Positions 1 through 64,000 of a stretch of DNA of 64,000 nucleotides are shown piece by piece. Source of the DNA: Haliotis rufescens. Lineage: Eukaryota. Within the stretch, counting starts at the first letter, position 1. The number at the start of each line of letters is the position of its first letter. The notes under the pieces are model-generated. The model ran no database searches. It was not told where the DNA came from and worked only from the letters and a program-made list of their open reading frames with translations. The stretch covers positions 39,990,001 through 40,054,000 of the forward strand of contig NW_025964001.1 of assembly GCF_023055435.1 (NCBI RefSeq). The letters run 5' to 3'. The position numbers were made by a program, and so were the translations under genes.

Positions 1-409
1 GAGAACTGAACAACAAGCGATCAGCATCGTCGTAAGGAATGGATGTCGACGTTATTCTTCGTGTATACACGGGATTGTGCGTTATGACCAAATAATTCCT
101 TCCGTTGTCTTGCAATGCCATTCACTCAATAGCCACACACGGGGCTGTTTCAGATAATCTAGGACGCCACATGAGGCAGGATCTATAGATTCTATCTCTG
201 ATGGCTAGTTCACCCAGTGTAGTGGATGTTTCGGAAAAATACCCACCTCCAGTTGATTGTATCTGACTCGTTAAAACGTAATGTATGTGCAGGAACACGA
301 TATGTGAGACGAGTTCAACATGTACAAACCCAAACCAGTCAGAGACAAATGGCATTAAGGTTATTTATTCGTGGTTATGTATTCCTTCTCGCGAGGGTTC
401 TATTTATTT

Positions 410-1085
410 GGGGCGGTTGGGTAGCCAAGCGGTTAAGGAGTTCGCTTGTCACGCCGAAAGCCCCGGTTCGATTCCCCAAGGGTACAATGTTTAAAGCCCG
501 TTTTTTTGTGTTTCCGCTGTGGTATTGCTGGATTACTGCTAAAAGCGGCGTAAAACCACACTCATTCACTGTATGTATTTGGGGCGGTTGGGTAGCCAAG
601 CGGTTAAGGAGTTCGCTCGTCACGCCGAAAGCCCGGGTTCGATTCCCCCAAGGGTACACTGTGTAAAGCCCGTTTTTGTGTGTTTCCGTGGTGATATTGC
701 TGGAATACTGCTAAAAGCGGCGTAAAACCATACTCATTCACTGTATGTATTTGGGGCGGTTGGGTAGCCTGGTGGTTAAGGAGTTCGCTGGTCACACCGA
801 ATGCCCGGGTTTGATTCCCACATGGGAATAATGTGTGAAGCCCATTTTTGGTGTTCCCCTCCGTGATATTGCTGGCATATTGCTAAAAGAGTCGTAGAAC
901 CCTACGTTTTTAAATTTATTCGGCACATCGTGGGGTTGTCGGTAGCCCAGTAGGTGACGCGTTTGGTTTTGTTTCAACCCGAAGACCCAGGTTCAACTCT
1001 TCACATGGACACAACGTGTGGAAATATTTCTTAGTGTACCCCGCCGTGGATACGGCTGGGATAATTATATAGATGGCGTGAAGAT
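410..1085 (+). mobile_element. Tandem array of SINE family A (three clear copies at 410, 581, 753; degenerate fourth from about 930)
   Basis: Units 171-172 bp apart, each with a tRNA-like head (ggttcgattccc B-box in units 1-2) and the family tail gctggaata(t/c)tgctaaaagcggcgtaaaac (variant in unit 1); joined by ttcactgtatgtattt. Confidence 0.9.
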
Positions 1086-1257
1086 AAGGTTCAACACCCC
1101 AGCATAACGTTAGTTGGTTTAAGTACGGAATCTGCTTGAAATCTTGGTTTGAACCACAAGCTGACTCATAGTAGACTGAGGGCTGTACAGTAAATAGTGA
1201 TGCGACATGTTTGCTTTAATCGATATTTGTATAAGATTTCAAGAATGATTATCTAGT

Positions 1258-1521
1258 TTGTTTGTTTCTTGTTTAACGCCGCACTCTATTATTCCAGCTA
1301 TATGACGGCGGTCAGTAAATCATCGAGTCTGGACCAGACAATCCAGTCATTGATATAATGAGCATCGATCTACGCAATTGGGATACGATGACGTGCATCA
1401 ACCAAGTCAGCGAGCCTGACCACCCGATCCCGTTAGTCGCCTCCTACGACAAGCATAGCCGCCTTTTACGGCAAGCATGTCTTGCTGAAGACTTATTCTC
1501 TACCCGGATCCTCACAGGTCC
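1258..1521 (-). mobile_element. SINE-like family B, full length (no tRNA head)
   Basis: Matches copies at 12.2, 22.1, 31.4, 32.2 and 45.1 kb; (AAAC)n tail; TSD attatctagt at 1248-1257 and 1522-1531. Confidence 0.9.
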
Positions 1522-1599
1522 ATTATCTAGTATTATAGTATAGGACCAATATCATGGAACATCATCTATCAAAAACTATCGACGAACACTATCTAGAGA

Positions 1600-1870
1600 C
1601 TATCTAGGATCACTGTTGAGGACCACTATCTAGGACAACTATCTGGACAACTGACTTGGACCACTGTCGAGGACCACTATCTAGGACAACTATCTGGACA
1701 ACTGACTTGGACCACTGTCGAGGACCACTATCCAAGACAACTATTTTGACAACTGACTTGGACCACTGTCGAGGACCACTATCTAGGACAACTCTCTTGA
1801 CAGATGACTTGGACCACTGTCGAGGGCAACTATCTGGACAACTATCTTGGACCACTGTCGAGGACCACTG
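1600..1870. repeat. 51-bp minisatellite built of 12-13 bp subunits, with degenerate flanks about 1530-2060
   Basis: gaggaccact recurs at 1618, 1669, 1720, 1771. Confidence 0.9.
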
Positions 1871-2703
1871 TATGTGATAGTCAGCTAGAGCAATGACCTG
1901 GGACAGCTATCTAATAAAATTATCTGGAAACTATCTACGACAACATAACTCTATTATGGTCACTATGTAGGGCCACTATCCACGAAAACGGCCGGGGACA
2001 GCTATTTAGGAACACTGTCGGAAACTACACTGTCCAGAAACGCCTTCAAGGACCACAGGATCACGAAAGATTTGGACGACACTGAACTTGTGGATTGTGT
2101 TCTTGTCTTGTGGGTCCATAATCAGTGACGACATGTGAAATCTTTAGACGAGTGGTCCAGTAGATCGTCAACGAGATCAATGTTTCCCGTCAGCCTTGAT
2201 CCAGTGCATCTATTAACCATATCATAATTAATAATTAGTGTATCACTAGACAACAGGATGAATCCCTCTGCGGTGGGATGACTGGGTATCGATTTCTCAC
2301 ACGGCTGCGACATCCCATTGACTAGTAGTAGTCAATGAAAAATCAACCGTGTAGTCAGCTGATCGTTTACTTTTCAGCGCACTGACAACGCACCTGGCCT
2401 TGAGAAATGTCAGTGCGTTGTCTCGCAACAGTTGTTGCCTTCTCTTGTCTGTCCTTAGAGAAGATGGGTTTAACGCCGCTTGTAAATTCCTTACAGGGTG
2501 ATGCGAGACGAATATAAACTCAAGTTGATTTATATAGATATATATTAATATAAAAAAATATTACAAAATATCAGTATTTTAAAAGGAACAACGTAATATA
2601 AAAATCGAAAAGAGAAACACTTACAGGATTCAAAGTAAACGAAACACCACAAGAAGATATCCACCGTAAACAGAGCTGTTCTCATCTCGGTTCAAAGTAA
2701 ACA

Positions 2704-2869
2704 GGGGCGGTCGGGTAGCCTAGTGGTTAAAGCGTTCGCTCGTCACGCCGAAGAACCGGGTTCGATTCCCGACATGGGTACAATGTGTGAAGCCCATTTC
2801 TGGTGTCCCCCGCCGTGCTATTGCCGGAATATTGCTAAAAGCGGCATAAAACCATACTCACTCACTCAC
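2704..2869 (+). mobile_element. SINE family A, full length, tRNA-Asp-like head
   Basis: A/B boxes; gtcacgccgaaga..gggttcgattcccgac resembles tRNA-Asp(GTC); (TCAC)n tail; TSD tcaaagtaaaca at 2692-2703 and 2870-2881. Confidence 0.92.
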
Positions 2870-2884
2870 TCAAAGTAAACATGG

Positions 2885-3060
2885 TTTCAGCTGGTAGACC
2901 AGGACTTGCTTACCATTTTCGTGAACATCTGGTGTCATCACTGATCAGTGATCCATTCATCAAAATTCCACCCCTGTTTTGCCTTTTACGCCCAATGGAA
3001 TCTGGCTCGGCAGATAATCGAGACTGGTTATTCTCTGGCGTTGGCTTTTTGTTTTCAATA
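2885..3060. repeat. Unclassified dispersed repeat (other copies about 27950-28125 same strand, about 50650-50790 inverted)
   Basis: Shared catctggtgtcatcactga...atccattc and aatcgagactg motifs. Confidence 0.7.
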
Positions 3061-3062
3061 TA

Positions 3063-3284
3063 AACTGTCGGGCAAAAGAAATATATACCCATGTTTGTTT
3101 GATGGTAGCTAAAAATGAACCAAACAAGAAATGGTTATTCGTTATTCGATGGTGATGTACTTGGTATCACTTGTATCATATCAATGAGTATCTCACAACA
3201 AGCGACTGTTTTTCAGCCTAGTAACATTTCTTATGTTTTGGTCAAATCCAATTTTCAAGTGTATACTTATTTTGCCCGGTAGTG
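3063..3284. mobile_element. Tc1/mariner-like MITE (related copies about 28297-28525, 47394-47595, 49010-49195, 56714-56945)
   Basis: Imperfect TIRs actgtcgggcaaaa / ttttgcccggtagt, TA on both sides; internal ggtcaaatccaattttca shared with the other copies. Confidence 0.75.
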
Positions 3285-4206
3285 TAGTATAATCATCAGA
3301 ATATTGCCAAGAAAAATACTTTAAAAAGATACTACTTCAACATCATATGTACACTTTTACTTTGAATGTTACTTTGAAATAAAACAATAGTTTAAAACAA
3401 ATTAGTATCAAATTAGATATATCAAACAGAGTACTCCACGAGAAGAGATAGAAATGATTTTCAAATCTTAATTTAACAGTTACAAAATGTTTAATCTTCA
3501 ATCCGAGAATGTGAAACACCGTACCACTGGTAAACAATGTAATCAAAGTCAAGCGAGAAGTAATGAATGCACAGCATGTTGACAGATATATACAGTCAAC
3601 AGTCAATATCCATGAAATTCTGGTTGGTATTTATGTTATTTAGTCTTTTGACCGAAATACATGTTAAAACAGCATCTTTCCAAAATATAACGGATCATGA
3701 ACAATTTTGGGGGTACTTTTTATGACATTGTGTGCTCGGTCTTCACTACAAAAATATCCTCAAAAATATTCACGATCCCTAACATTTGTTGGTATATTTA
3801 ATACTGTATATTAAAATAGGATATGTTTAAATATTAGAATTTCTCGGTATGTCAATGTACTATCATTACCGCATCAATGCTACCACTTGTGCTTTTCGTT
3901 CATCATCTCTATAATTAGTTAGTAAATACTACATAAGAATGTTATATAGCATGAATAGTATTGTGTTGTGTTCAAATATGTAAAAACATATTTAAAACTA
4001 ATGTTTACACGAATCAATATGTTCGTCTAAAAACACACCGTAATTGGGTCAGATACAGCAGCTGCTTGTATCATAGCCGCATGTGACGGGGAGATGGTGT
4101 TTCAAGTGATTCGTTTGATAAAGCAAGTAGCTGTCCTGGCGCATCTGTGCATCACGAAGGATTTTTAAAGACCATTGAATTTTTTTATTTAAGAGGGCAT
4201 CGGTCT

Positions 4207-6106
4207 GTTGCCCATATCCAATGTAGGCCTAGACCTTGTTAATTGTGCCCTATATCGTTGTCCATATGCATTGTAGATATAGACCTTGTAAATTGTGCCC
4301 TATATCGTTGCTCACATCCAGTGTAGGTCTAGACCTTGTTAATTGTGCCCTATATCGTTGTCCATATCCAGTGAAGGTCTAGACCTTGTTAATCGTGCCC
4401 TATATCGTTGTCCATATCCAGTGTAGATCTAGACCTTGTAAATTGTGCCCTATATCGTTGCTCACATCCAGTGTAGGTCTAGACCTTGTTAATTGTGCCC
4501 TAAATCGTTGTACGTATCCATTGTAGATCTAGACCTTGTAAATTGTGCCCTATATCGTTGCTCACATCCAGTGTAGGTCTAGACCTTGTTAATTGTGCCC
4601 TAAATCGTTGTACGTATCCATTGTAGATCTAGACCTTGTAAATTGTGCCCTGTATCGTTGCTCACATCCAGTGTAGATCTAGACCTTGTTAATTGTGCCC
4701 TATATCGTTGTCCACATCCAGTGTAGGTCTAGACCTTGTTAATTATGCCCTATATCGTTGTCCATATCCATTGTAGATCTAGACCTTGTAAATTGTGCCC
4801 TATATAGTTGCTCACACCCAGTGTAGGTCTAGACCTTGTTAATTGTGCCCTATATCGTTGTCCATATCCAGTGTAGATCTAGACCTTGTTAATTGTGCCC
4901 TATATCGTTGTACGTATCCAGTGTAGATCTAGACCTTGTTAATCGTGCCCTATATCGTTGTCCATATCCATTGTAGATCTAGACCTTGTAAATTGTGCCC
5001 TATATAGTTGCTCACATCCAGTGTAGGTCTAGACCTTGGTAATTGTGCCCTATATCGTTGTCCATATCCAGTGTAGATCTAGACCTTGTTAATTGTGCCC
5101 TATATCGTTGTACGTATCCAGTGTAGATCTAGACCTTGTTAATTGTGCCCTATACCGTTGTCCATATCCAGTGAATGTCTAGACCTTGTTAATTGTGCCC
5201 TATATCGTTGTCCACATCCACTGTAGATCTAGACCTTGTTAATTGTGCCCTATATCGTTGTCCACATCCAGTGTAGATCTAGACCTTGTTAATTGTACCC
5301 TATATCGTTGTCCATATCCAGTGAAGGTCTAGACCTTTTTAATTGTGCCCTATATCGTTGTCCACATCCAGTGTAGGTCTAGACCTTGTTAATTGTGCCC
5401 TATATCGTTGCCCATATCCAGTGTAGGTCTAGACCTTGGTAATTATGCCCTATATCGTTGTACGTATCCATTGTAGGTCTAGACCTTGTTAATTGTGCCC
5501 TATACCGTTTTCCATATCCAGTGTAGATCTAGACCTTGTTAATTGTGCCCTATACCGTTGTCCATATCCAGTGTAGGTCTAGACCTTGGTAATTGTGCCC
5601 TATATCGATGTACGTATCCAGTGTAGGTCTAGACCTTGTTAATTGTGCCCTATACCGTTGTCCACATCCAGTGTAGGTCTAGACCTTGGTAATTATGCCC
5701 TATATCGTTGTCCACATCCAGTGTAGGTCTAGACCTTGGTAATTATGCCCTATATCGTTGTCCACATCCAGTGTAGGTCTAGACCTTGTTAATTGTACCC
5801 TATATCGTTGTCCATATCCAGTGTAGGTCTAGACCTTGTTAATTGTGCCCTATATCGTTGTACGTATCCAGTGTAGATCTAGACCTTGTTAATTGTGCCC
5901 TATATCGTTGCTCACATCCAGTGTAGGTCTAGACCTTGTTAATTGTGCCCTATACCGTTGTCCATATTCAGTGTAGATCTAGACCTTGTTAATTGTGCCC
6001 TATACCGTTGTCCATATCCAGTGTAGATCTAGACCTTGTTTATTGTGCCCTATATCGTTGTACGTATCCAGTGTAGATCTAGACCTTGTTAATTGTGCCC
6101 TATATC
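4207..6106. repeat. 50-bp tandem satellite, about 38 units
   Basis: The agacct motif recurs exactly every 50 bp from 4231 to 6081; unit agaccttgttaattgtgccctatatcgttgtccatatccagtgtag(a/g)tct. Confidence 0.97.
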
Positions 6107-6596
6107 AAACCGAGACACTGTGTTGTCATTAACTGCTAGACGGATATTTGTCTTAGCTTAGCAGATCTGAACGACCTATTTTGAACGAATGAAATGAATC
6201 TTTGGTTCGTACTTTATCACACAGATCCCAACTTAGTATGTTAGCAAAATATAGTTGTGTCTGGAAACTAATGATCGATCGATGACCGCATTACACAATC
6301 GAAAATGTAAATGTTGTAATCAATATTGTTTGGAAGATGCGTTACATTTTCTGGTTAACTGTAATAATTATTTAGTCCAAAGACTTTGTCTTTTGGAATC
6401 TGCATGTGTCTAAGCGTCCAGGACCACTTAGTATTCTTATTGAAAACAACACTTGCTACAACTTCCCCAATAATGTATAAACGAGAAAACTTTCTACATT
6501 TTAACCCATCGTTTTATGTGATTTAATGATTATTTAGTTTCTAATAGACATTAAAAATACATAACTTCAAAATCTAGACTTGTCACTGTTGACTTG

Positions 6597-6782
6597 AGTT
6601 TGTTGGGTTGTTGGGTTGTTGGGTTGTTGGTGTTGGTGTTGTTGTTGTTGTTGTCTTACTACGTCTTCTTCCATCAATTTGTTAGGACTATTTGCCGGCC
6701 CCAATATAATCTGTTTTCTGATTTCTCTTTTTGACGTGATGCCTCCTCCTCCCCTCCTCCTCCTCATCACCATCATCATCAC

Positions 6783-6818
<36 letters not shown>
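6597..6818. repeat. Compound microsatellites (GTT)n, (CCT)n, (CAT)n
   Basis: Directly visible at 6597-6654 and 6742-6818. Confidence 0.95.
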
Positions 6819-9800
6819 CACAGCCCTCATTGATATAAATTTACTCTTCATGCATCTTAGATTTTATCATGATGGTGGTTTTATCAATCATTCCTGTTGC
6901 AAAGTTTTTCGTTGTCGATAGATATATTGAATGACAATGCGCTGATTCATGCGTGAGACAAATACACCAGTCATTATTTTCCTGCTTTCAACAATAACAT
7001 CTATCATTAACCTACACTGTCACTCGATCAACAGGCCAAATCTCGCCCGATCGAGACTTGACGTGTTTTAACAAGGATGCTGTAATGATATCGTGTAAGT
7101 AATATAATCTATATAAACTTGACTGGGCAGTCCCGCCTCGCCTCAACCCGACTGCTCTGTTGTGCGACACAATACTACTTCCCCATCGACCCTGTAGCTT
7201 TCCGAGCATGACAGCCCCAACATTAGGGTTAGTCGCGTGGAAAGTCGCAGCAATTACCGGCCACTGGGCTTTTTCTTCACCATGCCCGGCTAGTTTCGCA
7301 ATAACAGCGGGCGCAACACAAACAATATAGGGAAAATTATATCATTTAATTTCATTTTCATAGCGTCCCCCTCCTGTCTATAAGGAAATATTTTCAGTTG
7401 TGACACCTTTTCTGGAGTGCTGACTGACACGTGTGTCTGGCGTTGCTGTCGTGACGCTCGTACATACGTCACGTTTAATACTCAATTTTAACTATCATAT
7501 TATATATTAATATCAGTATATTTATGGTAAACTACCCCATTTTTCTATAGACCCTTTCGAAATGTCGTTCCTCGTAATAACCTTAACAATATGTAGAAAT
7601 AGTATCTGCAGATTTTGTGGCGGGTGGAGTTACTTCTATTACTGGACGGGACCTTGCACGTCGAATCAAACTCACAAGGTTTTTAACCGGTGTTTGCGTT
7701 TTCAATCACTCTTGTTTCTGAATTATGATTGAAATGAATTTATTAAATAAACAGCTATGTACTCGGTGTTATATTGTTAGAAGGGTTGTACTTACCCAAC
7801 AATATGCCCACGCACACCTCGCGTTTGCATTATACTAATTTCATTGAGATTTTATATAGGTATTAAACAGTAAATATTTATGAGTGGTTATTAATATGTC
7901 ACGTATGGTGACTTAGTTTAATTTTAGTGCATCGTTGTTTAATGGAAATGGTGTTAAAGCAAGTTTTGTCTTTGCGTGGTAGTAGTGACTTAAAATCGTT
8001 ATTCACACTTCATAATATGTTAACCAAGGCGATTACACCCTATAACTATTCCTAAAATATTTTACCAAGATGAAAACACTTTTGACTATGGACAATGTTA
8101 AAACCTATCTGAGCCATTGACTTGTCTGTCAACCCCCCCCTCCCCTCCCCCCACCCCCACCCCCCTCCTCATTAGATACAGTTGAAAGTCGAAATAACAA
8201 TTACATTGACTCGATTAGATAATACATGGGCTAGATGCATCTCCTTGGCTGAGCCCGTGTGACATGCAGTGAGTCGGAACGGCCGTCTCCTCTCCCTACG
8301 GAGCTGCCCTCAGTTAAAAGCAGGTGCAGGGAGACAGATCGAGGAAGACTTGAATGATGCGCTTCACTGGACATCAAAGAAGCCGACGAGTCTATTTGGA
8401 CAGGTATCTCAGGTGGGGTTTCAGGACAGACTTACGTCACGTGGTGTCGCTTCGATATGGTTGACTGACAGAGCGCGGTGCACTGCAGTGTACATTTGAA
8501 CATGATGTAAAGGATTAATTAATATATCATGGAGACTCCCATGGGAGAATTGAGTGGTTTGCTGTCGTCCACAGAGTGACGTAATCGATTGTAAGCACGG
8601 TTTCTGAAGAAAGACTTTCCCCCATATGATTCAAGGTTATTTTAAAGGTATTAGCTGAAATCGAATTATCAACAGGGCTCAAGTCGAGGTAATTACTTCG
8701 TTGATCTGAAATTGTCAAGTAGAATACTATTGTTAGTAGAATTTACACGGTGATATATAATAACATGAAGGCCAACCAATAGACATAGCAATATCAGCAA
8801 GCATTGTTGAAAACAACGCGTACCATCGGTGTGCCAACCGTATATATGTCGGTACAATCAGTCAATCAGGTTCATCCTCTGGGTAAGCCACGTAAAACCC
8901 TACCCCGGGGCTGTGCCCTGTGGATCCCCCCCCCCCCCCCCCTCCCATCCCTCCCCCAACCCCCTTCTCCCCGGCTACAGCAATTAACATTAGAGTGTAT
9001 TATATTCACATCAGGTGACAGCACCGTTTGACTAGATCACACTGACCCTCGGGCCTCGTCGTAGACTTAGATCGATCACTCAAGGAAAACGATGTACCGC
9101 GTATGTATATAGGATATTTTTAATCAGAGTGTGATACATGACGTTTTTTTAATTATCATTGTATGATTATAGTACGTAAACATCTATATGGTCTGACAAT
9201 AAACAGTCCTTAACATTCATGATCAATGTAACTAACCTTGACCTTTTGCTATCTTCTTTGAGATAAATGTCCTTAATATTGCTTTTCAGCTCTTAATTAT
9301 GAAATATCAAACTAGATGTTTTAGTTTTAACAAAGTACACGGAATTTAACTTTTTAACTTAAAGCACAACATACTGACAAATGAAATTAAATGTGTTAGC
9401 CCTTATCTAGACATATGGACATAAGCTTTTTTAGATTTTAACAAGACATTTGGAATTGAACGTGTTCCGGTTAAAAGAGATCTATTGACAAAATCTTGAT
9501 AAAACTTGTTAAAGAGTCGTACAAAGAACATATTTACACCAAAAAGAGTCATATGTGATTTCATTGTTATCTAAAAATCAACAAACAACTGCTTTGATCC
9601 CACAACCTGCGCGAATGCAGATTGAAATCCCAGCTAGAGGCCCAGTTGTAGCTGTGACGTCATAGTGGAGAGACGTCCACCATTTTGTTTCATTTTCAAT
9701 GCATTCATCTACATGACAATGAAGTCATTTTCCGTTATTATCTGGGCATTGAAGACGTAAAATTGGGCATTGTGTGGGCTATGTGGTGAACTAGTCAAAC

Positions 9801-10754
9801 AAAAGTACCAAGAGTCATTTCTTGAAATTTCCGAGCGCAAAGGCCGACTTAGCGAGGAGGAAAGTTTGGATAAAGCGATGTTATCTATGGCAACCGACTT
9901 GACGTGTCGTTTTGTTATTCTTGCATTTTGAGGCATCAGTCTGTGAGAGAGATCCACATAAACTGAACGAACTTGGTTACGAAAATGTATTTAGCACTCA
10001 TTGTCATATATAATCCATAGCGCATTGAACAGAATACAAGGTTATGTAGTGGGCATATATTCAGTTCATGGTCTTGCGAACCCTTGTCTGATTCTGCAGG
10101 AAAAATCCTTCTTATATCAGTCACAAAACATGCAGGTTGAACTTTTCTACATTTTCTAGGGTGCCCCCCCCCCCCCCCCCTGAATCCCAAATACCATCTA
10201 AGTTTTCACTCACTCTGTCTCTTTTCACTGTTAAGTCTCGTTTACTCACCCCTTAAATCAGAATACTACTTTACACAAATCTCAAAAGCATTGATAAAAG
10301 GGTGCGATTCAAGTAAAATTTCCGAAAAAATATCGAAAAAGAGTAAATATATAAAGGGAACTTTTGCGTACATCATTAATTTTATTCAGAAATGTCATGA
10401 TAGCCTATAACACCAGATTGTGTTTCCTAGTCTTTCCGTGTTGACATCAGACTGATTGTCTTCACTCGGTAGATCTTCCTCGCTTTCCTCGCTGCTGTCA
10501 AGATTATTTTGACTAACAACTGGCTCGTATCGATATGGACGAGTATTGTAAGGCCACTGAGCGAAAATTCAACGTTTTCATCGATGCCATGGCGAACGCG
10601 AGTAATCTCCTTTAATACTAGACATATAGACGAAACAATGTTTAAGTCTAAACTAGAAATTTGAAACGAAGCGCTTCATAATATAGCACAGGTCAAGGTA
10701 TCCCATCGATGTGCAGAAGGTGTATATCATGATATATATGTATATCTAGTGTCT

Positions 10755-11460
10755 CTTGTATACTACAGCTGTGTTATGATATAGAGATGGCGTGGTATTT
10801 GTACCATGTATTCTACAGCTGCACATTATGATATATCCATGGCTTGGTATATGTACAACATATAATACAGCTACACATTATGATATATCTATGACATGGT
10901 ATTATACTACAGCTACACATTATGATATATCCATGTTATATGTACCACGTTATGATATATATCCATGGCATTGAAAAAATCCACGTATTCTACAACTGCA
11001 CATTATGTTATATCCACGACATGGTAACGATACCACGTATACTTACGCTGCACATCATGATATATCAATGGTATATGTACCACATATACTACAGCTGCAC
11101 ATTATGATCTATGGTATATGTATCCCGTATACTTACGCTGCACATTAGGATGTATCAATGGTCTATGTACCACATATACTACAGCTGCACATTATGATAT
11201 ACCCATGGTATATGTACCACGTATACTACAGCTGCACATAATGACATGTCCATGATCTGGTAACGATACCACGTATACTTACGTTGCACATTATGATATA
11301 TCCATGGCATGGTCAATATACCAAGTATACTTAGCTGCACATTTTGAATATCCATTGCATAGTATCTGTACCAGGTATACCACAGCTGCATGTTTTAGAT
11401 ATGCATGGCGTATTATGTACCAGGCATGCCACAGCTGCGTTCTATGATATATCTGTACCA
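10755..11460. repeat. Degenerate 47-52 bp minisatellite
   Basis: Recurring tactacagctgcacattatgatatatccatgg(catgg)tatatgtaccac. Confidence 0.85.
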
Positions 11461-12213
11461 TTGGATGAGAATCATGAAATTCATATGCATGATAATTCGT
11501 TTATATTTCACTCACAATTATGCAGCTGTTTATGCTGGTATATGTAGCTAAACTGTACCCACCTGTACTTATCCTACATAATATTATGCTACATATTTCG
11601 ACTACATCGTTTGTTTATCACAGCTGTACGTTTTTACCATGTCTCACGTTGCTACATTAACAGGTGTCCAGTGTGTGGTGTTAGGCCTGTAAGATCACAT
11701 AGCTATTAATTATGATGGATCGTGCGATCGCCAGGTGAAGCCCCACCCCCGGGATGTCCCCGGCTCAGTCTCGGGTTCCGGCCGCCAGCCATGTCCCCTG
11801 GACAAGACATATTTGCCATATACGCATATTGTAAAACATAATCCCAAATATATCACGGCGGATGAGTTTCCGGTTCGGGGATTTAGAGGCAGTGAAAAGA
11901 TCTATCCTGTCAGAGTGGTCCGTGATTGCCCGGGGGTCACGTCAATTGATGTCTCACCCCGTCATGCTTACTTGGTAATATATTACGTCAATAAACGGGG
12001 GATACTATCTCATGTGCTTAATACATCCGTGGGTTATGTCAATATTTTGGGATTTGTCCTCTGCCCCGGATTAAGCTGAGGGATTGTGTGAAGAATTTCT
12101 CCATTAGGAGCCGAATGTGTATTGTAGTTGTTCGAGGCCCTTTAAGTGAAGTGATGAGTTGCGACACCCCCTCCCCTGCCCACGTGCCTAAGATCCCATG
12201 ATGTTATGGATGT

Positions 12214-12464
12214 TGATGGTTGGTTTGTTGTTTAACGCCGCACTCAGCAATATTCCAGCTACATGACGGCGGTCTGGAAATAATCGAGTCTGGACAAGAC
12301 AATCCAGTGATTATCATGCGCAATTGGGATCGATGACATGCATCAACCAAATCAGCGAGCCTGACCACCCGATCCTGTTAGTCGCCTTTTACGACAGACA
12401 TAGCCGCCTTTTACGGAAAGCATGGGTTGATGAAGACCTATTCCACCCCGGATCTTCACGGGTC
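12214..12464 (-). mobile_element. SINE-like family B, full length
   Basis: Head gacccgtgaagatccggggtggaataggtcttca on minus strand; TSD tgttatggatgt at 12202-12213 and 12465-12476. Confidence 0.9.
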
Positions 12465-12559
12465 TGTTATGGATGTGTGCGTCGTGTCGAAGTATAAGGT
12501 GTTCACCCATTTGCTAACGCGTTTAGGCCAGCCTGAGGTGTTATGGTAAGTGTTGATGA

Positions 12560-14076
12560 GTGTTTGGGTCAATGTTGGGTAGTGTTGTGGTCGATGTGGG
12601 TAGTGTTGTGGTCAGTGTGAGTAGTGTTGTGGTAAGTGTGGGGTAGTGTTGTGGTCAGTGTAGGGTGTGTTGTGGTCAGTGTGGGCAGTGTTGTGGTCAG
12701 TGTGGGGTAGTGTTGTGGTCAGTGTAGGTAGTGTTGTGGTCAGTGTAGGGTGTGTTGTGGTCAGTGTGGGGTAGTGTTGTGGTCAGTGTAGGGTGTGTTG
12801 TGGTCAGTGTGGGGTGTGTTGTGGTCAGTGTAGGGTTGTGTTGTGGTCAGTGTAGGGTGTGTTGTGGTCAGTGTAGGGTGTGTTGTGGTCAGTGTGGGGT
12901 GTGTTGTGGTCAGTGTAGGGTGTGTTGTGGTCAGTGTGGGGTGTGTTGTGGTCAGTGTAGGGTAGTGTTGTGGTCAGTGTAGGGTGTGTTGTGGTCAGTG
13001 TGGAGTTGTGTTGTGGTCAGTGTGGGGTGTGTTGTGGTCAGTGTGGGGTGTGTTGTGGTCAGTGTGGAGTTGTGTTGTGGTCAGTGTAGGGTGTGTTGTG
13101 GTCAGTGTAGGGTGTGTTGTGGTCAGTGTGGGGTGTGTTGTGGTCAGTGTAGGGTTGTGTTGTGGTCAGTGTAGGGTTGTGTTGTGGTCAGTGTAGGGTG
13201 TGTTGTGGTCAGTGTGGGGTAGTGTTGTGGTCAGTGTAGGGTGTGTTGTGGTCAGTGTGGAGTTGTGTTGTGGTCAGTGTAGGGTGTGTTGTGGTCAGTG
13301 TAGGGTGTGTTGTGGTCAGTGTGGGGTGTGTTGTGATCAGTGTGGGGTGTGTTGTGGTCAGTGTAGGGTGTGTTGTGGTCAGTGTGGGGTGTGTTGTGGT
13401 CAGTGTAGGGTGTGTTGTGGTCAGTGTGGGGTGTGTTGTGATCAGTGTGGAGTTGTGTTGTGGTCAGTGTAGGGTGTGTTGTGGTCAGTGTGGAGTTGTG
13501 TTGTGGTCAGTGTAGGGTGTGTTGTGATCAGTGTAGGGTGTGTTGTGGTCAGTGTGGAGTTGTGTTGTGGTCAGTGTGGAGTTGTGTTGTGGTCAGTGTA
13601 GGGTGTGTTGTGGTCAGTGTGGGGTGTGTTGTGGTAAGTGTGGGGTGTGTTGTGGTCAGTGTAGGGTGTGTTGTGGTCAGTGTGGAGTTGTGTTGTGGTC
13701 AGTGTGGGGTGTGTTGTGGTCAGTGTGGAGTTGTGTTGTGGTCAGTGTAGGGTGTGTTGTGATCAGTGTGGAGTTGTGTTGTGGTCAGTGTAGGGTGTGT
13801 TGTGGTCAGTGTGGAGTTGTGTTGTGGTAAGTGTGGGGTGTGTTGTGGTCAGTGTAGGGTGTGTTGTGGTCAGTGTGGAGTTGTGTTGTGGTCAGTGTGG
13901 AGTTGTGTTGTGGTCAGTGTGGGGTGTGTTGTGGTCAGTGTAGGGTGTGTTGTGGTCAGTGTAGGGTAGTGTTGTGGTTAGTCTGGGGTAGTGTTGTGAT
14001 CAGTTTGAGTAGTGTTGTGGTCAGTGTGGGGTAGTGTCGTAGTCAGTGTAGGGTTGTATTGTGGTCAGTGTGGGGT
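12560..14076. repeat. 21-23 bp GT-rich minisatellite (gtgttgtggtcagtgtagggt)
   Basis: About 70 visible units; unit length varies out of frame, so the Cys/Val-rich ORFs are artefacts. Confidence 0.97.
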
Positions 14077-14107
14077 ACCTATCCACTCCCTCGCGAACCA
14101 TTCAAGT

Positions 14108-14270
14108 CGGTAGGTGGGGTAGCCTGTTGATTAAAAAGTTCGATCGTCACGCCGAAGACACGGGTTAGGCTACCCACATGAATACAATGTATGAAGCCTA
14201 TTTCTGGTGTCACCCGCCGTAACATTGCTGGAATATTCCTAAAGCGGCGTAAAACAATACTCACGCAATC
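14108..14270 (+). mobile_element. SINE family A, diverged
   Basis: cgtcacgccgaagac...gctggaatattcctaaagcggcgtaaaac. Confidence 0.85.
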
Positions 14271-14974
14271 AATTGGACACGAATTGACGCTCCAAATCAA
14301 GCATGATGCTGTAGTATGACAAATGTTATCTTGAACAGTACAATGTTTGGATAAAATACGCACAGTCTCACAGTCCGGGCTGTTCTTTTGTATACTGACC
14401 ACGCGAGGAATGAGAATTAAACTAAATCAAAACCAGAAAAAAATCATCTCACTCTTTAAACATCTTTAACATCTTAGTCAGCCTCGACATAAAATCTTCT
14501 GCAACCCAATTTCACCGCAAGTAGCGGCAAGGTAAAATAACGATACACCATTCGGCCTGGTCAAAGATTTTCATCAGGTTTAAATTCAAAGTAATGAATC
14601 ATAAAAATCGTTGTCATGGAAACGAGTCGGTAATTACGATCGATACAAGAAGCCATATGTTGAATGCACGAATTGAAACATTTATACCAAAATCTTTAGA
14701 CTACAGCTGATTATATCAGGATGATTAGCCACAGCGATTAACACACTAACCCTGAGAACACAACGGAGAGGTAAATAGTTATTTTGCATTATCTACAGGA
14801 ACCTCTTAATGGCAGTTCTATATATAACAACGTTTGCTTAATTAACCAGTACAGTTATGTGAGAATCTAACGAAGAAGCGAGGCGGTTATCTTGTGGGGG
14901 TAGTACTAGCGGGAAAGAACAGTTGTGTTTGTTGTGGCGGGGATTGAAGACGTGTTGGTTAAGTCGGGATCGAT

Positions 14975-17900
14975 AGTGTTGGTGATGTGGTCAGTGTTGT
15001 TGATGTGGTCAGTAGTGTTGGTGATGTGGTCAGTGTTGTTGATGTGGTCAGTAGTGTTTTTTATGTGGTCAGTGGTGATGTGATCAATAGTGTTGGTGAT
15101 GTGATCAGTGGTGTTGGTGATGCGGTCAGTAGTGTTGGTGATGTGGTCAGTAGTGTTGGTGATGTGGTCAGTGGTGTTGGTGATGTGGTCAGTAGTGTTG
15201 GTGATGTGGTCAGTAGTGTTGGTGATGTGGTCAGTAGTGTTGGTGATGTGGTCAGTGGTGATGTGATCATCAGTGTTGGTGATGTGATCAGTGGTGTTGG
15301 TGATGTGGTCAGTAGTGTTGGTGATGTGGTCAGTAGTGTTGGTGATGTGGTCAGTGGTGTTGGTGATGTGGTCAGTGGTGTTGGTGATGTGGTCAGTTGT
15401 GTTGGTTATGTGGTCAGTGGTTCTGGTGATGTGGTCAGTGGTGTTTGTGATGTGGTCAGTAGTGTTGGTGATGTGGTCAGTAGTTTTGATGTGGTCTGGA
15501 GAAGTGATGTGGTCAGTGGTGTTAATGTGGTCAGTGATGTTGGTGATGTGGTCAGTGGTGTTGATGTGGTTAGTGGTGTTGGTTATGTGGTCAGTGGTGT
15601 TGGTGATGTGGTCAGTGGTGTTGGTGATGTGATCAGTAGTTTTGATGTGGTCTGGAGAAGTGATGTGGTCAGTGGTGTTGATGTGGTCAGTGATGTTGGT
15701 GATGTGGTCAGTGGTGTTTGTGATGTGGTCAGTGGTGTTGGTGATTTGGTCAGTAGCGTTGATGTTGTCAGGAGTGTTGGTGATGTGGTCAGTGGTGTTG
15801 GTTATGTGGTCAGTGGTGTTGGTGATGTGGTCAGTTGTGTTGGTGATGAGGTCAGTGGCGTTGGTGACGTGATCAGTAGTGTTGGTGATGTGGTCAGTGG
15901 TGTTGGTGATGTGGTCCGCTGTGTTGGTTATGTGGTCAGTGGTGTTGGCGATGGGTCAGTAGTGTTGGTGTGGTCAGTGGTGTTGGTGATGTGGTCAGTG
16001 GTGTTGGCGATGTGGTCAGCAGTGTGGTTGATGTGGTCAGTGGTGTTGGTGATGTGGTCGGCAGTGTTGATGTGATCAGGAGAAGTGATGTGGTCAGTGG
16101 TGTTGATGTGGTCAGTGGTGTTGGTTATGTGTCCAGTGGTATTGGTGATGTGGTCAGTAGTGTGGGTGATGTGGTCAGGGGTGTTGGTGATGTGGTCAGT
16201 AGTGTTGGTGATGTGGTCAGTGGTGATGGTGATGTGGTCAGTAGTGTGGGTGATGTGGTCAGTGGTGTTTGTGATGTGGTCAGTGGTGTTGGTGATGTGG
16301 TCAGTAGCGTGAATGTGGTCAGTAGTGTTTGTGATGTGGTCAGTGGTATTGGTGATGTGGTCAGTAGCGTGAATGTGGTCAGTAGTGTTTGTGATGTGGT
16401 CAGTGGTGATGTGGTCAGTGGTGTTGGTGATTTGGTCAGTAGCGTTGATGTTGTCAGGAGTGTTGGTGATGTGGTCAGTGGTGTTGGTTATGTGGTCAGT
16501 GGTGTTGGTGATGTTGTCAGTGGTGTTGGTGACGTGATCAGCAGTGTTGGTGATGTGATCAGCAGTGTGGGTGATGTGGTCAGTGGTGTTGGCGATGTGG
16601 TCAGTAGTGTTGGTGTGGTCAGTGGTGTTGGTGATGTGGTCAGTAGTGTTGATGTGGTCAGTGGTGTTGGTGATGTGGTCAGCGGTGTTGGCGATGTGGT
16701 CAGCAGTGTGTTGATGTGGTCAGTAGTGTTGGTGATGTGGTCAGTGGTGTTGGTGATGTGGTCAGTAGTGTTGGTGTGGTCAGAGATGTTGGTGATGTGG
16801 TCAGTGGTGTTGGCGATGTGGTCAGCAGTGTGGTTGATGTGGTCAGTGGTGTTGGTGATGTGGTCGGCAGTGTTGATTTGATCAGGAGAAGTGATGTGGT
16901 CAGTGGTGTTGGTTATGTGTCCAGTGGTATTGGTGATGTGGTCAGTAGTGTTGGTGATGTGGTCAGTAGTGTTGGTGATGTGGTCAGTAGTGTTGGTGAT
17001 GTGGTCAGTAGTGTTGGTGATGTGGTCAGTGGTGTTGGTGATGTGGTCAGTGGTGTTTGTGATGTGGTCAGTGGTGATGGTGATGTGGTCAGTAGTGTGG
17101 GTGATGTGGTCAGTGGTGTTTGTGATGTGGTCAGTGGTGATGTGGTCAGTGGTGTTGGTGATTTGGTCAGTAGCGTTGATGTTGTCAGGAGTGTTGGTGA
17201 TGTGGTCAGTGGTGTTGGTGATGTGGTCAGCAGTGTGGGTGATGTTGTCAGGAGTGTTAGTGATGTGGTCAGTTGTGTTGGTGATGTGGTCAGTAGTGTG
17301 GTTGATGTGGTCATTAGTGTGGGTGATGTGGTTAGTGGTGTCGGTGATGTGGTCAGTAGTGTGGGTGATGTGGTCAGTAGTGTTGGTGATGTGGTCAGTT
17401 GTGTTGGTGATGTGGTCAGTAGTGTGGGTGATGTGGTCAGTAGTGTGGGTGATGTGGTCAGTGGTGTTTGTGATGTGGTCAGTGGTGTTGGTGATTTGGT
17501 CAGTAGCATTGATGTTGTCAGGAGTGTTGGTGATGTGGTCAGTAGTGTGGTTGATGTGGTCAGTGGTGTTTGTGATGTGGTCAGTGGTGTTGGTGATGTG
17601 GTCAGTGGTTTTTTTGATGTGGTGAGTGGTGTTGATGATGTGGTCAGTGGTGATGGTGATGCGGTCAGTAGTGTTGGTGATGTGGTCAGTAGTGTGGCTG
17701 ATGTGGTCAGTAGTGTTGATGTAGTCAGTGGTGTTGGTGATGTTGTCAGTAGTGTTGGTGATGTGGTCATTAGTGTGGGTGATGTTGTCAGCAGTGTTAG
17801 TAATGTGGTCAGTAGTTTTGATGTGGTCAGTAGTGTTGGTGATGTGGTCAGTGGTGTCGGTGATGTGGTCAGTAGTGTGGTTGATGTGGTCAGTGGTGTT

Positions 17901-19695
17901 TGTGATGTGGTCAGTAGTGTTGGTGATGTAGTCAGTAGTGTGGGTGATGTTGTCAGCAGTGTTGGTGATGTGGTCAGTGGTGTTTGTGATGTGGTCAGTA
18001 GTGTTGGTGATGTAGTCAGTGGTGTGGGTGATGTGGTCAGTAGTGTGGTTGATGTGGTCAGTGGTGTTTGTGATGTGGTCAGTAGTGTTGGTGATGTGGT
18101 CAGTAGTGTGGCTGATGTGGTCAGTAGTGTTGATGTAGTCAGTGGTGTTGGTGATGTTGTCAGTAGTGTTGGTGATGTGGTCAGTAGTGTGGGTGATGTT
18201 GTCAGCAGTGTTGGTAATGTGGTCAGTAGTTTTGATGTTGTCAGAAGTGTTGGTGATGTGGTCAGTGGTGTTGGTGATGTGGTCAGTAGTGTGGCTGATG
18301 TGGTCAGTAGTGTTGATGTAGTCAGTGGTGTTGGTGATGTTGTCAGTAGTGTTGGTGATGTGGTCAGTTATGTGGGTGATGTTGTCAGCAGTGTTGGTAA
18401 TGTGGTCAGTAGTTTTGATGTTGTCAGTAGTGTTGGTGATGTGGTCAGTGGTGTCGGTGATGTGGTCAGTAGTGTGGTTGATGTGGTCAGTGGTGTGGGT
18501 GATGTGGTCAGTAGTGTTGGTGATGTGGTCAGTGGTGTTTGTGATGTGGTCAGTAGTGATGGTGATGTGGTCAGTAGTGTTGATGTTGTCAGGAGTGTTT
18601 GTGATGTGGTCAGTGGTGTCGGTGATGTGGTCAGTAGTGTTGGTGATGTGGTCAGTGGTGTGGGTGATGTGGTCAGTAGTGTGGTTGATGTGGTCAGTGG
18701 TGTTTGTGATGTGGTCAGTAGTGTTGGTGATGTGGTCAGTAGTGTTGGTAATGTGGTCAGTAGTGTGGTTGATATGGTCAGTGGTGTTTGTGATGTGGTC
18801 AGTAGTGTTGATGTGGTCAGTAGTGTTGGTGATGTGGTCAGTAGTGTGGGTGATGTGGTCAGTGGTGTTTGTGATGTGGTCAGTGGTGTTGGTGCTTTGG
18901 TCAGTAGCGTTGATGTTGTCAGGAGTGTTTGTGATGTGGTCAGTGGTGTTTGTGATGTGGTCAGTGGTGTTGGTGATGTGGTCAGCAGTGTGGGTGATGT
19001 TGTCAGTAGTGTTGGTGATGTGGTCAGTGGTGTTTGTGATGTGGCCAGTGGTGTTGGTGATGTGGTCAGTAGTGTGGGTGATGTTGTCAGGAGTGTTGGT
19101 GATGTGGTCAGTGGTGTTGGTGGTGTGGTCAGCAGTGTTGGTGATGTGGCTGTAGTGTTGATGTGGTCAGTAGTGTTGGTGATATGGTCAGTGGTGTTTG
19201 TGATGTGGTCAGTGGTGTTGGTGATCTGGTCAGTAGCGTTGGTGATGTTGTCAGTAGTGTTGATGATGTGGTCAGTAGTGTGGGTGATGTTGTCAGTGGT
19301 GTTGGTGATGTGGTGAGTAGTGTGGGTGGTGTGGTCAGTGGTGTTTGTGATGTGGTCAGTGGTGTTGGTGATTTGGTCAGTGGTGTTGATGTTGTCAGTA
19401 GTGTTGGTGATGTGGACAGTAGTGTGGGTGATGTGGTCAGTGGTGTTTGTGATGTGGTCAGTGGTGTGGGTGATGTGGTCAGTGGTGTTTGTGATGTGGT
19501 CAGTGGTGTTTGTGATTTGGTCAGTAGCGTTGATGTTGTCAGGAGTGTTGGTGATGTGGTCAGTGGTGTTTGTGATGTGGTCAGTGGTGTTGGTGATGTG
19601 GTCAGTGGTGTTTGTGATGTGGTCAGTGGTGTTGGTGATTTGGTCAGTAGCGTTGGTGATGTGGTCAGTAGCGTTGGTGATGTGGTCAGTAGCGT
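14975..19695. repeat. 4.7-kb minisatellite, 21-bp unit (gtggtcagtagtgttggtgat) with 15/18-bp variants
   Basis: Over 200 visible units; source of the VVSSVGD and TTSPTLL ORFs. Confidence 0.97.
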
Positions 19696-20250
19696 CGAAG
19701 GTGTCAACACTACTGAACTGTAACTTCCGTAATGGTCAGTAGTGTCGGGGATGATGATGTTGTGTTGGCGATGTCAGGGATAATGTAATTTGGCTGCGAT
19801 GTTGTTTCAGATTGTGTTGTAGATGAAGATGCTGTCAGACGTATCGGGACAAAGATAATTCGCAGTCATTTCAAGGACATTCATGTCAGCCTTTCAGACA
19901 GTGATCCAGATCGAAGCCACTCACCTGTCACCGGACAGATAAACTATCCCCAAATGGGTCAGTCAATCAAATCGAAAAAACTCGCCACGCACTGTGTAAT
20001 CTCTGGCCTGAACGTACAAACATATATAGGACAGCTGGAAGGTAAGCTAAAAATTCACAGTTGGATGTGTTTTGCTGACAACGCTTGTGAAGGAAAGCGC
20101 CCCCGCAGCGTTATGTCTCCTACCCTATCTGATACCCACATGGCTTTCTCCCTGACCGAATCAAGTAAGGAATTATTTATTAAAAACAACATAATCTGTT
20201 CCATGGCCAAATTCAACTGATAAAGGCTGAATCCGCGACAACAAAATAAA

Positions 20251-20824
20251 TAGAGGATTCATCACGAGTGTTTTTTAATATGGGAAATATCAACCGAGTC
20301 TTAGTTAATCGGTATTTGCCGAGCCTTTGACGACGCAAATACCGATTAACGGGACGAGGTTGATATTTCCCATATTAAAAAACACGAGTGATGAATTCTA
20401 TTTATCATTTTCACATTTTTGCTTCCAAATTAAGGAATAATTGCATTAATCATTAACATCAGCAACTTGTCGAAATCTTACGTATAGATCGTACGTAGTG
20501 ATACATGTTTTCCATAGCCATGTAAACCAAAATAAACAATTCGCTGAGAAAAAAAGTTCCTCGGATTATTTTAAACAAAATACTTGAACAGACTTTTGCA
20601 GAATAATTGAAACTTTAATAACGGTAACAACAACGATTCTGTGTAATCTGATTATATCTCTGGTGTAACTTCACTTATAATATATAGTTTCAAATCAAAC
20701 CGCTCGCTCTTCCGGTTATCTAATTTGCATATCTAATTTGCATACTTATGTCATTGGGGTATGACATACATGTTTTTATGTCATAAGCTTATGTCATGGA
20801 TAAATGCATAAGTTAAATGATAAA
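20251..20824 (+). mobile_element. Hairpin-headed non-autonomous DNA element, copy 1
   Basis: 150-bp near-perfect palindrome 20251-20400, then tttatcattt ... aaatgataaa; near-identical inverted copy at 47661-48233. Confidence 0.85.
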
Positions 20825-21218
20825 TCCCCGTAGGTGACGAACGATCGAGTGTTATCACCTGATATATATACACGTGTGCATTTTAATGATTTTGGTCGGT
20901 TGAAGCGATATGACGTCACAGTGTTTTTTGTTAACTACAGTATTATATGACGTCAACCTATGTTTCATGACGTCATAAATTGTTAACATTACGTCATGCA
21001 AACAATAGGTTGATTTCAGTGAAAATCTGGGAGATTGGCATTTCATACGATTTCTTTATTTCGTGACATGGCAATAAATAAAGGAATTAAGGATTAGCTG
21101 TCCCTCGTGAATGAGTGCTGTAAATACCTCCGCAAGACAGGTAATCCGCAATTCCATGTTCGTAGTTTTATATCTACTGAATGGGTGGCAAAGGTTACAT
21201 GGAAATGCAGATGTGTCA

Positions 21219-21797
21219 CAATCTCATTTAAATCAGCTCTTAGTTCTCGCTATCGCTAAACAAAGATCTGAGGACATCCCATTACGCGTCACGTCAGAGC
21301 GACCTTTCATCCGACCAATGAAAGTATAGCATACCAGATAATGAAAGTGACATTCGGAATGTGTTTTCTGGTCATACAACCTCGAAAACGTTAACACGGG
21401 GTATCCCGAACGACAGTTACGACTGATTCCGTCAAAATTATCGTTTATCTCTCGCTTCAGTGGGATAAACATTTGAACGGAGGAGGCGTTGCACAATACG
21501 CGGAAAGCACTGTCATACAATCTCAACCATATATTAGACATTCCGGAATGTTCGTTTGTTCAGTTTTCAAAATTTTAATCGAGAACTGTGTCAACATATT
21601 TTTCAAGCGTAGTCTGAAATGGAGTGCCGTAAAGCTCGAGAAAGCTGCTTTCTTATTGGCTGATGTCGACTTCTTGCTAGTCATTTCAGTGGTCGGTCAA
21701 AGTTCGCGAAAGGTCGTTCTGACGTGACCCGTAATGGGATGGCCTCGGATCTTTGTTTAGCGGCAGCGAGAACTTAGATCTGATTTTAATGAGATTG
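21219..21797. mobile_element. MITE with TIRs of about 85 bp
   Basis: caatctcatttaaatcag...gcgacctttc mirrored by gaaaggtcgt...ctgattttaatgagattg; TSD unclear. Confidence 0.85.
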
Positions 21798-22146
21798 GAT
21801 GTGACGCGAGTTGATCATCTTATCATTGGCTGCTTTGGTCCCTTACCGGTACATCGGACATAGGGTCGGTAGCCTATGGTTAAACACTCCCTCAAGTCAT
21901 GTTAGGGGTCGACGCCTGAAGCCAATGTGTACGTGATAGTATCATAATTCTGCTACAATCGGCTTAAAACAATGTTCAATTGCATTCGATCAGCAACGAA
22001 ATCTACTGAACCATTAATAAATGAAATAAAATATCTGATTTATTTGTAAAAACATTCCAATTCAAAACTCTCCACCACTACTCACCCCCACCCCCAATCC
22101 CAACCCCAACCACGCCCCATCCCCAACCCGATTACCAACCCTCTCC

Positions 22147-22407
22147 TTAAACGCCGCGCTCAGAAATATTCCAGCTGTATCACGGCGATCAGTAAATAAT
22201 CGAGTCTTGACCAGACAATCCAGTGATGACATCATGTCCATCGATCCACGCAATTGGGACACGATGACATGCATCAAACAAGTCAGCAAGCCTGACCACC
22301 CGATCGCGTTAATCGCCTCTTAAACAGAGTCATAGACAGGCATAGACGTCTGTTACGGCAAGCATGGGTTGCAGAAGACCTTTTCTGACCCGGTTCTTCG
22401 CGGGCCC
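22147..22407 (-). mobile_element. SINE-like family B
   Basis: Alignable to 1258-1521 over its full length. Confidence 0.88.
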
Positions 22408-22896
22408 CTCCGATAACTACATGTGCTTATATTGTCTATATAAATTCAGAGTTGCATGAACGTTAGTCATACGAACCAATGTTCCGTTACGTTGAATCTA
22501 TATGCACGCAGGATAGTTGCGCTTCCTGGTCCCAGAACACCATCGATCTACCAACACGTGGCATCACATACTTATCAGTATCAGAAGTCAATTACCATTT
22601 TCAATTGTTCTCGCAAACAAACGTTTTGTTAAAATCCTAAAGGTAATTTCTAAAGCAAAGTATATCGATTAACAGTATACATAATAAGTCTGTTATCGGT
22701 CAGTTGGATAATGTAATCAATGTCTCCTTATCATCAAAACAGCCCCAAGCTGATCAGCTAGGCGTGTGATAGTAAATGCCATTGGAAAAGCGGATGGGTA
22801 ACGTATTGACAGTTCACAGTTACTACAGTGTCGTAGTATATTGACCATGAATGTGATAAAATAACACGTGACGACACCAGGTGTTCGCAGTATGGG

Positions 22897-23058
22897 GTGA
22901 GTGAGTATGGTTTTACGCCGCTTTTAGAAATACTCCAGCAATATCACGACAGGGGACTCCAGAAATGGGCTTCACACATTGTACCCATGTCGGGAATCGA
23001 ACCCAGGTCTTCGGCGTGACGACCGAACGCTTTAAGTTTAGCCACTCCCCGACCGCCC
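22897..23058 (-). mobile_element. SINE family A
   Basis: Reverse complement of the 2704-2869 copy. Confidence 0.9.
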
Positions 23059-23334
23059 AAGAATGGTTAAGAACGTCGCGAGTATAAGTTGCGTGCCTCG
23101 TCATGTTAACGATGTCTGCGTTAAGTGTCCGTCTAAAAGTCTCTCGCGATGAAGGAACCTATGTTGGGAATGATGGTTTGGGCACACTGTCGTTGCTGGT
23201 GCTGTTAGCCAATGTTTTGTCTTGTCCGGGTTCATTATAATCCATTCATAATCCATACCTTAATCTTATACACTAAAATCATTTACAAAGAGAACTTATC
23301 CACTCCATGTCGTTCCTACCAATATACGGTTAAT

Positions 23335-23480
23335 GATGGCACTTGATATCTCCTGCCTGGCGCTCGGACAAGGACTGTTCAGCTCAGGGTAAGTATACTG
23401 TGTCTGAGTGAGGTAGCCTTGTTAAAAATTGCGGCATGGTATATTGAACGCGACGTTAAACCCCATTTCACATTCTCATA
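23335..23480 (+). mobile_element. SINE family C, 5'-truncated and diverged
   Basis: ctgcctggcgctcgg..acaaggactg...cgacgttaaaccccatttcac. Confidence 0.7.
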
Positions 23481-23560
23481 TCTCCCATATCTTCCCATAT
23501 GGGGATTCGAGGTCGAAGGGGTAGCCTTGTGGTTAAAGCGTTCTTTTATCACCCAGAAAG

Positions 23561-23813
23561 TGAGTGAGTGAGTGAGCTGGGTTTAACGCCGCTCTAACAG
23601 TATTCAAGTTGTATCGCGGCGTGTCAGCTAAATGTGGGAGGAAAGCCCGAAGTGATGCAGGTCTCAGACGTTTACCACTTCGGTGAAACCCAAGAGCACG
23701 GGTATGGTGCTGGCAAACCTAGAAACATAATCGGACGAACCGAGATTCGAACCTACAAATATAGGGACACAGCGAATCGCCACGCCTTAGACGCCTGGGC
23801 CACCCGTGCCCCC
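23561..23813 (-). mobile_element. SINE family D nested inside a family A fragment (23510-23845)
   Basis: TSD tcacccagaaag at 23549-23560 and 23814-23825; removing the insert restores the family A head. Confidence 0.88.
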
Positions 23814-24355
23814 TCACCCAGAAAGACCGGGTTCGCTTCCCCACTTGATTATTGTTAAATGACCTCTTGTCCCTCTTCTTGATATCTCAGCCATATGGAA
23901 ACCACCGACAACCTGTAGATCAGGTTTATATCTTGCCGCGTCAGAGTAAATATTGCCCATAAAACTACCATCCCCTTACCTTCGCCAGCAGGTACATGAC
24001 AGAGCTTTATAACGAGGCAGAAATCGGACAAGTGCTTCACATAGCTTACTTATGAACACACTGACAAGGGACAATAGACGGTTTGTAATATTATACTCAA
24101 ATTATTATTTTCGACGTAGTGTACGTGTTTTGCACATGTCCCAGAAGGCAAGACACATGACAGGGTGCCAAGAAAAATGTACACATTTATTGTGCCAAAA
24201 AACTCAATGTTCCAAAACAGTACACGTGTGTTGTGTCCTAAGAAAGCCGAACGCGGGTCCTAGGAAAGTGTACATGTGCATTGTGTTGTGGATTTCAAGG
24301 ACTTTTCTTCTCGATTAATAAAGGTATAGGATCTGTACCGAAACGTCTCATTTAA

Positions 24356-25006
24356 AGGGCAAGTTCACACGGAAATGAACCTATTTTACTTGTACTTTTT
24401 CCACATTAAAAGTGTTAACCTAGAAGTGTCATAGACAAAAATATAAAAATATCATAATTAATCAACATATTTTTCGCATTAAAGCTATTTATATTTTTCA
24501 CGTTTACCAAGTGTTCTATTTCCATAACAAAAACACCATGGCTTATGCCCCTTGCAATATGACGTCATTGGTGCCAATTGATAAACATTATGACGTCATC
24601 ATGCTTTGTTAGAACCGCTTCACGTGGTGTAGGTACATGTGTGTGATTCTTGCGTCTCAGATGCCAGCCAGCATAGTGTTATGCTGAGTCAACATTGCGC
24701 CGGAGTGTGTCGTAGGCCATGTTGTTTTACCGCAAACTGGTACTTGATATCTTTTGCGTTGAGAATAGACAGGGACCCAGTTGAATTGGCACCAATTACG
24801 TCATAAACTAAGGGGGATAACTAAGGCCTGTTTAGCTCGAAAAACGAAGGACTCATAACGGCATATCATTTTCACACTATTGTGAGCTTCCTACTTTCAT
24901 TGTGAAACAATGAGTGCATATTTTCAAACACAGATACTAACTAATTCTAAAATTGCGTTTTGTTTAGAAAAAGAAAGAAAGTAACTTTTGCGTGTACACT
25001 TCCCCT
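24356..25006. mobile_element. Kolobok-like non-autonomous DNA transposon
   Basis: TTAA on both sides; AG...CT termini; TIR agggcaagttcacacggaaa vs aggggaagtgtacacgcaaa (16/20). Confidence 0.75.
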
Positions 25007-25289
25007 TTAAAGGATATAAGCAACGTTTGCTTGAGAAATGAACTAGCATCCGTATTGAAACGTCGCTCTGAAAGAACAAAGGAAGTTGACATCCACAACT
25101 CCAGCTTCTTAAATGCACCTTAAAGATGATGTGTTTATATCCCAGTAAACAGACCCTATTGTTTCCCAACCAGTATGCAATGTGTCTAAGAGAACATACG
25201 TATCGTGTCCTAGAGAACAGAACAGTCTCTCTAGTCCTGCACCATGACCGTGGAATATATTTATTTTATGAAAAAATAATAATCTAGAA

Positions 25290-25592
25290 ATGCATACAAA
25301 AGCAAGTCTAGCCAGCTCAAGCTAGCTCTATTCCATTCTGAAATCAGCATAGGGAACTTTTTTAATTTTTAGAGTCAAGAAGGATATTGTGTAATATAAG
25401 ATTTCAGAGACTAAATGTTAGTCTAATCGTCTCTTTTACAGACCCTGATACAATACAGCCCATGCAAGTATATAATGTTTGGCAAGTCTAGATGTCTTCA
25501 GTATCTGAAAATGAAGAGAGTCTGGGCTCCTTTTTATTAAATTTTTTTTTCTGTACGATGTGTTCATTTCAGAGACTAGATGTTAGTCTAAA
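25290..25592. repeat. Unclassified dispersed repeat (related at about 34170-34350, 50120-50295, 54680-54750)
   Basis: Shared aatacag(t/c)ccatgcaagt.tataatgtttggcaagtctag and gactagatgttagtctaa. Confidence 0.75.
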
Positions 25593-26167
25593 CAGAACAC
25601 TGTGTCCAGGAAACCGGTGACCATTGCATTGTGTCCACGAAATCAGAGCACATGCACTATGTGCAGAAGCAGTACACGTGCATTGTTGCATCTGCATCTG
25701 TGTCGTCTTGGTATTGACAAGGTACCGTTCTCCCACTAAGGCAGGCTACAATCACAACATGTATAATGACAGCCAAGGAGGTTGTCAGTGCGTAAAACAC
25801 AGAAAAGTAGTGTCGGTCGTAACTTCTAATTTATTGTGACACAGAAAATCTGCACTATCGGCGAAGTGACAGGACGAATAACTTGTGACTTAGTGACTTA
25901 GACTGTTAGCGGCACGGCGTGAAATTACTGCCCGCAACTGACCCGGCGACTTGGGCCGCCTGCAGCAGCACGACATTGGGAAGCTGAGGTTCCGTCTTTG
26001 ATGTTCATATTTCCAGGAATGTACATAAATACGGTTAACTAAATGTTTGAATTCCATGGCTGTATAGATTCCACATGTTGGAACTCCCCGGTGACCTTTG
26101 ACAAGAGATGCAGAGTGGGGTGGGTGCATGACTTATTGATATCGGTGGAGCGTGTGCGCGTTCAGCG

Positions 26168-26467
26168 TGTGGGGGGTCACCAAAGGGTTTCAGTGTACCC
26201 ATCAGGGGAATGGAACTGGGAACCCGGCTTCGATTCCCCACATGGGTACAATATGTGAAACCCATTTCCGGTATTCCCCACCGTGGTATTGCTGGAATAT
26301 TGCTAAAACCATATCTCACTCAACCACTCCAGACACGCGAGAGAGTGAAAAGGTACACACCAACATCAACATTACAGCAACGTCACAAATTGTTCCCATC
26401 TTGGGCATCGAACCAGGACTTCGGTGTAACGAGCGAACGCTATGCCAACGGGGCGCCCTCACTCCCT
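26168..26467. mobile_element. Rearranged SINE A fragments in alternating orientation
   Basis: Minus fragment 26168-26217, plus fragment 26220-26325, minus head fragment about 26388-26467. Confidence 0.65.
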
Positions 26468-26488
26468 TTCAAAACAGCAAAGCATATA

Positions 26489-26660
26489 CATTAAACTACG
26501 TTTATAACGAACACGCTTATAACGAACTTACCGATATAACGAACTTGTTTTTTAGTCCCGGCAATTGTTGCATATATGCTGTGTATATGCTTATAACGAA
26601 CTATGGTTATTACGGACTAATAAGTGGTCCCTTTGAGTTCGTTATAACCGTAGTTTACTG
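26489..26660. mobile_element. Tigger/pogo-like MITE
   Basis: TA flanks; TIR cattaaactacgtttataacgaac vs cagtaaactacggttataacgaac; internal ataacgaac repeats. Confidence 0.85.
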
Positions 26661-27687
26661 TAATACAATATGAACTTCGCATTTTTTAATATGTTTATAT
26701 AATACTCTTTATCTTTAGTCTCGTTAAAATAACGGGTCTTTTTCTGTCCAGGAAGTTGGTCTATCGCCAGGAAATAGCCCTGGGAAACACTTACCAAATG
26801 ACTGTTATCAAGTAACCCAACTAGCTGCAATGGTTGTGTTGTACAAAGGGTAATGTCTTCAACACCAATCAGTAGCCAACGCCTAACAAAGAACAAGGCC
26901 TACCTCTCTGCGGCGCTGCACCTCAGCAGCAATAATTAGATCGACTGGCTATACTGAACCCTTTAACTAACTCCTCTATGCTGAGTTCGCGTGCTTCACG
27001 TCATCAGTTGATTTGCAGCCTCTTAAGTTCTTCACCTGGAGTGCTTTTTACAGGCCATGAACAGGTACTACACAAGCATAAACGCCCTTGGTCATTTGTC
27101 CGACCAGGCTGAGAGCGTGGCTTCTACCTTGACCGCGGTCATCATAGACTCCTGGACTATCGATGACGTCATTAATGCCGCGTGGGAACTTGATTATCCT
27201 TGTGCTAAGGGTCGACTATAATAAAATATGATTAAGTGTGTGTGTAACGTTTCGATCAGGTATTCTCATTAGTTTTATTAAAGTATCGATAATTTCTATC
27301 ATGGAAACAGTCACGACATGTGATCTTGGCATTAATATTGTGCACTGTTGAAAAATACTACATATATCATTGAAATTGTGTTTAGTTGGAAATTGATTAA
27401 TTCGAACTCATAAACATGATATCTGAGCGCAAAGCCATTAAGCCAGTAGTTTAAACTCGAACTTATTACAGGCGTAATTAGTAATTGTTTCCAGTGTTTT
27501 AGTGGTGAATGTATTGATTAGCTGCTCAGGGATGAATGCCAGCAGGATAAGGGGTTTCAAGGTCAGATTCAGTTACCCAGACCGTACACCGTAATCACGC
27601 AATCCTCATTAGTAGACCTTAACACACGTGGGATACTATTGAATTTTACTCATTAATCGCCCTTTTCGCCCTCGGTAACTTTGTGAC

Positions 27688-27875
27688 TGTAAGAACAGGT
27701 GAAGTGATCCGGTGGTCAGGCGAATTGGTTGACTGCATGTCATCGTGACCCACTGGGTCGTTGCTCATACTTTCACTCACTTGTTTGTCTGCCCCAAACA
27801 TGATTGTTCACAGGTCGCTGTGACATTGCTGGAATATTTCTGACTGCAGTGTTAAAAAACATTCACTCATTCACT
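27688..27875 (+). mobile_element. SINE-like family B, old and diverged
   Basis: gatccggtggtcagg...catgtcatcg...gctggaatatt. Confidence 0.65.
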
Positions 27876-28749
27876 AACTCGGAATTCTTCTGTCACACTT
27901 ACTTTAGTGTGTTAGAATCGTGATAATGGGAATGCATCTTAGTTCTGACGAATGTGGTAGGACAGGGCATGCTTATTGTATTCGCGACCATCTGGTGTCA
28001 TCACTGATTTTTTATCCATTCGTATAATTTTCAGCGCTATTTTGACTTTCACACACAAAGGAATCTGTTAAGGAAAATAATCGAGACTGATTATTTTGGG
28101 GTGTTCTTTCGTTTTGAATTTGCCACGATGGTCAATGGAAATATTTATATCCTATTTTTCGAAATCTTAGGTCACAAAATAAGCCTACGACAATAAACAC
28201 AATATGGTATTTTAAGTTATATATAAACATGATGATCCTATCCAAACATTCCAATATCATAATTACCATGTATGCAGCTGCTGATTTCTCAAAATAAACT
28301 GCCGGGGAAAAGTTCAAGTATACACATGAAAATTGGATTTGACCAAAATGTTACAAACGTTGTCAAAACGTTACTAGGCTGACTTGCTGTGAGATACTTA
28401 TTGAGATGTACCTGTTATATCGCCTCCGATACCCGTATCAAATACACTACCATCAAATGATCATTTTTTGTTTGTTTCATTGTAAGCCACGATTAAACAT
28501 GGGTACATACTTTCTTTTGCCAGGCCTTTTGCCCAAGTCCGTTCAGGGCAGAACATCAGTTTGCGAGTTTTGCATTCTTTTATTATTTCTGTATCAAAGT
28601 TTCTTTGCTAATGTTATATTTCCCATCAGCGTGATACTGCAACGGTTAAAAAAAATCTTAGTAATATTTAGTTTTGCAATTTAGAAATAAATTTAAATAA
28701 TGAGGGTTTTTTATATCTTGATCAGAAAAAAAATCATGAATGCCGGATA

Positions 28750-29079
28750 TATAAAGTTGATACTTTTAAAATATAAATTTTTATAATATATTAATATATT
28801 TTTAAAATTATATGTATATTTATATAATTATTATTAAAAATAATAACTTTGAAAAGGGTAGGTGGCATTCATATTTCTAAGAAGTGATTAAGTACAAGCA
28901 TTTTTAAGAATATATATCTATAAAGTTGATACTTTTAAAACATTCACTTTAATAATATATATAATATGTTTGTTCTAATTATATGTATATTTGTATAATT
29001 GTTATTAAAAATAATAACTTTGAAAAGGGTAGGTGGCATTCATATTTCTAAGAAGTGATTAAGTACAAGCATTTTTAAG
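28750..29079. repeat. Tandem duplication of about 169 bp
   Basis: taaagttgatacttttaaaa at 28752 and 28921; identical ending gaaaagggtaggtggcattc...gcatttttaaga. Confidence 0.92.
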
Positions 29080-30322
29080 AGTTCTGGAATAACAACATCC
29101 TTGACCTTGAAAGCACTTGCTGGGTGTAACAGTAAACCGCGTCCTCAGGTCAATCTCGTGGTCAGTCTCACTTGAAACACAACACACGACCCCCCGACCC
29201 CGTGATGGGAGTGTTAATGATGCTTGTTTAGAATGGCTGGAGATCCACACGGCGATAGTCTCACGGTAATGGTTCTACCGAATGACCATTGGTCATTCAA
29301 ACCGCGGCTAATTTGTTGTTCTCACGTGGTAATAACGGTCCGGTATCACACGTATTGACCGTTAATACCAGCGCACTTTTTATGCCCTCAGGGTATGGAT
29401 AATGACTGCCCTTGACTGCCCAACGTCAATGAGGCATGTGCACCTGGGATATTTCCAACACATCCATAGTTTGTGCGTGAATGCCGTTTTACGCCACAAT
29501 ATTACAGACGCAATACTGAATTACCGACAAACGAGGGGTTGATAGCATGCAGAATCCACGCTAGACTGACGTTTAGTATCAGAAATTAAGTTATCTTATT
29601 TAATAATATATATCTACAAAATATAAATGAAAATCCAAATGGAGCTCAGAACAGTCCCTAATTTCAGAGCTGAGGCAATCAATCTTTGCCAAATCATTCT
29701 AGACTTGAGTTTGACTTTATTACTAATTTATTATCTTGATTCTAGACCAAGAGGCCGAAGAGATACGATTTCATAGAATTAGCAAGGTTGACATTGAAAC
29801 CTATTATAGAATATAAGCGTATTGTGGTGGTGACATATTGCACAGGAATTATAAAAAAAAGTTTAGATATAATATAGCCCTGGTTTATGGTTTTCAGGGA
29901 TAATAACATATGTTTATAATAGTCGAAACGTAATTTATGCAAATCTAATTACATTTTTAACGTGTGTAGACAGAATTAATGTCAACATTATTGTATCCAC
30001 GGCTTTGATATATGTGATTTATACGTTCATGGCAAATGCGAATATCTGTGACCTACATTGTGTTATTGAGTACTGTATGTGTCGGATGATAACACACTTA
30101 GACAAGCCAATGACAGCTGTTCACTGAGAGCCACATTGATGTCACCTGGCCAGGCGGACATCAATTGTCCGCAATCGCTCGAGAATAATCAGTGAATAAA
30201 TGTGCCTGTGGAGGACCTGTATAAGACCTGTGAAAACATGCATGAGATGGAAGACCAGGTGTCTCGCACTACCCGTTTCCTCAAATTATCTGCTTTAATT
30301 GTATTACCTTGGGTGAGGACCA

Positions 30323-31158
30323 ATCTTCTTTAGGTTACAGGCAATGTGATCTTCTTCAGATTAAAGACATTGTGATCTTCTTTAGGTTACAAGCAATGTG
30401 GTCGTCCTGGGTTAAAGGCATTGTGATCTTCTTTAGGTTACAGGCAATGTGATCTTCTTCAGATTAAAGACATTGTGATCTTCTTTAGGTTACAAGCAAT
30501 GTGATCGTCCTGGGTTAAAGGCATTGTGATCTTCCTAGGTTAAAGGCATTGTGATCTTCTTCAGATTAAAGGCATTGTGATCTTCTTCAGATTAAAGACA
30601 TTGTGATCTTCTTTAGGTTACAAGCAATGTGATCGTCCTGGGTTAAAGGCATTGTGATCTTCCTAGGTTAAAGGCATTGTGATCTTCTTCAGAATAAAGG
30701 CATTGTGATCTTCTTCAGATTAAAGACATTGTGATCTTCTTCAGATTAATAACATTGTGATCTTCTTTAGGTTAAAGACAATGAGATCTTCTTCAGATTA
30801 AATACATTGTAATTTTCTTTTGGTTAAAGGCATTGCGATCCTCCTAGGTTAAATGCATTGCGATCTTCCAAGGTTGAAGGAATTGTGATCTTCCAAGGTA
30901 AATGACAGTGGGATCTTCGTCAGATTAAAGACAGTGTGATCTTCTTTGGGTTAAAGACATTGTGATCTTCCAAGGTAAATGACAGTGGGATCTTCTTCAG
31001 ATTAAAGACATTGTGATCTTCTTTAGGTTCAAGACATTGTGATCTTCCAAGGTAAATGACAGTGGGATCTTCTTCAGATTAAAGACATTGTGATCTTCTT
31101 TAGGTTAAAGGCATTTTGATCTTCTTAGGTTAAAGACATTGTGATCTTCTTAGGTTAC
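30323..31158. repeat. 25-26 bp minisatellite (ttaaagacattgtgatcttct..ag)
   Basis: Over 30 visible units. Confidence 0.95.
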
Positions 31159-31380
31159 ATTCGTTGCGTCCTATATGACCTTCTTCCGTGTCCTGGGTTG
31201 ACCTGTTTCAAAGGAAGGGCACATGAAATATCCACGCTGAATCATGTCATACGCCAAATGCTACGATCCCTTTGTGCACATGGACCCTCCTTGAAATGAA
31301 GGATATCATGCCCTGAAAGTATGTCTTTGGGATATTTAGCTACATGACCTGGGATGACCTGGAAACAGTAAGTGTGCGAA

Positions 31381-31611
31381 TGATTTTGTTTTATAACACG
31401 GCACTCAGCAATATTCCAGCTACAAATAATCGAGTCTTGACCAGACAATCCAGTGACTGACATCACGAGCATCGTTCTAAGAAATTGGGATGCGATGACA
31501 TGCATCAACCAACAGACCAAGTCAACGACCCTGACCAACTGATACCGTTAGTCGCCACTTACGATAAGCATGGGTTGCAAAAAACAAACCTAACCCGATT
31601 CTTCACAGGGT
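31381..31611 (-). mobile_element. SINE-like family B variant with altered head and a single cgtaag..gcgactaa module
   Basis: Alignable to family B; shares private variants with 45081-45292. Confidence 0.88.
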
Positions 31612-32066
31612 GTTGAGTGCGAGTGACCTTGTGTGATAAATGTGAAGGACTCCATGACCTTGACCTGCATAAAATATAGACCGCAATATTTTAACAGTGA
31701 CAGATACAAGACACTTAAACAAATATATCAGAAAAAACAAGTAAGTCTACAATACTTTGGCAAGTCGAGATTTCTTCAGTTTCAAATCAAGTTATTTTGT
31801 GGGCACCTTTCTATTATATGATATGCAAGTGATTCCGTGGCATTTGATTGGCTAACCAAACCATTTATTTATAACATAATAAGACCACGCCCACAAACGG
31901 ACTGCTGTTTCCTGATTGGCTGATAATAGAATGGGCAGGGCTGGTGTTGTATTATTGCGAAGAATACTGTCACTGATTTCGTATTGTTGTCTAACGTTAA
32001 TGATTATTTTTTTGCATATATGATTAAGTAAGTAGACTGTGAACAGTAGTCTGTGAACTTATTATT

Positions 32067-32434
32067 GGACCCGTGACGATCCAGGGTAGAATAGTTGTTC
32101 GTCGATAGTTTTCATAGATGATGTTCCATGATATTGGTTCTATACTGTAATACTAGATAATGGACCTGTGAAGATCCGGGTAGAGAATAAGTCTTCAGCA
32201 ACCCATGCTTGCCGTAAAAGGCGACTATGCTTGTCGTAAGAGGCGACTAACGGGATCGGGTGGTCAGGCTCGCTGACTTGGTTGATGCATGTCATAGTAT
32301 CTCAAATGCGTGGATCGATGCTCATGATGTAAATAACTGGATTGTCTGGTCCAGACTCGATTATTCACAGACCGCTGTCATATAGCTGGAATATTGCTGA
32401 GTGCGGCGTTAAACAAGAAACAAACAAACAAACA
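32067..32434 (+). mobile_element. Chimeric family B locus: short head fragment, captured flank of the 1.5-kb copy, then full element
   Basis: Head 32067-32094; 32095-32161 is the reverse complement of about 1522-1590; full element from 32162; TSD-like aacttatt on both sides. Confidence 0.9.
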
Positions 32435-33230
32435 AACTTATTGCTGATACACGTATTGAAAAGAATTTACTTCAATGTGGAGCTATATGCTGATTTACAG
32501 TTTGCACACCGGCTCCATAAACGCAAAAAAGTATTGAAGTCAATTCTTAATTAAAAAAAACAATTAACCGCAAAATATCTTAAAATATTTTCATTTCAGA
32601 GCCTTAATGTTTGTCTAAGAGTAACGAATTTCAACGTTTAAGATAACATGTAGGTTTGGGCTGCAATACCAAATTGTACTTTCTTGAGATAAATGGACAG
32701 GGATTTTATCATTTATCAGCCCGTACCGACGCGGAGCACCAAAATACGAAATATCCTGAACCCCACCCGAATGTTTGGAGTGATGCACCAACGCTTTAAC
32801 TAATGGGATTCACTGTCGTCCATGGAGGCGAAAGTGTGCGGTGCGGCCTTCTGGCAGCGAGGGCTTTCATGACCTTACATGCCCTATCAGCCACGCAGGA
32901 CTTCACTGTCCGTCGAGGTGAGCCCGCGTCCTCATATGAACTGCTCGTACAGCGTGTCCTCGGCTGGCCAGCGGTCAGTGGGTGGCAATTCCATGCCCCA
33001 TTACGTCTTTACGGGCGGCGTATGTTCCCTGCCAAGGAGAAAGGAGAAGAGAAGATCGCGGGGGAAGGGAGCAATGTGACGGAACGAACAGCTGAGCGTA
33101 AGGGCCAGTACGTGCACGGATATTTGCAACACTGTAATATGCTAATTAGCGTCGATATATTACAGCTGTTTGGCTGTCAAATCTACATGTATAATAATTT
33201 TTTCAATTATGCTGTTGAAAGACGCATACA

Positions 33231-33370
33231 NNNNNNNNNNNNNNNNNNNNNNNNNNNNNNNNNNNNNNNNNNNNNNNNNNNNNNNNNNNNNNNNNNNNNN
33301 NNNNNNNNNNNNNNNNNNNNNNNNNNNNNNNNNNNNNNNNNNNNNNNNNNNNNNNNNNNNNNNNNNNNNN
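33231..33370. other. Assembly gap (140 N)
   Basis: Run of N. Confidence 1.
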
Positions 33371-34630
33371 ATATGAGGTACCCATTAACCTTTCAATCCA
33401 TGGTTTAATTCATTTTTTTTATCCATCTTTTCATCATTATAATTTTAATTGCATGGAACTGCTCTGTGTCAAAGCCGAAGTCCCACTCTGTAATGTGGGT
33501 CACTGGCCGGGTTACAGAACCAGGGAATGCTGCTGCACGCTCTATCGTCTACAGCTGTTGATGAAGACAATATCAGCTGACCGGCATCTCTGCCAACTGT
33601 TACATGGGGCATTATGATTTGACGATAATTTATGGAATTGTTGAATAGAAGTATACAGTGCAGTCAGTAAGTGTGTGCGTGAGCGGAGTCCCTCGGTCAC
33701 TAACTCGCACATCGATAATCAATCACCCAAACATTTGAACGCCATCGTAAGTGTGATTGTCGTCGGAATGATCTTCACGAAGCAAGTATGAAACGCCACT
33801 GGGACACATTTCATAAGCTATCCTAACACTGCGATTACCGTAACGCCTATGTTTTAACATAGACTTGCAAAAGTCCAAGCGCTACGATCGCTTTGTGAAA
33901 ATGCCCATTTCACGAAGCAGTCGTAGCGATACGCCGTCGTCGCGGTGCTGCAGTCATACCTCCCTTGGCGTGTGCATCAATGTTATGTTTGATCGTGTCA
34001 ACTTTTACTTATATTTTATTAAATGGGTTTGAATGTGTCTCGTGGGACTAATGGCCTGATGTTGTTTATCGTATAGTTATTTTAATCGTTCCATACTGTA
34101 CATATAACATGTGACACAATTCTTCTTTCTGTTAAACAATGGGAGTTACGAGAGTCGTAGTACAACGATCGCTTAGTCTGTCTTACATATCCTGATACAA
34201 GTATGTCAAATACAGTCCATGCAAGTCTATAATGTTTGGCAAGTCTAGTCTTCTGCAGTATCAGGCAGAGAGTCTCTGGGCACCTTTTTATTAATTTTTT
34301 ATTAAGATAATTTAACAACTATTTTTTCTGTACGACTAGATGTTAGTCTAACGATCGCTTTACGACACAGAGTCTACCAAACAAGGGTCAACTGTAATGA
34401 AGCATAACAGGGAGGGTAGTGATTGCAGGTGCCTAAAGAGGGGAAGGGGGTGGGGGGTCGGGATGGGGAGGGGCATTCTCAGTTTTAATTTTTTTCTACC
34501 TTATTACTTTTGTAGTTGGGACATGGGTCCGATTTGTGAAATCAAAAACAACATCGATGGTTTTTATGCCAATGGATCTTTTGTGACGGGCAATCATTTT
34601 GCCGTTGACTATGATTCCGGACATTTTGAG

Positions 34631-34909
34631 TGAGTGAGTGTGGTTTTACGCCGCTTTTAGAAATATTCCTGCAATATCATGGTGGGGGACACCAGAAATG
34701 GGCTTCACACATTGTACCCATGTGGGGAACTAACCCGGGTGACAGAATAAAGAGTGAGTATGGTTTTACGCCGCTTTTAGAAATATTCCAGCAATATCAT
34801 GGTGGGGGACACCAGAAATGGGCTTCACACATTGTACCCATGTGGAATTGAACCCGGGTTATCGGCGTGACGAGCGAACACTTTAACCACAAGGCTACCC
34901 ACCGCCCGC
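34631..34909 (-). mobile_element. SINE family A with tandem duplication of its 3' part
   Basis: Partial copy 34631-34740 plus full copy 34753-34909 inside a single TSD cattttgag. Confidence 0.9.
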
Positions 34910-35215
34910 CATTTTGAGCAATATGAATATAGTCCTATTGTAGTGTCACGCGCGTGTAGTATAATAGGCTACATTGGTATCATATAGTGAAATCTCAAAC
35001 CACTAAGCAGATCACCACATAAGATCACCTCTCAGTATAGCTGTGTCCCTTGCTATGGTATCGTACGCCCGCTCTATAATATTGGTTTCAATTCTCTTGG
35101 ACTAAATACAATTACAGCAATAGTCCGACCGTATCACTGTCCTGTACCCGGCAGACCAGTGGTCAGCAGTGAGAGCAAAGATCCATGCAGAGGGTGAACG
35201 AAGACACACATTCCT

Positions 35216-35341
35216 GGGCCTTGTTCCACTAAGCGATCTTAGCGCTACGACTATCGTAGGTCTATGTTAAAGAATGGGAATGTTGAGGTATTGGAGCTAC
35301 GGTCACCATAGCACTAAGATCGCTTTGTACAACGGCACCCA
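35216..35341. mobile_element. Short palindromic MITE, possibly PIF/Harbinger-like (relatives about 33800-33910 and 63455-63540)
   Basis: aagcgatcttagcgcta mirrored by tagcactaagatcgctt; tggg...ccca ends. Confidence 0.65.
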
Positions 35342-35494
35342 GGACATAACCTACTATGAATCTTCTCTTACGGTCGAAATCCAAGTACAGTTCATACAGC
35401 CATTGTGACCACCCGATCTCCTTTTTGGTCGCCACAAACAGAGAATCTAGCGCCTGTAATGAAACGTAGGCTTACAGTGCGCTACCCAGTCAAA

Positions 35495-35850
35495 GAATGG
35501 TTGCAATGGTTCCGCAGCTTGGCTCCTGAGAGTTTCTAGGGTTTCGGTCCTGCTCCACACTGAAGCACATGTAGCACATGTGGTGTCTCCTTGGGCAAGT
35601 GACTTTGTTCGAAATGTGCTTCTGTTCACCCAGCAGTGAGTGGGTACCCGGTAGTATGAGATGGTAATGGGGCTGTTAACCTTCTAGCGCCTCACAGGCA
35701 GCTTGGGTTGTATACTCCCCAGGGAGCTGAGAATGAAATTCGAGTGCTCACTGATCCATTGACCGGGGTAATAATAGTGTAGCGCTATGAGCATCCACTT
35801 GGTGAATGGAATCTGGCGCATTATAAATGCACTTAATATTATTAATAATT
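35495..35850 (+). mobile_element. SINE family E, CORE-like with L2-like tail (remnants about 45650-45810 and 48240-48480 on minus strand)
   Basis: gtgtctccttgggcaagtgactt, cacccagcagtgagtgggtacc, agcgctatgagca...gcgcattataaatgca...attatt. Confidence 0.65.
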
Positions 35851-38800
35851 ACACCAAGCCTAACTATAATTCCCAACCATTAGCTGGGACTGGAATCCGT
35901 CTTATTTGATACCTTGTACCTAATACGGCGCTGCGAGATTCCAAACACCAACAGTTCATCTTGTGGCGTACGTACTTCTTGACTTCAGCGCCAGAATAAA
36001 CCAATGCCAATCTGACAGTACCATAATTCTTTCAATAATGTTTCTCGATGCTGGCTCTTTCCAAACTACATCGATAGGGCAGCGCTTGTCAGGCCAAATG
36101 TTATACAATTTCATAAATGCATAATCTTTAAAGTCTGTGAAATATTTATACAGGTACTATTCCTAGAAATCATTCGAAAATATATTGCTTTTGACACAAA
36201 CAACAGTGAAGGGACAGATACTCAATAGACGCATATTAAAACAAATGGTTGAAAGGAATATACATTATTCATCAACTTGAAATTGTTGATATCCTCTGCG
36301 GTGGTGTATATTGTCTTTAGTGAATATAACAAAGGTCTGGTTATAAAAATGTATAAAGCTGAGGATTTGTATTACTGACTCAAATACTAGCCCTCGTTTA
36401 AGTGAACATGGCTGTTTTCAACAATAAAGACTTACAACATACAATGGCTGTGTCGACTATCAATCATGATGCTGAGGGTTGACCTAATTATAGATACAAC
36501 AATAGTAGTAATGACATAGGAGAGAAATCTCTCTCCATTTTCTACCATTCCCGGGGTAATGCTTCTTTCTTGTAGAGTTCTTTGTCTTGGCGCCAAACCT
36601 CGATGACCATATGTGATTCTTGAAAGAAATGTAATTGAAATCTTAAACCCGAACGTAAGACATAAAGAACAACCCAACAAACCCATTATGCCAGGTAAGT
36701 TGAGAAGTTAAAGCTTGTGATGCTGTAAGGGCGGGTTGAAGCCGCATTGTTCCTGAGATTACTGTCTAGAAATGGCAGCCGGAGCCAAAGACTGGCCACA
36801 TGTCGGACATTGGCCGAGGTTTACCGAAGTCTGCCGAAGTCGACAGACAAGGGCCGAACGAATTACAACCATGGATTGAACAGAGGTTAGGAGATGCTCA
36901 GCCCGAGGCATTTGCGGTAGGTTGCGTTTAGCACTATTCAGATCCTGCAACACCATTAGGTGTTGATATAATCCTCAACCACCCTTGTTCAAAGAAAGCT
37001 GTACTGGGGCCAACCCGTGGCTAATTCATGACCATGCTCTCCCTGCACAAAGCCTGCCATCCGCCCTTTCATCCGGGGGACGTAAACTTGTCCTTCGTGA
37101 CGTAAGGAAAGGGACCACCTGGTGACCTCTGACCTTGCTATTATGTCGTGTGTGTGGAGCCGAGGCAGACTGTGATTAGCGTCTGAGGGGGACAGAATCA
37201 CCGTCAAAACAGCAGACCCACGCTCGGCCCGAGTTGACCTTGTCCCCTGCAAGCCGGGGGGCCGGGGTGAGGTTGGGTCAGCCAGACATCTCCCCGGGGT
37301 AGGGGGCGTGGGCCAGGTGGGACTACCTTGTAATGCTTCGATGACGCCATTGTTGCGACACTGCAAATGTTGGCTAAGGGGAACACTTTTCACGGGGAGA
37401 ATATTTGAGAAGGTGTACAGACGTGAATAGATATTGTAAGTCGAGGGCCGGAGGGCTGTTCCTGAGACACTGGCTTTCATCCGGGGTCTGTTGACACATC
37501 CTTAAGGTCATTCGATCGCCTGTGAAAATAGCCGGGCCCACCCGATTCACGATTGAAAGGCGTAATATAGCTTCAGAAGCCATTCATTTAGTACTTGGAA
37601 AACATAGTTTATGGGACTCGGTCTAAAGTGCGCCTGGTAGTAGTAGCGGAATGGGGTCACTATGAAGCAGCGGGAGGGTGGGGTTGATTGGGGTCGAGGG
37701 GGTGGGGTGGGGTAGGGACGCTGTTACGACATTGATGGGCAATGGAGGGCTACTCCACCCTCAGCTACAATTATCGGTGTACGGTAGCAATATTAAAACG
37801 CAATTAAAGGAAACTGTATCGGATTTTTGGAGTGTATTTTTGCACTATGGGGTCTGTGATACCGATGTACACTAGCCTGATCCCAGACAACACCTGCATA
37901 TTGTTGAGTAACTCAGCCCTCGGCGCCTCCAACCGAAATTCATCAAACTGCCTTCTGAACGACATAAACAAAGAACTCGGCGTCAATGGTGATTCGTGGT
38001 CATATTGCGTTTAAATCACTACTTCAGAATTTCAATTTCAAAAATGTCTCTAAGGCTCAACAATGAACTCACGTGACCATGCTATAGACGCTGTCACTGG
38101 GAGGTGAAATCGACCAGCAGATGTGAAGATTACCGTATAATTATAATATTACCATGGTGTGTACTCATACTATACGACAAACACCATCCATGGTGTCGGT
38201 TTGAATTAACATGGCACGGAATTCCTCTGCTTCAAGGCTATCTATGTCTTCGAGATATGATAGTTCTAACATGTTACAGCTAGGAAGTTTCAGAAATGAC
38301 GAAAATGATGTTTTGTCTGAATAACAGCATCATTTATGAACACATGAATATTATCTATGAAGTATAAAATGAGTTAGATATAATATTACATGAAAAATAG
38401 ACACAGAACGGGTTATTGCAAGTGATTCTTCTATGACCAACTCACATATATTTATATTAATTCATATTTTAATTAAATCTTTTATAGGCATTTATAAGTT
38501 GGTAGAACATGAAAACATCACGCTTTTCCATGGGTGATAACTTCTTTTTTTTCCACTGGCAATGTAACACCGTTACAAAGAATAAATAAGTTGTTATCTG
38601 TAGACAATTGTCATGTATTAATATTCTTTATACAATTTAACTCCGGTATCAGTTAAAAAACAAACTTTCTTTAGGCAACATGAATCGAGCTGTGAATGAA
38701 AAAAATGAATAATGATAACGCTATTTCAGTTGTAGAAACGGTCTATGTGCCGGGAAGAACAATGTTTACATATATATCTTCTATATCACCACAGTGTTCT

Positions 38801-39274
38801 AGTGAACAACGCGATGGTTTGAAGAACACCCGGTGGCAGACATACCTGAAGTCATGATATATGTTTTATGTGAAGGTATTTACGTTTACACTTAAATTAT
38901 ACAAAGATTGCTGTATGCGACGTAAAATAACATCCACTTCCTCGCTCATACAGATTGGATACCAAATGCAATTGTAAACGTAATTCAAACGCATGCGTCT
39001 TTACGCTGTTGCTACACTTATTACGGTCATATCACTGGGAGTGAGTGAATATTTTTTTTCAATGCAGTCAGTATTTTATCTATACCACGGTGATAAGGGT
39101 GGCCAGTAAATAACCGTGTCTGTCACACCAAACCAGTGGTTGATAGAATGAGCGCGCTGTCTGAGTACGATGACACACAATCAGCCAGGCATACATTGTA
39201 AACACCTTATTGGTTACCTCAACCGTGGAGAGTCTGTGTTTACCCCTCCCCCTAACAACCTATGCTGGGGGTGA

Positions 39275-39430
39275 CTTCAGGCTCGGTGACTTGGTTGATG
39301 ACCTGTCAATGTAACCCGATGGTGTGTTGCTCATCATATCAATCACTGGATTGTCTGATCCGGAATCGATTATTTACAGACCCCCGTCATATGGCTGGAA
39401 TATTGCTTAGTGCGGTTAAACAGCAAACAC
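39275..39430 (+). mobile_element. SINE-like family B, 5'-truncated
   Basis: caggctcggtgacttggttga...ggctggaatattgcttagtgcgg. Confidence 0.75.
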
Positions 39431-40854
39431 ACATAAGTCGGTTCTTCGATAAGAATGGTATATTGGAATCTGTGTTGAGTGCATGACGATTTAGCTTCAG
39501 GGACCACACTTGAGCAGAAAATCTCTATGTCTTCTGTGTGGAACGAAATTAAGGTCTTTTTGCAAGTTTCAATAATTTTTTTTTATCTTAACAGCATGAT
39601 CGCAAAGGTGAAAAGAATTAAGGTTCCTTATCCACATGGATCTACTTTTGCTGTGTAATTACTTAAAACTGTTTCTAAAAATCTTATGTTATTTCACATT
39701 TGTAAAATCGTGTCTAAGTGGATCCGAAAACAAATTAATAACCCTGACCTATCATATTGCGGGAACGAGGCTTTCTATGGGATGTTTGTTTATTCATGTG
39801 TCATATGCTATAAAGACGTCAAGGTAAATAAGATTTGACCTATGAGATACGTGCTTAAAGCTCTTGATTGTTTCCATCGTATTTAAGTATTTTAATTGCT
39901 TCTTAGCCGTATCTCATAGTGCCAATTCCCATGTGATAATGGGCAATACACATCTCTACTTATCTGCACCACGAGACACAAAATCATTTTGACTGCATCA
40001 GAGAAGCGGTTACAAATACACTTATTTGAATTTTAAAATGTTTCATTACTTCACAGTCTAGGTTTCCCATGTTAACATTTAAACCAGTAAATGTTTAATG
40101 AGCAGCAAGAAACCGTTTGTCATCAACACAACAATTCAACATTTTAATGATTCCTACTTTTTCAGATGAATAAATTATATATGTGTTGTGGCCTTTTTAG
40201 TATTTTACGATACTCGAAAGTGCTGACAATAAACATTTGTAGGACCTTTCCTAATGGAGCTTTACTCCCGGAATACAATATATGGGTATATAAATATTAA
40301 TATCACCTCCTTGAGTCGTCATGTATAACATGACGCTCTGTTCCGAGTTGAAATTACACTTTTACCTACAGTAGTGGTTAGCTGAAGAGACCCGGAAACT
40401 CGTCTTTATAATATAAAATTGACACGAAAGTAAACCCATTCTTCTTCTTTCTTCTGCATAATATTCTTTTTGCTTCTTTTCATTTCATTTCGTGTAAACA
40501 ACTTTCGTTGCCGAAAACAAAGACGTACTTAAACGTAAAAGAAAATTTCCTAAAGAACCGCAGATCTATTTGAAGTTAGGCAATAAAAAGAGTGGAATTT
40601 TGTGAAAGGTTAGACCTCGACAATTTTCGTAAATAGGTGATAAATCTATGGACAGAAGGTGTCCAGTGTCCGCCCTTTACAACTGGAGCTCTCCTTTCCG
40701 GCATTCTTGTTTATATACCTCGTCTGGACCACATCTGGTCAAAACAAATATCCGAGGTCTAGAATGTAGAAATTGCCGATTTGACCTTCATGTATTCAAT
40801 GTCCCATAACACACTGTACCCACGACCTGACCTTGCTCGCCACTACAAAAACGT

Positions 40855-40980
40855 TTCCCATTGGACGAATTACGATAGGCCACGCCCATATCTACTTAGA
40901 TGACCGTTGGCAGCCAATAAAAGCTCGTGCATCTTCCGTGCTCCAATGAACTGGCGTGGTAAGCGAAGTGTATTGGTCTC
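40855..40980. promoter_or_regulatory. CCAAT and GC-box cluster, promoter-like or enhancer-like
   Basis: attgg, ccacgccc, agccaat, tccaat, attgg within about 125 bp; no linked transcript visible. Confidence 0.35.
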
Positions 40981-42959
40981 GATGGCATTGCCTCAAAGAC
41001 ATCGTTTACCGTTTATTAGGTAGAGTTTTCACATAAAATGTCGAAGAAGATAATTGCTTTTCTGATTTACCATGCGTTCATTGTAACAGCTTGTGTTTTG
41101 TTAGAGTTGATTAATTAAAAACAACAGTTAAGAGTAATACCGACTTTTAATGACGGAAATAAACATATTCATTAAAGTAGCAGAAAGACTTAAACATAGA
41201 TCAAAAGTACATCGGTGCGTCCTCCAGCTTGAAAGTATCCGGTTGGATGCACAGCCTACGGAACAAATAGGTCCCAATGATTACTTCTAAATGTATTTCT
41301 TTATAAATAGCTGTGCTATGTGTTCCGACATGTGTTATGTTAATATAAACACATCAGTAAACAAGTGCAGTTCAAAATTAAAACAAAACGTTTAATCGAT
41401 CACTAACAGATATTCACCGGAAATGAACTAAAGTAACCCCATAAAAAATATTTTCAGCTTTAATACTACAATCGTTGCGATAGTGTTTGTTTGTTTGGAT
41501 TTTGGACGAGGCAATTCAGTTATTGACATCATGAACATTGATCTACACAATTGGGATACGAAGACATGCATCAACCCGATCCCGTTAGTCGCCTTCTTAA
41601 ATAATGTTCAATTTCATAAAATAAATTACGTGAAAAAATATTGCTGGGTCATTTTTCTCACGCCTCCACCTATAATTGTGATAAATTTTGGCGACCCCTC
41701 CCCCCTTTTTTTTCATTCAACCCCTAATCTCACCCAAACCCTCCACCCATATATAACACCCCCAAACCCCATACTGATCGGGGCAACATAAGCCGAATCC
41801 ACCCAACAACAAGGCTTCTGTTTTCAAATTGAAGGGTGCCTTTCTTGTGATGTTATTTTGAATTTTTCCCTTCGCAAGTTTGTATAACCCCTTTGGGGGC
41901 TGAGCTCAGCCTGCACGTGCGTGTGGCTATTCCCAGGTCAGCAGCTGGTCAGTATGTACATATAGACACGTTCCCACACTGTGTCCAGCAGATGTGCAGT
42001 ATACAGAAACTAGCACCTGTTGGCGAGGATGTGTTCGAGCAGATATAAAGCTGTATAATCTTGGTGGACACACACTGACACGGATCATTACTGGCGTCCT
42101 ATTGTCTATCTCAACATTTCCCATAGGAATCGCTGCATCATTCTGCAAGCTGCTTGAGATCCAACACTACCCCCGAATTATCGTCCCCCCGAGTCGGTTG
42201 TCCAGTGACCCCACCCCCGTTAAAGGCCATCGAAGAGCGTCCTGCATTGTCCATCGCTGTCCACGTATTGTCCGTGGTAGCAATTTGGTCACTTAATGCA
42301 AACAGGTTTAGTGGTGGAGGTGACGCTCGTTCGGGTTTCACTAATCCCGCTAAGTTATGGCCGAGGTGCTCCTGTACATATATAACGTTATTCCCTGTCC
42401 TTTGATAGTGACAGGAAGGCTTTTATCTCGCCAGTTTATGGCTGGCCACTAGCTATCAAATCCATCATATGTCCAGTGTTTCCGCCGCTGGACCTTAGCC
42501 GTTGACCTGTGTTGTATTAACATACAGCTGTGCCGCTCTGGACACGGGTCATTAAATTACTTACTCCGATTGTGGTGTTAGCGGATGTTGCCGGACGTGT
42601 GGACCAAGGAGGGGGTGTTGTCTCGGGGGTGGGGCGGCTGGACAGCTGACCCTACCGCGTGGGAGAGCAGCGAGTCTTTTCTGTCCATGTGTACGTATCA
42701 TTATGTCCTTAATGTCCCGAGACTGGACGATAATGATCACATTAATCACGTGTACACGTGTCATGTATACTATGCACTGGACAACGGCCGCTGCTCGCTT
42801 GGTGTAACGGTCACTTTTTGAATTCGAGGGGGAAGTGACGCCAAGAAGAAGCGGGAATAGAAGACATGTCTGGACACATTTAGTTTCTTATTTATGCTTT
42901 TAGTCCCTTGATGAACCAACATTTAGTCCCAGAAATAAAGTCATCGTGTATAGAAATAT

Positions 42960-43360
42960 ATATCTACAAACTTAAAATCAAAATGAGTCAAAACCAATGC
43001 TAAATTTCTAATGCTGAGGCAATCGAGACTTGCCAAATCATTCTAGAGTTGAGTTGGATTCAATTTTAATTTAATATATTAAATTCTCTTTATCGACAAA
43101 ATAAAAAGTAAAATCTAAATGGAGCCAAGACTGGTGCTCAATTTATAGAGCTGAGGCAATCGAGACTTGCAAAATCGTTCGAGGCTTGAGTTGAATTCAA
43201 TTTTAATGTAATATTTTTAATTCTCTTTATCTACAAAGTACAAAGTCAAATACAAAATTGAGCCCAGAGCAATGGTTAATTTCTAATGCTGAGGCAATCG
43301 AGACTTGACAAATCATTCTAGACTTGAGTTGGATTCAATTTTAATTTAATATATTTAATT
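42960..43360. repeat. Three tandem units of about 137 bp; solo unit at about 29612-29740
   Basis: gctgaggcaatcgagacttg at 43013, 43150, 43288; gctgaggcaatc at 29669. Confidence 0.9.
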
Positions 43361-43830
43361 AATTAACTCGTGAAAGCATTCCTGAAATAAGGTACAGGAG
43401 TCTTCTTTTCCCCCTCCCCAATGTGGAATTAATGGTTCTGTAACGATGCCAATTTAGACTTTACATATGTCCTTACAGGTTTTGCAAATATGGTTTGATT
43501 TCCAATGTCTGTTTACAGAAATGTTTAATACATGTTGCATCTATGACGACAATAATTAATTTTGAGGTATTATTAACTTTTGACGCAGAAGTTGAATTGG
43601 TCTCATGGAACGGTGCCATCTATTAACAAGTTAATATATTTACATTATAATTTAAATTAATATTTAAAAAAGTTAAATATATTGTTCAGGAACATAAATG
43701 AATATTTACATTGCTTTGATCGCAATGGTCAGTTCGTGTTGTGGAGCACATTATAGAGTGGAGCTGATATTAATTTTCTTCATGGGGTTGGGGGATAGAG
43801 TTGTTCCGCTATATAAACGTTGTACTTTCA

Positions 43831-44259
43831 CATTCGTCACCACTCGCCCCTTTCCGTAAACTGCAAGGAGACTCGTCCCCCTATCGATGAATGTTATGTG
43901 CGAAACTACGACAAACCAATCGGAATGCGCGTATGCTTTCAAGTTCTTCGTCAAAGAATCCCTCAGAAATAATGTTTGATTATATATATGTCTTGCATCT
44001 AAAATTATACCCAAGACGCAGTTAAATGTCTTCAATCATACTGTATAATTCCGCATGTCCCGATGTGCTTGAAGTTGCATCTGAAATATATATAATACAT
44101 GGGGAAATATATGTGAACCATTACGCAACGAGTTGATAATTGTTTTAGGTATGCCCGTTTGCGCTAAGGCGGAACCCGGTCACAAAAATGGCCACGAGAG
44201 GGGCACGAGTCGCTATTCGGCTTGTCCCGGAAAAAAAACACGAGTTGGTCACGAATGGT
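43831..44259. mobile_element. MITE of about 430 bp; diverged inverted copy at 52778-53208
   Basis: TIR cattcgtcaccactcg / cgagttggtcacgaatg; bodies of the two copies align. Confidence 0.8.
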
Positions 44260-44503
44260 ATTTTCAATGTGAATGAGCGGACTTTAATACGAAACAAACA
44301 ATTAATTTTATATCACCCCGAACCCCAGAGGATGTGTCTCTGAGGTATCGTACAATTGTGGACACAAATACATTGGAGAGACTTCCGCCCCATAGCCACC
44401 GGAATATAGGAACACAGGGCCTCTGTTGAAAACACTGACATGAAATCTACCCTTTCGGAACATCTCATAAAAAGTTCTTACCACCACATTTTCTGGCTAC
44501 AAA

Positions 44504-44623
44504 CCGGGGCGGTCGGGTAGCCTAGTGGTTAAAGCGTTCGCTCGTCACGCCGAAGACCCGGGTTCGCCGTGATATTGCTGGAATATTGCTAACAGCGGCG
44601 TAAAACCATATTCAGTCAGTCAG
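44504..44623 (+). mobile_element. SINE family A with internal deletion
   Basis: gggttcg joined directly to ccgtgatatt; TSD tctggctacaaa at 44492-44503 and 44624-44635. Confidence 0.9.
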
Positions 44624-45020
44624 TCTGGCTACAAAGCAAGATTCTCCATATCAACATCAACCAAAGAGGACTTCATCGAAATCCAAAGAAAAAAGCCAGC
44701 TATTAACAGAGACTAAAATCTGTATCACTGCTTGCGGTGTATATTCTTAATATTTAAGTAAGAAAAATGATTACAATTTAAAATAAAACAATTATAGTTA
44801 TTTCCACTTGTTAATATGATTTGTATATTTACACAAAAATATGTTGTTAATTTCTTGTCACGGCATGTTGTCATTAGCTATGTGATACCGACGTTGACTA
44901 TGATGTCACACAGTTCCATGGTTCATTGCAATGTTCTTCAATAAGCAATACTTCGTTCCTCTTTTCTCGATGAGGTCAAGAGAAGACATTTGAGTTTATA
45001 ACTTCATGTATAACTTCAAT

Positions 45021-45292
45021 GGGATCGGGTGGTCAGGCTCCAGCCCTTCACATTTATCACACAAGGTCACTCGCACTCTCACCCTGTGAAGAATCGGGTT
45101 AGATTTGTTGTTTTTTGCAACCCATGCTTATCGTAAGTAGCGACTAACGGTATCAGTTGGTCAAGGTCGTTGACTTGGTCTGTTGGTTGATGCATCTCAT
45201 CGTATCCCAATTGTGTGGGTTGATGCTTATGATGTCAGTCACTGGATTGTCTGATCCATCTGGAATATTGCAGCGTTAAACAAACAAACAAA
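45021..45292 (+). mobile_element. Chimeric family B locus: internal fragment, captured flank of the 31.6-kb copy, then element
   Basis: 45021-45040 is B-internal sequence; 45045-45079 is the reverse complement of about 31612-31648. Confidence 0.88.
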
Positions 45293-47660
45293 TCGATGAA
45301 ATTGTCCTTCTATTTAAAATTAAACGTGGCAATCATCAAATTTAGTTACAGTATGTTCAGGGAACCTTGAATGAAGATGACCCAGGGTATGTAAAACGTA
45401 ATTTGGTGGCGTCAAAGGTAATGCGGGCTACAAAGCCTCCAGCGATTGATTAAGACACTGATCGCTGGCGTGGTATTGACAGGAACCAGGGACGTACATG
45501 CACAAGAAGACTCCGCTGAAAGGGGATCTAGTCCATTACAATAATGTAATATCTGGAGCTCTGTATTCGCCAAGGACAAATATTACAAATTGCCAAATGT
45601 GTCTCCATTCCCCCAAAGAGACATGCTTACAGTACATGACATATTATTACTTATTTTTAACTCCCTGGAGTGTATACGAGAAAAGCATGCAAGAAGGTTA
45701 TCAATAACATCAAATTTTATCCATCCGGGTACCCATCCACACCTGGATATTCAGAGTCGTATATAGACATCACGTGTTTTTGACATCCTGTGATTCAATG
45801 TTTAGGAGGAAGAGAGCTATAGAAGCTATAAGCAGTGGAAACCGATGACGATTTGTTAAGATCGATACAGAATTCAATCAAGGATTAATGTATGCGAAAT
45901 TAATATAGTCCTCTTATGACCATACAAGGTATGCAAGACATTGCGCCATCCTGGGTGGTGATATACAATATAAAGGCTTAAAGAATCAAGTCCGTATTAG
46001 ACTGTGTCGTTGACAAAAATGTCTCTGAAAATTGATTCCAACAGAATTTACTGCACATGCAGATTTTAGAAGGACACATATGAAAAAAAATATCATGTGA
46101 GATTAAAAAAAAACACACTGTAAATTAGAAGCTGGGCGCTTTTCTTCAGCTTTATGTTTAATTTATCCTGTATAATCTGGCTAGGGATGTAGACATGATA
46201 GATGGAGCGAGGTACAAAGACCTCATTAGTGAGCACTACTACGCACTGTCCTAAGGGCTTGGCCGCCAAGATACCTCTCCAAGATCCACTATCTTCCTAA
46301 AGAAGACACAAAGCTTCCAAAATCGATTTTATCATAAAATTCTAATTTTGCAGGTTTCACTGGATCCCGCAGGTTTGAGATTGAGGAGATTAAGTCATCT
46401 TCTACCTCGCCACAGAACGCATTGGGATTAGGTTACGTGACCTTGCCCTTCAAACCTGATCCCTGACCACGCCCCCAACAATGGCGGTGCTTATACCACA
46501 TGGTCCAACTGCCATGCTGGTAATCCCCGGTCCGCCCTCTCCCATACGACGCCGAATACGACCCCAACGGAAATATGTACGTGGTCATCTTTGATTTTAT
46601 ATCACGAAGGGTTAACTGTCCGGTTTTTACATTGTCCTCGTTCTGAGCTCTCTGGACATTGGTCACGCCCCTTTTGCCATTCGCCCTGCTTTGTCCGTCT
46701 ACAATAATGCATAACATTATGTTTGACTCCCTTTGTCTCGCTGTCGCCAATGAGGCCGCACGTGCATCGCCTGACGCTTTTCCGTTGTAGCACGTGACCA
46801 GGTGGTCACTCAGTAGTATTTCAATCTTTTTGAATTTGGTCAAAAAGTAACAAAAGACGATTTCGTGTTGGTAATATTAGGTTAAAAGATTGGCAGCACG
46901 CGCCAGTCGCCAGTTGGTGACTGTCCACTTAACAATAGCCACTGGACACTTCCTGCACGCGGGGGCGCGTCTTCCGTCAAACAGATTCACAGGGGCCATT
47001 TAATTGCTTTCGGCCTCTGTAATGGACGATGGGTTTAGATCATGTCCACTTGAAATGACCGACTTCTGTCTTTGTTCCAGCCACGCGTCCAAAGCCTATC
47101 TCGCGGTTTTCGCCAGAGGCTTGTCCGAAGCGACAAGATCAATTTGTACATTCTTGGTTTTTGATCCCTGAAATTGCCAACCGTCGCTTGGCCCTCGGGG
47201 CCCCTGGGCCTTTTGTTGACGATGTCCGAGATTTGTTGACCATGTCCAGGCCGTGTTTGTGGGGACTGGTCTGTATTGACCATGTCCACACAGACAGACG
47301 GGCAAGGTGTCACAGTGCTGTGGCTGGTCTCACCTAATGTACTTTGTAACTAAAGTCCAACTGATACAGAACGCCGGTGTTTAGACTTAACTATGCTGCC
47401 GGGGCAAAAGAAAGCATACGCTTGAGAATGGATTTGACCAAATAATTACAAACGTTGTCAAAAAGTTACTTGGTTGAAATCAGTCGCCTAAACACTGCAG
47501 ACTTAGGGTAAAAAAGTTTACATCACCATCGAATGACCATTTCTTGTTTGTTTCAATTTTAGCCACCATGAAACATGGTGTATACTTTCCTTTACTTATC
47601 ACCATCTTCATCATCTAATTTAATGCAGAACGATATTGTTTTTCCGTATTATAACCATAA

Positions 47661-48233
47661 TTATCATTTAACTTAAGCATTTATCCATGACATAAGCTTA
47701 TGACATAAAAACATGTATGTCATACCCCAATGACATAAGTATGCAAATTAGATATGCAAATTAGATAACCGGAAGAGCGAGCGGTTTGATTTGAAACTAT
47801 ATATTATAAGTGAAGTTACACCAGAGATATAATCAGATTACACAGAATCGTTGTTGTTACCGTTATTACAGTTTCAATTATTCTGCAAAAGTCTGTTCAA
47901 GTATTTTGTTTAAAATAATCCGAGGAACTTTTTTTCTCAGCGAATTGTTTATTTTGGTTTACATGGCTATGGAAAACATGTATCACTACGCACGATCTAT
48001 ACGTAAGATTTCGACAAGTTGCTGATGTTAATGTTTAATGCAATTATTCCTTAATTTGGAAGCAAAAATGTGAAAATGATAAATAGAATTCATCACTCGT
48101 GTTTTTTAATATGGGAAATATCAACCTTGTCCCGTTAATCGGTATTTGCCTCGCCAAAGGCTCGGCAAATACCGATTAACTAAGACTCGGTTGATATTTC
48201 CCATATTAAAAAACACTCGTGATGAATCCTCTA
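47661..48233 (-). mobile_element. Hairpin-headed non-autonomous DNA element, copy 2
   Basis: Near-identical reverse complement of 20251-20824. Confidence 0.88.
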
Positions 48234-48728
48234 TTAATAGTACACTTGTCGTCTCCAACATATAGACATTCTTAAAACACATGACATCTTATTAATCCGG
48301 TTTGTGTAAATGTCAATTTTCAACTCCCTGGCGTTTAAACAAACCAAACTGCGTGTTGCATGCAAGGTTTCAATCACATTAGAGTTGCATCCTACCGGGT
48401 ACCCATTTACAGCTCGGTGTTCGGAGGCGTGTATAGGCAGCATGTGTTTTGACATCCTGTGATTCCATGTTTGAGAGGAACAGAATTCCACGGTCACACT
48501 TCACCCATTCAACTACTCTCCGCCACCAGGTCACCTGATGTGTGACCAAGCATGATGGAATGGACAATACCAAAATGTAGGTTAACCCAGCGGTTATGGT
48601 GTAGTTGTTAGTTATAAACCTCAAAATTTAACCAAGGCACGAACCGTCGATCTAGAAATTTCATCGCACCGACTGTGGATCGTTGCTCTTCTACCAACTA
48701 CTGGTGTGTATGGCCGACATACAATTAT

Positions 48729-48876
48729 GACCGCCTCCGTGGCGTAGTGGACAGAGCGTCTGCCTGGAGAAAGGAAGGTCGGTGGTTCGATCCCCTGACC
48801 GCGTCATACCAAAAGACGTTAAGAGATTGTACGTTTTACCCTGCCTGGTGCTCGGTATTACGGGGATCAGACTAGG
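48729..48876 (+). mobile_element. SINE family C, 5' half
   Basis: tRNA-like head with ggttcgatcc; gcgtcataccaaaagacgttaa Meta/MESC-like domain. Confidence 0.8.
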
Positions 48877-51800
48877 ACGTGTCGAACATACGGTTGTCTC
48901 AACGAAGAGGCTTGGTCCCTGCGTTTAAATCTTAATTCATCTGATGTGTCGAATATGACATGTCGAAGTTACGGTTGTCTCGAAGTTAATTTCCACTCCG
49001 AAACATGTATTTCCAGCACAAAGTTTACTCTGAAAAATGGATTTGGCCAAAAACGTTACAAACGTTATCAACATGTTACTAGGCTGAAAACAGTCGTCGA
49101 AACACTGCCAACTTGAGGTGAAAACAACTGTGACATCGAAGAACTATTTATAGCCACCATGGAACATGGGTGTATACCTTTTGTGCGTGGCAGTTTGTCA
49201 TGTGGTTTCAGTGCACTGAACTTGCCTTCTGCACATAGATATGACAGCTGCATGACCATACATGATGCAGATAAAATATAAGATAATTAGATTATGGATA
49301 TTTACCAGGCACAGATGTATTTTAGAAGATTTATTGGTTTTAAAATTGAAGCTGATTTGAATACAAATACAAAATTTGATATACATCTCTTTCTAAAATG
49401 CATTTGCTCTCCTTCTGTATGTCAAAAATTGAATTAAAATGATTCGCAACCTGAAGTTTGTAGAAATTGCAATTGAAATAAATCATAAATTTATATTTTC
49501 AGAGGAAAAAACATTGTTTTGGCGTTTTAATATTTCTACACAATGTTTTAGGTCTGATACGTCTAAAAACGCATTTGGAGCCTTTGCCCGCCCCTTCACA
49601 TTTCTGAAATTCTGATTGGTTGATATAAGAGAAGTAAATAGGAGCCGTGTGCAAAAGGGGTGCAACCAGGAGCGTGGCCGAGGCGGAGCTATGGTCAAAG
49701 CTGCTGACCATCACTGACCACTGAGTGACCATCTCGTGGTCAGCTGATCAATAAGCTATAACGACGCCCTCCAACCAAGATGGCGGTCAGTTGATGGCCG
49801 CGATCTCTGTTGACCACTTAGTAACTGCTCAGTTGTGGCTAATCGGACGCTGAGGGGTGGACTTGCACCCGTAATCTCGTTAGGTGGAAACGAAACGCAT
49901 TATGTAATATTTCCGTAAAACAAATAGCATCCTTGATTTATGTAGATATGATAAGATGTCGTTGATTTGAGATGAATGTCGACAAGCAATTTTGTCCTTT
50001 ACCGATGACCTTTTGCAAGTGACAGATTGAATGTATTCATTTAGCCCAACGAATAGTCAGAAGGTCATTCTTCTAATGAAAGCAGAACTCTTGTTATACT
50101 ATATTGTTACTCCCTGAAACCAATACTTGTATATCCAATACAGTCCACGTAAGTCTATAATAGTTTGCAAGTCTAGATTACTAGTTTCAGAGAGACTTGA
50201 AGAGAGTCTCTGGACTCCATTTTATATTTTATTAAAATAATTTAAGAACTGTTTTTCTTTAAAAAAATTAAATTCGGAGACTTGATGTTAGTTATTTTTT
50301 GGAGTACGTAACACGGAACATTGTGACGTCTCTGTTTTTCTTAATGGTAAGGGAAATGTCAGATGCAAACTACTTTATGAAAAAATCAAATAAATGGTTG
50401 TTGATCTTTTTTATGTATCACACTTTGACATCAAGTCTTTTAACACAGAAACCAACATACAATCAATTGGCGCAGATTCTAACCTTGCGAGGTGTACGAA
50501 CCACAAATATAACGGGCGAATGTGATTCTACAGTCCGTTAATTACATTGATATTCTGTGAGAACACATTCAGAAAAGGACAAAGGGAACTAATACCTTTT
50601 ATTCATTTCTTGCGCAAACCGTTAAACTATATCAGATATATATGACGCCAACGAGATAAAAATCAGACTCGGTTATCTCCCGAAGTAGGTTCCTTGGGCG
50701 TAAAAGGGTAAATAGTGGTGAAATTTATATGGATGGATCACTGGTGATACCAGATGTTCGCGAAAGCATGTCCTGCTCTACTGGTAGCAGCCACAAACAA
50801 TTTGTATAAAAAGTCAGTATGTAAACAATCCTTTGTGATTGTTCTAGTTCGGTTAACATTGTGCACGCTCCGATGTTAACAGCCTAGACTTTCACAAGTC
50901 ACTACGGCAATAATTATTAGTTTTTATCATAATTTCTAGATTGTATTAATAATAAGGACAAGCTGTCCCTATAAGAGACTGACGTCCTTACAAACTGTCC
51001 GCTTATCTAGACTTGCCTGAAATGAGTAGAATTACTATACTCATGTTGACTTATAACTTAGTACAGCCTTGGAGCAAGGCTATTAACCCCATATGATGAT
51101 ATGCGGGTGAGGCATGCATCCACCCCACAATGAGTTCCAAATAAATCATACTTATCAAGAGAACCGTATTGTGTCATAAAGATGCTGATTTGAGAACAAA
51201 TCTACTTACATTTGAATAATTCAGACACGTCAGGAGAGGTTGCCAAAAGAGGGCGACGACCATGTTGAGTTTAGCTGGCTTAATGTAACGACATATGTCA
51301 ATGTCAGCCATTTTGTGGTGAAATGAAATGCCAACTTTTTACATCAAGTTAAGAAAGCAAATACATGCATTGCGCCCTTAATACCATAAGTCATTCGTTT
51401 ATCGCCGAACCCAAATCCATCTGTGATCAAGCCAATTATTCGAATGTAAGTGACAGCATGTTTTCGGGTTATTCACAAAAAGACATTTATAAGTTGATAC
51501 ACAAGATGATTTAAAGACAATTTCAGAGGTCGTTAAGCAGCATCCTCTCTGATTGGCGTCTCAGCCAGGCCACGAAGAGCGACCGGTGGACCAAGAACGT
51601 GGTATTATCTAGGCCTATCCACTCATAGCCCACCTAATGCATGGTACTGCTTGCTCGCAGTCAATGGTAACTGGGGCTGCACACTCTACATAAATCACGT
51701 ACACTTCATTAAACACGGACATGGTTAAGCGGAACCCATTTCGCCACCTTTTGTTGCGAATGTTGCACCCGTCAATAACGCAGGCGATATTGACTGAGCC

Positions 51801-52777
51801 ACGCTTATTGCATAATCGAAACACCCACTGGAATATTCTCTAGTACTTCTCTGGCGTTAATATATCTCGCAAAGTTTCTCCGTCTTTGTTTTCAAGTTTT
51901 ATTAGAATTATTTTTTCGAAGCGTGATACCACAGTGGTTATGTGTGCAATCGGACGTTCTTTTGCAAAACGGTATTTTGGAAATGCTAAATGTTCAACTT
52001 TAATTGTAATTTTAAATTCAGAGCAGACATTTGTAGATGCATTTGTGTTTTATCAGTAAGGAAAAGTGTTAACAATCTCTTCTCAAAATGTTGACTGTTA
52101 CAGAACTGATTGAATATATTGCGGAAAAAGGGCATGGTTTCAAAACGCCATGCAACTTTGCCAGTGATATACATAAATAGGTCAGTCGTTCTGTACAAAA
52201 CAATTTTTGTATTAAACCCGAAGGGCACATTGTTGAAGAAAACCATGATGTTATGATCAAAATAAATCTACTAATTAAAGAATTACCCCTTTTTTGTTGT
52301 CTCCCATTTGGATCTATTTAGAGTTATCCCCTTGGGAGAAAAGTAGTACGTAATACTTTGATTCCAAGCAGGATATTGCTTCGCGCATAGGCCGAGTCGG
52401 GTCAGCCGCGCAGATTGAACATGCAATATCGTAGCTTCCTTGCAACATATCGCATTACACGCTGATTTAACTTCATTGAATCAGATTAAAATTATTGCCA
52501 TCCAGAAATATTTCCAATTTAGTTATCACTTTAGGTTGGAAAAGAAAATGACGTTTCAGGAAAATGTGGTTAAGAGAAATGTGGCCAACTGATATGCCGC
52601 CTGTAATATCTGTGATGAATTGTTAAGCCGCTATATGACATACTAGAGGTTGGTCAGTGTGTCAGGACCTGGGGGTGCGTCTTTCTCCACATCTCCGGTA
52701 ATGGGAATAAGTGGATAAACCAGTGCCACGGAGATCCGGAATGTCATAAGAATTATGTCTGTATCATATAACTGTTT

Positions 52778-53208
52778 CATTCGTGACCAACTCGTGTTAT
52801 TCCGGGGCAAGAAAAATACCGACTCGTGCCTCTTTTTTAGGCCATTTTTGCGACTGGGCTCCGTCCAAGCGCAAACGGGCAACACTAAAAGAATTGTCAA
52901 CTCGTGGACTACTTCCAACGTATATTTCCCCCGTATCTATAATATATATTGCAGATGTTATTTGCAACACATCGGTCTTCAGTTGTTATACGTATGATTG
53001 AACACATTTAACTGTATCTTGGGTATATTTTTAGATACAAGACGTGGGTAACATCAAAAATTATTCCTGAAGCATTCCTTGACCGAAGTGCTTGATGTCA
53101 AACGCGCATTCTGATTGCTTGGTCGTATTTTTGCCCATAACTGTCATCATCGACAGTGGGACGAATTTTCTTGCAGGTTACGGAAAGGGGCAAGCGGTGA
53201 CGAATAAT
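52778..53208. mobile_element. MITE, inverted relative of 43831-44259
   Basis: cattcgtgaccaactcg ... ggtgacgaat ends. Confidence 0.78.
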
Positions 53209-53480
53209 AAATGTTTATCTGGTTGAAACATAACGAGTAACTCAGTAAGGGACCGTCATATATCACATGGGTGGGTAAGAGGTTTTTGATGCACTAATGT
53301 ACTGAAAATAATTACCCGATGACCCTCCCCACGTCTTTTTAAATGACCCTCCCCGAAAAGAAAAAATACAAAATCACTTAATATTTTATTTTATAATGTC
53401 TATGTCATGTGTGTACACCTCGAGGTTAATGATAATGTCAGTGTCAAGGACCAGGTCATAGTACAGTAGTAAAAACAAAG

Positions 53481-53542
53481 GTGAGATGAAATGGGGTTTA
53501 ACGGCGCGCCCAAGATTATTGCACTTATATGGCGACTAGCAT

Positions 53543-53631
<89 letters not shown>

Positions 53632-53857
53632 TGTGACTTGTCCGCCGGACATATGCCGATTTATAGTGCTAACCCACTGAGATACCATGCCTTAGTTTAA
53701 CATGAATATCCGTCTCATATACAGTATACTCTGAGCCGACCAGTCCTTGTTTTAGTCCCTTAATGCCGAGCGCCAGACAGGGTTACAAAAAGTACCATAT
53801 TTTATCGTAGGCCGGACCTTCCGCTCTCCGGGCGGACGCTCTACCGTGGAGGCGGGC
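53481..53857 (-). mobile_element. SINE family C with expanded internal (GT)n at 53547-53629
   Basis: Reverse complement of the 54206 and 55658 copies. Confidence 0.85.
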
Positions 53858-54205
53858 GTAAGAAAAAATTCTACGACCGTAATAGTCAAAGAAATAGTTT
53901 GATCTCGTGAATTTGAGAATGCCAACATCATTGCTTACATTACTAAAGTCATTAAGCCTAGTCTGTATGTAAGACCCTAGAGAATATATTATATTATTTA
54001 TTTTGTAAATCTATATTTTTAAATAAGATAACTATTTCTGGGACTAAATGTCGTCATTAAGTCATTAAGGGCACACTCCGTGCGGGGGATTAACGATCCC
54101 CTACCGAAATAATATTTTCAATTGTAATATGTTTTCATGTATGTTTTCTGATATACCTTCTTTATTTTATTATTTTATTTATATGTCTATTCTATTATTA
54201 TTGAC

Positions 54206-54447
54206 GACCGCCTCCGTGGTCTTGTGGTAGAGCGTCCGCCCGGAGATCGGAAGGTCCGGGACTCGATCCCTGGCCGCGTCATACCAAAAGACGTTAAAAG
54301 ATGGTACTTGTTGTTACACTGCCTGGCGCTCGGCATTAAGGGGCTAAAACAAGGACTGGTCGGCTCGGAGTCATTATAATGTATCTGAGTGGGGTATTCA
54401 TGTTAAATTGCGGCGTGGTATCTCAGTGAGCAAGCACTATAAATCGG
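54206..54447 (+). mobile_element. SINE family C (tRNA head plus Meta/MESC-like domain), cut by the gap
   Basis: gtcataccaaaagacgttaaaagatggtacttgttgttacactgcctggcgctcggcattaaggg. Confidence 0.88.
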
Positions 54448-54576
54448 NNNNNNNNNNNNNNNNNNNNNNNNNNNNNNNNNNNNNNNNNNNNNNNNNNNNN
54501 NNNNNNNNNNNNNNNNNNNNNNNNNNNNNNNNNNNNNNNNNNNNNNNNNNNNNNNNNNNNNNNNNNNNNNNNNNNN
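54448..54576. other. Assembly gap (129 N)
   Basis: Run of N starting just before where family C carries its (CA)n tract. Confidence 1.
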
Positions 54577-54845
54577 TGAAGGGTAGGTGCCCCAAATCCT
54601 TTCTCAGTTCATTTTACTGCAACATCATACTACATTATGTTTTCAAAAATGAAATGAAAACAAAACCCACCTACATTTACATAACAGCAAGTCTAGCCAT
54701 CTCTAAATCAGCATCAGGAAAAAATAAACTTCTAGAGGTAAGAAATTGTGTCTTTGTCATGACATACTGGCATACCTTTGACAAGTTTAGCAATATTGAT
54801 AATTTACTGCTACTAGAAATGGTATACTATGTGTTCATATTTGGA

Positions 54846-55510
54846 TTTTTAGATCACCTGACTGAAAGTCAAGTGAGCTTATGTCATGGCCTGTTTGTCC
54901 GGGGTCCGGCGTCCGGCGTCCGGCGTCCGGCGTCCGGCGTCTAGTATCAGTCGCCAGTCGTAAACATTTCCGCAGAAACCACAGGACCAACGGAGCTGAA
55001 ACTTCACAGGCTTGTTCCCACCAATGATGACATCTGAAATTGTTCAAGAAGTTTTTAGTTAATTTGTAATATGGCAGCCGTATTGAAAAAACTATATATG
55101 GAAATTACTCAGTCGTTTTTGTTCAAAAGGTTATGAAATTGGGTACATGTGTTTCCAGTAGTAGGCCTGTATTTGCTATCATTAAAATTTTGACCTTGAT
55201 TTAACCTTTGCACTTCAACTATACTGAAAGCTGAAACTTCTTTTGGTCATTTCTCGGGCATTCTTTTTCAAAATGAGGATGAAAACAAAATGTAATAAAA
55301 CATGAGTAGTTAGTAGTTGGGCTCAACACGTGTTCCTTTTTCAGCAATATATTAAATTTTGACCTTTATTTGACCCTTGACCATGCTCCTAAATTCCCTC
55401 AAAATGCATATTTGACTGTGTAGACTTCTCTGAAATTACAAGAGTGACGGAGCTGAACTTGGCTGGTAGGGGTATCCATTAACAGTTCTTTAGTCCTCAG
55501 TGAGATATGA
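54846..55510 (+). mobile_element. Helentron/DINE-1-like non-autonomous element (3' boundary uncertain)
   Basis: T-run, tagatcacctgactgaaagtcaagtgagctt stem-loop, then (gtccggc)n microsatellite and tgaaactt / tgaccttga core motifs. Confidence 0.7.
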
Positions 55511-55657
55511 TCAGATAAGATAACATATTTTTTGCGTAACAAAACGTAAGAAACAGTGGCAATATTCTACCACTATATGCACAGTAAGTGTGTGCAACAA
55601 ACACATGCACATTCCGCATACAAATGAAGTACATTATAACAAATTCATTTTAAAACA

Positions 55658-55959
55658 GACCACCCCCGTGGTCTCGTGGTAGACTGTCCGCACGGAGACG
55701 CGTCATACAAAAAGACGTTAACAGATTGTACTTGTTGTTACCCTGCCTGACGCTAGGCATTAAGGAGCTAAACCAAGGACTGGTGGGCTCTGAGTCAGTA
55801 TACTGTGTCCGAGTGGGGTATTTATTTTAAACTGCGGCATGGTATCTCAGTGGGCTGGCATTTTAAATCGGCATAAGCAGCCACACACACATGTACACAC
55901 TTCGCGATATAAGTGCAACAATCTCGAACGCAACGTTAAACCCCACTTCACATCACAGC
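55658..55959 (+). mobile_element. SINE family C with B-box deletion
   Basis: TSD cattttaaaaca at 55646-55657 and 55960-55971. Confidence 0.88.
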
Positions 55960-58900
55960 CATTTTAAAACAAATATAATACAATGACAGTGCTTATGCAG
56001 GAACGTTTTGAATATCAATGCTTTTGAATAGCAACTTTTCTTAAATGTCTGCCATTGTTAAAATCATAAACCGTTGAATACATATTCAGTTGAAGTACAG
56101 CGTCGTAGCACTGTTTTTATTATAAAGTTTGTTCGAAATATTGACAGATAAGCAGAAATTGAAAATATTCCCAGATTCTATTATTTACATGATGTCGTGA
56201 CATTACAGGAACATTGACTATCTCGTGTTACAGGCTCGGCATTTTCACTTGTATATTTTAGGGGGTGCATATTTTCAGCAAATTTCGTCAAATTATTTCT
56301 TTATCAATTTCCTAACAGATTTGCCCGCACGCCATTGTCGTCTCTGCCGGGGGAGGTGAAGTTGATATAATCATAATCGCCTCAAAACAGCTCTACACTC
56401 GGGCAAAAATTGCAAAACCACACGTGCTTAGCTTTATCTATGAACGTATTTCAGTTAGCCTCTGATGGTCGCACACATCCATTAGTGCATGTATTAGTAA
56501 TACCTACCTATGCTGTGAGTGTATTGTTCTCGTGAAGTACAGACAATTAGGGATAATCGTAAAGAAATATTTCTAGTAAGATACAAATGACAAACGTTCG
56601 GCTGCCATTATCTGATTAGCTGCCAGTAAGTGGTTAAGATAACAGCAACGATCACGTTGGAATTTCAATATTTTCAGCGCTATATCATGAAAACCGGAAT
56701 ATAATATAGCAAACTGCCTCGGTGAAAGAAAGTATACACCCATGTTTGATGGTGGCTAAAATGAACACAAACAAGAAAAGGTTACACGTATTAGATGGTG
56801 ATATGTTTGATACGGGTATCATAGTTGTGTTTTGGACCTTACGTTTTCAGTGTTTCCGCGACTGTTTTCAGCCTGGAAACGTTTTGATACCATTTGGAAT
56901 ATTTTTGGTCAAATCCAATTTTCATACTTTCTTTTGTCCGTCAGTTCAATTTCTTGATGTGATTGGATGTGAACGTCTGCTTCTTGTGATGTAACGTCTT
57001 TCTGTGCAGTCGACATTTGAGGATCTGTTTGTGATATAAGTAATACATGTATACTTAAGACTCTACTGTCTCTGATACCATCTTCTGAAGTCCAGACTGA
57101 CATGGTTGTCATGTAATCTTCACTCAACAAATTGTCGATATTTAGGCCAGTTCGGGAATTCAACAACAAGGACTGTTTTATAAAAACATAATAATATGAT
57201 AATACGCTGGAAGAGAGTTAATCAGTGAATGGGTTGTAACGTCATTGTTAGAAACAAGATTACTGAATGAGTGAGTGAGTATTACTCAAGGTGAGAACAC
57301 CAAAGAGTGAGTGTTTATTGTTTAATGCCGTCAATCTTGCAACAATTCGCGGTGAGAAGACACCGAAGAAAGACGCTGACATATAGATTAATGCTACCAG
57401 ATTCACATAGCTTAGTACGCAGGCTATGAGTTCACATGTGATAACCCAAGGTTATAAGGTCGTAAAGATGGCGATAATGACGCCCCAAACACGAAAGATC
57501 ACATTCATGCGTGACGCACTCAGAAAACATCATATTCATGAACAATTGAACATTTTTACCTTTTCCCTTAAGTGTAGTTTTTCTGTGAAAAAAAAAATGT
57601 CATTCAACAAATCAGATGACTCAATGACTGGGTCCAACAGTCCTTTTAAGAAATCAAATAACCCATTTTTCTCCCCTCTTTTGTTAGAAAGCTCCCCAAG
57701 TGACTTCATTGTATTTATTAAATGGTTATTCGTAGTCACTAGTCATCCAATGTCAGTTGTTGGAGACTAGTCGTGAATGGGAACATTAACATGAACAGGT
57801 GTTATGTTTTCTGCAACAACATCTAAATGAGTATGTAGAACTTGAAGGAAGAGAGCAAATAGAGACGCTAAGTTCCACGGCCACCATCTTAGGTGTATTG
57901 ACACAGTGCCTCAGATCACGGACCTTCTGTCTTGCCTGCCCTGGGCGATTTGGGTAACCTTTGCATCGGTGATGTCAGACCACGTGACTTATGGTAGGAA
58001 CCATATACCGAGTTTATTTACACAGTTCATACAAAACATATGCAAACATCAAGCGGTGAATTATTAAGAAGTCGTTTCATTATCAAATATGTACGAATCG
58101 ACGCGGCTTTGTAATCAAAACATGTTCAAAATGTCATCGAGAGAAAAAAATCCAGTTTCAAAAGTTTGTTTGTCCTAATTTTTATCACAAAGACTTTGAC
58201 CACAGCTGTTGTAATTTTCTAAATTTCCAAATATCTTTAGCCACGTGACCTGTCGTCTGCTCGAGATTGGTGCACGAGCTCTTAGCGGACCAAGTCCCGC
58301 CCTCCACGGCTAGAGAGTCCTCACTCTCACGACTAAGTGAAAACTGACACTTCCTAATTGTCCATATTCGAATTATGGGATTTAATAGCTAATATTGTAT
58401 CTTTTTCCCGTCTTGCCCCGTCAATACCCGGTTGAATGAGTTTAGCGGTGTTGATGTCACTGCTCTGATATAATGAGGGAGCAAAATGGCGGTGTCGTTG
58501 ATAGAGCCGCATCGACGATCCCCCGGTCACGTCTGGGTCCCGGGAGCGCCAGGTGTGAGGTGGGGAGGGGCACTCTTGAGGGGCAGCGTCTCTCTGGGCA
58601 ATGATTAAACGTACAAGTATTTTGATTGCCTGTTACCTAAGACTTCTTGTAGTTGCGAGAAGCGGGGTCGGAGCATTGATCACCTGTTCGGCTGAGGACC
58701 GGGATTCGTGACGGGCCCCTCACAATATCCCCCGGAGCTACTGCATCTCATAAAGGGAGATTGTTTGAAACTTTCTTACTGTTAACCACCCATTGCCTCA
58801 TCATGGATGGTTTGTTTTTAATGGATAATATAATAAGGGTAATAGTCTATTGAAATATTAAACCCCACCAACCGTCATGATTTCCGTAACTATTAATTGA

Positions 58901-59084
58901 TTACATGGTGCGTGGATGTGGAAGGAAACTAGTTTATTAATAAAGTGAACGAGGTAAATTGTGTTGCGATATCTGACCCAAGGCTTTCTAGTTATTCACA
59001 TTCGTATCTCAACACTCGACAAAAACACCAGGTGTTGCGATGACCAAAGGCACATGTATTGTCCCGAGTTGTGGCTTGGCACCA

Positions 59085-59770
59085 TTTGCATGACACGCCA
59101 TGACACATCATGGCACACCATGACACATGACACATCATGGCACGTCATTACACGTGACACATCATGGCACGTCATTACACGTGACACATCATTACACGTG
59201 ACACACTATGCCACATCATTACACGTGACACATCATTATACGTGACAATTCATGGCACACCGTGACACGTAACACATCATGGCACACCATGACACATGAC
59301 ACATCATGGCACGTCATTACACGTGACACATCATTACACGTGGCACATCATTACACGTGACACAATATGCCACATCATTACACGTGACACATCATTATAC
59401 GTGACATAATATGCCACATCATTACACGTGACACATCATTATACGTGACAATTCATGGCACACCATGACACGTAACACATCATGGCACACCATGACACGT
59501 GACACATCATGGCACACCATGACACGTGACACATCCTTGCACATCATTACACGTGCCACATCATGACACACCATGACACGTGACACATCATGGCACATCA
59601 TTACACATCATTGCACGTGACACACCATGCCACATCCTTACACGTGACACATCATAGCTTATCATGGCACACCATGACACGTGACACATCATGGCACATC
59701 ATTACACGTGACACATCATGGCACATCATGACAACATGGCAGATTATGGCACATCATGACACATCATTGA
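59085..59770. repeat. Minisatellite of 10- and 7-bp subunits (27-bp super-unit), CACGTG-rich
   Basis: Recurring acacgtgacacatcatggcacaccatg. Confidence 0.93.
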
Positions 59771-60114
59771 ATACTGTTCATGCAACACAATTAGAGGTTT
59801 ATAGTCTCGCTGGGCGTTTTACTCAGTGTCTGTCTCGACCAGGATCGTAGAGGTACCGAATAATTTTTGTTTAATAAAAAGATGTCTTGACAACAAACCA
59901 CCAGATCTCAAAATGTTACTAAACTCAACATTTGCCTCATTATTAGACATTCCAACGGTTTCGTGAATCGGAGAAACAAGTCAATACGCAGTGGTCCACT
60001 CTTATTTACGTATAAGTGTCTAACAAGTTGAAAATACAACAAAACTGATTCGTGAAACGAATAATCTGATGATCTAGACCATTGATATTCTGTGTTAATA
60101 GTCACGAGTGTCAT

Positions 60115-60367
60115 TAAGGCGCCGTAATTCGTTATGCAGAACGAACGTTATTGCGTCTATTGGGCACGCCAGAAACCTATGATCGTGCGTTCGAATCCCG
60201 GTTCAATTGACTATGTTTCTAGCTTTGTCATCAACCTACCGGAGGGTGCCCCAGAAATGTAAACGTCTGAGACCTGCATCACATCAGGCTTTCCTCCCAC
60301 ATTAAGCTGACACGCCGTGATATAACTAAAATACTGTTCAAAGCGGCGTTAACCCCAACTCACTCAC
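60115..60367 (+). mobile_element. SINE family D, 5'-truncated
   Basis: TSD tcacgagtgtcat at 60102-60114 and 60368-60380. Confidence 0.85.
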
Positions 60368-60538
60368 TCACGAGTGTCATGTTGATCCGAGTACCCAATG
60401 TAAGCTATATGAAAAGTAACTACATTTAATTCAACAGTTGCTGGATATGTATATCTATATATTTGTCTAACGCGAGTCATCATTCTCACAGTCCATTGAA
60501 CTATAAAACACTCATACAATATTTTGTCATTGGACTAA

Positions 60539-60706
60539 GAGTGAGTGAGTGAGTATGGTTTTACGCCGCTTTTAGCAATATTCCAGCAATATCGCGGTGG
60601 GGGACACCAGAAATGGGCTTCACACATTGTACCCATGTCGGGAATCGAACCCGGGTCTTCGGCGTGACGAGCGAACGCTTTAACCACTAGGCTACCCGAC
60701 CACCCC
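60539..60706 (-). mobile_element. SINE family A, full length, near consensus
   Basis: Reverse complement of 2704-2869. Confidence 0.92.
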
Positions 60707-62249
60707 GAAGCCAGTTGAGGGGAACACTTTGTCGATAAGGGTAGTCTACTGCACATGTAACAGACGCCATCGCGACACCGTCCAACAAGGTGAACAGGTA
60801 CATTTACACATCAGTAGCTTAGATTAAGTTTTGACATTGTAAGGATGTTTTTGTTTTAAATTTGTAAGTAACAATGTGCATAGGCTCACCCACCTCGATC
60901 CATTCCGGCGCACCCGACCACATAGACTCAATTCCAGCTGGTCGATGCGACGTTAAATTTTAACTCACTCACTCAATTCTAGCTATACCCAGTTATGTTA
61001 TCAATACATCTCATAATCTTCATATTAAAGAAGCTATCTACTCATTTAAACACACGTTGTGCAAATTTTATTATGCACAAAAAACTGGAGCTTTTTGTAC
61101 AGGAGATTTCAGCATGTCTGGGAACTATACTGTTTACATTTCACACACGGAAATGTAGACAAAACTTTGAATAAACAATTCAAAAGTATTCTTTGTCTCA
61201 ACCGTACTCACATGTTGGTTACAAACCCGAAGCAGAGTGATTGTCATGCAACAACATGGCCGACGTGAAACGGCAGTCGCCGCCTTCTCGCCGACACGGT
61301 TGAGAGAAACGATCTGTGCACTTGAGTATATTCTTTCAAATATTCGTGCTTCCGTTCCAACTCGAGTTTATTGTACGAAAACAACGCTTTCGCGTAGTTG
61401 ACTGGTTTTAATTACAAGTCGTAAAAGTGTAACAATCGGATCGGCAGTCAACTGCAATTATCTTAATAGAGACGGCAAGTTTCTTACAATTAAAGAAGCG
61501 TTGTTTTATATGGAAAAGTACCAGAAGTCATATGCAATGTTAATAGAAGTATTTCTCACAAAATTGTTTCAGCATTAATGCGAGATGTAAAACAGACGGA
61601 CTCAATCAGATGAAATCACCACTATCAATCATGCTCGTCCACATTGCGATTACAAGATCTCCACTTAAATGTTCTTCTTGAAATCCTAAACAGTAATTGC
61701 TAGGCTGTGCAATACACTAGCGTTTGTCATTGTCAGCGCACGAGTTAGGGCGCCGTCTTCGTGCATATAGGCCCTTCTCATTGCGATTTTATGCAATGCA
61801 CATTATTAACGTCATGTATGGTAGTGCAATGGTTAGATGTTCAGCCATCTTGGTCTGTTCAAGCATCCCTGTCAATACTTTGTTACGTTATCAAGATGAA
61901 GCACTGAAGAAGGTGAGGTCAGTGTTTGAAAACACTTGTATAAGGTACTATCCAGCACACTCTTTCTTCGACGATTTCAATTAACCTCAAACGACTCTTG
62001 CTCTAAAGTTGTCTGAACAGGGTAACACTATTTAAAACCTTAGTAAAGATTTCAAAATGGTTCTTGGTAGACGTGGGGGACATTTCCAAATTTGACGCGT
62101 CAGTGACACAAATGATATCCGATGCAAATCCCTATTTGACTTGTAATATGTACCCGTGTTTTTTAGGAAATAATTGATTTGACTTTGCATGTGTTTGTGA
62201 CGAGTACAACTGCTGGGACAGGATGCGGTCATCTTTTCGCGAACACCAT

Positions 62250-62615
62250 GTGGCCCTTGGCTGGTGTCATCACTATTTGACGTTGATTCATAAACACATG
62301 TTTATGATATAGTCGGATGTGTACAATGCACTCTTGTGCATATTTACCCTCATCGTTATCAGGTATGTACAGTATATGGACAGGCATCGTGATCCCTGAC
62401 ATTAAAATGTGTAGATCTTTTCAACGCCGGTCTTCTATTGTAGTCATCGTCCAGTAACGGATATTTTGTCTGAAAAAAATGCTGTTCAAACTTGTGTCAA
62501 TGGAAAATACATCCATAATCGTAAAACAAAAAGCTCCATTGTACGATTCCGACTACACCAAAAGCATGTGTTTATGAATCACTGTCAAACAGAAATGACA
62601 TCAGCCGAGGGCCAC
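62250..62615. mobile_element. MITE with long TIRs (about 50 bp clear, extending to about 80 bp)
   Basis: gtggcccttggctggtgtcat...gattcataaacacatg mirrored by catgtgtttatgaatc...atgacatcagccgagggccac. Confidence 0.85.
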
Positions 62616-62958
62616 TACATCGTTGTTTAAGTCAAAATGGAGAGCTGAACGTGAACACCATATTATATAATGAACAGATGGCCACAGGGTATGACCTGGC
62701 TGATTGTGTACTATCGTACTCTGATAGCGTAAAGGTGCTTATGTTGTCGATCACTGGTTTGCCTAACACAGACTCTGGGCATTACATGACTCCGTACAAT
62801 AGCTGGATTATTACTGGCCGCGGCGTAAAACAGCATTCATTCACTCACTTTGAATATCATCCTTGACATGGAAACACCATCACATATTGTATAATACGCC
62901 CAACATAGCCATTGTTCTCCAGACCAGTATCACCTTTGGGAAGGTCACGAAGCTTGCC

Positions 62959-63234
62959 GGGGGCGCGGGTGGACCAGTCGTCTAAGGCGCCGCGATTCGC
63001 TGTGCAGAGTTGCGTCCCTTGGGTACGCCAGAAATCTTTGATTGTTGGTTCGAATCCCGGTTTGCCCCTATTATGTTTCTAGGTATGTCAGCACCATACC
63101 CGTGCTCCTGGGTTTCACCGAACTGGTAAACGTCTGAGACCTGCATCACTTCGGGCTTTCCTCCCACATTAAGCTGACACGCCGTGATATAGCTGAAATA
63201 CTGTTAAAAGCGTCGTTAAACCCAACTCACTCAC
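62959..63234 (+). mobile_element. SINE family D, full length (tRNA-like head, V-domain-like core)
   Basis: gtggaccagtcgtctaaggcg, ggttcgaatcc, gggctttcctcccaca, (TCAC)n tail; TSD tca(c/t)gaagcttgcc. Confidence 0.88.
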
Positions 63235-63829
63235 TCATGAAGCTTGCCACACATTCGTGATGTCATCTGACAGGTTTAGGCTGCCAGAGTGTTGGGATAC
63301 TGTCGTCAGTCAGTGTGAAAGTATACGAGTAAACGTAGTGGAAGCGCTATGACCGCTTTGTGATTTGTTTGTTTGTTGCTTAACGTCGCACTCATCAGTA
63401 TTCCGGCTATATGACGGCGATCTGTAAATAATCGAGTGTGAAACGAGACAGGAAAATGTTCCACAATACAATGTTAGCGATTAAACGATCGCAACTGCCA
63501 TACAACGACAGTTGGTAGTGCTATGATCGCTTCGTGAAACTGATCTGTATTTTCAGGCCCGCCAACACTTTATACCCGCAAACGTCTTCGTGTACCTTGG
63601 CGTACTCGTCTTTCAGAGACCTGTGAACTCCTTCAACGCATACATCGTAGTTAATCGCAGAACTATACAGCCACCCCTTGAATGTAGGATATTGATGTTT
63701 TAGACTGCAATCGAATTGGGGACCCTGTGCTGTCTTTCCAACTGTGGTCGTGAACACCAAAGCGACATCGTTCACTTGACATCAGCATCGTGAACACCAA
63801 ATGGCGGGGTTACTCTATCCAACCAGATT

Positions 63830-63985
63830 GGACCAGATGGTCAGGCTCTTTGATTGTGTGTTATTGTACCTCGACGACATAGGACGTTGTTCATGATATC
63901 AACCCTGGTTTGTCTGACCGACTCAAATATTAACAGGCCCCCGTGATATAGCTGGAATATTCCTGACTTTTAAAACAACAAACAA
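63830..63985 (+). mobile_element. SINE-like family B, diverged 3' part
   Basis: tggtcaggctc...cgtgatatagctggaatattcctga..aaaacaacaaacaaa. Confidence 0.7.
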
Positions 63986-64000
63986 AGGAATAAGCCCTTA

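Follow-up and report, generated by a model that had tools for sequence, protein, structure and literature searches.

A chimeric SINE in the genome of Haliotis rufescens, probably left by break repair that copied the flank of a neighbouring element

Structures close to the one reported here have been described in several systems, summarized below from those parts of the source papers on which the comparison draws. In repair-mediated duplication (RD), an interrupted transposable element (TE) holds nearby chromosomal DNA that has one other copy, and this is ascribed to synthesis-dependent strand annealing (SDSA) (Pace, Sen, Batzer and Feschotte 2009; PMC2671141). The RD set was drawn from vertebrates only, with donors within 5 kb; junctions carried filler or microhomology (2-9 nt at inspected breakpoints) and a small deletion, the insert had no tail and the RD rate was linked to L1 activity. 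The screen behind it kept cases in which both fragments were shorter than 95% of the consensus, and nested insertions were discarded (PMC2671141). Long-tract gene conversion with non-canonical termination proceeds by one-end invasion and copying past the homology, the ends then being rejoined through microhomology or added nucleotides (Hartlerode et al. 2016; PMC5104497), and non-allelic gene conversion between neighbouring Alu SINEs gives hybrids over a range of ∼10 kb (PMC8230782). In Haliotis, the LP-SINEs (LINE-promoter SINEs) are flanked by target-site duplications (TSDs), with a non-tRNA head whose first 70 bp are homologous to the Nimb-17_LMi 5' UTR and a tandem-repeat tail (Matetovici et al. 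2016; PMC4758252); flank capture is not described in the parts of that account drawn on here. No report of SINE-primed flank capture, or of such capture in molluscs, was found in the literature searched, which was incompletely covered.

The window analysed here is a stretch of 64,000 nucleotides from H. rufescens (NCBI RefSeq assembly GCF_023055435.1, contig NW_025964001.1, positions 39,990,001 to 40,054,000). A copy of SINE family B at 45 kb was resolved into the parts below, shown with the copy at 31.6 kb; positions within the family carry the letter B.

45018-45040, plus strand: B84-106 fragment, 22/23 to 23/23 identical to other B copies
45041-45044, plus strand: 4-nt filler at the putative end-joined junction (1-4 nt by choice of alignment)
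45045-45082, plus strand: captured donor 5' flank, 38 bp, containing the 5' half of the donor TSD
45083-45185, plus strand: donor-derived B2-116 tract, sharing 15 substitutions, a 22-bp deletion and an 8-bp insertion
45186-45203, plus strand: switch interval from donor-type to the recipient's own sequence (B117-134), placed by variants
45204-45292, plus strand: the recipient's own 3' part of B, with two deletions and an (AAAC)n tail; B126-250 is 79% identical to the donor and 90% to the consensus
31385-31609, minus strand: donor B copy, old, with a degenerate 12-bp TSD, ∼82% identical to the consensus in its 5' half
31610-31648, minus strand: donor 5' flank that was copied

The short B fragment had been placed in front of the flank in a preliminary description of this DNA, and it was found there. 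DNA to its left was single-copy in a genome search, and the fragment would be the left stump of an original, 5'-truncated recipient SINE. A nearby template for the filler was looked for and not found, microhomology was not clear, and a search behind the fragment for a second family with a different head found none. The claim that the 45-kb flank is the reverse complement of the 31.6-kb flank proved exact over a 34-mer (45045-45078 against 31615-31648), with the coordinates originally given 1-3 bases off; ∼3e-11 such pairs are expected by chance in 64 kb. The common flank reaches 45082 and 31610, with two small differences beyond the exact 34/34; homology between the two copies ends at 45045 and their 3' flanks differ. 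A flank repeated across the genome would have counted against the earlier reading, and a DNA search of the 1.33-Gb genome, which skips very common words, returned two matches, the donor and the recipient. The 31.6-kb copy was designated the donor because the TSD is retained there; the recipient has only its 5' half. No convincing TSD was found around the whole 45-kb structure, and none framing the inner unit of flank and element was found at 45 kb or 32 kb. Donor and recipient lie 13.5 kb apart in inverted orientation. The copied insert comes to ∼140-160 bp in total (38 bp of flank plus element) and has neither tail nor TSD of its own, and 10-27 nt of the recipient were lost or overwritten.

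All four private variants named in the preliminary description were present in both elements. The T-rich change among them is real and maps to B23-33, which by inspection is a stem strand and not the pseudoknot strand proposed; AACCC downstream of it is intact. The variant GGTATCAGTTGG had one more genomic copy (contig C79, L003), without the other shared variants. Among 23,005 pairs formed by 215 B copies in 1.464 Mb, the 31.6-kb and 45-kb copies shared the most rare substitutions (nine, the next best pair sharing six).

Relatedness to the donor was confined to one part of the 45-kb copy. Across B1-125 it was identical to the donor at 97/101 positions (96%), the highest value of 161 copies, none of the other 160 being as close (median 76.5%), and across B126-250 identity was 69/87 (79%), a level equalled or exceeded by 142 of 208 other copies. 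The elements had been said to differ more in their 3' half, and a sharp fall in sliding identity to the family average had been named as the mark of conversion or repair; both were observed. The last variant common to the pair (B116) and the first donor-only variant (B134) limit the switch, and the fragment end at B106 falls just before it. Donor-derived changes were shared at 17/18 sites before B117 and at 1 of 12-13 after it (Fisher test, p ∼1e-6 to 1e-5, the cut being chosen post hoc). The exception in the 3' half is the donor variant B169, which has a family frequency of 9%; deletions near B203-217 overlap in the two copies and could count as a second shared 3' change. As identity and shared changes both collapse in the 3' half, only the 5' half of the 45-kb copy is ascribed to the donor. 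The earlier proposal that this copy derives from the 31.6-kb copy thus stands for the flank and 5' half, where the donor TSD bears it out, and falls for the 3' half, which represents a different copy.

Non-CpG divergence of the recipient's own part from the consensus was 5/71 at 45 kb and 18/396 (4.5%) when pooled, against 7/131 differences between donor and recipient tracts (∼2.7% per lineage); it is thus not clear from these values that the own part predates the event. The 45-kb element is a chimera in which the 38-bp flank and B1-116 come from the 31.6-kb copy, while the B fragment in front and the 3' half are its own, and was most likely generated when a break inside an existing SINE was repaired through one-ended copying. 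It is a real, old and neutral-looking structure of a recurrent type, probably a repair scar. The ORF listing for 20-59 kb of the window contained no obvious gene and, as far as was seen, no gene or function is touched at the locus.

Short-read contigs of eight runs were compared with the 45-kb site. The left junction, whose spanning by reads had been in question, was bridged in six of the eight runs, under five species labels. Run X1 (possibly the assembly's own sample) covered 44640-45195 with zero differences, X9 covered 44966-45078, and X10, X12, X13 and X14 each covered 44702-45090 or beyond in a single contig with 16-22 differences; X5 was borderline at the left junction (one side having only 30-34 letters) and X6 was too short. 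The donor form was recovered as a separate contig in several runs. No empty or uninterrupted pre-event site was seen in the eight runs, every run that covered the junction having the derived form, and positions 45210-45231 were bridged by no contig among the matches listed. The scar is considered old because it was found in all runs covering it. The tract is 96% identical and the flanks are 4-5% diverged, and the event is about as old as the split of the sampled species, or older.

A companion event lies at 32 kb in the same window, with the following parts.

32068-32429, plus strand: companion event, made up of a B1-26 fragment, a 77-bp flank and B1-26 from the copy at 1256-1519 (minus strand), and its own B38-263
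1256-1596, minus strand: donor of the 32-kb event, with TSD, and the copied flank

The layout here is the same as at 45 kb, as had been described. A TSD encloses the whole 32-kb structure, donor and recipient have a rare tail variant in common, and divergence of the own part equals that of the tract. Recurrence was assessed in 1.464 Mb of contig C223, made up of the window with 800 kb of its surroundings and three 200-kb blocks from other parts of the contig. Short 5'-flank captures were found in 3/177 copies of family B, 1/172 of A, 0/116 of C and 0/22 of D, with none clear among 74 of E. The third B event runs from L022 to L025 over 22 kb in direct orientation, behind a B48-81 fragment. The A event, in a tRNA-headed SINE, runs from L103 to L102 over 13.6 kb, also direct, with 71 bp captured and a 20-nt remnant of an A tail in front. 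A boundary-free scan brought up a 3' mirror, in which L036 consists of B, ∼200 bp of 3' flank belonging to L039, a copy at a distance of 23 kb, and a B172-217 remnant; its donor side was assigned by the remnant, the TSD not being clear. One more 3'-flank match (L211, 30 bp, 1.7 kb away, no remnant) came from a 1.824-Mb scan, and a mirror-pattern scan gave 34 matches. Captures of 5' and 3' flanks stood at 4:1 in the 1.46-Mb sample (p = 0.375). The process therefore reaches beyond family B (the A pair), beyond inverted pairs and beyond 5' flanks (the mirror).

A prospective test was drawn from genome-wide fragment-spacer-head patterns, which gave 84 and 26 matches. Eleven candidates with a spacer of at least 30 nt that was not B-derived were taken (10 of the 26 and one of the 84); five were searched genome-wide and six within ∼30 kb on each side. 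On these other contigs donors were clear for two and probable for one, and none was found for eight. The L180 candidate (C13) has its donor 1.7 kb off in inverted orientation, with an identical 57-nt spacer and 6 nt of microhomology, and is the youngest event, its flank being identical. L191 (C79) has a direct donor 5.5 kb off (40/41), and L182 (C35) probably has an inverted one 7.2 kb off, judged by ∼18/19 AT-rich bases and two shared variants. No donor was found for L181 and L183 in the genome search, nor for L185 and C605:26802660 within ∼30 kb on each side, and the spacers of L202, L184, L193 and L178 are repeats.

Eight events are clear by flank sharing (45 kb, 32 kb, L025, A, mirror, C13, C79 and L211). 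Four are direct and four inverted, so that inversion relative to the donor, which the preliminary description had made part of the architecture, is not a rule. Donor distances in the fragment-bearing events were 1.7, 5.5, 13.5, 13.6, 22, 23 and 30.6 kb, in both orientations. The local process put forward earlier is indeed recurrent, since more events were found, but its figure of two in about six copies overstates the rate, which outside the window is 1/171 5'-intact B copies. That three B events fall inside 76 kb may point to a hot zone here, in a window that was picked because of such events. Scaled up from one event on one contig, the genome total may come very roughly to a thousand.

Several pairs were set aside during counting. 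Longer duplications were dropped as captures (L055, L130, L131/L134 and L216), as was L140/L142, a shared inverted-repeat element; other pairs were low-complexity or tail matches. L081, L231/L230, L007/L011, L032/L041 and L024/L025 were left out as ambiguous, and L068/L069 (170 bp of flank plus B1-130, ending in a minisatellite) was kept out of the event count. Insertions copied from nearby DNA, with a donor junction lacking SINE homology, were observed at L122:1272-1347 / L124:8808-8883 (76 bp, 27.5 kb), L133:6675-6920 / 9643-9888 (246 bp, 3 kb) and L069:3960-4259 / L068:7632-7931 (300 bp, 6.3 kb); all three sit beside broken B copies or in minisatellite.

The proposed pathway is ectopic synthesis-dependent strand annealing terminated by end-joining. 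A pre-existing, 5'-truncated B copy at 45 kb (B84-263) would have been broken near B106-134, for which the endonuclease of a partner LINE is a plausible source. Its right-hand end would then have paired with the 31.6-kb copy by strand invasion and been extended through the head and 38 bp of unique flank, the product now seen in the sequence. With the homology exhausted, the new strand would have been end-joined to the left stump, giving the observed junction with its 4-nt filler and 10-27 nt lost or overwritten, and the resulting old scar would be that carried by every run covering it (six of eight). Mirrors with a 3' flank are predicted since either end can invade, and one was found. In three B cases the fragment end lies close to the switch, as this pathway would predict (106 against 117-134, 26 against 27-37 and 81 against 74-84), and the C13 case agrees, the fragment ending at ∼126-132 and the switch lying at 135-139, with four donor-only changes inside the presumed tract; at C79 the tract extends at least 36 nt beyond the fragment end.

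Agreement between fragment end and switch point is likewise predicted by template switching in a new insertion, in which cDNA on B RNA would stall, jump at that point to another copy close by, either DNA or nascent RNA, enter its flank and return to the RNA to complete the fragment, so that the whole structure would be a single insertion into an empty site. This fits the 32-kb case best, where the TSD surrounds the whole and the tract is at least as old as the own part; the 4:1 excess of 5' captures points the same way, although it is not significant, as does the frequency of B heads behind B fragments without a remainder (17/30 loci). It is nevertheless considered unlikely. Leftward cDNA synthesis on sense RNA cannot yield the 3' mirror, the 20-nt tail remnant in the A case demands two switches, two precise switches are in general needed where one break suffices, and comparable local templated insertions exist without a SINE head. 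DNA repair is favoured over reverse transcription because of the proximity of donors, the occurrence of both orientations and both polarities, the involvement of a tRNA-headed family and the local templated insertions without SINE homology. Pol III SINE transcripts normally lack 5' flank, which bears on the A pair.

Capture of the flank by 5' transduction would entail a read-through transcript of the donor, with the 38-bp flank, being retrotransposed beside or into a B remnant, and a third copy later converting the 3' half. In its favour, the donor head has many mutations, through which a 5' processing signal, if there was one, may have been lost. Both copies also have one variant and an overlapping deletion in common in the 3' half, and the composite [B1-149][B] structures demonstrate that a B head can have other sequence in front of it. 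Retrotransposition is not local, however, and the donors all lie within 31 kb; identity drops from 96% to 79% instead of being uniform, the second event would need an edge that falls at the fragment end four times over, the insert is not framed by a TSD and the mirror cannot arise in this way. A scan of the 1.464-Mb sample gave no credible 5'-flank pair at a distance for B or A, eight candidates of the prospective test being left with no donor found, and transduction is regarded as very improbable. Less credible still is that the structure reflects a rare subfamily with a 5' extension, a remnant of a larger segmental duplication or an assembly error. Longer duplications do account for one B pair (L068/L069) and for several pairs of families A, C and E, but homology here covers just 38 bp on the 5' side, with different 3' flanks. 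The flank was found twice and the diagnostic motif three times in the genome, the third copy being unrelated, and these copy counts rule out a 5'-extended subfamily; independent short-read contigs under five species labels contain the junction, with the donor form separate in several runs, which refutes a left-junction artefact and argues against misassembly. A B-specific, 5'-only process tied to a dead ribozyme (B 3/86 and A 0/98 at first) was also dropped, given the A case and the mirror.

Positions of breakage were compared with the insertion habits of family B. At 30 loci from the 84 matches (L147-L176), the upstream fragment ended at B143-153 in 25, the pattern allowing ∼B136-166. Seven of the 30 are true nested insertions; their remainders all resume at B137-142, and in six of them several bases or more of overlap are duplicated. 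Another 17 lack a remainder, reading as a B fragment followed by a full B, and six are arrays or other arrangements. B copies appear to be preferred targets near B138-149, because fragment ends and remainders cluster there. In [B1-149][B] composites without remainder, divergence was 7.6% in the outer 5' part, 5.3% in the inner 5' part and 6.1% in the inner 3' part; the 17 loci are either internally primed insertions into an old copy or mobile retrotransposed dimers. The 45-kb switch and the fragment ends at C13, C79 and C35 (B126-132) lie just upstream of B138-149, which is suggestive of a tie between those break positions and the LINE target site, with the reservation that the search pattern was biased towards this region; the breaks at 32 kb and in L025 are elsewhere. 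It is possible, though tentative, that the partner LINE endonuclease prefers to cut B copies and that aborted insertions are rescued by copying the nearest SINE. If so, the retrotransposition machinery would drive a second route, at the level of DNA, by which SINEs are rebuilt from their neighbours and unique flank is shuffled across tens of kilobases, about a thousand times in the genome and missed by standard RD screens.

Family B has a non-tRNA head (Rfam tRNA matches fell on family A copies only), TSDs and an (AAAC)n tail. Its likeness by description to the Haliotis LP-SINE Hdi_LP is a lead to its identity, and family E, with internal (CA)n and a (CACCT)n end, is as described for Haliotis MESC SINEs (both in the parts of PMC4758252 drawn on here). 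For an HDV-like ribozyme in the B head no Rfam match was obtained, folding of the head was no better than that of shuffles (z = -0.3), and the HDV strand order could not be fitted to the head by inspection. In the B head at 32164-32205 of the window, inspection suggests a possible 8-bp stem (B6-13/B26-33) whose loop could pair with B36-40. Families A and B have a common 3' motif before different microsatellite tails, and because of this motif one partner LINE is suggested for both. At L014:3473-5149, ∼28 tandem copies of a 52-bp B-head unit precede a B element and form a minisatellite that arose from the 5' end of a SINE; B-head duplications of smaller size occur at L039:1515 and L095.

Other repeats were observed in the window. 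A 578-bp element forms an inverted pair (20246-20823 and 47661-48238, 98.6% identical) with a third copy at 98% in L078 and a 160-bp palindromic end, and looks like a young non-autonomous DNA element. A 435-bp inverted pair (43832-44257 and 52778-53205, 78% identity) falls outside all families modelled. Tandem and partial duplications of the tRNA-headed SINE A lie at 401-905 and 34627-34907, and five long tandem arrays at 4207-6106 (50-bp unit), 12537-14076, 14952-19706, 30323-31172 and 59089-59769, those at 12.5 kb and 15 kb being ∼71% alike.

Set beside RD, the 45-kb locus has its two B pieces within 30 nt of one another (ending at B106 and resuming at B117-134), an insert of at least 50 bp whose flank has a single other copy, and a junction with filler and a small loss and no tail. 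The donor distance of 13.5 kb exceeds the 5-kb limit of RD, under which one of the eight clear events falls; and unlike RD, the donor here is a SINE of the same family, 1.7-31 kb away across cases, with priming by more than 100 nt of homology. Judging from its methods as far as described in the parts used here, the RD screen would probably miss the 45-kb layout, because this reads as a fragment plus a full-length copy. For both reasons, the distance and the screen, the event is classed as working like RD and not as a member. Long-tract conversion as reported in PMC5104497 differs in that it concerns a mammalian-cell reporter, a sister chromatid and kilobase tracts, against an ectopic donor, a ∼150-bp tract and a fixed germline product here. 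Ordinary conversion, as between Alu elements in the account drawn on (PMC8230782), stays within homology and keeps length, whereas at 45 kb the tract exits the element, adds unique flank and duplicates part of the SINE. Each scar is the record of one ectopic repair in nature, from which the donor, the direction, the site of the break and the length of the tract can be read, and a whole-genome count would gauge homology-search range, orientation bias and end choice in the mollusc germline. A further caution is that repair chimeras can pass for 5' transductions, for SINE dimers or for full-length copies, with consequences for the dating of SINEs and the calling of subfamilies. The pathway itself is already known, and is here primed by long SINE homology and over longer distances than in RD.
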